A stretch of DNA of 64,000 bases from Eledone cirrhosa (lineage: Eukaryota), in assembly GCA_964016885.1 (NCBI GenBank), contig OZ024741.1, positions 2,542,001-2,606,000 on the forward strand, written 5' to 3'. Below the pieces are notes generated by a model. The model was not told where the DNA came from, did not search any database, and worked only from the letters and a program-made list of their open reading frames with translations. The position numbers were made by a program, and so were the translations under genes. This document shows positions 1 through 64,000 of this stretch, piece after piece; the first letter of the stretch is position 1; every line of letters starts with the position of its first letter.

Positions 1-3000
1 GTCAATAGGTTGAAGAGGTGTAGTCAATAGGTTGAAGAGGTGTAGTCAATAGGTTGAAGAGCTGTAGTCAATAGGTTGAAGAGGTGTAGTCAATAGGTTG
101 AAGAGGTGTAGTCAATAGGTTGAAGAGGTGTAGTCAACAGGTTTGAGAGGTGTAGTCAATAGGTTGAAGAGGTGTAGTCAATAGGTTGAAGAGCTGTAGT
201 CAATAGGTTGAAGAGGTGTAGTCAATAGGTTGAAGAGCTGTAGTCAATAGGTTGAAGAGGTGTAGTCAATAGGTTGAAGAGGTGTAGTCAATAGGTTGAA
301 GAGGTGTAGTCAATAGGTTGAAGAGGTGTAGTCAACAGGTTTAAGAGCTGTAGTCAATAGGTTTAAGAGCTGTAGTCAATAGGTTGAAGAGGTGTAGTCA
401 ATAGGTTGAAGAGCTGTAGTCAATAGGTTGAAGAGGTGTAGTCAATAGGTTGAAGAGGTGTAGTCAATAGGTTGAAGAGGTGTAGTCAATAGGTTGAAGA
501 GGTGTAGTCAATAGGTTGAAGAGGTGTAGTCAATAGGTTGAAGAGCTGTAGTCAATAGGTTGAAGAGGTGTAGTCAATAGGTTGAAGAGGTGTAGTCAAT
601 AGGTTGAAGAGGTGTAGTCAATAGGTTGAAGAGGTGTAGTCAACAGGTTTAAGAGCTGTAGTCAATAGGTTTAAGAGCTGTAGTCAATAGGTTGAAGAGG
701 TGTAGTCAATAGGTTGAAGAGCTGTAGTCAATAGGTTGAAGAGGTGTAGTCAATAGGTTGAAGAGGTGTAGTCAATAGGTTGAAGAGGTGTAGTCAACAG
801 GTTTAAGAGCTGTAGTCAATAGGTTTAAGAGGTGTAGTCAATAGGTTGAAGAGCTGTAGTCAATAGGTTGAAGAGGTGTAGTCAATAGGTTGAAGAGCTG
901 TAGTCAATAGGTTGAAGAGGTGTAGTCAATAGGTTGAAGAGGTGTAGTCAATAGGTTGAAGAGGTGTAGTCAACAGGTTTGAGAGGTGTAGTCAATAGGT
1001 TGAAGAGGTGTAGTCAATAGGTTGAAGAGGTGTAGTCAATAGGTTGAAGAGGTGTAGTCAATAGGTTGAAGAGGTGTAGTCAATAGGTTGAAGAGGTGTA
1101 GTCAATAGGTTGAAGAGGTGTAGTCAATAGGTTGAAGAGGTGTAGTCAATAGGTTGAAGAGGTGTAGTCAATAGGTTGAAGAGGTGTAGTCAATAGGTTG
1201 AAGAGCTGTAGTCAATAGGTTGAAGAGGTGTAGTCAATAGGTTGAAGAGGTGTAGTCAATAGGTTGAAGAGGTGTAGTCAACAGGTTTGAGAGGTGTAGT
1301 CAATAGGTTGAAGAGGTGTAGTCAATAGGTTGAAGAGCTGTAGTCAATAGGTTGAAGAGGTGTAGTCAATAGGTTGAAGAGCTGTAGTCAATAGGTTGAA
1401 GAGGTGTAGTCAATAGGTTGAAGAGGTGTAGTCAATAGGTTGAAGAGGTGTAGTCAATAGGTTGAAGAGGTGTAGTCAACAGGTTTAAGAGCTGTAGTCA
1501 ATAGGTTTAAGAGCTGTAGTCAATAGGTTGAAGAGGTGTAGTCAATAGGTTGAAGAGCTGTAGTCAATAGGTTGAAGAGGTGTAGTCAATAGGTTGAAGA
1601 GGTGTAGTCAATAGGTTGAAGAGGTGTAGTCAACAGGTTTAAGAGCTGTAGTCAATAGGTTTAAGAGGTGTAGTCAATAGGTTGAAGAGCTGTAGTCAAT
1701 AGGTTGAAGAGGTGTAGTCAATAGGTTGAAGAGCTGTAGTCAATAGGTTGAAGAGGTGTAGTCAATAGGTTGAAGAGGTGTAGTCAATAGGTTGAAGAGG
1801 TGTAGTCAACAGGTTTGAGAGGTGTAGTCAATAGGTTGAAGAGGTGTAGTCAATAGGTTGAAGAGGTGTAGTCAATAGGTTGAAGAGGTGTAGTCAATAG
1901 GTTGAAGAGGTGTAGTCAATAGGTTGAAGAGGTGTAGTCAATAGGTTGAAGAGGTGTAGTCAATAGGTTTAAGAGGTGTAGTCAATAGGTTGAAGAGGTG
2001 TAGTCAATAGGTTGAAGAGGTGTAGTCAATAGGTTGAAGAGGTGTAGTCAATAGGTTTAAGAGGTGTAGTCAATAGGTTGAAGAGCTGTAGTCAATAGGT
2101 TGAAGAGGTGTAGTCAATAGGTTGAAGAGGTGTAGTCAATAGGTTGAAGAGGTGTAGTCAACAGGTTTGAGAGGTGTAGTCAATAGGTTGAAGAGGTGTA
2201 GTCAATAGGTTGAAGAGGTGTAGTCAATAGGTTGAAGAGGTGTAGTCAATAGGTTGAAGAGGTGTAGTCAACAGGTTTGAGAGGTGTAGTCAATAGGTTG
2301 AAGAGGTGTAGTCAATAGGTTGAAGAGCTGTAGTCAATAGGTTGAAGAGGTGTAGTCAATAGGTTGAAGAGGTGTAGTCAATAGGTTGAAGAGCTGTAGT
2401 CAATAGGTTGAAGAGGTGTAGTCAATAGGTTTAAGAGCTGTAGTCAATAGGTTGAAGAGGTGTAGTCAATAGGTTGAAGAGCTGTAGTCAATAGGTTGAA
2501 GAGGTGTAGTCAATAGGTTGAAGAGGTGTAGTCAATAGGTTGAAGAGGTGTAGTCAATAGGTTGAAGAGCTGTAGTCAATAGGTTGAAGAGCTGTAGTCA
2601 ATAGGTTGAAGAGGTGTAGTCAATAGGTTGAAGAGGTGTAGTCAATAGGTTGAAGAGGTGTAGTCAATAGGTTGAAGAGCTGTAGTCAATAGGTTGAAGA
2701 GCTGTAGTCAATAGGTTTAAGAGGTGTAGTCAATAGGTTGAAGAGGTGTAGTCAATAGGTTGAAGAGCTGTAGTCAATAGGTTGAAGAGCTGTAGTCAAT
2801 AGGTTGAAGAGGTGTAGTCAATAGGTTGAAGAGGTGTAGTCAATAGGTTGAAGAGGTGTAGTCAATAGGTTGAAGAGCTGTAGTCAATAGGTTGAAGAGC
2901 TGTAGTCAATAGGTTGAAGAGGTGTAGTCAATAGGTTGAAGAGGTGTAGTCAATAGGTTGAAGAGCTGTAGTCAATAGGTTGAAGAGCTGTAGTCAATAG

Positions 3001-6000
3001 GTTGAAGAGGTGTAGTCAATAGGTTGAAGAGGTGTAGTCAATAGGTTGAAGAGGTGTAGTCAATAGGTTGAAGAGGTGTAGTCAATAGGTTGAAGAGGTG
3101 TAGTCAATAGGTTGAAAAGCTGTAGTCAATAGGTTGAAGAGCTGTAGTCAATAGGTTGAAGAGGTGTAGTCAATAGGTTGAAGAGGTGTAGTCAATAGGT
3201 TGAAGAGGTGTAGTCAATAGGTTGAAGAGGTGTAGTCAATAGGTTGAAGAGGTGTAGTCAATAGGTTGAAGAGGTGTAGTCAATAGGTTGAAGAGCTGTA
3301 GTCAATAGGTTGAAGAGCTGTAGTCAATAGGTTGAAGAGGTGTAGTCAATAGGTTGAAGAGGTGTAGTCAATAGGTTGAAGAGGTGTAGTCAATAGGTTG
3401 AAGAGGTGTAGTCAACAGGTTGAAGAGGTGTAGTCAATAGGTTGAAGAGCTGTAGTCAATAGGTTGAAGAGCTGTAGTCAATAGGTTGAAGAGCTGTAGT
3501 CAATAGGTTGAAGAGGTGTAGTCAATAGGTTTAAGAGGTGTAGTCAATAGGTTGAAGAGGTGTAGTCAATAGGTTGAAGAGGTGTAGTCAACAGGTTGAA
3601 GAGGTGTAGTCAATAGGTTGAAGAGGTGTAGTCAATAGGTTGAAGAGCTGTAGTCAATAGGTTGAAGAGGTGTAGTCAATAGGTTGAAGAGGTGTAGTCA
3701 ATAGGTTGAAGAGGTGTAGTCAACAGGTTGAAGAGGTGTAGTCAATAGGTTGAAGAGCTGTAGTCAATAGGTTGAAGAGCTATAGTCAATAGGTTGAAGA
3801 GGTGTAGTCAATAGGTTGAAGAGGTGTAGTCAATAGGTTGAAGAGGTGTAGTCAATAGGTTGAAGAGGTGTAGTCAATAGGTTGAAGAGGTGTAGTCAAT
3901 AGGTTGAAGAGGTGTAGTCAATAGGTTGAAGAGGTGTAGTCAATAGGTTGAAGAGCTGTAGTCAATAGGTTGAAGAGCTGTAGTCAATAGGTTGAAGAGG
4001 TGTAGTCAATAGGTTTAAGAGGTGTAGTCAATAGGTTGAAGAGGTGTAGTCAATAGGTTGAAGAGGTGTAGTCAATAGGTTGAAGAGCTGTAGTCAATAG
4101 GTTGAAGAGGTGTAGTCAATAGGTTGAAGAGGTGTAGTCAATAGGTTGAAGAGGTGAAGTCAATAGGTTGAAGAGCTGTAGTCAATAGGTTGAAGAGCTG
4201 TAGTCAATAGGTTGAAGAGGTGTAGTCAATAGGTTTAAGAGGTGTAGTCAATAGGTTGAAGAGGTGTAGTCAATAGGTTGAAGAGCTGTAGTCAATAGGT
4301 TGAAGAGCTGTAGTCAATAGGTTGAAGAGGTGTAGTCAATAGGTTGAAGAGCTGTAGTCAATAGGTTGAAGAGCTGTAGTCAATAGGTTGAAGAGGTGTA
4401 GTCAATAGGTTGAAGAGGTGTAGTCAATAGGTTGAAGAGCTGTAGTCAATAGGTTTAAGAGCTGTAGTCAATAGGTTGAAGAGCTGTAGTCAATAGGTTG
4501 AAGAGCTGTAGTCAATAGGTTGAAGAGGTGTAGTCAATAGGTTTAAGAGGTGTAGTCAATAGGTTGAAGAGGTGTAGTCAATAGGTTGAAGAGGTGTAGT
4601 CAACAGGTTGAAGAGGTGTAGTCAATAGGTTGAAGAGGTGTAGTCAATAGGTTGAAGAGCTGTAGTCAATAGGTTGAAGAGGTGTAGTCAATAGGTTGAA
4701 GAGGTGTAGTCAACAGGTTTGAGAGGTGTAGTCAATAGGTTGAAGAGGTGTAGTCAATAGGTTTAAGAGGTGTAGTCAATATGTTGAAGAGGTGTAGTCA
4801 ATAGGTTGAAGAGGTGTAGTCAATAGGTTGAAGAGGTGTAGTCAATAGGTTGAAGAGGTGTAGTCAATAGGTTGAAGAGGTGTAGTCAATAGGTTGAAGA
4901 GGTGTAGTCAATAGGTTGAAGAGGTGTAGTCAATAGGTTGAAGAGGTGTAGTCAATAGGTTGAAGAGGTGTAGTCAATAGGTTGAAGAGGTGTAGTCAAT
5001 AGGTTGAAGAGGTGTAGTCAATAGGTTGAAGAGGTGTAGTCAATAGGTTGAAGAGGTGTAGTCAATAGGTTGAAGAGGTGTAGTCAACAGGTTTGAGAGG
5101 TGTAGTCAATAGGTTGAAGAGCTGTAGTCAATAGGTTGAAGAGGTGTAGTCAATAGGTTGAAGAGGTGTAGTCAATAGGTTGAAGAGGTGTAGTCAATAG
5201 GTTGAAGAGCTGTAGTCAACAGGTTGAAGAGGTGTAGTCAATAGGTTGAAGAGGTGTAGTCAATAGGTTGAAGAGGTGTAGTCAATAGGTTGAAGAGGTG
5301 TAGTCAATAGGTTGAAGAGGTGTAGTCAATAGGTTGAAGAGGTGTAGTCAATAGGTTTAAGAGGTGTAGTCAATAGGTTGAAGAGCTGTAGTCAATAGGT
5401 TGAAGAGGTGTAGTCAATAGGTTGAAGAGGTGTAGTCAATAGGTTGAAGAGGTGTAGTCAATAGGTTGAAGAGGTGTAGTCAATAGGTTGAAGAGCTGTA
5501 GTCAATAGGTTGAAGAGGTGTAGTCAATAGGTTGAAGAGCTGTAGTCAATAGGTTGAAGAGGTGTAGTCAATAGGTTGAAGAGGTGTAGTCAATAGGTTG
5601 AAGAGGTGTAGTCAATAGGTTGAAGAGGTGTAGTCAATAGGTTGAAGAGCTGTAGTCAATAGGTTGAAGAGGTGTAGTCAATAGGTTGAAGAGCTGTAGT
5701 CAATAGGTTGAAGAGGTGTAGTCAATAGGTTGAAGAGGTGTAGTCAATAGGTTGAAGAGGTGTAGTCAATAGGTTTAAGAGGTGTAGTCAATAGGTTTAA
5801 GAGGTGTAGTCAATAGGTTGAAGAGCTGTAGTCAATAGGTTGAAGAGGTGTAGTCAATAGGTTGAAGAGCTGTAGTCAATAGGTTGAAGAGGTGTAGTCA
5901 ATAGGTTGAAGAGGTGTAGTCAATAGGTTGAAGAGGTGTAGTCAATAGGTTGAAGAGGTGTAGTCAATAGGTTGAAGAGGTGTAGTCAATAGGTTGAAGA

Positions 6001-9000
6001 GCTGTAGTCAATAGGTTTAAGAGGTGTAGTCAATAGGTTGAAGAGGTGTAGTCAATAGGTTGAAGAGCTGTAGTCAATAGGTTGAAGAGGTGTAGTCAAT
6101 AGGTTGAAGAGGTGTAGTCAATAGGTTGAAGAGCTGTAGTCAATAGGTTTAAGAGGTGTAGTCAATAGGTTGAAGAGCTGTAGTCAATAGGTTGAAGAGG
6201 TGTAGTCAATAGGTTGAAGAGGTGTAGTCAATAGGTTGAAGAGCTGTAGTCAATAGGTTTAAGAGGTGTAGTCAATAGGTTGAAGAGCTGTAGTCAATAG
6301 GTTTAAGAGGTGTAGTCAATAGGTTGAAGAGGTGTAGTCAATAGGTTGAAGAGCTGTAGTCAATAGGTTTAAGAGGTGTAGTCAATAGGTTGAAGAGCTG
6401 TAGTCAATAGGTTTAAGAGGTGTAGTCAATAGGTTGAAGAGCTGTAGTCAATAGGTTGAAGAGCTGTAGTCAATAGGTTGAAGAGGTGTAGTCAATAGGT
6501 TGAAGAGGTGTAGTCAATAGGTTGAAGAGCTGTAGTCAATAGGTTGAAGAGGTGTAGTCAATAGGTTGAAGAGGTGTAGTCAATAGGTTGAAGAGGTGTA
6601 GTCAATAGGTTTAAGAGCTGTAGTCAATAGGTTTAAGAGGTGTAGTCAATAGGTTGAAGAGGTGTAGTCAATAGGTTGAAGAGGTGTAGTCAATAGGTTG
6701 AAGAGCTGTAGTCAATAGGTTGAAGAGGTGTAGTCAATAGGTTGAAGAGGTGTAGTCAATAGGTTGAAGAGGTGTAGTCAATAGGTTGAAGAGGTGTAGT
6801 CAATAGGTTGAAGAGCTGTAGTCAATAGGTTGAAGAGGTGTAGTCAATAGGTTGAAGAGGTGTAGTCAATAGGTTGAAGAGCTGTAGTCAATAGGTTGAA
6901 GAGCTGTAGTCAATAGGTTTAAGAGCTGTAGTCAATAGGTTTAAGAGGTGTAGTCAATAGGTTGAAGAGGTGTAGTCAATAGGTTGAAGAGGTGTAGTCA
7001 ATAGGTTGAAGAGGTGTAGTGAACAGGTTTGAGAGGTGTAGTCAATAGGTTGAAGAGGTGTAGTCAATAGGTTGAAGAGCTGTAGTCAATAGGTTGAAGA
7101 GGTGTAGTCAATAGGTTGAAGAGCTGTAGTCAATAGGTTGAAGAGGTGTAGTCAATAGGTTGAAGAGCTGTAGTCAATAGGTTGAAGAGGTGTAGTCAAT
7201 AGGTTGAAGAGGTGTAGTCAATAGGTTGAAGAGGTGTAGTCAACAGGTTTGAGAGGTGTAGTCAATAGGTTGAAGAGGTGTAGTCAATAGGTTGAAGAGG
7301 TGTAGTCAATAGGTTGAAGAGGTGTAGTCAATAGGTTGAAGAGGTGTAGTCAATAGGTTGAAGAGGTGTAGTCAATAGGTTGAAGAGCTGTAGTCAATAG
7401 GTTGAAGAGGTGTAGTCAATAGGTTGAAGAGGTGTAGTCAATAGGTTGAAGAGCTGTAGTCAATAGGTTGAAGAGCTGTAGTCAATAGGTTTAAGAGCTG
7501 TAGTCAATAGGTTTAAGAGGTGTAGTCAATAGGTTGAAGAGCTGTAGTCAATAGGTTGAAGAGGTGTAGTCAATAGGTTGAAGAGGTGTAGTCAATAGGT
7601 TGAAGAGGTGTAGTCAATAGGTTGAAGAGGTGTAGTCAATAGGTTGAAGAGGTGTAGTCAACAGGTTTGAGAGGTGTAGTCAATAGGTTGAAGAGGTGTA
7701 GTCAATAGGTTGAAGAGCTGTAGTCAATAGGTTGAAGAGGTGTAGTCAATAGGTTGAAGAGGTGTAGTCAATAGGTTTCAGAGGTGTAGTCAATAGGTTG
7801 AAGAGGTGTAGTCAATAGGTTTAAGAGGTGTAGGCAATAGGTTGAAGAGGTGTAGTCAATAGGTTTAAGAGGTGTAGTCAATAGGTTGAAGAGGTGTAGT
7901 CAATAGGTTTAAGAGCTGTAGTCAATAGGTTGAAGAGGTGTAGTCAATAGGTTTAAGAGCTGTAGTCAATAGGTTGAAGAGGTGTAGTCAACAGGTTTCA
8001 GATGTGTAGTCAATAGGTTGAAGAGGTGTAGTCAATAGGTTGAAGAGCTGTAGTCAATAGGTTGAAGAGGTGTAGTCAACAGGTTTCAGAGGTGTAGTCA
8101 ATAGGTTGAAGAGGTGTAGTCAATAGGTTTAAGAGGTGTAGTCAACAGGTTTAAGAGGTGTAGTCAATAGGTTGAAGAGGTGTAGTCAATAGGTTGAAGA
8201 GGTGTAGTCAATAGGTTGAAGAGCTGTAGTCAATAGGTTGAAGAGGTGTAGTCAATAGGTTGAAGAGGTGTAGTCAATAGGTTGAAGAGCTGTAGTCAAT
8301 AGGTTGAAGAGGTGTAGTCAATAGGTTGAAGAGGTGTAGTCAATAGGTTGAAGAGGTGTAGTCAATAGGTTGAAGAGGTGTAGTCAATAGGTTGAAGAGC
8401 TGTAGTCAATAGGTTGAAGAGGTGTAGTCAATAGGTTGAAGAGGTGTAGTCAATAGGTTGAAGAGCTGTAGTCAATAGGTTGAAGAGCTGTAGTCAATAG
8501 GTTGAAGAGGTGTAGTCAACAGGTTTCAGAGGTGTAGTCAATAGGTTGAAGAGGTGTAGTCAATAGGTTTAAGAGCTGTAGTCAATAGGTTGAAGAGGTG
8601 TAGTCAACAGGTTTCAGAGGTGTAGTCAATAGGTTGAAGAGGTGTAGTCAATAGGTTGAAGAGGTGTAGTCAATAGGTTTCAGAGGTGTAGTCAATAGGT
8701 TGAAGAGGTGTAGTCAATAGGTTGAAGAGGTGTAGTCAATAGGTTGAAGAGGTGTAGTCAATAGGTTGAAGAGGTGTAGTCAATAGGTTGAAGAGCTGTA
8801 GTCAATAGGTTGAAGAGGTGTAGTCAATAGGTTTAAGAGGTGTAGTCAATAGGTTGAAGAGGTGTAGTCAATAGGTTGAAGAGGTGTAGTCAATAGGTTT
8901 AAGAGGTGTAGTCAATAGGTTGAAGAGGTGTAGTCAATAGGTTTAAGAGGTGTAGTCAATAGGTTTAAGAGGTGTAGTCAATAGGTTTAAGAGGTGTAGT

Positions 9001-12000
9001 CAATAGGTTTAAGAGGTGTAGTCAATAGGTTTAAGAGGTGTAGTCAATAGGTTGAAGAGGTGTAGTCAATAGGTTGAAGAGGTGTAGTCAACAGGTTTAA
9101 GAGGTGTAGTCAATAGGTTGAAGAGGTGTAGTCAATAGGTTGAAGAGGTGTAGTCAATAGGTTGAAGAGCTGTAGTCAATAGGTTTAAGAGCTGTAGTCA
9201 ACAGGTTTAAGAGGTGTAGTCAATAGGTTTAAGAGGTGTAGTCAATAGGTTGAAGAGGTGTAGTCAATAGGTTGAAGAGCTGTAGTCAACAGGTTTAAGA
9301 GGTGTAGTCAATAGGTTTAAGAGGTGTAGTCAATAGGTTGAAGAGGTGTAGTCAATAGGTTGAAGAGCTGTAGTCAATAGGTTTAAGAGGTGTAGTCAAT
9401 AGGTTGAAGAGGTGTAGTCAATAGGTTGAAGAGGTGTAGTCAATAGGTTGAAGAGCTGTAGTCAATAGGTTGAAGAGGTGTAGTCAACAGGTTTCAGAGG
9501 TGTAGTCAATAGGTTGAAGAGGTGTAGTCAATAGGTTGAAGAGGTGTAGTCAATAGGTTGAAGAGGTGTAGTCAATAGGTTGAAGAGGTGTAGTCAATAG
9601 GTTGAAGAGGTGTAGTCAATAGGTTGAAGAGGTGTAGTCAATAGGTTTAAGAGGTGTAGTCAATAGGTTTAAGAGGTGTAGTCAATAGGTTGAAGAGGTG
9701 TAGTCAATAGGTTGAAGAGGTGTAGTCAACAGGTTTAAGAGGTGTAGTCAATAGGTTTAAGAGCTGTAGTCAATAGGTTGAAGAGGTGTAGTCAACAGGT
9801 TTCAGAGGTGTAGTCAATAGGTTGAAGAGGTGTAGTCAATAGGTTGAAGAGGTGTAGTCAATAGGTTGAAGAGGTGTAGTCAATAGGTTGAAGAGGTGTA
9901 GTCAATAGGTTTAAGAGGTGTAGTCAATAGGTTTAAGAGGTGTAGTCAATAGGTTTAAGAGGTGTAGTCAATAGGTTGAAGAGCTGTAGTCAATAGGTTG
10001 AAGAGCTGTAGTCAATAGGTTTAAGAGCTGTAGTCAACAGGTTTAAGAGGTGTAGTCAATAGGTTTAAGAGGTGTAGTCAATAGGTTGAAGAGGTGTAGT
10101 CAATAGGTTGAAGAGGTGTAGTCAATAGGTTTAAGAGGTGTAGTCAATAGGTTTAAGAGCTGTAGTCAATAGGTTTAAGAGGTGTAGTCAATAGGTTGAA
10201 GAGGTGTAGTCAATAGGTTGAAGAGGTGTAGTCAATAGGTTGAAGAGCTGTAGTCAATAGGTTGAAGAGGTGTAGTCAATAGGTTGAAGAGCTGTAGTCA
10301 ATAGGTTTAAGAGGTGTAGTCAATAGGTTGAAGAGGTGTAGTCAATAGGTTTAAGAGGTGTAGTCAATAGGTTGAAGAGGTGTAGTCAATAGGTTTAAGA
10401 GGTGTAGTCAATAGGTTTAAGAGCTGTAGTCAATAGGTTGAAGAGCTGTAGTCAATAGGTTGAAGAGGTGTAGTCAATAGGTTGAAGAGGTGTAGTCAAT
10501 AGGTTGAAGAGGTGTAGTCAATAGGTTTAAGAGGTGTAGTCAATAGGTTTAAGAGGTGTAGTCAATAGGTTTAAGAGCTGTAGTCAATAGGTTTAAGAGG
10601 TGTAGTCAATAGGTTTAAGAGGTGTAGTCAATAGGTTGAAGAGGTGTAGTCAATAGGTTTAAGAGGTGTAGTCAATAGGTTGAAGAGGTGTAGTCAATAG
10701 GTTTAAGAGGTGTAGTCAATAGGTTTAAGCCGTGTAGTCAATAGGTTGAAGAGGTGTAGTCAATAGGTTTAAGAGGTGTAGTCAATAGGTTTAAGAGGTG
10801 TAGTCAATAGGTTGAAGAGGTGTAGTCAATAGGTTTAAGAGCTGTAGTCAATAGGTTGAAGAGGTGTAGTCAATAGGTTGAAGAGGTGTAGTCAATAGGT
10901 TTAAGAGGTGTAGTCAATAGGTTTAAGAGCTGTAGTCAATAGGTTTAAGAGGTGTAGTCAATAGGTTTAAGAGGTGTAGTCAATAGGTTGAAGTGGTGTA
11001 GTCAATAGGTTTAAGAGGTGTAGTCAATAGGTTTAAGAGGTGTAGTCAATAGGTTTAAGAGGTGTAGTCAATAGGTTGAAGAGGTGTAGTCAATAGGTTT
11101 AAGAGGTGTAGTCAATAGGTTTAAGAGGTGTAGTCAATAGGTTTAAGAGGTGTAGTCAATAGGTTGAAGAGGTGTAGTCAATAGGTTTAAGAGGTGTAGT
11201 CAATAGGTTTAAGAGGTGTAGTCAATAGGTTTAAGAGCTGTAGTCAATAGGTTTAAGAGCTGTAGTCAACAGGTTTAAGAGGTGTAGTCAATAGGTTGAA
11301 GAGGTGTAGTCAATAGGTTGAAGAGGTGTAGTCAATAGGTTGAAGAGCTGTAGTCAACAGGTTTAAGAGGTGTAGTCAATAGGTTTAAGAGGTGTAGTCA
11401 ATAGGTTGAAGAGGTGTAGTCAATAGGTTGAAGAGCTGTAGTCAATAGGTTTAAGAGGTGTAGTCAATAGGTTGAAGAGGTGTAGTCAATAGGTTGAAGA
11501 GGTGTAGTCAATAGGTTGAAGAGCTGTAGTCAATAGGTTGAAGAGGTGTAGTCAACAGGTTTCAGAGGTGTAGTCAATAGGTTGAAGAGGTGTAGTCAAT
11601 AGGTTGAAGAGGTGTAGTCAATAGGTTGAAGAGGTGTAGTCAATAGGTTGAAGAGGTGTAGTCAATAGGTTGAAGAGGTGTAGTCAATAGGTTGAAGAGG
11701 TGTAGTCAATAGGTTTAAGAGGTGTAGTCAATAGGTTTAAGAGGTGTAGTCAATAGGTTGAAGAGGTGTAGTCAATAGGTTTAAGAGGTGTAGTCAATAG
11801 GTTTAAGAGGTGTAGTCAATAGGTTGAAGAGGTGTAGTCAATAGGTTTAAGAGCTGTAGTCAATAGGTTGAAGAGGTGTAGTCAATAGGTTGAAGAGGTG
11901 TAGTCAATAGGTTTAAGAGGTGTAGTCAATAGGTTTAAGAGCTGTAGTCAATAGGTTTAAGAGGTGTAGTCAATAGGTTTAAGAGGTGTAGTCAATAGGT

Positions 12001-15000
12001 TGAAGTGGTGTAGTCAATAGGTTTAAGAGGTGTAGTCAATAGGTTTAAGAGGTGTAGTCAATAGGTTTAAGAGGTGTAGTCAATAGGTTGAAGAGGTGTA
12101 GTCAATAGGTTTAAGAGGTGTAGTCAATAGGTTTAAGAGGTGTAGTCAATAGGTTTAAGAGGTGTAGTCAATAGGTTGAAGAGGTGTAGTCAATAGGTTT
12201 AAGAGGTGTAGTCAATAGGTTTAAGAGGTGTAGTCAATAGGTTTAAGAGCTGTAGTCAATAGGTTGAACAGGTGTAGTCAATAGGTTTAAGAGGTGTAGT
12301 CAATAGGTTTAAGAGCTGTAGTCAATAGGTTGAAGAGGTGTAGTCAATAGGTTTAAGAGGTGTAGTCAATAGGTTGAAGAGGTGTAGTCAATAGGTTTCA
12401 GAGGTGTAGTCAACAGGTTTAAGAGGTGTAGTCAATAGGTTTAAGAGCTGTAGTCAATAGGTTGAAGAGGTGTAGTCAATAGGTTGAAGAGGTGTAGTCA
12501 ATAGGTTGAAGAGGTGTAGTCAATAGGTTGAAGAGGTGTAGTCAACAGGTTTAAGAGGTGTAGTCAATAGGTTTAAGAGCTGTAGTCAATAGGTTGAAGA
12601 GGTGTAGTCAATAGGTTGAAGAGGTGTAGTCAATAGGTTGAAGAGGTGTAGTCAATAGGTTTGAGAGGTGTAGTCAATAGGTTGAAGAGGTGTAGTCAAT
12701 AGGTTTAAGAGGTGTAGTCAACAGGTTTAAGAGGTGTAGTCAATAGGTTTAAGAGGTGTAGTCAATAGGTTTAAGAGGTGTAGTCAATAGGTTTAAGAGG
12801 TGTAGTCAACAGGTTTAAGAGTTGTAGTCAATAGGTTTAAGAGGTGTAGTCAATAGGTTGAAGAGGTGTAGTCAATAGGTTTAAGAGGTGTAGTCAATAG
12901 GTTGAAGAGGTGTAGTCAATAGGTTTAAGAGGTGTAGTCAACAGGTTTAAGAGGTGTAGTCAATAGGTTTAAGAGCTGTAGTCAATAGGTTTAAGAGGTG
13001 TAGTCAATAGGTTTAAGAGGTGTAGTCAATAGGTTGAAGAGGTGTAGTCAATAGGTTTAAGAGCTGTAGTCAATAGGTTTAAGAGGTGTAGTCAATAGGT
13101 TTAAGAGGTGTAGTCAACAGGTTTAAGAGGTGTAGTCAATAGGTTTAAGAGGTGTAGTCAATAGGTTTAAGAGGTGTAGTCAATAGGTTTAAGAGGTGTA
13201 GTCAACAGGTTTAAGAGGTGTAGTCAATAGGTTTAAGAGCTGTAGTCAATAGGTTGAAGAGGTGTAGTCAATAGGTTGAAGAGGTGTAGTCAATAGGTTT
13301 AAGAGCTGTAGTCAATAGGTTTAAGAGGTGTAGTCAATAGGTTGAAGAGGTGTAGTCAATAGGTTTAAGAGCTGTAGTCAATAGGTTGAAGAGGTGTAGT
13401 CAATAGGTTTAAGAGGTGTAGTCAATAGGTTGAAGAGGTGTAGTCAATAGGTTTAAGAGGTGTAGTCAACAGGTTTAAGAGGTGTAGTCAATAGGTTTAA
13501 GAGGTGTAGTCAATAGGTTTAAGAGGTGTAGTCAATAGGTTTAAGAGCTGTAGTCAATAGGTTGAAGAGGTGTAGTCAATAGGTTTAAGAGGTGTAGTCA
13601 ACAGGTTTAAGAGGTGTAGTCAATAGGTTTAAGAGGTGTAGTCAATAGGTTTAAGAGGTGTAGTCAATAGGTTTAAGAGGTGTAGTCAATAGGTTTAAGA
13701 GCTGTAGTCAATAGGTTGAAGAGGTGTAGTCAATAGGTTTAAGAGGTGTAGTCAATAGGTTGAAGAGGTGTAGTCAATAGGTTGAAGAGGTGTAGTCAAC
13801 AGGTTTAAGAGGTGTAGTCAATAGGTTTAAGAGCTGTAGTCAATAGGTTGAAGAGGTGTAGTCAATAGGTTGAAGAGGTGTAGTCAATAGGTTTAAGAGC
13901 TGTAGTCAATAGGTTTAAGAGGTGTAGTCAATAGGTTGAAGAGGTGTAGTCAATAGGTTTAAGAGCTGTAGTCAATAGGTTGAAGAGGTGTAGTCAATAG
14001 GTTGAAGAGGTGTAGTCAATAGGTTGAAGAGGTGTAGTCAATAGGTTTAAGAGGTGTAGTCAATAGGTTGAAGAGGTGTAGTCAATAGGTTGAAGAGGTG
14101 TAGTCAACAGGTTTAAGAGGTGTAGTCAATAGGTTTAAGAGCTGTAGTCAATAGGTTGAAGAGGTGTAGTCAATAGGTTGAAGAGGTGTAGTCAATAGGT
14201 TTAAGAGCTGTAGTCAATAGGTTGAAGAGGTGTAGTCAATAGGTTGAAGAGGTGTAGTCAATAGGTTGAAGAGGTGTAGTCAATAGGTTGAAGAGGTGTA
14301 GTCAATAGGTTGAAGAGGTGTAGTCAATAGGTTGAAGAGGTGTAGTCAATAGGTTGAAGAGGTGTAGTCAATAGGTTTAAGAGGTGTAGTCAATAGGTTT
14401 AAGAGGTGTAGTCAATAGGTTGAAGAGGTGTAGTCAATAGGTTTAAGAGGTGTAGTCAATAGGTTTAAGAGGTGTAGTCAATAGGTTTAAGAGGTGTAGT
14501 CAATAGGTTGAAGAGGTGTAGTCAATAGGTTTAAGAGGTGTAGTCAATAGGTTTAAGAGGTGTAGTCAATAGGTTTAAGAGCTGTAGTCAATAGGTTGAA
14601 CAGGTGTAGTCAATAGGTTTAAGAGGTGTAGTCAATAGGTTTAAGAGCTGTAGTCAATAGGTTGAAGAGGTGTAGTCAATAGGTTTAAGAGGTGTAGTCA
14701 ATAGGTTGAAGAGGTGTAGTCAATAGGTTTCAGAGGTGTAGTCAACAGGTTTAAGAGGTGTAGTCAATAGGTTTAAGAGCTGTAGTCAATAGGTTGAAGA
14801 GGTGTAGTCAATAGGTTGAAGAGGTGTAGTCAATAGGTTGAAGAGGTGTAGTCAATAGGTTGAAGAGGTGTAGTCAACAGGTTTAAGAGGTGTAGTCAAT
14901 AGGTTTAAGAGCTGTAGTCAATAGGTTGAAGAGGTGTAGTCAATAGGTTGAAGAGGTGTAGTCAATAGGTTGAAGAGGTGTAGTCAATAGGTTTGAGAGG

Positions 15001-17178
15001 TGTAGTCAATAGGTTGAAGAGGTGTAGTCAATAGGTTTAAGAGGTGTAGTCAACAGGTTTAAGAGGTGTAGTCAATAGGTTTAAGAGGTGTAGTCAATAG
15101 GTTTAAGAGGTGTAGTCAATAGGTTTAAGAGGTGTAGTCAACAGGTTTAAGAGTTGTAGTCAATAGGTTTAAGAGGTGTAGTCAATAGGTTGAAGAGGTG
15201 TAGTCAATAGGTTTAAGAGGTGTAGTCAATAGGTTGAAGAGGTGTAGTCAATAGGTTTAAGAGGTGTAGTCAACAGGTTTAAGAGGTGTAGTCAATAGGT
15301 TTAAGAGCTGTAGTCAATAGGTTTAAGAGGTGTAGTCAATAGGTTTAAGAGGTGTAGTCAATAGGTTGAAGAGGTGTAGTCAATAGGTTTAAGAGCTGTA
15401 GTCAATAGGTTTAAGAGGTGTAGTCAATAGGTTTAAGAGGTGTAGTCAACAGGTTTAAGAGGTGTAGTCAATAGGTTTAAGAGGTGTAGTCAATAGGTTT
15501 AAGAGGTGTAGTCAATAGGTTTAAGAGGTGTAGTCAACAGGTTTAAGAGGTGTAGTCAATAGGTTTAAGAGCTGTAGTCAATAGGTTGAAGAGGTGTAGT
15601 CAATAGGTTGAAGAGGTGTAGTCAATAGGTTTAAGAGCTGTAGTCAATAGGTTTAAGAGGTGTAGTCAATAGGTTGAAGAGGTGTAGTCAATAGGTTTAA
15701 GAGCTGTAGTCAATAGGTTGAAGAGGTGTAGTCAATAGGTTTAAGAGGTGTAGTCAATAGGTTGAAGAGGTGTAGTCAATAGGTTTAAGAGGTGTAGTCA
15801 ACAGGTTTAAGAGGTGTAGTCAATAGGTTTAAGAGGTGTAGTCAATAGGTTTAAGAGGTGTAGTCAATAGGTTTAAGAGCTGTAGTCAATAGGTTGAAGA
15901 GGTGTAGTCAATAGGTTTAAGAGGTGTAGTCAACAGGTTTAAGAGGTGTAGTCAATAGGTTTAAGAGGTGTAGTCAATAGGTTTAAGAGGTGTAGTCAAT
16001 AGGTTTAAGAGGTGTAGTCAATAGGTTTAAGAGCTGTAGTCAATAGGTTGAAGAGGTGTAGTCAATAGGTTTAAGAGGTGTAGTCAATAGGTTGAAGAGG
16101 TGTAGTCAATAGGTTGAAGAGGTGTAGTCAACAGGTTTAAGAGGTGTAGTCAATAGGTTTAAGAGCTGTAGTCAATAGGTTGAAGAGGTGTAGTCAATAG
16201 GTTGAAGAGGTGTAGTCAATAGGTTTAAGAGCTGTAGTCAATAGGTTTAAGAGGTGTAGTCAATAGGTTGAAGAGGTGTAGTCAATAGGTTTAAGAGCTG
16301 TAGTCAATAGGTTGAAGAGGTGTAGTCAATAGGTTGAAGAGGTGTAGTCAATAGGTTGAAGAGGTGTAGTCAATAGGTTTAAGAGGTGTAGTCAATAGGT
16401 TGAAGAGGTGTAGTCAATAGGTTGAAGAGGTGTAGTCAACAGGTTTAAGAGGTGTAGTCAATAGGTTTAAGAGCTGTAGTCAATAGGTTGAAGAGGTGTA
16501 GTCAATAGGTTGAAGAGGTGTAGTCAATAGGTTTAAGAGCTGTAGTCAATAGGTTGAAGAGGTGTAGTCAATAGGTTGAAGAGGTGTAGTCAATAGGTTG
16601 AAGAGGTGTAGTCAATAGGTTGAAGAGGTGTAGTCAATAGGTTGAAGAGGTGTAGTCAATAGGTTGAAGAGGTGTAGTCAATAGGTTGAAGAGGTGTAGT
16701 CAATAGGTTTAAGAGGTGTAGTCAATAGGTTGAAGAGGTGTAGTCAATAGGTTGAAGAGGTGTAGTCAATAGGTTGAAGAGGTGTAGTCAATAGGTTGAA
16801 GAGGTGTAGTCAATAGGTTGAAGAGGTGTAGTCAATAGGTTGAAGAGGTGTAGTCAATAGGTTTAAGAGGTGTAGTCAATAGGTTTAAGAGCTGTAGTCA
16901 ACAGGTTTAAGAGGTGTAGTCAATAGGTTTAAGAGCTGTAGTCAACAGGTTTAAGAGGTGTAGTCAATAGGTTGAAGAGGTGTAGTCAATAGGTTTAAGA
17001 GGTGTAGTCAATAGGTTGAAGAGGTGTAGTCAACAGGTTTAAGAGCTGTAGTCAGGTTTAAGAGCTGTAGTCAATAGGTTTAAGAGGTGTAGTCAGGTTT
17101 AAGAGCTGTAGTCAATAGGTTGAAGAGGTGTAGTCAGGTTTAAGAGCTGTAGTCAACAGGTCTAAGAGTGGTAGTCAA
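1..17178. repeat. Satellite A: 22-bp tandem array, consensus GTCAATAGGTT(G/T)AAGAG(G/C)TGTA, about 780 copies, continuing beyond the window start
   Basis: Direct reading. Units start at 1, 661 (22x30+1), 16501 (22x750+1) and 17051 (22x775+1). Variation is almost confined to unit positions 6 (T/C), 12 (G/T), 13 (A/G/C) and 18 (G/C). Confidence 0.99.
17051..17178. repeat. Degenerate edge of satellite A: alternating 19-bp and 22-bp units (41-bp dimer x3)
   Basis: GTCAGGTTTAAGAGCTGTA (3-bp deletion) at 17051, 17092 and 17133 alternates with 22-mers at 17070, 17111 and 17152. Confidence 0.93.
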
Positions 17179-17782
17179 GCTGTAATGAACTGACTTGAAA
17201 CTTAAACCGACTTTCTGCTGTTTACATTGTTGATGATATTTCTGGATAAATATTTCCCTTAAGACTCTAAAATATCAATAATATTGCTGAACATCAGACA
17301 AAATGTCGTTATGAGAATGTCTGGCGAATTATTTCCCATATTTGCGTACTATAGGACTGAACATCGAGACAATCCAGTCATTAAAGGTAGCCACGTGGAA
17401 CAACAGTTTCTTGGGATGATACTAATATACTAAAAGATGGTGTATTTATTCCCTTAAACCTACAAACGTGCTGACCCCTTCACCACAAAACTTTACTGAA
17501 AAATGTATATGTCTTAACTCTATCGACACCAAACCACCTGACATCACTTCTGATTACAAACATCTGTTAATTTTGAAGTGTTATATTTAACTAAAAACCT
17601 GTCATCATAATTTTATGTAAGAACCTTCTTACATCCCCTTATGGATAGTACAAAATATGTTCGTTCACAACTTCTAGGTATACAGCCAGAGTACATCTTC
17701 CCAAAACACACGAATGTCTCACAAACTCGTTTTCTAACCCATGTTTATCTGAAGTTATATAATGAATCAAGATGGAATGACT

Positions 17783-18025
17783 CATACATACAAACAAACA
17801 TACATGTATACACACAAGTATGTTTGAATACATTATGTATTAATGGATGGATTGACGGATGGATGAAGAGGTAGTTAGATAGATATATGTATAGATGATA
17901 GATATATAGATGTATAATAATATAGATTTATACATATATAGATAGTAAAGAAGAGAGTTAGTCTGACAGATGGATAGATTTATACATACATAAATGGTTG
18001 AAAGAAGGATAGACAGATATATACG
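17783..18025. repeat. Degenerate simple-sequence tract (CATA/CAAA, GGAT, GATA/TA-rich)
   Basis: catacatacaaacaaacatacat; atggatggattgacggatggatg; agatagatatatgtatagatgatagat. Confidence 0.8.
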
Positions 18026-18148
18026 TGGTTTGTACACTATTTAAATATAATAGTTAAACCGAATCACCAAAGAATGTAATCGAATCCACTTAATTTTCTA
18101 CCTATGTCAAAATATCTAGTAAGTCCCTAGCAAATCTTAAAGACTTAC

Positions 18149-18285
18149 CCGTCGCTTCATTAACAGCTGGGAAACTTGTTTGAAGAGGAAGAAGATAAAA
18201 ACCTTGTTAATTATCATCCAGAAGGTTTATCTAAGCTTTCGTTCAGCAAAAGCGTAAGAATATCTAAGTTGTTGTCAGGCCAAGG
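18149..18285 (-). other. Candidate 137-nt spliceosomal exon (5'UTR/first coding or non-coding)
   Basis: Minus strand: acceptor TTTCTCCTTCTTCTTTACTTATCGTTTCAG| and donor CGG|GTAAGT. An ATG at 18217 reads 23 codons (MIINKVFIFFLFKQVSQLLMKRR) to the donor in phase 0. No frame is open across the whole exon. Confidence 0.35.
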
Positions 18286-18397
18286 CTGAAACGATAAGTA
18301 AAGAAGAAGGAGAAATCCATGACTTTAAAACTGAACGAAAATCACATGACAAAAATATCAAAATCCTTAATTTTTTCCAATATACACAAACACTACT

Positions 18398-18538
18398 TGG
18401 CTCCTTGGTTGAGTGTTTTTAGAAAGTTCTCGACACACGGAGTTCAAATCGCGCTGATAAAGTACCAGCAATGAGGGTCGGTGGATTGGCAAATTTGTTA
18501 GAGTGCCGGACAAACTGTTCTACAGTTTTTATTCCGGC
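18398..18538 (+). mobile_element. Degenerate tRNA-derived SINE fragment(s)
   Basis: A-box-like TGGCTCCTTGG (18398) and B-box-like GGAGTTCAAATC (18439), followed by GATAAAGTACCAG...GGGTCG and a second head-like piece (GGATTGGCAAATTTGTTAGAGTGCCGGACAAA). The family resemblance is from memory and unverified. Confidence 0.35.
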
Positions 18539-18595
18539 AAGTATATATAATGTGTAGGTGTGTATGGTGGTTTTCATAATGTGCGTATCAATATA

Positions 18596-18793
18596 CGAGG
18601 CTGGTCTGAAAAGTTCATACGCTAACTATGAAGGAGTGATGCTAGAGCTGTGAAATCTTGCATACATTAATTTCAACTCTTCTAATTAATAACTGCGTTG
18701 TTTCCTTCTAGGGACTATGTTGAAAAATAGATCTCATGTGGTCATTCCATGAGAGTATCTTGGTCAGCATATGAACATTCCAGCTGATCCTCG
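18596..18793 (+). mobile_element. Mariner (Tc1/mariner) non-autonomous deletion derivative/MITE, 198 bp
   Basis: TA on both flanks (18594-95, 18794-95). 31-bp imperfect TIRs: CGAGGCTGGTCTGAAAAGTTCATACGCTAAC versus the reverse complement of the right end, CGAGGATCAGCTGGAATGTTCATATGCTGAC (23/31). Internal AGG GAC TAT GTT GAA AAA TAG (xDYVEK*, 18710-18730) matches the GDYVEK-type mariner transposase C-terminus. Confidence 0.85.
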
Positions 18794-18934
18794 TAGAACT
18801 GTGCGAAAAGAGAAAAGCCTTACTGTGCCAATGACTCGAACTCACAGCAATATATTTTGTGGTTTATTTAATACAACAACCAGTATTGCTTATAAACTGC
18901 TATATTAGAAAGAGGATAGAAACATCTTCCAAAG

Positions 18935-19042
18935 TAACGTTTGACGTGATAACGTGTGACGTGATAACGGCGGACGTGATAACGTGTGACGTGATAACGG
19001 GTGACGTGATAACGTGTGACGTGATAACGGCTGACGTAATAA
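18935..19042. repeat. 15-bp minisatellite TAACGNNNGACGTGA x7 with a 30-bp alternation
   Basis: The variable triplets read TTT, TGT, GCG, TGT, GGT, TGT, GCT; each unit has at least two CpGs. Confidence 0.95.
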
Positions 19043-19180
19043 GCAGAGATATGATTGAAACAGACCAACTCAGCTCCCCTGATGATATTTAACCGAGTCA
19101 TTTCTTGGTGGCTGCTGGCTACAAAATATGTTTCATATATAAAATATCCCGGGACGATGAGGACAGCAGAGATTTTTCGG

Positions 19181-19182
<2 letters not shown>

Positions 19183-19262
<80 letters not shown>
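19183..19262. repeat. (AC)40 microsatellite
   Basis: Direct reading. Confidence 0.99.
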
Positions 19263-19264
<2 letters not shown>

Positions 19265-19284
19265 ATATACAATTACAACAGTGA

Positions 19285-19343
19285 CATAAACAGGTACTCG
19301 AGTTTCGTTGGGTTCTGGGCCCCAACTCATTCAGCCTGTCATG
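19285..19343 (-). ncRNA. Mirror-image copy of the same hammerhead ribozyme motif on the minus strand
   Basis: Exact reverse complement of 19367-19425. Confidence 0.8.
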
Positions 19344-19366
19344 AGAAAAAAAAACTTTATTTTTCT

Positions 19367-19425
19367 CATGACAGGCTGAATGAGTTGGGGCCCAGAACCC
19401 AACGAAACTCGAGTACCTGTTTATG
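19367..19425 (+). ncRNA. Minimal type I hammerhead ribozyme motif (Penelope-like-element style), core variant CUGAAUGA
   Basis: Stem I (CATG)ACAGG / CCTGT(TTATG); core CTGAATGA 19376-83; stem II GTTGGG/CCCAAC with loop GCCCAGAA; GAA followed by palindromic ACTCGAGT as stem III; GUA cleavage triplet at 19413-15. Confidence 0.8.
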
Positions 19426-19510
19426 TCACTGTTGTAATTATTTATACTAAACTCGTCCTATGGACTGAGTGCTCATACTTTTGGATATTACCACTTAACT
19501 TTTACTTCAG

Positions 19511-19513
<3 letters not shown>

Positions 19514-19569
<56 letters not shown>
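19514..19569. repeat. Compound microsatellite (AC)19(AT)9
   Basis: Direct reading. Confidence 0.97.
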
Positions 19570-21056
19570 CATCATCATCATCATCATCACCGTTTTACGT
19601 CCGTTCTTCCACGCTAGCATGGGTTAGACGGGTTGTCCTGTTGTGGGCAGTGTCTGGTCGGCTGACCATGCCTTGCTCATACAGGAACTGATCTGGCTTG
19701 ATTTCTACAGCTGGATGCCCTTCCTAACACCAACCTCATTTACAGTGAGTGCTGGGTGCTTTTTCGTGGCGCCTACACGTCCACTTTACAGTGTGGGCTG
19801 GGTGCTTTTTTTGCCGTGGCACCTCCACGACCACCTTGCGGTGGGGGGGGGGGCATATTGTTTATATGCTTCAGCATGTACCCATGGGAGGTCGGGTACC
19901 CTGTATTACTGCGTGACGCCAGAAGTCACGGTCGTGTGTCATTGACTTTGAGAGGTGTAGTTGGGTAAGGTCGGCTTTTATCACCTCATCCCAAGTCATC
20001 TTGGGTCTCCCCACTCCGCGGTTTCCATCAACTTCTAGTGCTCTGCACCTTTTTATGCAGCTGTCATCCTTCATACGCATCACATGTCCATACCAGCGTA
20101 ACCGCCTCTCCTGCACGCAGCATTTGATTCCTCTTATGCTCAGTCTCTCTCTCAATTCCTTTATGCTTTGTCGTTCACGTATATTACTGTTACACATCCA
20201 TCGGAGCATGCAGGCTTCGTTTCTCTCTAATCTACGTAAGTCTTCCACCTTCAGCGCCCAGGTCTCACTACCATGCAACATCGCTGTTCGGATACACGCA
20301 TCATACAGTCTGCCTTTCATTCTGAGGGAGAAGCCTTTTGCAGCTAGCAGTGGTAGTAGTTCCCTAAACTTCTTCCATCCCGTTCTTACCCTAGTTATTG
20401 TACTTTCTGAGCACCCACCTCCGTTGCTAATTCGGTCACCTAGGTAGCAGAAGCTGTCTACTGTTTCTACAGGGCCCTCCCAGAGATTGGTGGTACTTGT
20501 TTCCTGTGGCTGTTTGCTTGCTGTTTCAGCACAGCTGCTGCATGTGAATCCTACATTCTTAATTAAGCTTCCTGAGATCCCGCTACATCTCTTGTGTACC
20601 CATTGTTTGCATTTGGGGCAGAGAATGGAGTTCCTACCTACACCTTTCCTACATACTGAGCAAGGCCATTTCCCTGAGGGGATCTGGGTTCTGTTTTCTC
20701 GTCTACTTATAAGGACCTTAGTCTTTGTCATGTTGACTTTGAGGCCCTTTCTCTCTAGTCCCTGCTTCCAGGTTTGGAATTTATTCTCTAGTTCTACCAT
20801 AGATTCAGCTATGAGTGCGAGGTCATCAGCATACAGGAGTTCCCATGGGCATCCGGTCTTAAACTCCTCCGTTATTGCCTGCAGGACTATGATGAACAGG
20901 AGAGGGCTAAGAACAGAGCCCTGGTGGACCCCAACCTGTACGCTAAATTCCTCGCTATACTCATTGCCAATCCTAACTTTGCTGACTGCTCCCCTATACA
21001 TGGCTTGTACCGCTTTCACAAGCCATTCATCTACTCCTAGTTTTCTAAGAGCCCAC
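19568..21056 (-). mobile_element. 5'-truncated RTE-clade non-LTR retrotransposon (LINE), about 1.49 kb, with a (GAT/TGA)7 tail, inserted in (AT)n
   Basis: RT C-terminal ORF, an approximately 280-nt 3'UTR (19590-19870), a tandem-repeat tail ((ATC)7 on + at 19568-19588), and (AT)n on both flanks. Confidence 0.92.

Positions 21057-21058
<2 letters not shown>
19871..21058 (-). CDS. Partial LINE reverse transcriptase (C-terminal 395 aa) with an embedded PHD-type zinc finger; endonuclease and N-terminal RT motifs are missing
   Basis: GVHQGSVLSPLLF, LLYADDL (YADD at 20822-20833), GLKVNMTKTK, FCYLG, and RTE-type C-terminal motifs MLHGSETW, RRLRWYGHVMR and GRPKMTW. No stops or frameshifts. Expression is not shown. 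Confidence 0.9.

Positions 21059-21096
<38 letters not shown>
21057..21096. repeat. Compound microsatellite (AT)11(AG)9
   Basis: Direct reading. Confidence 0.97.
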
Positions 21097-21097
<1 letters not shown>

Positions 21098-21222
21098 AAT
21101 AAAAATCTGATATTTTCAAATATTAATAATAAGATTCGATTCGCTTGCAATTATGCCAACAGCCTCTTAAGCCATGTGAGTAGAACAACCTCGTTATTCT
21201 TGTTCTTGTGTTGGCATATAAA

Positions 21223-21279
21223 CAGAATGGTAGACACTAATGTTTCTGTGTGATTATCCTTCATCAGTACCGTATACTG
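21223..21279 (-). ncRNA. Degenerate minimal type I hammerhead ribozyme motif (probable second Penelope-like remnant, about 21098-21290)
   Basis: Minus strand reads CAGTATAC-GGTA-CTGATGA-AGGATAATCACACA-GAA-ACATTAGTGT-C-TACC-ATTCTG. Stem I is GGTA/TACC (plus CAG/CTG), the core is canonical, stem III is ACA/TGT, and the cleavage triplet is GUC. Stem II does not pair well. Confidence 0.6.
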
Positions 21280-21317
21280 ATTACCTGCCAACTGTCAGAG
21301 CTAGTGAAAATGTATGA

Positions 21318-24300
21318 TATAGGTGTAAGGGAAGTGTATAGGTGTCAGGACAGTGTATAGGTGTAAAGACGGTTTACAGGTTTAAGGACAGTGTACAGGT
21401 GTAAAGACAGTGTATAGATGTAAGGACAGTGTATAGGTTAAGGACAGTGTATAGGTGCAAGGACAGTGTATAGGTTTAAGGACAGTGTACAGGTGTAAAG
21501 ACAGTGTATAGATGTAATGACAGTGTATAGGTTAAGGACAGTGTATAGGTGTAAGGACAGTGTATAGATGTAAGGACAGTGTATAGGTGTAAGAACAGTG
21601 TAGAGGTGTAAGGGCAGTGTATAGGTGTAAGGACAGTATATAGGTTTAAGGACAGTGTATAGGTTTAAGGAGAGTGCATAGGTGTAATGAAAGTGTATAG
21701 GTTTACGGAGAGTGTCTAGCTGTAAGGACAGTGTATATGTGTATAGGTGTAAGGACAGTGTATAGGTGTAAGGACAGTGAATAGTTGTAAGGACAGTGTA
21801 TAGGTGTAAGGGCAGTGTATAGGTGTAAGGACAGTGTATAGGTGTAAGGAGAGTGTATAGGTGTAAAGACAGTGTACAGGTTTAAGGACAGTGTACAGGC
21901 GAAATGACAGTGTATAGATGTAAGGACAGTGTATAGGTTAAGGACAGTGTATAGGTTTAAGGACAGTGTATAGGTGTAAGGACAGTGTATAGGTGTAAGG
22001 ACAGTGTAGAGGTGTAAGGACAGTGTATAGGTGTAAGGACAGTGTATAGGTGTAAGGACAGTGTAGAGGTGTAAGGGCAGTGTATAGGCGTATGGACAGT
22101 GTATAGGTGTAAGAAGAGTGTATAGGTGTAAGGACAGTATATAGGTGTAAGGACAGTGTATAGGTGTAAGGACAGTGTATAGGTTTAAGGACAGTGTATA
22201 GGTATAATGACAGTGTATAAGTGTAAGGACAGTGTATATGTTGTATAGGTGTAAGGGCAGTGAATAGTTGTAAGGACAGTGTATATGTTTAAGGACAGTG
22301 TATAGGTGTAAGGACAGTGTATAGGTTTAAGGAGAGTGCATAGGTGTAATGACAGTGTATAGGTTTAAGGACAGTGTATAGGTATAAGGACAGTGTATAG
22401 GTGTAAGGGCAGTGTATAGGTGTAAGGACAGTGTAGAGGTGTAAGGACAGTGTATATATATAAGGACAGTGTATAGGTGTAAGGACAGTGTATAGGTTTA
22501 AGGAGAGTGCATAGGTGTAATGACAGTGTATAGGTTTAAGGACAGTGTATAGGTATAAGGACAGTGTATAGGTGTAAGGACAGTCTATAGGTGTAATGGC
22601 AGTGTATAGGTGTCAGAACAGTGTGTAGATGTAAGGACAGTGTATAGGTGTAAAGACAGTGTATAGGTGTGAGGAGGGTGTATAGGTGTAAGAACAGGTT
22701 ACAGGTGTAAAGACAATGTACAGGTTTAAGGAAAGTGTATAGGTTGAAAGACAGTGTATAGATGTAAGGAGAGTGTATAGGTTAAGGACAGTGTATATGT
22801 GTAAGGACAGTGTATAGATGTAAGGACAGTGTAGAGGTATAAGGACAGTGTAGAGGTGTAAGGACAGTGTATAGGTGTAAGGACAGTGTAGAGGTGTAAG
22901 GACAGTGTATAGGTGTAAGGAAAGTGCATAGGTTTAAGGACAGTATATAGGTGTAAGAACAGTGTATATGTGTAAGGACAGTGTATAGTTGTAAGGACAG
23001 TGTATAGGTGTAAGGACAGTGTATAGGTGTAAGGACAGTGTATAGGTTTAAGGAGAGTGCATAGGTGTAATGAAAGTGTATAGTTTTACGGAGAGTGTCT
23101 AGCTGTAAGGACAGTGTATATGTGTATAGGTGTAAGGACAGTGTATAGGTGTAAGGACAGTGAATAGTTGTAAGGACAGTGTATAGGTGTAAGGGCAGTG
23201 TATAGGTGTAAGGACAGTGTATAGGTGTAAGGAGAGTGTATAGGTGTAAAGACAGTGTACAGGTTTAAGGACAGTGTACAGGCGAAATGACAGTGTATAG
23301 ATGTAAGGACAGTGTATAGGTTAAGGACAGTGTATAGGTTTAAGGACAGTGTATAGGTGTAAGGACAGTGTATAGGTGTAAGGACAGTGTAGAGGTGTAA
23401 GGACAGTGTATAGGTGTAAGGACAGTGTATAGGTGTAAGGACAGTGTAGAGGTGTAAGGGCAGTGTATAGGCGTATGGACAGTGTATAGGTGTAAGAAGA
23501 GTGTATAGGTGTAAGGACAGTATATAGGTGTAAGGACAGTGTATAGGTGTAAGGACAGTGTATAAGTTTAAGGACAGTGTATAGGTATAATGACAGTGTA
23601 TAAGTGTAAGGACAGTGTATATGTTGTATAGGTGTAAGGGCAGAGTATAGGTGTAAGGACAGTGAATAGTTGTAAGGACAGTGTATGTGTTTAATGACAG
23701 TGTATAGGTGTAAGGAAAGTGTATAGGTTTAAGGAGAGTGCATAGGTGTAATGACAGTGTATAGGTTTAAGGACAGTGTATAGGTATAAGGACAGTGTAT
23801 AGGTGTAAGGGCAGTGTATAGGTGTAAGGACAGTGTAGAGGTGTAAGGACAGTGTATATATATAAGGACAGTGTATAGGTGTAAGGACAGTGTATAGGTT
23901 TACGGAGAGTGCATAGGTGTAATGACAGTGTATAGGTTTAAGGACAGTGTATAGGTATAAGGACAGTGTATAGGTGTAAGGACAGTCTATCGGTGTAATG
24001 GCAGTGTATAGGTGTCAGAACAGTGTGTAGATGTAAGGACAGTGTATAGGTGTAAAGACAGTGTATAGGTGTGAGGAGGGTGTATAGGTGTAAGAACAGG
24101 TTACGGGTGTAAAGACAATGTACAGGTTTAAGGAAAGTGTATAGGTTGAAAGACAGTGTATAGATGTAAGGAGAGTGTATATGTTAAGGACAGTGTATAT
24201 GTGTAAGGACAGTGTATAGATGTAAGGACAGTGTAGAGGTATAAGGACAGTGTAGAGGTGTAAGGACAGTGTATAGGTGTAAGGACAGTGTAGAGGTGTA

Positions 24301-27300
24301 AGGACAGTGTATAGGTGTAAGGAAAGTGCATAGGTTTAAGGACAGTATATAGGTGTAAGAACAGTGTATATGTGTAAGGACAGTGTATAGGTTTAAGGAG
24401 AGTATATAGGTGTAAGGACAGCGTATAAGTGTAAGGACAGTGTATAGGTGTAAGGGCAGTGAACAGTTGTTAGTACAGTGTATATGTGTAGGGACAGTGT
24501 ATAGGTTTAAGGGCAGTGTATAGGTGTAAGGACAGTGTATAGGTGTAAGGACAGTGTATAGGTGTAAAGACAATGTATAGGTGCAAGGACAGTGTATAGG
24601 TGCAATGAGAGTGTATAGGTGTAAGGACAATGTAGAGGTGTAAGGACAGTGTATTTGTGTAAGGACAGTGTATAGGTGTAAGGACAGCGTATAAGTGTAA
24701 GGACAGTGTATAAGTTTAAGGAGAGTGCATAGGTGTAATGACAGTGTATAGGTTTAAGGACAGTGTATAGGTGTAAGGACAGTGTATAGGTGTAAGGACA
24801 GTCTATAGGTGTAAGGTCAGTGTATAGGTTTCTGGAGAGTGTATAGGTGTAATGACAATGTATAGGTGTAAGGACAGTATATAGGTGTAAGGACAGTGTA
24901 TAGGTGTAAGGACAGTGAATAGTTGTAAGGCCAGTGTATAGGTGTAAGGACAGTGTAGAGGTGTAAGGACAGTGTAGAGGTGTAAGGACAGTGTATAGGC
25001 GTAAGGACAGTGTATAGGTGTAAGGACAGTGTATAGGTGTAAGGACAGTGTATAGGTTTAAAGACAGTGTATAGGTTTAAGGACAGTGTATAGGTGTAAG
25101 GACAGTGTATATGTGTAAGGACAGTGTATAGGTTTAAGGAGAGTATATAGGTGTAAGGACAGTGTATAGGTGTCAGGACAGTGTATAGGTGTAAAGACAG
25201 TTTACAGGTTTAAGGAAAGTGTACAGGTGTAAAGACAGTGTATACATGTAAAGACAGTGTATAGGTTAAGGACAGTGTATAGTTGTAAGGACAGTGTATA
25301 TGTTTAAGGACAGTGTACAGGTGTAAAGACAGTGTATAGATGTAAGGGCAGTGTATAGTTTAAGGACAGTGTATAGGTGCAAGGACAGTGTATATGTTTA
25401 AGGACAGTGTACAGGTGTAAAAACAGTGTATAGATGTGTAGGACAGTGTATAGGTTAAGCACAGTGTATAGCTGTAAAGACAGTGTATAGATGTAAGGAC
25501 AGTGTATAGGTGTAAGGACAGTGTAGAGGTGTAAGGACAGTGTAGAGGTGTAAAGACAGTGTATAGGCGTAATGACAATGTATAGGATTAAGGACAGTGT
25601 ATAGGTGTAAGGGCAGTGTACAGGTGTAAGGACAGTGTATAGGTTTCTGGAGAGTGTATAGGTGTAATTACAGTGTATAGGTGTAAGGACAGTGTATAGG
25701 TGTAAGGACAGTGTTTAGGTGTATAGGTGTATAGGTGTAAGGACAGTGTACAGTTGTATAGGTGTAAGGACAGTGTATAAGTGTAAGGACAGTGAATAGT
25801 TGTAAGGACAGTGTATATGTGTAAGGACAGTGTATAGGTGTAAGGACAGTGTATAGGTGTAATGGCAGTGTATAGGTGTCAGGACAGTGAGTAGATGTAA
25901 GGACAGTGTATAGGTGTAGGGACAGCGTATAGGTGTAAGGACAGTGTATAGATGTAAGGACAGTGTATAGGTTATGGACAGTGTATAGGTGTAATGGCAT
26001 TGTATAGGTGTCAGGGCAGTGTGTAGATGTAAGGAGAGTGTATAGCTATAAGAACAGGGTATAGGTGTAAAGACAGTGTGCAGGTTTAAGGAAAGTGTAC
26101 AGGTGTAAAGACAGTGTATAGATGTAAGGGCAGTGTATAGGTTAAGGACAGTGAATAGGTGTAGGAACAGTGTATAGATTTAAGGACAGTGTATAGTTGT
26201 AAGGACAGTGTATAGGTTTAAGGAGAGTGCATAGGTGTAATGACAGTGTATAGGTTTAAGGACAGTGTATAGGTGTAAGGACAGTGTATAGGTGTAAAGA
26301 CAGTCTATAGGTGTAAGGACAGTGTATACGTTTCTGGAGAGTGTATAGGTGTAATGACAGTGTATAGGTGTAATGACAGTATATAGGTGTAAGGACAGTG
26401 TATAGGTGTATAGGTGTATAGGACAGTGTATAAGTATAAGGACAGTGAATAGTTGTAAGGCCAGTGTATATGTGTAAGAACAGTGTATAGGTGTAAGGAC
26501 AGTGTATAGGTGTAATGGCAGTGTATAGGTATAAGGAGAGTGTATAGATGTAGGACAGTGTATAGGTGTAAGGACAGTGTAGAGGTGTAAGGACAGTGTA
26601 GAGGTGTAAGGACAGTGTATAGGCGTAAGGACAGTGTATAGGTGTAAGGACAGTGTATAGGTGTAAGGACCGTGTATAGGTTTAAGGACAGTGTATAGGT
26701 GTAAGGAAAATGTATAGGTCTAAGGACAGTGTATAGGTTTAAGGAGAGTATATAGGTGTAAGGACAGTGTATAGGTGTAATGGAAGTGTATAGGTGTCAG
26801 GACAGTGTATAGGTGTAAAGACGTTTACAGGTTTAAGGAAAGTGTACAGGTGTAAAGACAGTGTATACATGTAAAGACAGTGTATAGTTTAAGGACAGTG
26901 TATAGTTGTAAGGACAGTGTATATGTTTAAGGACAGTGTACAGGTGTAAAGACAGTGTATAGATGTAAGGGCAGTGTATAGTTTAAGGACAGTGTATAGG
27001 TGCAAGGACAGTGTATATGTTTAAGGACAGTGTACAGGTGTAAATACAGTGTATAGATGTAAGGACAGTGTATTTGTGTAAGGACAGTGTATAGGTGTAA
27101 GGAGAACGTATAAGTGTAAGAACAGTGTATAGGTTTAAGGAGAGTGCATAGGTGTAATGACAGTGTATAGGTTTAAGGACAGTGTATAGGTATAAGGACA
27201 GTGTATAGGTGTAAGGGCAGTGTATAGGTGTAAGGACAGTGTAGAGGTGTAAGGACAGTGTATATATATAAGGACAGTGTATAGGTGTAAGGACAGTGTA

Positions 27301-30300
27301 TAGGTTTAAGGAGAGTGCATAGGTGTAATGACAGTGTATAGGTTTAAGGACAGTGTATAGGTATAAGGACAGTGTATAGGTGTAAGGACAGTCTATAGGT
27401 GTAATGGCAGTGTATAGGTGTCAGAACAGTGTGTAGATGTAAGGACAGTGTATAGGTGTAAAGACAGTGTATAGGTGTGAGGAGGGTGTATAGGTGTAAG
27501 AACAGGTTACGGGTGTAAAGACAATGTAGAGGTTTAAGGAAAGTGTATAGGTTGAAAGACAGTGTATAGATGTAAGGAGAGTGTATATGTTAAGGACAGT
27601 GTATATGTGTAAGGACAGTGTATAGATGTAAGGACAGTGTAGAGGTATAAGGACAGTGTAGAGGTGTAAGGACAGTGTATAGGTGTAAGGACAGTGTAGA
27701 GGTCTAAGGACAGTGTATAGGTGTAAGGAAAGTGCATAGGTTTAAGGACAGTATATAGGTGTAAGAACAGTGTATATGTGTAAGGACAGTGTATAGGTTT
27801 AAGGAGAGTATATAGGTGTAAGGACAGCGTATAAGTGTAAGGACAGTGTATAGGTGTAAGGGCAGTGAACAGTTGTTAGTACAGTGTATATGTGTAGGGA
27901 CAGTGTATAGGTTTAAGGGCAGTGTATAGGTGTAAGGACAGGGTATAGGTGTAAGGACAGTGTATAGGTGTAAAGACAATGTATAGGTGCAAGGACAGTG
28001 TATAGGTGCAATGAGAGTGTATAGGTGTAAGGACAATGTAGAGGTGTAAGGACAGTGTATTTGTGTAAGGACAGTGTATAGGTGTAAGGACAGCGTATAA
28101 GTGTAAGGACAGTGTATAGGTTTAAGGAGAGTGCATAGGTGTAATGACAGTGTATAGGTTTAAGGACAGTGTATAGGTGTAAGGACAGTGTATAGGTGTA
28201 AGGACAGTCTATAGGTGTAAGGTCAGTGTATAGGTTTCTGGAGAGTGTATAGGTGTAATGACAATGTATAGGTGTAAGGACAGTATATAGGTGTAAGGAC
28301 AGTGTATAGGTGTAAGGACAGTGAATAGTTGTAAGGCCAGTGTATAGGTGTAAGGACAGTGTAGAGGTGTAAGGACAGTGTAGAGGTGTAAGGACAGTGT
28401 ATAGGCGTAAGGACAGTGTATAGGTGTAAGGACAGTGTATAGGTGTAATGACAGTGTATAGGTTTAAAGACAGTGTATAGGTTTAAGGACAGTGTATAGG
28501 TGTAAGGACAGTGTATATGTGTAAGGAGAGTGTATAGGTTTAAGGAGAGTATATAGGTGTAAGGACAGTGTATAGGTGTCAGGACAGTGTATAGGTGTAA
28601 AGACAGTTTACAGGTTTAAGGAAAGTGTACAGGTGTAAAGACAGTGTATACATGTAAAGACAGTGTATAGGTTAAGGACAGTGTATAGTTGTAAGGACAG
28701 TGTATATGTTTAAGGACAGTGTACAGGTGTAAAGACAGTGTATATATGTAAGGGCAGTGTATAGTTTAAGGACAGTGTATAGGTGCAAGGACAGTGTATA
28801 TGTTTAAGGACAGTGTACAGGTGTAAAAACAGTGTATAGATGTGTAGGACAGTGTATAGGTTAAGCACAGTGTATAGCTGTAAAGACAGTGTATAGATGT
28901 AAGGACAGTGTATAGGTGTAAGGACAGTGTAGAGGTGTAAGGACAGTGTAGAGTTGTAAAGACAGTGTATAGGCGTAATGACAATGTATAGGATTAAGGA
29001 CAGTGTATAGGTGTAAGGGCAGTGTACAGGTGTAAGGACAGTGTATAGGTTTCTGGAGAGTGTATAGGTGTAATTACAGTGTATAGGTGTAAGGACAGTG
29101 TATAGGTGTATAGGTGTATAGGTGTAAGGACAGTGTACAGTTGTATAGGTGTAAGGACAGTGTATAAGTGTAAGGACAGTGAATAGTTGTAAGGACAGTG
29201 TATATGTGTAAGGACAGTGTATAGGTGTAAGGACAGTGTATAGGTGTAATGGCAGTGTATAGGTGTCAGGACAGTGAGTAGATGTAAGGACAGTGTATAG
29301 GTGTAGGGACAGCGTATAGGTGTAAGGACAGTGTATAGATGTAAGGACAGTGTATAGGTTATGGACAGTGTATAGGTGTAATGGCAGTGTATAGGTGTCA
29401 GGGCAGTGTGTAGATGTAAGGAGAGTGTATAGCTATAAGAACAGGGTATAGGTGTAAAGACAGTGTGCAGGTTTAAGGAAAGTATACAGGTGTAAAGACA
29501 GTGCATAGATGTAAGGGCAGTGTATAGGTTAAGGACAGTGAATAGGTGTAGGAACAGTGTATAGATGTAAGGACAGTGTATAGTTGTAAGGACAGTGTAT
29601 AGGTTTAAGGAGAGTGCATAGGTGTAATGACAGTGTATAGGTTTAAGGACAGTGTATAGGTGTAAGGACAGTGTATAGGTGTAAGGACAGTCTATAGGTG
29701 TAAGGACAGTGTATACGTTTCTGGAGAGTGTATAGGTGTAATGACAGTGTATAGGTGTAAGGACAGTATATAGGTGTAAGGACAGTGTATAGGTGTATAG
29801 GTGTATAGGACAGTGTATAAGTATAAGGACAGTGAATAGTTGTAAGGCCAGTGTATATGTGTAAGAACAGTGTATAGGTGTAAGGACAGTGTATAGGTGT
29901 AATGGCAGTGTATAGGTATAAGGAGAGTGTATAGATGTAGGACAGTGTATAGGTGTAAGGACAGTGTAGAGGTGTAAGGACAGTGTAGAGGTGTAAGGAC
30001 AGTGTATAGGCGTAAGGACAGTGTATAGGTGTAAGGACAGTGTATAGGTGTAAGGACCGTGTATAGGTTTAAGGACAGTCTATAGGTGTAAGGAAAATGT
30101 ATAGGTCTAAGGACAGTGTATAGGTTTAAGGAGAGTATATAGGTGTAAGGACAGTGTATAGGTGTAAGGGAAGTGTATAGGTGTCAGGACAGTGTATAGG
30201 TGTAAAGACGTTTACAGGTTTAAGGTAAGTGTACAGGTGTAAAGACAGTGTATACATGTAAAGACAGTGTATAGTTTAAGGACAGTGTATAGTTGTAAGG

Positions 30301-33300
30301 ATAGTGTATATGTTTAAGGACAGTGTACAGGTGTAAAGACAGTGTATAGATGTAAGGGCAGTGTATAGTTTAAGGACAGTGTATAGGTGCAAGGACAGTG
30401 TATATGTTTAAGGACAGTGTACAGGTGTAAATACAGTGTATAGATGTAAGGACAGTGTATTTGTGTAAGGACAGTGTATAGGTGTAAGGAGAACGTATAA
30501 GTGTAAGAACAGTGTATAGGTTTAAGGAGAGTGCATAGGTGTAATGACAGTGTATAGGTTTAAGGACAGTGTATAGGTATAAGGACAGTGTATAGGTGTA
30601 AGGGCAGTGTATAGGTGTAAGGACAGTGTAGAGGTGTAAGGACAGTGTATATATATAAGGACAGTGTATAGGTGTAAGGACAGTGTATAGGTTTAAGGAG
30701 AGTGCATAGGTGTAATGACAGTGTATAGGTTTAAGCACAGTGTATAGGTATAAGGACAGTGTATAGGTGTAAGGACAGTCTATAGGTGTAATGGCAGTGT
30801 ATAGGTGTCAGAACAGTGTGTAGATGTAAGGACAGTGTATAGGTGTAAAGACAGTGTATAGGTGTGAGGAGGGTGTATAGGTGTAAGAACAGGTTACGGG
30901 TGTAAAGACAATGTACAGGTTTAAGGAAAGTGTATAGGTTGAAAGACAGTGTATAGATGTAAGGAGAGTGTATATGTTAAGGACAGTGTATATGTGTAAG
31001 GACAGTGTATAGATGTAAGGACAGTGTAGAGGTATAAGGACAGTGTAGAGGTGTAAGGACAGTGTATAGGTGTAAGGACAGTGTAGAGGTGTAAGGACAG
31101 TGTATAGGTGTAAGGAAAGTGCATAGGTTTAAGGACAGTATATAGGTATAAGAACAGTGTATATGTGTAAGGACAGTGTATAGGTTTAAGGAGAGTATAT
31201 AGGTGTAAGGACAGCGTATAAGTGTAAGGACAGTGTATAGGTTTAAGTGCAGTGAACAGTTGTTAGTACAGTGTATATGTGTAGGGACAGTGTATAGGTT
31301 TAAGGGCAGTGTATAGGTGTAAGGACAGTGTATAGGTGTAAGGACAGTGTATAGGTGTAAAGACAATGTATAGGTGCAAGGACAGTGTATAGGTGCAATG
31401 AGAGTGTATAGGTGTAAGGACAATGTAGAGGTGTAAGGACAGTGTATTTGTGTAAGGACAGTGTATAGGTGTAAGGACAGCGTATAAGTGTAAGGACAGT
31501 GTATAGGTTTAAGGAGAGTGCATAGGTGTAATGACAGTGTATAGGTTTAAGGACAGTGTATAGGTGTAAGGACAGTGTATAGGTGTAAGGACAGTCTATA
31601 GGTGTAAGGTCAGTGTATAGGTTTCTGGAGAGTGTATAGGTGTAATGACAATGTATAGGTGTAAGGACATATATAGGTGTAAGGACAGTGTATAGGTGTA
31701 AGGACAGTGAATAGTTGTAAGGCCAGTGTATAGGTGTAAGGACAGTGTAGAGGTGTAAGGACAGTGTAGAGGTGTAAGGACAGTGTATAGGCGTAAGGAC
31801 AGTGTATAGGTGTAAGGACAGTGTATAGGTGTAAGGACAGTGTATAGGTTTAAAGACAGTATATAGGTTTAAGGACAGTGTATAGGTGTAAGGACAGTGT
31901 ATATGTGTAAGGACAGTGTATAGGTTTAAGGAGAGTATATAGGTGTAAGGACAGTGTATAGGTGTCAGGACAGTGTATAGGTGTAAAGACAGTTTACAGG
32001 TTTAAGGAAAGTGTACAGGTGTAAAGACAGTGTATACATGTAAAGACAGTGTATAGGTTAAGGACAGTGTATAGTTGTAAGAACAGTGTATATGTTTAAG
32101 GACAGTGTACAGGTGTAAAGACAGTGTATAGATGTAAGGGCAGTGTATAGTTTAAGGACAGTGTATAGGTGCAAGGACAGTGTATATGTTTAAGGACAGT
32201 GTACAGGTGTAAAAACAGTGTATAGATGTGTAGGACAGTGTATAGGTTAAGCACAGTGTATAGCTGTAAAGACAGTGTATAGATGTAAGGACAGTGTATA
32301 GGTGTAAGGACAGTGTAGAGGTGTAAGGACAGTGTAGAGGTGTAAAGACAGTGTATAGGCGTAATGACAATGTATAGGATTAAGGACAGTGTATAGGTGT
32401 AAGGGCAATGTACAGGTGTAAGGACAGTGTATAGGTTTCTGGAGAGTGTATAGGTGTAATTACAGTGTATAGGTGTAAGGACAGTGTATAGGTGTAAGGA
32501 CAGTGTATAGGTGTATAGGTGTATAGGTGTAAGGACAGTGTACAGTTGTATAGGTGTAAGGACAGTGTATAAGTGTAAGGACAGTGAATAGTTGTAAGGA
32601 CAGTGTATATGTGTAAGGACAGTGTATAGGTGTAAGGACAGTGTATAGGTGTAATGGCAGTGTATAGGTGTCAGGACAGTGAGTAGATGTAAGGACAGTG
32701 TATAGGTGTAGGGACAGCGTATAGGTGTAAGGACAGTGTATAGATGTAAGGACAGTGTATAGGTTATGGACAGTGTATAGGTGTAATGGCAGTGTATAGG
32801 TGTCAGGGCAGTGTGTAGATGTAAGGAGAGTGTATAGCTATAAGAACAGGGTATAGGTGTAAAGACAGTGTGCAGGCTTAAGGAAAGTATACAGGTGTAA
32901 AGACAGTGTATAGATGTAAGGGCAGTGTATAGGTTAAGGACAGTGAATAGGTGTAGGAACAGTGTATAGATGTAAGGACAGTGTATAGGTGTAAGGACAG
33001 TGTATAGGTGTAAAGACAGTCTATAGGTGTAAGGACAGTGTATACGTTTCTGGAGAGTGTATAGGTGTAATGACAGTGTATAGGTGTAATGACAGTATAT
33101 AGGTGTAAGGACAGTGTATAGGTGTATAGGTGTATAGGACAGTGTATAAGTATAAGGACAGTGAATAGTTGTAAGGCCAGTGTATATGTGTAAGAACAGT
33201 GTATAGGTGTAAGGACAGTGTATAGGTGTAATGGCAGTGTATAGGTATAAGGAGAGTGTATAGATGTAGGACAGTGTATAGGTGTAAGGACAGTGTAGAG

Positions 33301-36300
33301 GTGTAAGGACAGTGTAGAGGTGTAAGGACAGTGTATAGGCGTAAGGACAGTGTATAGGTGTAAGGACAGTGTATAGGTGTAAGGACCGTGTATAGGTTTA
33401 AGGACAGTGTATAGGTGTAAGGAAAATGTATAGGTCTAAGGACAGTGTATAGGTTTAAGGAGAGTATATAGGTGTAAGGACAGTGTATAGGTGTAATGGA
33501 AGTGTATAGGTGTCAGGACAGTGTATAGGTGTAAAGACGTTTACAGGTTTAAGGAAAGTGTACAGGTGTAAAGACAGTGTATACATGTAAAGACAGTGTA
33601 TAGTTTAAGGACAGTGTATAGTTGTAAGGACAGTGTATATGTTTAAGGACAGTGTACAGGTGTAAAGACAGTGTATAGATGTAAGGGCAGTGTATAGTTT
33701 AAGGACAGTGTATAGGTGCAAGGACAGTGTATATGTTTAAGGACAGTGTACAGGTGTAAATACAGTGTATAGATGTAAGGACAGTGTATTTGTGTAAGGA
33801 CAGTGTATAGGTGTAAGGAGAACGTATAAGTGTAAGAACAGTGTATAGGTTTAAGGAGAGTGCATAGGTGTAATGACAGTGTATAGGTTTAAGGACAGTG
33901 TATAGGTATAAGGACAGTGTATAGGTGTAAGGGCAGTGTATAGGTGTAAGGACAGTGTAGAGGTGTAAGGACAGTGTATATATATAAGGACAGTGTATAG
34001 GTGTAAGGACAGTGTATAGGTTTAAGGAGAGTGCATAGGTGTAATGACAGTGTATAGGTTTAAGGACAGTGTATAGGTATAAGGACAGTGTATAGGTGTA
34101 AGGACAGTCTATAGGTGTAATGGCAGTGTATAGGTGTCAGAACAGTGTGTAGATGTAAGGACAGTGTATAGGTGTAAAGACAGTGTATAGGTGTGAGGAG
34201 GGTGTATAGGTGTAAGAACAGGTTACGGGTGTAAAGACAATGTACAGGTTTAAGGAAAGTGTATAGGTTGAAAGACAGTGTATAGATGTAAGGAGAGTGT
34301 ATATGTTAAGGACAGTGTATATGTGTAAGGACAGTGTATAGATGTAAGGACAGTGTAGAGGTATAAGGACAGTGTAGAGGTGTAAGGACAGTGTATAGGT
34401 GTAAGGACAGTGTAGAGGTGTAAGGACAGTGTATAGGTGTAAGGAAAGTGCATAGGTTTAAGGACAGTATATAGGTGTAAGAACAGTGTATATGTGTAAG
34501 GACAGTGTATAGGTTTAAGGAGAGTATATAGGTGTAAGGACAGCGTATAAGTGTAAGGACAGTGTATAGGTGTAAGGGCAGTGAACAGTTGTTAGTACAG
34601 TGTATATGTGTAGGGACAGTGTATAGGTTTAAGGGCAGTGTATAGGTGTAAGGACAGTGTATAGGTGTAAGGACAGTGTATAGGTGTAAAGACAATGTAT
34701 AGGTGCAAGGACAGTGTATAGGTGCAATGAGAGTGTATAGGTGTAAGGACAATGTAGAGGTGTAAGGACAGTGTATTTGTGTAAGGACAGTGTATAGGTG
34801 TAAGGACAGCGTATAAGTGTAAGGACAGTGTATAGGTTTAAGGAGAGTGCATAGGTGTAATGACAGTGTATAGGTTTAAGGACAGTGTATAGGTGTAAGG
34901 ACAGTGTATAGGTGTAAGGACAGTCTATAGGTGTAAGGTCAGTGTATAGGTTTCTGGAGAGTGTATAGGTGTAATGACAATGTATAGGTGTAAGGACAGT
35001 ATATAGGTGTAAGGACAGTGTATAGGTGTAAGGACAGTGAATAGTTGTAAGGCCAGTGTATAGGTGTAAGGACAGTGTAGAGGTGTAAGGACAGTGTAGA
35101 GGTGTAAGGACAGTGTATAGGCGTAAGGACAGTGTATAGGTGTAAGGACAGTGTATAGGTGTAATGACAGTGTATAGGTTTAAAGACAGTGTATAGGTTT
35201 AAGGACAGTGTATAGGTGTAAGGACAGTGTATATGTGTAAGGAGAGTGTATAGGTTTAAGGAGAGTATATAGGTGTAAGGACAGTGTATAGGTGTCAGGA
35301 CAGTGTATAGGTGTAAAGACAGTTTACAGGTTTAAGGAAAGTGTACAGGTGTAAAGACAGTGTATACATGTAAAGACAGTGTATAGGTTAAGGACAGTGT
35401 ATAGTTGTAAGGACAGTGTATATGTTTAAGGACAGTGTACAGGTGTAAAGACAGTGTATATATGTAAGGGCAGTGTATAGTTTAAGGACAGTGTATAGGT
35501 GCAAGGACAGTGTATATGTTTAAGGACAGTGTACAGGTGTAAAAACAGTGTATAGATGTGTAGGACAGTGTATAGGTTAAGCACAGTGTATAGCTGTAAA
35601 GACAGTGTATAGATGTAAGGACAGTGTATAGGTGTAAGGACAGTGTAGAGGTGTAAGGACAGTGTAGAGTTGTAAAGACAGTGTATAGGCGTAATGACAA
35701 TGTATAGGATTAAGGACAGTGTATAGGTGTAAGGGCAGTGTACAGGTGTAAGGACAGTGTATAGGTTTCTGGAGAGTGTATAGGTGTAATTACAGTGTAT
35801 AGGTGTAAGGACAGTGTATAGGTGTATAGGTGTATAGGTGTAAGGACAGTGTACAGTTGTATAGGTGTAAGGACAGTGTATAAGTGTAAGGACAGTGAAT
35901 AGTTGTAAGGACAGTGTATATGTGTAAGGACAGTGTATAGGTGTAAGGACAGTGTATAGGTGTAATGGCAGTGTATAGGTGTCAGGACAGTGAGTAGATG
36001 TAAGGACAGTGTATAGGTGTAGGGACAGCGTATAGGTGTAAGGACAGTGTATAGATGTAAGGACAGTGTATAGGTTATGGACAGTGTATAGGTGTAATGG
36101 CAGTGTATAGGTGTCAGGGCAGTGTGTAGATGTAAGGAGAGTGTATAGCTATAAGAACAGGGTATAGGTGTAAAGACAGTGTGCAGGTTTAAGGAAAGTA
36201 TACAGGTGTAAAGACAGTGCATAGATGTAAGGGCAGTGTATAGGTTAAGGACAGTGAATAGGTGTAGGAACAGTGTATAGATGTAAGGACAGTGTATAGT

Positions 36301-39300
36301 TGTAAGGACAGTGTATAGGTTTAAGGAGAGTGCATAGGTGTAATGACAGTGTATAGGTTTAAGGACAGTGTATAGGTGTAAGGACAGTGTATAGGTGTAA
36401 GGACAGTCTATAGGTGTAAGGACAGTGTATACGTTTCTGGAGAGTGTATAGGTGTAATGACAGTGTATAGGTGTAAGGACAGTATATAGGTGTAAGGACA
36501 GTGTATAGGTGTATAGGTGTATAGGACAGTGTATAAGTATAAGGACAGTGAATAGTTGTAAGGCCAGTGTATATGTGTAAGAACAGTGTATAGGTGTAAG
36601 GACAGTGTATAGGTGTAATGGCAGTGTATAGGTATAAGGAGAGTGTATAGATGTAGGACAGTGTATAGGTGTAAGGACAGTGTAGAGGTGTAAGGACAGT
36701 GTAGAGGTGTAAGGACAGTGTATAGGCGTAAGGACAGTGTATAGGTGTAAGGACAGTGTATAGGTGTAAGGACCGTGTATAGGTTTAAGGACAGTCTATA
36801 GGTGTAAGGAAAATGTATAGGTCTAAGGACAGTGTATAGGTTTAAGGAGAGTATATAGGTGTAAGGACAGTGTATAGGTGTAAGGGAAGTGTATAGGTGT
36901 CAGGACAGTGTATAGGTGTAAAGACGTTTACAGGTTTAAGGTAAGTGTACAGGTGTAAAGACAGTGTATACATGTAAAGACAGTGTATAGTTTAAGGACA
37001 GTGTATAGTTGTAAGGATAGTGTATATGTTTAAGGACAGTGTACAGGTGTAAAGACAGTGTATAGATGTAAGGGCAGTGTATAGTTTAAGGACAGTGTAT
37101 AGGTGCAAGGACAGTGTATATGTTTAAGGACAGTGTACAGGTGTAAATACAGTGTATAGATGTAAGGACAGTGTATTTGTGTAAGGACAGTGTATAGGTG
37201 TAAGGAGAACGTATAAGTGTAAGAACAGTGTATAGGTTTAAGGAGAGTGCATAGGTGTAATGACAGTGTATAGGTTTAAGGACAGTGTATAGGTATAAGG
37301 ACAGTGTATAGGTGTAAGGGCAGTGTATAGGTGTAAGGACAGTGTAGAGGTGTAAGGACAGTGTATATATATAAGGACAGTGTATAGGTGTAAGGACAGT
37401 GTATAGGTTTAAGGAGAGTGCATAGGTGTAATGACAGTGTATAGGTTTAAGCACAGTGTATAGGTATAAGGACAGTGTATAGGTGTAAGGACAGTCTATA
37501 GGTGTAATGGCAGTGTATAGGTGTCAGAACAGTGTGTAGATGTAAGGACAGTGTATAGGTGTAAAGACAGTGTATAGGTGTGAGGAGGGTGTATAGGTGT
37601 AAGAACAGGTTACGGGTGTAAAGACAATGTACAGGTTTAAGGAAAGTGTATAGGTTGAAAGACAGTGTATAGATGTAAGGAGAGTGTATATGTTAAGGAC
37701 AGTGTATATGTGTAAGGACAGTGTATAGATGTAAGGACAGTGTAGAGGTATAAGGACAGTGTAGAGGTGTAAGGACAGTGTATAGGTGTAAGGACAGTGT
37801 AGAGGTGTAAGGACAGTGTATAGGTGTAAGGAAAGTGCATAGGTTTAAGGACAGTATATAGGTATAAGAACAGTGTATATGTGTAAGGACAGTGTATAGG
37901 TTTAAGGAGAGTATATAGGTGTAAGGACAGCGTATAAGTGTAAGGACAGTGTATAGGTTTAAGTGCAGTGAACAGTTGTTAGTACAGTGTATATGTGTAG
38001 GGACAGTGTATAGGTTTAAGGGCAGTGTATAGGTGTAAGGACAGTGTATAGGTGTAAGGACAGTGTATAGGTGTAAAGACAATGTATAGGTGCAAGGACA
38101 GTGTATAGGTGCAATGAGAGTGTATAGGTGTAAGGACAATGTAGAGGTGTAAGGACAGTGTATTTGTGTAAGGACAGTGTATAGGTGTAAGGACAGCGTA
38201 TAAGTGTAAGGACAGTGTATAGGTTTAAGGAGAGTGCATAGGTGTAATGACAGTGTATAGGTTTAAGGACAGTGTATAGGTGTAAGGACAGTGTATAGGT
38301 GTAAGGACAGTCTATAGGTGTAAGGTCAGTGTATAGGTTTCTGGAGAGTGTATAGGTGTAATGACAATGTATAGGTGTAAGGACATATATAGGTGTAAGG
38401 ACAGTGTATAGGTGTAAGGACAGTGAATAGTTGTAAGGCCAGTGTATAGGTGTAAGGACAGTGTAGAGGTGTAAGGACAGTGTAGAGGTGTAAGGACAGT
38501 GTATAGGCGTAAGGACAGTGTATAGGTGTAAGGACAGTGTATAGGTGTAAGGACAGTGTATAGGTTTAAAGACAGTATATAGGTTTAAGGACAGTGTATA
38601 GGTGTAAGGACAGTGTATATGTGTAAGGACAGTGTATAGGTTTAAGGAGAGTATATAGGTGTAAGGACAGTGTATAGGTGTCAGGACAGTGTATAGGTGT
38701 AAAGACAGTTTACAGGTTTAAGGAAAGTGTACAGGTGTAAAGACAGTGTATACATGTAAAGACAGTGTATAGGTTAAGGACAGTGTATAGTTGTAAGAAC
38801 AGTGTATATGTTTAAGGACAGTGTACAGGTGTAAAGACAGTGTATAGATGTAAGGGCAGTGTATAGTTTAAGGACAGTGTATAGGTGCAAGGACAGTGTA
38901 TATGTTTAAGGACAGTGTACAGGTGTAAAAACAGTGTATAGATGTGTAGGACAGTGTATAGGTTAAGCACAGTGTATAGCTGTAAAGACAGTGTATAGAT
39001 GTAAGGACAGTGTATAGGTGTAAGGACAGTGTAGAGGTGTAAGGACAGTGTAGAGGTGTAAAGACAGTGTATAGGCGTAATGACAATGTATAGGATTAAG
39101 GACAGTGTATAGGTGTAAGGGCAATGTACAGGTGTAAGGACAGTGTATAGGTTTCTGGAGAGTGTATAGGTGTAATTACAGTGTATAGGTGTAAGGACAG
39201 TGTATAGGTGTAAGGACAGTGTATAGGTGTATAGGTGTATAGGTGTAAGGACAGTGTACAGTTGTATAGGTGTAAGGACAGTGTATAAGTGTAAGGACAG

Positions 39301-42300
39301 TGAATAGTTGTAAGGACAGTGTATATGTGTAAGGACAGTGTATAGGTGTAAGGACAGTGTATAGGTGTAATGGCAGTGTATAGGTGTCAGGACAGTGAGT
39401 AGATGTAAGGACAGTGTATAGGTGTAGGGACAGCGTATAGGTGTAAGGACAGTGTATAGATGTAAGGACAGTGTATAGGTTATGGACAGTGTATAGGTGT
39501 AATGGCAGTGTATAGGTGTCAGGGCAGTGTGTAGATGTAAGGAGAGTGTATAGCTATAAGAACAGGGTATAGGTGTAAAGACAGTGTGCAGGCTTAAGGA
39601 AAGTATACAGGTGTAAAGACAGTGTATAGATGTAAGGGCAGTGTATAGGTTAAGGACAGTGAATAGGTGTAGGAACAGTGTATAGATGTAAGGACAGTGT
39701 ATAGTTGTAAGGACAGTGTATAGGTTTAAGGAGAGTGCATAGGTGTAATGACAGTGTATAGGTTTAAGGACAGTGTATAGGTGTAAGGACAGTGTATAGG
39801 TGTAAGGACAGTCTATAGGTGTAAGGACAGTGTATACGTTTCTGGAGAGTGTACAGGTGTAATGACAGTGTATAGGTGTAAGGACAGTATATAGGTGTAA
39901 GGACAGTGTATAGGTGTATAGGTGTATAGGACAGTGTATAAGTATAAGGACAGTGAATAGTTGTAAGGCCAGTGTATATGTGTAAGAACAGTGTATAGGT
40001 GTAAGGACAGTGTATAGGTGTAATGGCAGTGTATAGGTATAAGGAGAGTGTATAGATTTAGTACAGTGTATAGGTGTAAGGACAGTGTAGAGGTGTAAGG
40101 ACAGTGTAGAGGTGTAAGGACAGTGTATAGGCGTAAGGACAGTGTATAGGTGTAAGGACAGTGTATAGGTGTAAGGACCGTGTATAGGTTTAAGGACAGT
40201 GTATAGGTGTAAGGAAAATGTATAGGTCTAAGGACAGTGTATAGGTTTAAGGAGAGTATATAGGTGTAAGGACAGTGTATAGGTGTAAGGGAAGTGTATA
40301 GGTGTCAGGACAGTGTATAGGTGTAAAGACGTTTACAGGTTTAAGGAAAGTGTACAGGTGTAAAGACAGTGTATAGTTTAAGGACAGTGTATAGTTGTAA
40401 GGACAGTGTATATGTTTAAGGACAGTGTACAGGTGTAAAGACAGTGTATAGATGTAAGGGCAGTGTATAGTTTAAGGACAGTGTATAGGTGCAAGGACAG
40501 TGTATATGTTTAAGGACAGTGTACAGGTGTAAATACAGTGTTTAGATGTAAGGACAGTGTATTTGTGTAAGGACAGTGTATAGGTGTAAGGAGAACGTAT
40601 AAGTGTAAGAACAGTGTATAGGTTTAAGGAGAGTGCATAGGTGTAATGACAGTGTATAGGTTTAAGGAGAGTGTATAGGTGTAAGGACAGTCTATAGATG
40701 TAAGGTCAGTGTATAGGTTTCTGGAGAGTGTATAGGTGTAATGACAGTGTATAGGTGTAAGGACAGTATATAGGTGTAAGGACAGTGTATAGGTGTATAG
40801 GTGTATAGGACAGTGTATATGTCTAAGGACAGTGAATAGTTGTAAGGCCAGTGTATATGTGTAAGGACAGTGTATAGGTGTAAGGACAGTGTATAGGTGT
40901 AATGGCACTGTATAGGTATAAGGACATTGTATAGATGTAAGGACAGTGTATAGGTGTAAGGACAGTGTAGAGGTGTAAGGACAGTGTAGAGGTGTAAGGA
41001 CAGTGTATAGGAGTAAGGACAGTGTATAGGTGTAAGGACAGTGTATAGTTGTAAGGACAGTGTATAGGTTTAAGGACAGTGTATAGGTGTAAGGAAAATG
41101 TATAGGTTTAAGGACAGTGTATAGGTGTAAGGACAGTGTATAGTTGTAAGTACAGTGTATATGTTTAAGGACAGTGTACAGGTGTAAAGACAGTGTATAG
41201 ATGTAAGGGCAGTGTATAGTTTAAGGACAGTGTATAGGTGCAAGGACAGTGTATATGTTTAAGGACAGTGTACAGGTGTAAAGACAGTGTATAGATGTAA
41301 GGACAGTGTATTTGTGTAAGGACAGTGTATAGGTGTAAGGAGAACGTATAAGTGTAAGGACAGTGTATATATTTAAGGAGAGTGCATAGGTGTAATGACA
41401 GTGTATAGGTTTAAGGACAGTGTATAGGTGTAAGGACAGTGCATAGGTGTAAGGACAGTCTATAGGTGTAAGGTCAGTGTATAGGTTTCTGGAGAGTGTA
41501 TAGGTGTAATGACAGCGTATAGGTGTAAGGACAGTATATAGGTGTAAGGACAGTGTAGAGGTGTAAGGACAGTGTATAGTTGTAAGGACAGTGTATAGGA
41601 TTAAGGACAGTGTATAGGTGTAAGGAAAGTGTATAGGTTTAAAGACAGTGTATAGGTGTAAGGACAGTGTATAGGGGTGAGGACAGTATAGAAGTGTAAG
41701 GACAGTGTAGAGGTGTAAGGACAGTGTATAGGTGTAAGGACAGTGTATAGGCGTATGGACAGTGTATAGGTGTAAGAAGAGTGTATAGGTGTAAGGACAG
41801 TATAGAGGTGTAAGGACAGTGTATAGGTGTAAAGACAGTGTACAGGTTTAAGGACAGTGTACAGGCGAAATGACAGTGTATAGATGTAAGGACAGTGTAT
41901 AGGTTAAGGACAGTGTATAGGTTTAAGGACAGTGTATAGGTGTAAGGACAGTGTATAGGTGTAAGGACAGTGTAGAGGTGTAAGGACAGTGTATAGGTGT
42001 AAGGACAGTGTATAGGTGTAAGGACAGTGTAGAGGTGTAAGGGCAGTGTATAGTCGTATGGACAGTGTATAGGTGTAAGAAGAGTGTATAGGTGTAAGGA
42101 CAGTATAGAGGTGTAAGGACAGTGTATAGGTGTAAGGACAGTGTATAGGTTTAAGGACAGTGTATAGGTATAATGACAGTGTATAAGTGTAAGGACAGTG
42201 TATATGTTGTATAGGTGTAAGGGCAGAGTATAGGTGTAAGGACAGTGAATAGATGTAAGGACAGTGTATATGTTTAAGGACAGTGTATGGGTGTAAGGAC

Positions 42301-45300
42301 AGTGTATAGGTTTAAGGAGAGTGCATAGGTGTAATGATAGTGTATAGGTTTAAGGACAGTGTATAGTTATAAGGACAGTGTATAGGTGTAAGGGCAGTGT
42401 ATAGGTGTAAGGACAGTGTAGAGGTGTAAGGACAGTGTATATGTGTAAGGACAGTGTATAGGTGTAAGGACAGTGTATAGGTTTAAGGAGAGTGCATAGG
42501 TGTAATGACAGTGTATAGGTTTAAGGACAGTGTATAGGTGTAAGGACAGTGTATAGGTGTAAGGACAGTCTATAGGTGTAAGGTCAGTGTATAGGTTTCT
42601 GGAGAGTGTATAGGTGTAATGACAGTGTATAGGTGTAGGACAGTATATAGGTGTAAGGACAGTGTATAGGTGTATAGGTGTATAGGACAGTGTATAAGTG
42701 TAAGGACAGTGAATAGTTGTAAGGCCAGTGTATATGTGTAAGGACAGTGTATAGGTGTAAGGACAGTGTATAGGTGTAATGGCACTGTATAGGTATAAGG
42801 ACAGTGTATAGATGTTAGGACAGTGTATATGTGTAAGGACAGTGTAGAGGTGTAAGGACAGTGTAGAGGTGTAAGGACAGTGTATAGGCGTAAGGACAGT
42901 GTATAGGTCTAAGGACAGTGTATAGTTGTAAGGGCAGTGTATAGGTTTAAGGACAGTGTATAGGTGTAAGGAAAATGTATAGGTTTAAGGACAGTGTATA
43001 GGTGTAAGGACAGTGTATAGGTGTAAGGACAGTGTATAGGGGTGAGGACAGTATAGAAGTGTAAGGACAGTGTAGAGATGTAAGGACAGTGTATAGGTGT
43101 AAGGACAGTGTAGAGGTGTAAGGACAGTGTATAGGCGTAATGACAGTGTATATGTGTAAGAGAAGTGTATAGGTGTAATGACGGTGTATAGGTTTAAGGA
43201 CAGTGTATAGGTGTAAGGAAAGTTTATAGGTTTAAGGACAGTGTATGGGTGTAAGGACAGTATATAGGTGTAAGGACAGTGTATAAGTTTAAGGAGAGTA
43301 TATAGGTGTAAGGACAGTGTATAGGTGTCAGGACAGTGTATAGGTGTAAAGACAGTTTACAGGTTTAAGGAAAGTGTACAGGTGTAAAGACAGTGTATAT
43401 TTGTACGGACAGTGTATAGGTTTAAGGAGAGTGTACAGGTGTAAAGACAGTGTATAGATGTAAGGACAGTGTATAGTTTAATGACAGTGTATAGGTGTAA
43501 GGACAGTGTATAGATTTAAGGGCAGTGTAGAGGTGTAAAGACAGTGTATAGGCGTAAGGCCAGTGTATAGGTGTAGGGACAGTGTATAGGTGTATGGAAA
43601 GTGTATAGTTGTAAGGACAGTGTATAGATGTGTAGGACAGTGTATAGTTTAAGCACAGTGTATAGGTGTAAAGACAGTGTATAGATGTAAGGACAGTGTA
43701 TAGCTGTAAGGACAGTGTAGGGGTGTAAGGACAGTGTAGAGGTGTAAAGACAGTGTATAGGCGTAATGACAATGTATAGGTTTAAGGACAGTGTATAGGT
43801 GTAAGGGCAGTGTACAGATGTAAGGACAGTGTATAGGTTTCTGGAGAGTGTATAGGTGTAATTACAGTGTATAGGTGTAAGGACAGTGTATAGGTGTAAG
43901 GACAGTGTATAGGTGTATAGGTGTATAGGTGTAAGGACAGTGTACAGTTGTATAGGTGTAAGGACAGTGTATAAGTGTAAGGACAGTGAATAGTTGTAAG
44001 GACAGTGTATATGTGTAAGGACAGTGTATAGGTGTAATGACAGTGTATATGTGTAATGGCAGTGTATAGGTGTCAGGACAGTGAGTCGATTTAAGGACAG
44101 TGTATAGGTGTAGGGACAGCGTATAGGTGTAAGGACAGTGTATAGGTGTAAGGAGGGTGTATAGGTGTAAAGACAGTGTATAGATGTAAGGACAGTGTAT
44201 AGGTTATGGGCAGTGTATAGGTGTAATGGCAGTGTATAGGTGTCAGGGCAGTGTGTAGATGTAAGGAGAGTGTATAGGTATAAGAACAGGGTATAGGTGT
44301 AAAGACAGTGTGCAGGTTTAAGGAAAGTTTACAGGTGTAAAGACAGTGTATAGATGTAAGGGCAGTGTATAGGTTAAGGACAGTGAATAGGTGTAGGAAC
44401 AGTGTATAGATGTAAGGACAGTGTATAGTTGTAAGGACAGTGTATAGGTTTAAGGAGAGTGCATAGGTGTAATGACAGTGTATAGGTTTAAGGACAGTGT
44501 ATAGGTGTAAGGACAGTGTATAGGTGTAAGGACAGTCTATAGGTGTAAGGTCAGTGTATACGTTTCTGGAGAGTGTATAGGTGTAATGACAGTGTATAGG
44601 TGTAAGGACAGTATATAGGTGTAAGGACAGTGTATAGGTGTATAGGTGTATAGGACAGTGTATAAGTATAAGGACAGTGAATAGTTGTAAGGCCAGTGTA
44701 TATGTGTAAGAACAGTGTATAGGTGTAAGGACAGTGTATAGGTGTAATGGTAGTGTATAGGTATAAGGAGAGTGTATAGATGTAGGACAGTGTATAGGTG
44801 TAAGGACAGTGTAGAGGTGTAAGGACAGTGTAGAGGTGTAAGGACAGTGTATAGGCGTAAGGACAGTGTATAGGTGTAAGGACAGTGTATAGGTGTAAGG
44901 ACCGTGTATAGGTTTAAGGACAGTGTATAGGTGTAAGGAAAATGTATAGGTTTAAGGACAGTGTATAGGTGTAAGGACAGTGTATAGGTCTAAGGACAGT
45001 GTATAGGTTTAAGGAGAGTATATAGGTGTAAGGACAGTGTATAGGTGTAAGGGAAGTGTATAGGTGTCAGGACAGTGTATAGGTGTAAAGACGTTTACAG
45101 GTTTAAGGAAAGTGTACAGGTGTAAAGACAGTGTATACATGTAAAGACAGTGTATAGTTTAAGGACAGTGTATAGTTGTATGGACAGTGTATATGTTTAA
45201 GGACAGTGTACAGGAGTGAAGACAGTGTATAGATGTAAGGGCAGTGTATAGTTTAAGGACAGTGTATAGGTGCAAGGACAGTGTATATGTTTAAGGACAG

Positions 45301-48300
45301 TGTACAGGTGCAAAGACAGTGTATAGATGTAAGGACAGTGTATTTGTGTAAGTGACAGTGTATAGGTGTAAGGAGAACGTATAAGTGTAAGAACAGTGTA
45401 TAGGTTTAAGGAGAGTGCATAGGTGTAATGACAGTGTATAGGTTTAAGGACAGTGTATAGGTGTAAGGACAGTCTATAGATGTAAGGTCAGTGTATAGGT
45501 TTCTGGAGAGTGTATAGGTGTAATGACAGTGTATAGGTGTAAGGACAGTATATAGGTGTAAGGACAGTGTATAGGTGTATAGGTGTATAGGACAGTGTAT
45601 ATGTGTAAGGAGAACGTATAAGTGTAAGGACAGTGTATATGTTTAAGGAGAGTGCATAGGTGTAATGACAGTGTATAGGTTTAAGGACAGTGTATAGGTG
45701 TAAGGACAGTGCATAGGTGTAAGGACAGTCTATAGGTGTAAGGTCAGTGTATAGGTTTCTGGAGAGTGTATAGGTGTAATGACAGCGTATAGGTGTAAGG
45801 ACAGTATATAGGTGTAAGGACAGTGTAGAGGTGTAAGGACAGTGTAGAGGTGTAAGGACAGTGTATAGGCGTAAGGACAGTGTATAGGTGTAAGGACAGT
45901 GTATAGTTGTAAGGTCAGTGTATAGGATTAAGGACAGTGTATAGGTGTAAGGAAAATGTATAGGTTTAAAGACAGTGTATAGGTGTAAGGACAGTGTCTA
46001 GCTGTAAGGACAGTGTATAGGGGTGAGGACAGTATAGAAGTGTAAGGACAGTGTAGAGGTGTAAGGACAGTGTATAGGTGTAAGGACAGTGTAGAGGTGT
46101 AAGGACAGTGTATAGGCGTATGGACAGTGTATAGGTGTAAGAAGAGTGTATAGGTGTAAGGACGGTATAGAGGTGTAAGGACAGTGTATAGGTGTAAAGA
46201 CAGTGTACAGGTTTAAGGACAGTGTACAGGCGAAATGAGAGTGTATAGATGTAAGGACAGTGTATAGGTTAAAAACAGTGTATAGGTTTAAGGACAGTGT
46301 ATAGGTGTAAGGACAGTGTATAGGTGTAAGGACAGTGTAGAGGTGTAAGGACAGTGTATAGGTGTAACGACAGTGTATAGGTGTAAGGACAGTGTAGAGG
46401 TGTAAGGGCAGTGTATAGGCGTATGGACAGTGTATAGGTGTAAGAAGAGTGTATAGGTGTAAGGACAGTATAGAGGTTTAAGGACAGTGTATAGGTATAA
46501 TGACAGTGTATAAGTGTAAGGACAGTGTATATGTTGTATAGGTGTAAGGGCAGAGTATAGGTGTAAGGACGGTGAATAGAGGTAAGGACAGTGTATATGT
46601 TTAAGGACAGTGTATAGGTGTAAGGACAGTGTATAGGTTTAAGGAGAGTGCATAGGTGTAATGACAGTGTATAGGTTTAAGGACAGTGTATAGTTATAAC
46701 GACAGTGTATAGGTGTAAGGGCAGTGTATAGGTGTAAGGACAGTGTAGAGGTGTAAGGACAGTGTATATGTGTAAGGACAGTGTATAGGTGTAAGGACAG
46801 TGTATAGGTTTAAGGAGAGTGCATAGGTGTAATGACAGTGTATAGGTTTAAGGACAGTGTATAGGTGTAAGGACAGTGTATAGGTGTAAGGACAGTCTAT
46901 AGGTGTAAGGTCAGTGTATAGGTTTCTGGAGTGTGTATAGGTGTAATGACAGTGTATAGGTGTAAGGACAGTATATAGGTGTAAGGACAGTGTATAGGTG
47001 TATAGGTGTATAGGACAGTGTATAAGTGTAAGGACAGTGAATAGTTGTAAGGCCAGTGTATATGTGTAAGGACAGTGTATAGGTGTAAGGACAGTGTATA
47101 GGTATAATGGCACTGTATAGGTATAAGGACAGTGTATAGATGTAAGGACAGTGTATATGTGTAAGGACAGTGTAGAGGTGTAAGGCCAGTGTAGAGGTGT
47201 AAGGACAGTGTATAGGCGTAAGGACAGTGTATAGGTGTAAGGACAGTGTATAGTTGTAAGGACAGTGTATAGGTTTAAGGACAGTGTATAGGTGTAAGGA
47301 AAATGTATAGGTTTAAGGACAATGTATAGGTGTAAGGACAGTGTATAGGTGTAAGGACAGTGTATAGGGGTGAGGACAGTATAGAAGTGTAAGGACAGTG
47401 TAGAGGTGTAAGGATAGTGTATAGGTGTAAGGACAGTGTAGAGGTGTAAGGACAGTGTATATGTGTAAGAGAAGTGTATAGGTGTAATGACGGTGTATAG
47501 GCTTAAGGACAGTGTATAGGTGTAAGGGAAGTGTATAGGTGTCAGGACAGTGTATAGGTGTAAAGACAGTTTACAGGTTTAAGGAAAGTGTACAGGTGTA
47601 AAGACAGTGTATATTTGTACGGACAGTGTATAGGTTTAAGGACAGTGTACAGGTGTAAAGACAGTGTATAGATGTAAGGACAGTGTATAGTTTAAGGACA
47701 GTGTATAGGTGTAAGGACAGTGTATAGATTTAAGGGCAGTGTAGAGGTGTAAAGACAGTGTATAGGCGTAAGGCCAGTGTATATGTGTAGGGACAGTGTA
47801 TAGGTGTAAGGAAAGTGTATAGGTGTAAGGACAGTGTATAGATTTAAGGAGTGTGTATAGATGTAATGACAATGTATATGGTGTATAGGTTTAAGGACAG
47901 TGTATATGTGTAACGACAGTGTATAGGTGTAAGGACAGTGTATAGTTGTAAGGGCAGTGTAGAGGTGTAAGGACAGTGTATAGGTGTAAGGACAGTGTAT
48001 AGGTGTAAGGACAGTGTATAGGTTTAAGTAGAGTGCATAGCTGTAATGACAGTGTATAGGTTTAAGGACAGTGTATAGGTGTAAGGACAGTGTATAGGTG
48101 TAAGGTCAGTGTATATATGTAAGGACAGTGTATAGGTTTAAGGACAGTGCATAGCTGTAATGACAGTGTATAGGTTTAAGGACAGTGTATAGGTGTAAGG
48201 ACAGTGTATAGGTGTAAGGTCAGTGTATAGATGTAAGGACAGTGTATAGGTTTAAGGAGAGTGTATAGGTGTAATGACAGTGTATATGTGTAAGGACAGT

Positions 48301-51300
48301 GTATAGCTGTAAGGACAGTGTATATGTGTATAGGTGTAAGGACAGTGTATAGGTGTATAGGTGTAAGGACAGTGTTTATGTGTAAGGACAGTGAATAGTT
48401 GTAAGGACAGTGTAGAGGTGTAAGGACAGTGTATAGGTGTAAGGACAGTGTATAGGTGTAAGGGCAGTGTATAGGTTTAAGGAGAGTATATAGGTGTAAG
48501 TACAGTGTATAGGTGTAAGGGCAGAGTATAGGTGTCAGGACAGTGTGTAGATGTAAGGACATTGTATAGGTGTAAGGACAGTGTATAGGTGTAAGGGCAG
48601 TGTATATATGTAAGGACACTGTATAGGTGTAAGGACAGTGTATAGGTGTAATGAGGGTGTATAGGTGTACGAACAGGGTATAGGTGTAAAAACCGTGTAC
48701 AGGTTTAAGGACAGTGTACCTGCGAAATGACAGTGTATATGTGTAAGGACAGTGTAGAGGTGTAAGTACAGTGTACAGGCGTAAGGACAGTGTATAGGTG
48801 TAAGGAGAGTGTATAGGTGTAAGGACAGTGTAGAGGTGTAAGAACAGTGTATATGTGTAGGGACAGTGTATAGGTGTGAGGACAGTGTATAGGTTTAAGG
48901 AGAGTGTGCATAGGTGTAATGACAGTGTATAGGTTTAAGGACAGTGTATAGGTGTAAGGACAGATTATAAGTGTAATGACAGTGTATAGGTGTAAGGATA
49001 ATGTATAGGTTTCTGGAGAGTGTATAGTTGTAATAACAGTGTATAGGTGTAAAGACAGTGTATATGTGTATAGGTGTAAGGACAGTGTATAGGTGTAAGG
49101 ACAGTGAATAGTTGTAAGGACAGTGTATAGGTTTAAGGAGAGTGCAAAGGTTTGATGGCAGTGTATATGCTTATGGACAGTGTATAGATGTAAGGACAGT
49201 GTATATGTGTAAGGAAAGTGTATTATTGTAAGGACAGTGTATAGGTTTAAGGAGAGTGCAAAGGTTTGATGGCAGTGTATATGCTTATGGACAGTGTATA
49301 GGTGTAAGGACAGTGTATAGGTGTAATGGCAGTGTATAGGTATCAGGACAGTGTGTAGATGTAAGGACAGTGTATAGGTGTAAGGACAGTGTATAGGTGT
49401 AAGGACAGTGTATAGGTGTAAGGAGGGTGTATAGGTGTAAGAACAGGGTATAGGTGTAAAGAGAGTTTACATGTTTAATGAAAGTATACAGGTTTAAAGA
49501 CAGTGTGTAGATGTAAGGACAGTGTATCGGTTAAAGACAGTGTATAGGTGTAAGGACAGCGTATAGATGTAAGGACAGTGTAGAGGTGTAAGGTTAGTGT
49601 AGAGGTTTAAGGATAGTGTAGAGGTGTAATGAGAGTGTAGAGGTGTCAGGACAGTGTATAGGCGTAAGGACAGTGTATAGGTGTAAGAACAGTGTGTAGC
49701 TGTAAGGACATTGTATAGGTTTAAGGACAGTATATAGGTGTAAGGACAGTGTAGAGGTGTAAGGACAGTGTATAGGTTTAAGGAGAGTATATAGGTGTAA
49801 GGACAGTGTATAGGTGTAAGGGCAGTGAACAGTTGTTAGTACAGTATATATGTGTAGGGACAGTGTATAGGTGTAAGGGCAGTGTATAGGTGTAAGGACA
49901 GTGTATAGGTGTAAGGACAGTGTATAGGTGTAAGGACAGTGTATAGTTTTCTTTAGAGTGTATAGGTGTAATTACAGTGTATAGGTGTAAGGACAGTGTA
50001 TAAGTTTAAGGACAGTGAATAGTTGTAAGGACAGTGTATATGTGTACGGACAGTGTATAGGTGTAAGGACAGTTTATAGGTGTAATGGCAGTGTATAGGT
50101 GTCAGGACAGTGTGTAGATGTAAGGACAGTGTATAGGTGTACGGACAGTGTATATGTGTAAGGACAGTGTATAGGTGTAAGGAGGGTGTATATGTGTAAA
50201 GACAGTGTATAGATGTAAGGACAGTGTATAGAATAAGGACAGTGTATAGGTGTAATGGCAGTGTGTAGGTGTCAAGACAGTGTATAGATGTAAGGACAGT
50301 GTATAGGTGTAAAAACAGTATATAGGTGTACGGACAATTTATAGGTGTAAGGACAGTGTATAGGTGTAAGGACAGTGTATAGGTATAATGACAGTGTATA
50401 GGTGTAAGGACAGTGTAGAGGTGTAAGGACAGTGTATAGTTGTAAGGACAGTGTATAGGTATAAGGACAGTGAACAGTTGTTAGGACAGTGTATATGTGT
50501 AGAGACAGTGTATAGATGTGAGGACAGTGTATAGGTGTAAGGACAGTGTATAGGTATAAGGACAGTGTAAAGGTGTAAGGGCAGTGTAGAGGTGTAAGGA
50601 CAGTGTATAGGCGTAAGGACAGTGTATAGGTGTAAGGACAGTGTATAGTTCGAGGACAGTGTATAGGTTTAAGGACAGTGTACAGGTGTAAAGACAGTGC
50701 ATAGATGTAAGGACAGTGTATAGGTTAAGGGCAGTGTTTAGGTGTAAGGACAGTGTACAGGTGTAAAAACAGTGTAGATATGTAAGGACAGTGTATAGGT
50801 TAAGTACAGTGTATAGGTATAAAGACGGTGTATAGATGTAAGGACAGTGTATAGGTGTGAGGGCAGTGTATAGGTGTAAGGACAGTGTATAGGTGTAAGG
50901 ACAGTGTATAGGTGTAAGGACAGTGTAGAGGTGTAAGGACAGTGTACAGGTGTGGGGACAGTGTATAGGTTTAAGGAGAGTGCATAGGTGTTATGACAGT
51001 GTATAGGTTTAAGGACATTGTATAGGTGTAAGGACAGCGTATAAGTGTAAGGACAGTGTATAGGTGTAAGGACAGTGTATTGGTTTCTGGAGAGTGTATA
51101 GTTGTAATAACAGTGTATAGGTGTAAAGACAATGTATATGTGTATAGGTTTAAGGACAGTGTATAGGTGTAAGGACAGTGAATAGTTGTAAGATCAGTGT
51201 ATATGTGTAAGGACAGTGTATAAGTTTAAGGACAGTGTATAGGTTTAAGGAGAGAGCGTAGGTGTAATGACAGTGTATAGGCTTAAGGACAGTGTATAGA

Positions 51301-54300
51301 TGTAAAGAGAGTGTATAGGTGTAAGGAGGATGTATAGGTGTAAGAACAGGGTATAGGTGTAAAGACAGAGTACAGGTTTCATGAAAGTGTATAGATGTAA
51401 GGACAGTGTAGAGATGTAAGGACAGTGTAGAGGTATAAGGACAGTGTAGAGGTGTAATGACAGTATATAGGTGCAAGGACAGTATATAGGTGTACGGACA
51501 GTGTAGAGGTGTAAGGACAGTGTATATGTTTAAGGAGTGTATATAGGTGTAAGGACAGTGTATTGGTGTAAGGGCAGTGTATAGGTGTAAGGACAGTGTA
51601 TAGGTGTAAGAACAGTGTATAGGTGTAAGGACAGTGTATAGGTGTAAGGACAATGTAGAGGTATAAGGACAGTGTATTTGTGTAAGGACAGTGTATAGGT
51701 GTAAGGACAGTGTATAGGTTTAAGGAAAGGGCATAGGTGTAATGACAGTGTATAGGTTTAAGGACAGTGTATAGGTGTAAGGCCATTGCATAGGTGTAAG
51801 GACAGTGTATAGGTTTCTTGAGAGTGTATAGGTGTAATGACAGTGTATAGGTGTAAGGACAGTGTATAGGTGTAAGGACAGTGTATAGGTGTATAGGTGT
51901 AAGGACAGTGTATAAGTGTAAGGACAGTGAATAGTTGTAAGGACAGTGTATATGTGTAAGGACAGTGTATAGGTGTAAGGGAAGTGTATAGGTGTCAGGG
52001 CAGTGTGTAGATGTAAGGACAGTGTATATGTGTAAGGACAGTGTATAGGTGTAATGGCAGTGTATATGTGTCAAGACAGTGTGTAGGTGTAAGGACAGTG
52101 TATAGATGTAAGAGCAGTGTATAGGTGTAAGGACAGTGTATAGGTGTAAGGACAATGTAGAGGTGTAAGGACAGTGTATAGGTATAAGGACAGTGAATAT
52201 TTGTAAGGCCAGTGTATATGTGTAAGGACAGTGTATAGGTGTAATGGCAGGGTATAGGTGTCGGGACAGTGAGTAGATGTAAGGACAGTGTATAGGTGTA
52301 ACGACAGTGTAGAGGTGTAAGGGCAGTGTATAGGTGTAAGTGAACTGTAGAGGTGTAAGGACAGTGTAGAGGTGTAAGGACAGTGTATAGGTGTAAGGAC
52401 AGTGTATAGGTTTAAGGAGAGTATATAGGTGTAAGTACAGTGTATAGGTGTAAGGGCAGTGTATAGGTGTCAGGACAGTGTGTAGATGTGAGGACAGTGT
52501 ATAGGTGTAAGGACAGTGTATAGGTATAAGGACAGTGTATAGATGTAATGACAGTGTATAGGTTTAAGGACAGTGTAGAGGTGTAAGGGCAGTGTAGAGG
52601 TGTAAGGACAATGTATAGGCGTAAGGACAGTGTATAGGTGTAAGGACAGTGTATAGGTTAAGGACAGTGTATAGTTCGAGGACAGTGTATAGGTGTAAGG
52701 ACAGTGTACAGGTGTAAAGACAGTGCATAGATGTAAGGACAGTGTATGGGTTAAGGACAGTGTATAGGTGTAAGGACAGCGTACAGGTGTAAAGACAGTG
52801 TAGAGATGTATGGACAGTGTATAGGTTAAGGACAGTGTATAGGTATAAGGACAGTGTATAGATGTAAGGAAAGTGTATAGGTGTGAGGACAGTGTAGAGG
52901 TGTAAGGACAGTGTATAGGTGTAAGGACAGTGTATAGGTTTAAGGAGAGTGTATAGGTATAATGACAGTGCATATGTTGTATAGGTGTAAGGGCAGTGTA
53001 TAGGTTTAAGGACAGTGTATAGGTGTAAGGACAGTGTAGAGGTGTCAGGACAGTGTATATGTGTAAGGACAGTGTACAGTTGTGAGGACAGTGTATAGGT
53101 TTAAGGAGAGTGCATAGGTGTAATGACAGTGTATAGGTTTAAGAACATTGTATAGGTGTAAGGACATCGTATAAGTGTAAGGACAGTGTATTGGTGTAAG
53201 GACAGTGTATTGGTTTCTGGAGAGTGTATAGTTGTAATAACAGTGTATAGGTGTAAAGACAGTGTATATGTGTATAGGTGTAAGGACAGTGTATAGGTGT
53301 AAGGACAGTGTATATGTGTAAGGACAGTGTATAAGTTTAAGGACAGTGTATAGGTTTAAGGATAGAGCATAGGTGTAATGACAGTGTATAGGCTTAAGGA
53401 CAGTGTATAGATGTAAAGACAGTGTATAGGTGTAAGTAGGATGTATAGGTGTAAGAACAGGGTATAGGTGTAAAGACAGTGTACAGGTTTAATGAAAATG
53501 TATAGATGTAAGGACAGTGTAGAGGTGTAAGGACAGTGTAGAGGTATAAGGACAGTGTAGAGGTGTAATGACAGTGTATAGGTGTAAGGAGAGTTTAAAG
53601 GTGTAAGGGCAGTGAACAGTTGTTAGTACAGTGTATATGTGTAGGGACAGTGTATAGATGTAAGGTCAGTGTATAGGTGTAAGGACAGTGTATAGGTGTA
53701 AGAACAGTGTATAGGTGTAAGGACAGTGTATAGGTGTAAGGACGATGTAGAGTCGTAAGGACAGTGTATTTGTGTAAGGACAGTGTATAAGAGTAAGGAC
53801 AGTGTACAGGTTTAAGGAAAGGGCATAGGTGTAATGAGAGTGTATAGGTTTAAGGACAGTGTATAGGTGTAAGGACAGTGTATAAGTGTAAGGACAGTGA
53901 ATAGTTGTAAGGACAGTGTATATGTGTAAGGACAGTGTATAGGTGTAAGGAGAGTGTATAGGTGTAATGGCAGTGTATAGGTGTCAGCACTGTGAGTAGA
54001 TGTAAGGACAGTGTATAGGTGTAAGGACAGCGTATATTTATAAGGAGAGTGTATAGGTTTAAGGACGGGTGTATAGGTGTAAATACAGTGTATAGATGTA
54101 AGGACAGTGTATAGGTTAACACAGTGTATAGGTGTAATGGCAGTGTATAGGTGTCAGGACAGTGTGTAAATGTAAGGACAGAGTATAGGTGTAACGACAG
54201 TGTATAGGTGTAAGGACAGTGTATAGGTTAAGGACAGTGTATTGTTCAAGGACAGTGTATAGGTTTAAGGCCAGTGTACAGGTGTAAAGACAGTGCATAG

Positions 54301-57300
54301 ATGTAAGGACAGTGTATAGGTTAAGGACAGTGTATAGGTGTAAGGACAGTGTACATGTGTAAAGACAGTGTAGAGATGTAGGGGCAGTGTATAGGTTAAG
54401 GACAGTGTATAGGTATAAGGACAGTGTATAGATTTAAGGAAAGTGTATAGGTGTAATGACAGTGTATAGGTGTAATGACAGTGTAGAGGTGTAAGGGCAG
54501 TGTATAGTTGTAAGGACAGTGTATATATGTAAGGACTGTGAACAGTTGTTAGGACAGTGTATATGTGTAGAGACAGTGTATAGGTATAAGGGCAGTGTAT
54601 AGGTGTAAGCACAGTGTATAGGCGTAAGGACAGTGTATAGGTGTAAGTAGAGTGCATAGGTGTAAGGACAGTGTATGGGTTTCTGGAGAGTGTATAGGTG
54701 TAATGACAGTGTATAGGTGCAAGGACAGTGTATAGGTGTAAGGACAGTGTATAGGCGTAATGACCGTGTATAGTTGTAAGAAGAGTGTATAGGCGTAAGG
54801 ACAGTGTATGGGTTTCTGGAGAGTGTATATGTGTAATGACAGTGTATAGGTGCAAGGGCAGTGTATAGGTGTAAGCACAGTGTATATCCGTAAGGACAGT
54901 GTATAGGTGTAAGAACAGTGTTGAGGTGTAAGGACAGTGTAGAAGTGTAAGGACAGTGTATAGGTGTAAGGACAGTGTATAGGTGTAAGGACAGTGTATA
55001 GGTGTAAGGGCAGTGTATAGGTGTCAGGACAGTGTGTAGATGTAAGGACAGTGTATAGGTGTAAGGACAGTGTATAAGTATAAGGAGAGTGTATAGGTGT
55101 AAGGACAGTGTATATGTGTAGGGACAGTGTATAGGTTTAAGGGCAGTGTATAGGTGTAAGGACAGTGTATAGGTGAAAGGACAGTGTATAGGTTAAGGGC
55201 ATTGTATAGGTTAAGGGCAGTGTATAGGTTTAAGGACAGTGTACAGGTATAAAGACATTGTATAGATGTAAGGACAGTGTATAGGTGTGAGGACAGTGTA
55301 GAGGTGTAAGGACAGTGTAGAGGTGTAAGGACAGTTTATAGGTTTAAGGAGAGTATATAGGTGTAAGGACAGTGTATAGGTGTAAGGGCAGTGAACATTT
55401 GTTAGTACAGTGTATATGTGTAGGGACAGTGTATAGGTGTAAGGGCAGTGCATACGGGTAAGGACATTGTATAGGGGTAAGGACAGTGTATTGGTGTAAG
55501 GACAGTGTATAGGTGTAAGGACAATGTATAGGTGTAAGGACAGTGTAGAGGTGCAAGGACAGTGTATAGGTGTAAGAACAGTGTAGAGGTGTAAGGACCT
55601 AGAGGTGTAAGGACAGTGTATAGGTGTAAGGACAGTGTATAGGTGTAAGGACAGTGTATAGGTTTAAGGAGAGTATATAGGTGTAAGTACAGTGTATAGG
55701 TGTAAGGGCAGTGTATAGGTGTCAGGACAGTGTGTAGATGTAAGGACAGTGTATAGGTGTAAGGACAGTGTATAGGTGTAAGGACAGTGTATAGGTTTAA
55801 GGAAAGGGCATAGGTGTAATGACAGAGTATAGGTTTAAGGACAGTGCATAGGTGTAAGGACAGTGTATAGGTGTAAGGACAGTGTATAGGTGTAAGGACA
55901 GTGTATAGGTTTCTGGAGAGTGTATAGGTGTAATGACAGTGAGTAGATGCAAGGACAGTGTATAGGTGTAAGGACAGCGTATAGGTGTAAGGACAGTGTA
56001 TAGGTGTAAGGAGGGTGTATAGGTGTAAAGACAGTGTATAGATGCAAGGACAGTGTATAGGTTAAGGACAGTGTATAGGTATAATGGCAGTGTATAGGTG
56101 TGAGGGCAGTGTGTAGATGTAAGGAGAGTGTATAGGTGTAAGAACAGGGTATAGGTGTAAAGACAGTGTGCAGGTTTAAGGAAAGTGTACAGGTGTAAAG
56201 ACAGTGTATAGGTGTAATGACAGTGTAGAGGTGTAAGGGCAGTGTATAGTTGTAAGGACAGTGTATATATGTAAGGACTGTGAACAGTTGTTAGGACAGT
56301 GTATATGTGTAGAGACAGTGTATAGGTGTAAGGGCAGTGTATAGGTGTAAGCACAGTGTATAGGCGTAAGGACAGTGTATAGGTGTAAATAGAGTGTATA
56401 GGTGTAAGGACAGTGTATGGGTTTCTGGAGAGTGTATAGGTGTAATGACAGTGTATAGGTGCAAGGACAGTGTATAGGTGTAAGGACAGTGTATAGGCGT
56501 AATGACAGTGTATAGGTGTAAGAAGAGTGTATAGGCGTAAGGACAGTGTATGGGTTTCTGGAGAGTGTATATGTGTAATGACAGTGTATAGGTGCAAGGG
56601 CAGTGTATAGGTGTAAGCACAGTGTATATGCGTAAGGACAGTGTATAGGTGTAAGAACAGTGTTGAGGTGTAAGGACAGTGTAGAAGTGTAAGGACAGTG
56701 TATAGGTGTAAGGACAGTGTATAGGTGTAAGGACAGTGTATAGGTGTAAGGGCAGTGTATAGGTGTCAGGACAGTGTGTAGATGTAAGGACAGTGTATAG
56801 GTGTAAGGACAGTGTATAAGTATAAGGAGAGTGTATAGGTGTAAGGACAGTGTATATGTGTAGGGACAGTGTATAGGTTTAAGGGCAGTGTATAGGTATA
56901 AGGACAGTGTATAGGTGAAAGGACAGTGTATAGGTTAAGGGCATTGTATAGGTTAAGGGCAGTGTCTAGGTTTAAGGACAGTGTACAGGTATAAAGACAT
57001 TGTATAGATGTAAGGACAGTGTATAGGTGTGAGGACAGTGTAGAGGTGTAAGGACAGTTTATAGGTTTAAGGAGAGTATATAGGTGTAAGGACAGTGTAT
57101 AGGTGTAAGGGCAGTGAACGTTTGTTAGTACAGTGTATATGTGTAGGGACAGTGTATAGGTGTAAGGGCAGTGCATACGGGTAAGGACAGTGTATAGGGG
57201 TAAGGACAGTGTATAGGTGTAAGGACAGTGTATAGGTGTAAGGACAGTGTATAGGTGTAAGGACAGTGTAGAGGTGCAAGGACAGTGTATAGGTGTAAGA

Positions 57301-60300
57301 ACAGTGTAGAGGTGTAAGGACCTAGAGGTGTAAGGACAGTGTATAGGTGTAAGGACAGTGTATAGGTTTAAGGAGAGTATATAGGTGTAAGTACAGTGTA
57401 TAGGTGTAAGGGCAGTGTATAGGTGTCAGGACAGTGTGTAGATGTAAGGACAGTGTATAGGTGTAAGGACAGTGTATAGGTGTAAGGACAGTGTATAGGT
57501 TTAAGGAAAGGGCATAGGTGTAATGACAGAGTATAGGTTTAAGGACAGTGCATAGTTGTAAGGACAGTGTATAGGTGTAAGGACAGTGTATAGGTGTAAG
57601 GACAGTGTATAGGTTTCTGGAGAGTGTATAGGTGTAATGACAGTGAGTAGATGCAAGGACAGTGTATAGGTGTAAGGACAGCGTATAGGTGTAAGGACAG
57701 TGTATAGGTGTAAGGAGGGTGTATAGGTGTAAAGACAGTGTATAGATGCAAGGACAGTGTATAGGTTAAGGACAGTGTATAGGTATAATGGCAGTGTAGA
57801 GGTGTGAGGGCAGTGTGTAGATGTAAGGAGAGTGTATAGGTGTAAGAACAGGGTATAGGTGTAAAGACAGTGTGCAGGTTTAAGGAAAGTGTACAGGTGT
57901 AAAGACAGTGTATAGGTGTAATGACAGTGTAGAGGTGTAAGGACAGTGTATAGGTGTAAGGAGAGTGTATAGGAGTAAGGACAGTGTATGAGTTTCTGGA
58001 GAGTGTATAGGTGTAATGACAGTGTATAGGTGTAAGGACAGTGTATAGGTGTATAGGTGTAAGGACAGTGTATATGTGTATAGGTGTAAGCACAGTGTAT
58101 AGGTATAAGGACAGTGAATAGTTGTAAGGCCAGTGTATATGTGTAAGGACAGTGTATAGGTGTAATGGCAGTGTTTAGGTGTCGGGACTGTGTGTAGATG
58201 TAAGGACAGTGTATAGGTGTAACGACAGTGTAGAGGTGTAAGGGCAGTGTATAGGTGTAAGGGAACTGTAGAGGTGTAAGGACAGTGTAGAGGTGTAAGG
58301 ACAGTGTATAGGTGTAAGGACAGTGTAGAGGTGTAAGGACAGTGTAGAGGTGTAAGGACAGTGTATAGGTGTAAGGACAGTTTACAGGTTTAAGGAGAGT
58401 GTATAGGTGTAAGTACAGTGTATAGGTGTAAGGGCAGTGTATAGGTGTCAGGACAGTGTGTAGATGTGAGGACATTGTATAGGTGTAAGGACAGTGTATA
58501 GGTATAAGGACAGTGTATAGATGTAAGGACAGTGTATAGGTGTAAGGACAGTGTAGAGGTTTTAATGGCGGTGTAGAGGTGTAAGGACAGTGTATAGGTG
58601 TAAGGACAGTGTAGAGGTGTAATGGCGGTGTAGAGGTGTATGGACAGAGTATAGGCGTAAGGACAGTGTATAGGTGTAAAGACAGTGTATAGGTTAAGGA
58701 CAGTGTATAGTTCGAGGACAGTGTATAGGTTTAAGGACAGTGTACAGGTGTAAAGACAGTGCATAGATGTAAGGACAGTGTATAGGTTAAGGACAGTGTA
58801 TAGGTGTAACGACAGTGTACAGGTGTAAAGACAGTGTAGAGATGTATGGACAGTGTATAGGTTAAGGACAGTGTATAGGTATAAGGACAGTGTATAGATG
58901 TAAGGACAGTGTATAGGTGTGAGGACAGTGTAGAGGTTTAAGAACAGTGTAGAGGTGTAAGGACAGTGTATAGGTGTAAGGACAGTGCATATGTTGTATA
59001 GGTGTAAGGGCACTGTATATGTGTAAGGACAGTGTATAGGTGTAAGGACAGTGTAGAGGTGTCAGGACAGTGTATATGTGTAAAGACAGTGTACAGTTGT
59101 GAGGACAGTGTATAGGTTTAAGGAGAGTGCATAGGTGTAATGACAGTGTATAGGTTTAAGAACATTGTATAGGTGTATGGACATCGTATAAGTGTAAGGA
59201 CAGTGTATTGGTTTCTGGAGAGTGTATAGTTGTAATAATAGTGTATAGGTGTAAAGACAGTGTATATGTGTATAGGTGTAAGGACGGTGTATAGGTGTAA
59301 GGACAGTGTATATGTGTAAGGACGGTGTATAAGTTTAAGGACAGTGTATAGGTTTAAGGAGAGAGCATAAGTGTAATGACAGTGTATAGGCTTAAGGACA
59401 GTGTATAGATGTAAAGACAGTGTATAGGTGTAAGGAGGATGTATAGGTGTAAGAACAGGGTATAGGTGTAAAGACAGTGGACAGGTTTAATGAAAGTGTA
59501 TAGATGTAAGGACAGTGTAGAGGTGTAAGGACAGCGTAGAGGTGTAAGGACAGTGTAGAGGTATAAGGACAGTGTAGAGGTGTAATGACAGTGTATAGGT
59601 GCAAGGACAGTATAGAGGTGTAAGGACAGTGTATAGGTGTAAGGAGAGTTTATAGGTGTAAGGGCAGTGAACAGTTGTTAGTACAGTGTATATGTGTAGG
59701 GACAGTGTATTGGTGTAAGGGCAGTGTATAGGTGTAAGGACAGTGTATAGGTGTAAGAACAGTGTATAGGTGTAAGGACAGTGTATAGGTGTAAGGTCGA
59801 TGTAGAATTGTAAGGACAGTGTATTTGTGTAAGGACAGTGTATAAGTGTAATGACAGTGTACAGGTTTAAGGAAAGGGCATAGGTGTAATAAGAGTGTAT
59901 AGGTTTAAGGACAGTGTATAAGTGTAAGGACAGTGAATAGTTGTAAGGACAGTGTATATGTGAAAGGACAGTGTATAGGTGTAAGGAGAGTGTATAGGTG
60001 TAATGGCAGTGTATAGGTGTCAGCACTGTGAGTAGATGTAAGGACAGTGTATAGGTGTAAGGACGGTGTATAGGTGTAAATACAGTGTATAGATGTAAGG
60101 ACAGTGTATAGGTTAAGGACAGTGTATAGGTGTAATGGCAGTGTGTAGGTGTCAGGACAGTGTGTAGATGTAAGGACAGTGTATAGGTGTAACGACAGTG
60201 TATATGTGTAAGGACAGTGTATAGGTTAAGGACAGTGTATAGTTCAAGGACAGTGTATAGGTTTAAGGACAGTGTACAGGTGTAAAGACAGTGCATAGAT

Positions 60301-63300
60301 GTAAGGACAGTGTATAGGTTAGCGACAGTGTATAGGTGTAAGGACAGTGTACAGGTGTAAAGACAGTGTAGAGATGTAGGGACAGTGTATAGGTTAAGGA
60401 CAGTGTATAGGTATAAGGACTGTGTATAGGTTTAAGGACAGTGTATAGGTGTAAAGACAGTGTATAGGTTTAAGGACAGTGTAGAGGTGTAAGGAAAGTG
60501 TATATGTGTAAGGACAGTGTATAGGTGTGAGGACAGTGTATAGGTTTAATGAGAGTGCATAGGTGTAATGACAGTGTATAGGTGTAAGGACAATGTATTG
60601 GTTTCTGGAGAGTGTATAGTTGTAATAACAGTGTATAGGTGTAAAAAACAGTGTATATGTGTATAGATGTAAGGACAGTGTAAAGGTGTAAGGGAAGTAT
60701 ATAGGTGTCAGGACAGTGTATAGGTGTAAAGACAGTGTACAGGTTTAAGGAAAGTGTACAGGTGTAAAAAAACAGTGTATACATGTAAAGACAGTGTATA
60801 GATTAAGGACAGTGTATAGTTGTAAGGACAGTGTATAGGTTTAAGGACAGTGTATAGGGGCAAGGACAGTGTATAGGTGTAAAGACAGTATATAGGTGTA
60901 AGGAGAATGTATAGGTGTAAGGAGAGTGTATACGTGTAAGGACAGTGTATAGGTATAATGACAGTGTATAGGTGTAAGGACAATGTATTGGTTTCTGGAG
61001 AGTGTATAGTTGTAATAACAGTGTACAGGTGTAAAGACAGTGTATAGATGTAAGGACAGTGTATAGGTTAAGGACAGTGTATAGGGGCAAGGACAGTGTA
61101 TAGGTGTAAAGACAGTATATAGGTGTAAGGAGAATGTATAGGTGTAAGGAGAGTGTATAGGTGTAAGGACAGTGTATAGGTATAATGACAGTGTATAGGT
61201 GTAATGACAGTGTAGAGGTGTAAGGGCAGTGTATAGTTGTAAGGACAGTGTATAGATGTAAGGACTGTGAACAGTTGTTAGGACAGTGTATATGTGTAGA
61301 GACAGTGTATAGGTGTAATGGGCAGTGTATAGGTGTAAGCACAGTGTATAGGCGTAAGGACAGTGTATAGGTGTAAGTAGAGTGTATAGGTGTAAGGACA
61401 GTGTATGGGTTTCTGGAAAGTGTATAGGTGTAATGACAGTGTATAGGTGCAAGGACAGTGTATAGGTGTAAGGACAGTGTATAGGTATATAGGTGTAAGG
61501 ACAGTGTAGAGGTGTAAGGACAGGGTATAGTTGTAAGGACAGTGTATAGGTGTAAAGAGAGTGTATAGGTGTAAGGACAGTGTATGTGTTTCTGGAGAGT
61601 GTATAAGTGTAATGACAGTGTATAGGTGCAAGGACAGTGTATAGGTGTAAGGACAGTGTATAGGTGTATAGGTGTAAGGACAGTGTATAGGTGTAAGGAC
61701 AGTGTATATGTGTAGGGACAGTGTATAAGTGTAAGGGCAGTGTATAGGTGTAATGACAGTGTATAGGTGCAAGGGCAGTGTATAGGTTTAAGGACAGTGT
61801 ACAGGTGTAAAGACATTGTATAGATGTAAGGACAGTGTATAGGTGTGAGGACAGTGTAGAGGTGTAAGGACAGTGTAGAGGTGTAACGACAGTGTATAGG
61901 TGTAAGGACAGTGTATACGTTTAAGGAGTGTATAGTTGTAATGTCAGTGTACATGTTGTATAGGTGTAAGGGCAGTGTATAGGTGTAAGGACAGTGTATA
62001 AGTGTAAGGACAGTGTATAGGTGTAAGGACAGTGTATAGGTGTGAGGACAGTGTATAGGTTTAAGGAGAGAGCATAGGTGTAACGACAGTGAATAGGTTT
62101 AAGGACCGCGTATATGTGTAAGGACAGTGTATATGTGTAAGGACAGTGTATTGGTTTCTGGAGAGTGTATAGTTGTAATAACAGTGTATAGGTGTAAAGA
62201 CAGTGTATATGTGTATAGGTGTAAGGACAGTATATAGGTGTAAGGACAGTGAATAGTTGTAAGGACAGTGTATATGTGTAAGGACAGTGTATAAATGTAA
62301 GGACAGTGTATAGGTTTAAGGAGAGTGCATAGGTGTAATGACAGTGTGTAGGTGTAAGGACAGTATAGAGGTGAAAGGACAGTGTATATGTGTAAGGAAA
62401 GTGTATTTGGTTTAAGGACAGTTTATAGGTTTAAGGAGAGTATATAGGTGTAAGGGCAGTGTGTAGGTGTAAGGACAGCGTATAGGTGTAAGGACAGTGT
62501 ATAGGTGTAAGGAGGGTGTATAGGTGTAAGGACAGTGTATAGGTGTAGGGGCAGTGAACAGTTGTTAGTACAGTGTATATGTGTAGGGACAGTGTATAGG
62601 TGTAAGGGCAGTGCATAGGTGTAAGGACAGTGTATAGGGGTAAGGACAGTGTATAGGTGTAAGGACAGTGTATAGGTGTAAGGACAGTGTATAGGTGTAA
62701 GGACAGTGTATATGTGTAAGGACAGTGTATAGGTGTAAGTACAGTGTATAGGTGTAAGGGCAGTGTATAGGTGTCAGGAAAGTGTATAGGTGTAAGGAGG
62801 GTGTATAGGTGTAAAGACAGTGTATAGATGCAACGACAGTGTATAGGTTAAGGACATTGTATAGGTATAATGACAGTGTATAGGTGTCAGGGCAGTGTGT
62901 AGATGTAAGGAGAGTGTATAGGTGTAAGAACAGGGTATAGGTGTAAAGAGAGTGTGCAGGTTTAAGGAAAGTGTACAGGTGTAAAGACAGTGTATAGATG
63001 TAAGGACAGTGTATAGTTTAAGTACAGTGAATAGGTTTATGGACAGTGTATAGATGTAAGGACAGTGTTTAGTTGTAAGGACAGTGTATAGGTTTAAGGA
63101 GAGTGCATAGGTATAATGACAGTGTATAGGTGTAAGGACAGTGTACATGTGTAAAGACAGTGTAGAGACGTAAGGACAGTGTATAGGTTAAGGACAGTGT
63201 ATAGGTATAAGGACAGTGTATAGATGTAAGGACAGTGTATAGGTGTGAGGACAGTGTAGAGGTGTAATGACAGTGTAGAGGTGTAAGGACAGTGTATATG

Positions 63301-64000
63301 TGTAAGGATAATGTATGGGTGTGAGGGCACTGTAGAGGTGTAAGGACAGTGTATAGGCGTAAGGACAGTGTATAGCTGTAAGGACAGTGTATAGGTTAAG
63401 GGCAGTGTTTAGGTTAAGGGCAGTGTATAGGTTTAAGGACAGTGTACAGGTGTAAAGACATTGTATAGATGTAAGGACAGTGCATAGGTTAAGGACAGTG
63501 TATAGGTGTAAGGACAGTGTACAGTATGTAAAGACAGTGTAGAGATGTAAGGACAGTGTATAGGTTAAGGACAGTGTATAGGTATAAGGACAGTGTATAG
63601 ATGTAAGGACAGTGTATAGGTGTGAGGACAGTGTAGAGGTGTAAGGACAGTGTAGAGGTGTAAGGACAGTGTATAGGTGTAATGACAGTGTATATGTTGT
63701 ATAGGTGTAAGGGCAGTGTATAGGAGTAATGACAGTGTATATGTTGTATATGTGTAGGGGCAGTGTATAGGTGTAAGGACAGTGTATAAGTGTAAGGACA
63801 GTGTATAGGTGTAAGGACAGTGTAGAGGTGTAAGGACAGTGTATATGTGTAAGGACAGTGTATAGGTGTGAGGACAGTGTATAGGTTTAAGGAGAGAGCA
63901 TAGGTGTAATGACAGTGTATAGGTTTAAGGACAGTTTATAGGTGTAAGGACCGCGTATATGTGTAAGGACAGTGTATAGGTGTAAGGACAGTGTATTGGT
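21318..64000. repeat. Satellite B: 19-bp tandem array, consensus GTGTATAGGTGTAAGGACA, about 2,250 copies, continuing beyond the window end
   Basis: Direct reading. Many single-base variants, 18-bp deletion units (GGTTAAGG) and 9-bp insertions (GTGTATAGG-type). The 19-aa periodicity of the minus-strand ORFs confirms the 19-bp period. Confidence 0.99.
23700..40600. repeat. About 3.3-3.4-kb higher-order repeat in satellite B (about 5 copies, approximate bounds)
   Basis: The same 67-aa translation (one copy with a single substitution) occurs at 24128, 27534, 30921, 34250 and 37637, spaced 3406, 3387, 3329 and 3387 bp. Markers GTGAGGAGGG...AACAGGTTAC and GGTTAAGCACAGTGTATAGCTG recur at similar spacing. 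Confidence 0.92.

Follow-up and report, generated by a model that had tools for sequence, protein, structure and literature searches.

The window, the 64-kb stretch of Eledone cirrhosa DNA analysed in full here, is almost entirely satellite DNA. A 22-bp array (1-17178; 781 copies with 95% matches, in which exact 200-mers recur at 2332 bp) and a 19-bp array (21318-64000; with higher-order repeats whose exact 120-mers are commonest at 6716, 3387 and 3329 bp) have motifs and a strand bias (GC skew about 0.7) in common across the 4.1-kb island that lies between them. The island contains microsatellites, a palindrome and a 5'-truncated LINE on the minus strand. A CpG-rich 15-bp minisatellite of 7 copies lies at 18935-19042, and 18594-18760 is a stretch that we take to resemble the end of a mariner-type element. 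The LINE (19570-21051) has a stop-free frame of 392 codons, covering the end of a reverse transcriptase (RT) and a PHD finger, a (GAT)n tail and a 3' end that, together with the style of the microsatellites, presumably points to an RTE element of an octopus genome. It sits in the (TA)n part of the palindrome's compound microsatellite, so that one tract has been struck by two retroelements.

The two arms of the palindrome (Table 1) match in all of their 80 positions. They enclose an A/T loop of 9 nt whose centre is 19355, and the resulting hairpin has a z of -29.8. The loop is asymmetric, and beyond 80 bp the arms enter different flanks. The initial annotation had described perfect 80-bp inverted arms, as we find, within a palindrome running from 19263 to 19447; the core arms stand, but reaching those outer ends adds 2 mismatches. 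It had also let the unit end at 19447, whereas sequence of a repeat family described below runs on to about 19510, on the right side only. The insertion unit is therefore asymmetric (19271-19510), its right copy exceeding the left by about 71 bp. Deleting 19271-19515 in silico restores (AC)40-GTATATAC-(AC)n, and 19271-19510 is flanked by a 5-bp direct repeat (6 bp in another register), a candidate target-site duplication in low-complexity DNA. Given the restored microsatellite and the flanking repeat, the outer 8 bp of the left arm as first drawn (19263-19270) are most likely target DNA and not part of the element.

Table 1. Features of the palindrome, its hammerhead-like motifs and the surrounding microsatellite, in window positions.
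Feature	Position	Strand	Remarks
(AC)40 microsatellite	19183..19262	none	left part of the tract receiving the insertion; from empty-site reconstruction
TA-rich short break in the (AC)n tract	19263..19270	none	likely target DNA
Candidate 5-bp target-site duplication, left copy	19266-19270		6 bp with 19271; low-complexity context, moderate evidence only
Inverted 5'-truncated family copy	19271..19350	minus	tail-less; from blastn and arm pairing
9-nt A/T loop	19351..19359		where the two truncated copies meet head to head; the right copy resembles the family from about 19355, depth jump at 19354-19359
Right arm, direct 5'-truncated copy	19360..19439	plus
One-sided 3' extension ('tail'), about 71 bp	19440..19510	plus	family sequence rather than unique flank; depth in all four runs to 19513
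Candidate target-site duplication, right copy (19511-19515), and (AC)19 microsatellite	19511..19552	none
Hammerhead-like motif, plus copy	19370..19421	plus	C3 at 19376, H17 at 19415
Stem I	19370-75/19416-21	plus
Core	19376-83	plus	one inserted base
Stem II	19384-89/19398-403	plus
GAA	19404-06	plus
Stem III region	19407-14	plus	self-complementary; H17 at 19415
Hammerhead-like motif, minus copy	19289..19340	minus	C3 at 19334, H17 at 19295; predicted cut after 19295
U-rich stretch	19355..19375	plus	ends in its sole AG (19373-19374), overlapping the 5' strand of stem I

A scan of both strands of the whole 64-kb window with a type I hammerhead descriptor gave exactly two matches, one per strand and one per arm, pointing outward. 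Each forms a three-stem junction with stems I and II, the A15.1-U16.1 pair and an NUH triplet: stem I has 6 bp (one G-U) and stem II 6 bp, alongside GAA, a self-complementary stem III region of 8 nt and the triplet GUA. The core does not follow the canonical C3 U4 G5 A6 N7 G8 A9 ... G12 A13 A14. It consists of 8 nt, CUGAAUGA (CUGA-A-U-GA), one base above CUGANGA, and the extra base follows A6, between A6 and G8. The initial annotation had read a complete type I hammerhead in each arm, the copies facing away from an A/T centre. We recover this orientation, both stems, the GAA, the self-complementary stem III and the GUA in each arm, but the extra core base takes the motif out of the complete form. 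Dinucleotide shuffles of the island gave matches with stems as long as these in 0 of 1000 cases, and any loose match in 8 of 1000; as the descriptor was composed after the motif had been seen, with position 7 free to hold one base or two, the shuffles tell us only that base composition does not account for the fold. The search with hammerhead models that had been suggested at the outset returned no Rfam hammerhead at the gathering score over the window and none at E up to 10 over the island. Generic miRNA-hairpin models did match the island in Rfam (E up to 10); these matches reflect the palindrome and not miRNA homology. The strict motif had 0 matches in viral contigs, and the 12 metagenome loci that matched a loose motif, with a stem I of more than 2 bp in 0 of 12, are attributed to chance. 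The U-rich stretch leading into the plus motif, with its AG, looks like a splice acceptor.

Folding predictions are in keeping with the minimal, dimer-suited hammerhead with palindromic stem III, of the kind carried by Penelope-like elements (PLEs), that had been proposed from the sequence: the predicted probability of the hammerhead fold in a monomer is 0.0006, and the dimer fold is the predicted cofold minimum. They also agree with the proposed sequestration of the ribozyme in read-through RNA, the stem II pairs having a predicted probability of about 1e-25 in RNA of the whole element. Read-through RNA from either strand would meet the antisense arm first, and the ribozyme would be buried; with such burial the locus probably leads nowhere. 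For RNA that begins at the centre, stems I and II are predicted to form (0.82-0.92), but such RNA is still monomeric, its stem III has 2 bp, and it would depend on another copy in trans. On these models the head-to-head pair at the locus can form no dimer in cis, and we predict that the locus has no catalytic activity and, at most, gives rise to dsRNA.

The right arm and its tail belong to a large, high-copy repeat family present in two organisms and mostly truncated within or after the motif. A search of public sequencing runs with 19263-19513 listed 10 runs, 5 of them with part of the query (20-35% of sampled words); the matching runs come from two organisms and two studies, and none is on record as RNA. 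Four of the 10, X1, X4 and X8 among them, were aligned to 19336-19513 at 80% likeness, differences being counted from 4%, and yielded 1716, 815 and 50 contigs and 790 raw reads. As X8 is a restriction-based library, its pile of read ends at 19439 was left out. Summed depth in X1, which is not a copy number, climbs from 36 at 19348-53 to 1,493 at 19354-59 and 85,000 at 19426-37, and does not fall to 6,000 before 19513. Family homology to the locus starts at about 19355 and takes in the right-hand extension, and single pieces of related sequence spanning 19355-19478, 19360-19513 and 19362-19513 join the tail to the right copy. Sequence carries on upstream of 19356 in 45 contigs of X1 and 31 of X4, so the family unit is longer than the part aligned here. 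Behind 19446, the loose ends of 50 (X1) and 53 (X4) contigs consist of (TA)n. A few records extend into 19336-19353, with small differences at the centre, and the 64-kb window holds no other copy of the family. The window copy departs from near-fixed family letters at 19475, 19480 and 19490 in the tail and at 19410 in the arm, and its arms are still identical to each other; the copy may have been inserted recently from a subfamily that had diverged, or one arm may have converted the other.

Junctions within the family are variable. Among 15 of the 20 joints, 14 change strand, each at a different pair of places, 13 being seen in one contig per run and one in two. In 11 of these 14 one of the partners begins at 19357-19375, immediately ahead of the core; joints in which both begin there number 0 of 14. 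The clustering has a P of 0.007 or 0.0001 under two uniform-end models, values that are approximate given detection limits. The joint table does not separate head-to-head from tail-to-tail joints, and because graph contigs under-report symmetric palindromes, the count of 0 of 14 symmetric joints is biased low. These joints bear on whether the palindrome is itself mobile, as a MITE-like or foldback element with one ribozyme per strand that spreads as a hairpin; a non-autonomous ribozyme-foldback family was the second option raised by the initial annotation. Terminal inverted repeats with shared ends would mark such an element, whereas the unit here is asymmetric by 71 bp and the 14 listed junctions are all different, none with both partners starting before the ribozyme. 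Depth points the same way: summed in X1, it is 17-36 over the inner part of the left arm but 1,493-85,000 over the right arm, and both ribozymes are predicted to be sequestered in any full-length RNA. The perfection of the arms does suit a foldback element, perfect palindromes are hidden by graph assembly, and with a few records reaching into 19336-19353 other near-symmetric junctions may exist. On balance we consider a mobile palindrome very unlikely.

The inversion might also be an artefact of assembly or of fold-back in the library. No aligned piece lies over the centre of the locus in the four runs, and the best run has 35% of the query words, so this exact locus is without independent confirmation, and the island that carries it is flanked by two long satellite arrays. 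An artefact would nevertheless sit poorly with an asymmetric loop, with arms that diverge into different flanks after 80 bp, with the plausible microsatellite restored when the unit is removed, and with inverted junctions of the same family in two independent studies. We regard it as highly improbable, the least credible of the explanations considered here.

The unusual core recurs across the family. The indel table has 4 rows, all at 19345-19354 and none in the core (19376-19383), and there are no substitutions in the core among 40 of the 90 variant rows; the core is covered by about 180 raw reads and by a summed contig depth of about 18,000-20,000 in X1. The extra base is apparently common to the whole family in two organisms. 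In stem III, the four runs have T at 19410 in 99, 96, 99 and 97% of depth and A at 19411 in 28, 44, 90 and 74%, and the C-G centre of the window copy is rare. Modelled UA, UG and CG centres all keep the 8-bp self-duplex (-6.6, -5.8 and -10.7 kcal/mol), while the non-pairing CA centre (-1.6 kcal/mol) makes up at most 1-4% of depth. Since the centre bases would lie in a loop in the monomer, this pattern favours the dimer fold, and about two independent changes provide modest evidence that a self-complementary helix III has been kept across copies. Decay is also apparent. G12, which lies in a CpG, is replaced by A at depth shares of 2%, 26%, 4% and 9%, so that many copies have decayed. As to covariation in stems I and II, G>A at 19388/19389 reaches 26% in X4, with no partner change among 40 of the 90 variant rows. 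A second group with a different loop II is found in the loose ends before 19396 (44 contigs, 28 contigs and 161 reads; agreement 0.55-0.70). In the consensus of this group the spacing is still 8 nt (CTGAATGA in X1, TTGAATGA in X4, CTGAATAA in X8), and the core letters differ between runs, with T3 in X4 and A8 in X8. These differences could be due to decay or to a U3/A8 subfamily, perhaps with a hidden U3-A8 covariant.

Taken together, the palindrome is made of two short copies of one high-copy repeat, lying head to head in a TA interruption of the (AC)n tract. We think it likely that they were placed there by a single insertion of an endonuclease-bearing PLE, and the locus is a predicted dead end. 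The locus works like a Penelope-type insertion scar and probably is one. A young truncated PLE insertion was among the options of the initial annotation, and it gains support from the truncated family copies lying head to head, the one-sided extension and the microsatellite target. Published descriptions of endonuclease-bearing PLEs include an inverted truncated copy, a one-sided tail of 30-40 bp and (TA)n or microsatellite targets (in the part of Craig et al. 2021 consulted, PMC8557442), and inverted PLE junctions carry head-to-head palindromes (PMC3846280, likewise in part). With such insertion units the locus shares a head-to-head inverted 5'-truncated copy, a junction palindrome, a one-sided tail, a TA/microsatellite target, heavy and variable 5' truncation and a hammerhead motif near the 3' end. 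The inverted partners of the family likewise meet at variable junctions, all different among the 14 listed, and the target is of the TA/microsatellite type, its duplication being a candidate only. Unlike the published units, both partners here are tiny and of near-equal length, which is why each retains the whole motif, and the tail measures about 71 bp as against the 30-40 bp in print.

A plausible course of events can be drawn from what is described for PLEs, in which both strands are cut and extended and the tail is set by reverse transcription starting at two sites (Frangieh et al. 2024, PMC11167929, in part). The endonuclease would nick the TA interruption on each strand, the two nicks being some 5-6 bp from one another, and each nick would prime reverse transcription near the 3' end of the element, with an inner start at about 19439 and an outer start at about 19510; in this mechanism the two starts would produce the one-sided tail. 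Both cDNAs would stop early, within the U-rich lead-in to the hammerhead, and their joining at the 5' ends would create the head-to-head palindrome. The parent element would have terminal repeats in tandem, between which the motif would serve as a hammerhead that depends on dimers. The outcome would look no different with self-priming on an antisense template, which Arkhipova et al. (2013, PMC3846280) put forward.

No open reading frame with RT/GIY-YIG domains was linked to the family in the window or in the loose ends, which have 30 letters each. The neighbouring RT (19874-21049) was rejected as a parent: it is a separate LINE with RVT_1 and PHD matches, no GIY-YIG match and its own ends. An ATG at 19380 opens a frame in the window that we considered as a Penelope start, but a stop lies at 19410-12 in 96-99% of family depth, and the 35 variable places are spread evenly over the codon positions (11/12/12). 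The lack of a visible ORF and of a coding signal in this frame would suit a different account of the family, in which the repeat is an ORF-less, non-autonomous hammerhead family, either a non-LTR retrozyme or a short PLE derivative, moved in trans by Penelope proteins, the palindrome still being a by-product. Non-LTR retrozymes, as portrayed in parts of two sources (PMC7229834; bioRxiv 10.64898/2026.07.22.740005), share with the family a non-coding, dimer-dependent type I hammerhead and probable movement by PLE proteins, and animal retrozymes are argued to stem from PLE terminal repeats (bioRxiv 10.64898/2026.07.22.740005). Two listed go-back joints (19446 to 19377; 19474 to 19368) speak for either account, being as partial tandems would give, and suggest short tandems elsewhere in the family. 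Retrozymes form head-to-tail arrays with a hammerhead in each unit, whereas the locus is a head-to-head pair and the window contains no tandem array of the repeat; inversion joints outnumber go-back joints by 14 to 2 among those listed, and sequence continues upstream of 19356 in the contigs noted above. We judge this account unlikely and favour insertion of an endonuclease-bearing PLE.

The motif itself has clear relatives. The hammerheads of metazoan PLEs, according to the consulted part of Cervera and de la Pena (2014, PMC4209133), have the consensus CUGANGAH, a small palindromic helix III, a need for dimers and low activity; they have a U-rich lead-in, and dual motifs may lie on opposite strands 100-700 bp apart. 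The motif described here is likewise of type I, with a U-rich lead-in, a 6-bp helix II starting with G-C, a short helix I, a small palindromic helix III suited to dimers and 8 nt between helices I and II. In contrast to the PLE hammerheads, its eighth nucleotide lies inside the core, after A6, instead of between positions 9 and 10.1, and the examined part of the supplement of PMC4209133 has no row with this 8-nt core. In its likeness to a splice acceptor, the 5' strand of helix I recalls the D. virilis Penelope, in which an intron ends at helix I (PMC4209133), as a resemblance only. A base inserted after A6 is known as the core variant A6a, which the portion seen of Perreault et al. (2011, PMC3088659) presents as rare in nature and tolerated, with low activity. 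The insertion here is the same, but unlike that rare variant it is apparently family-wide in a high-copy animal repeat of two organisms. A literature search with the 8-nt core and 'hammerhead' gave no such family among the matches listed, and Lunse et al. 2017 may already describe the core; literature searches on this palindrome found no description of it.

As a palindrome, the locus is of little novelty, since by-products of this kind are known from Penelope-type insertion. What appears to be new, judging from the aligned sequences, is the family-wide core insertion and the longer tail. It is possible, if somewhat doubtful, that the motif is a working, dimer-only hammerhead with a new core layout, in which the extra base has moved from between 9 and 10.1 into the uridine turn (CUGA-A-U-GA) and has been kept by selection in a high-copy family of at least two species, missed by Rfam and by standard descriptors; symmetric scars would also supply editing or small-RNA pathways with perfect 80-bp hairpins. 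If the core variant cleaves, hammerhead descriptors overlook entire families in animals, and the uridine turn is more tolerant than has been assumed. Should it fail to cleave, a Penelope family would be spreading with a crippled ribozyme while still keeping the dimer helix. Ribozyme mutants did not impair PLE insertion in vitro in the part of the published work that we consulted (PMC11167929), and the crippled-ribozyme case would bear on what the hammerhead motifs of PLEs do.
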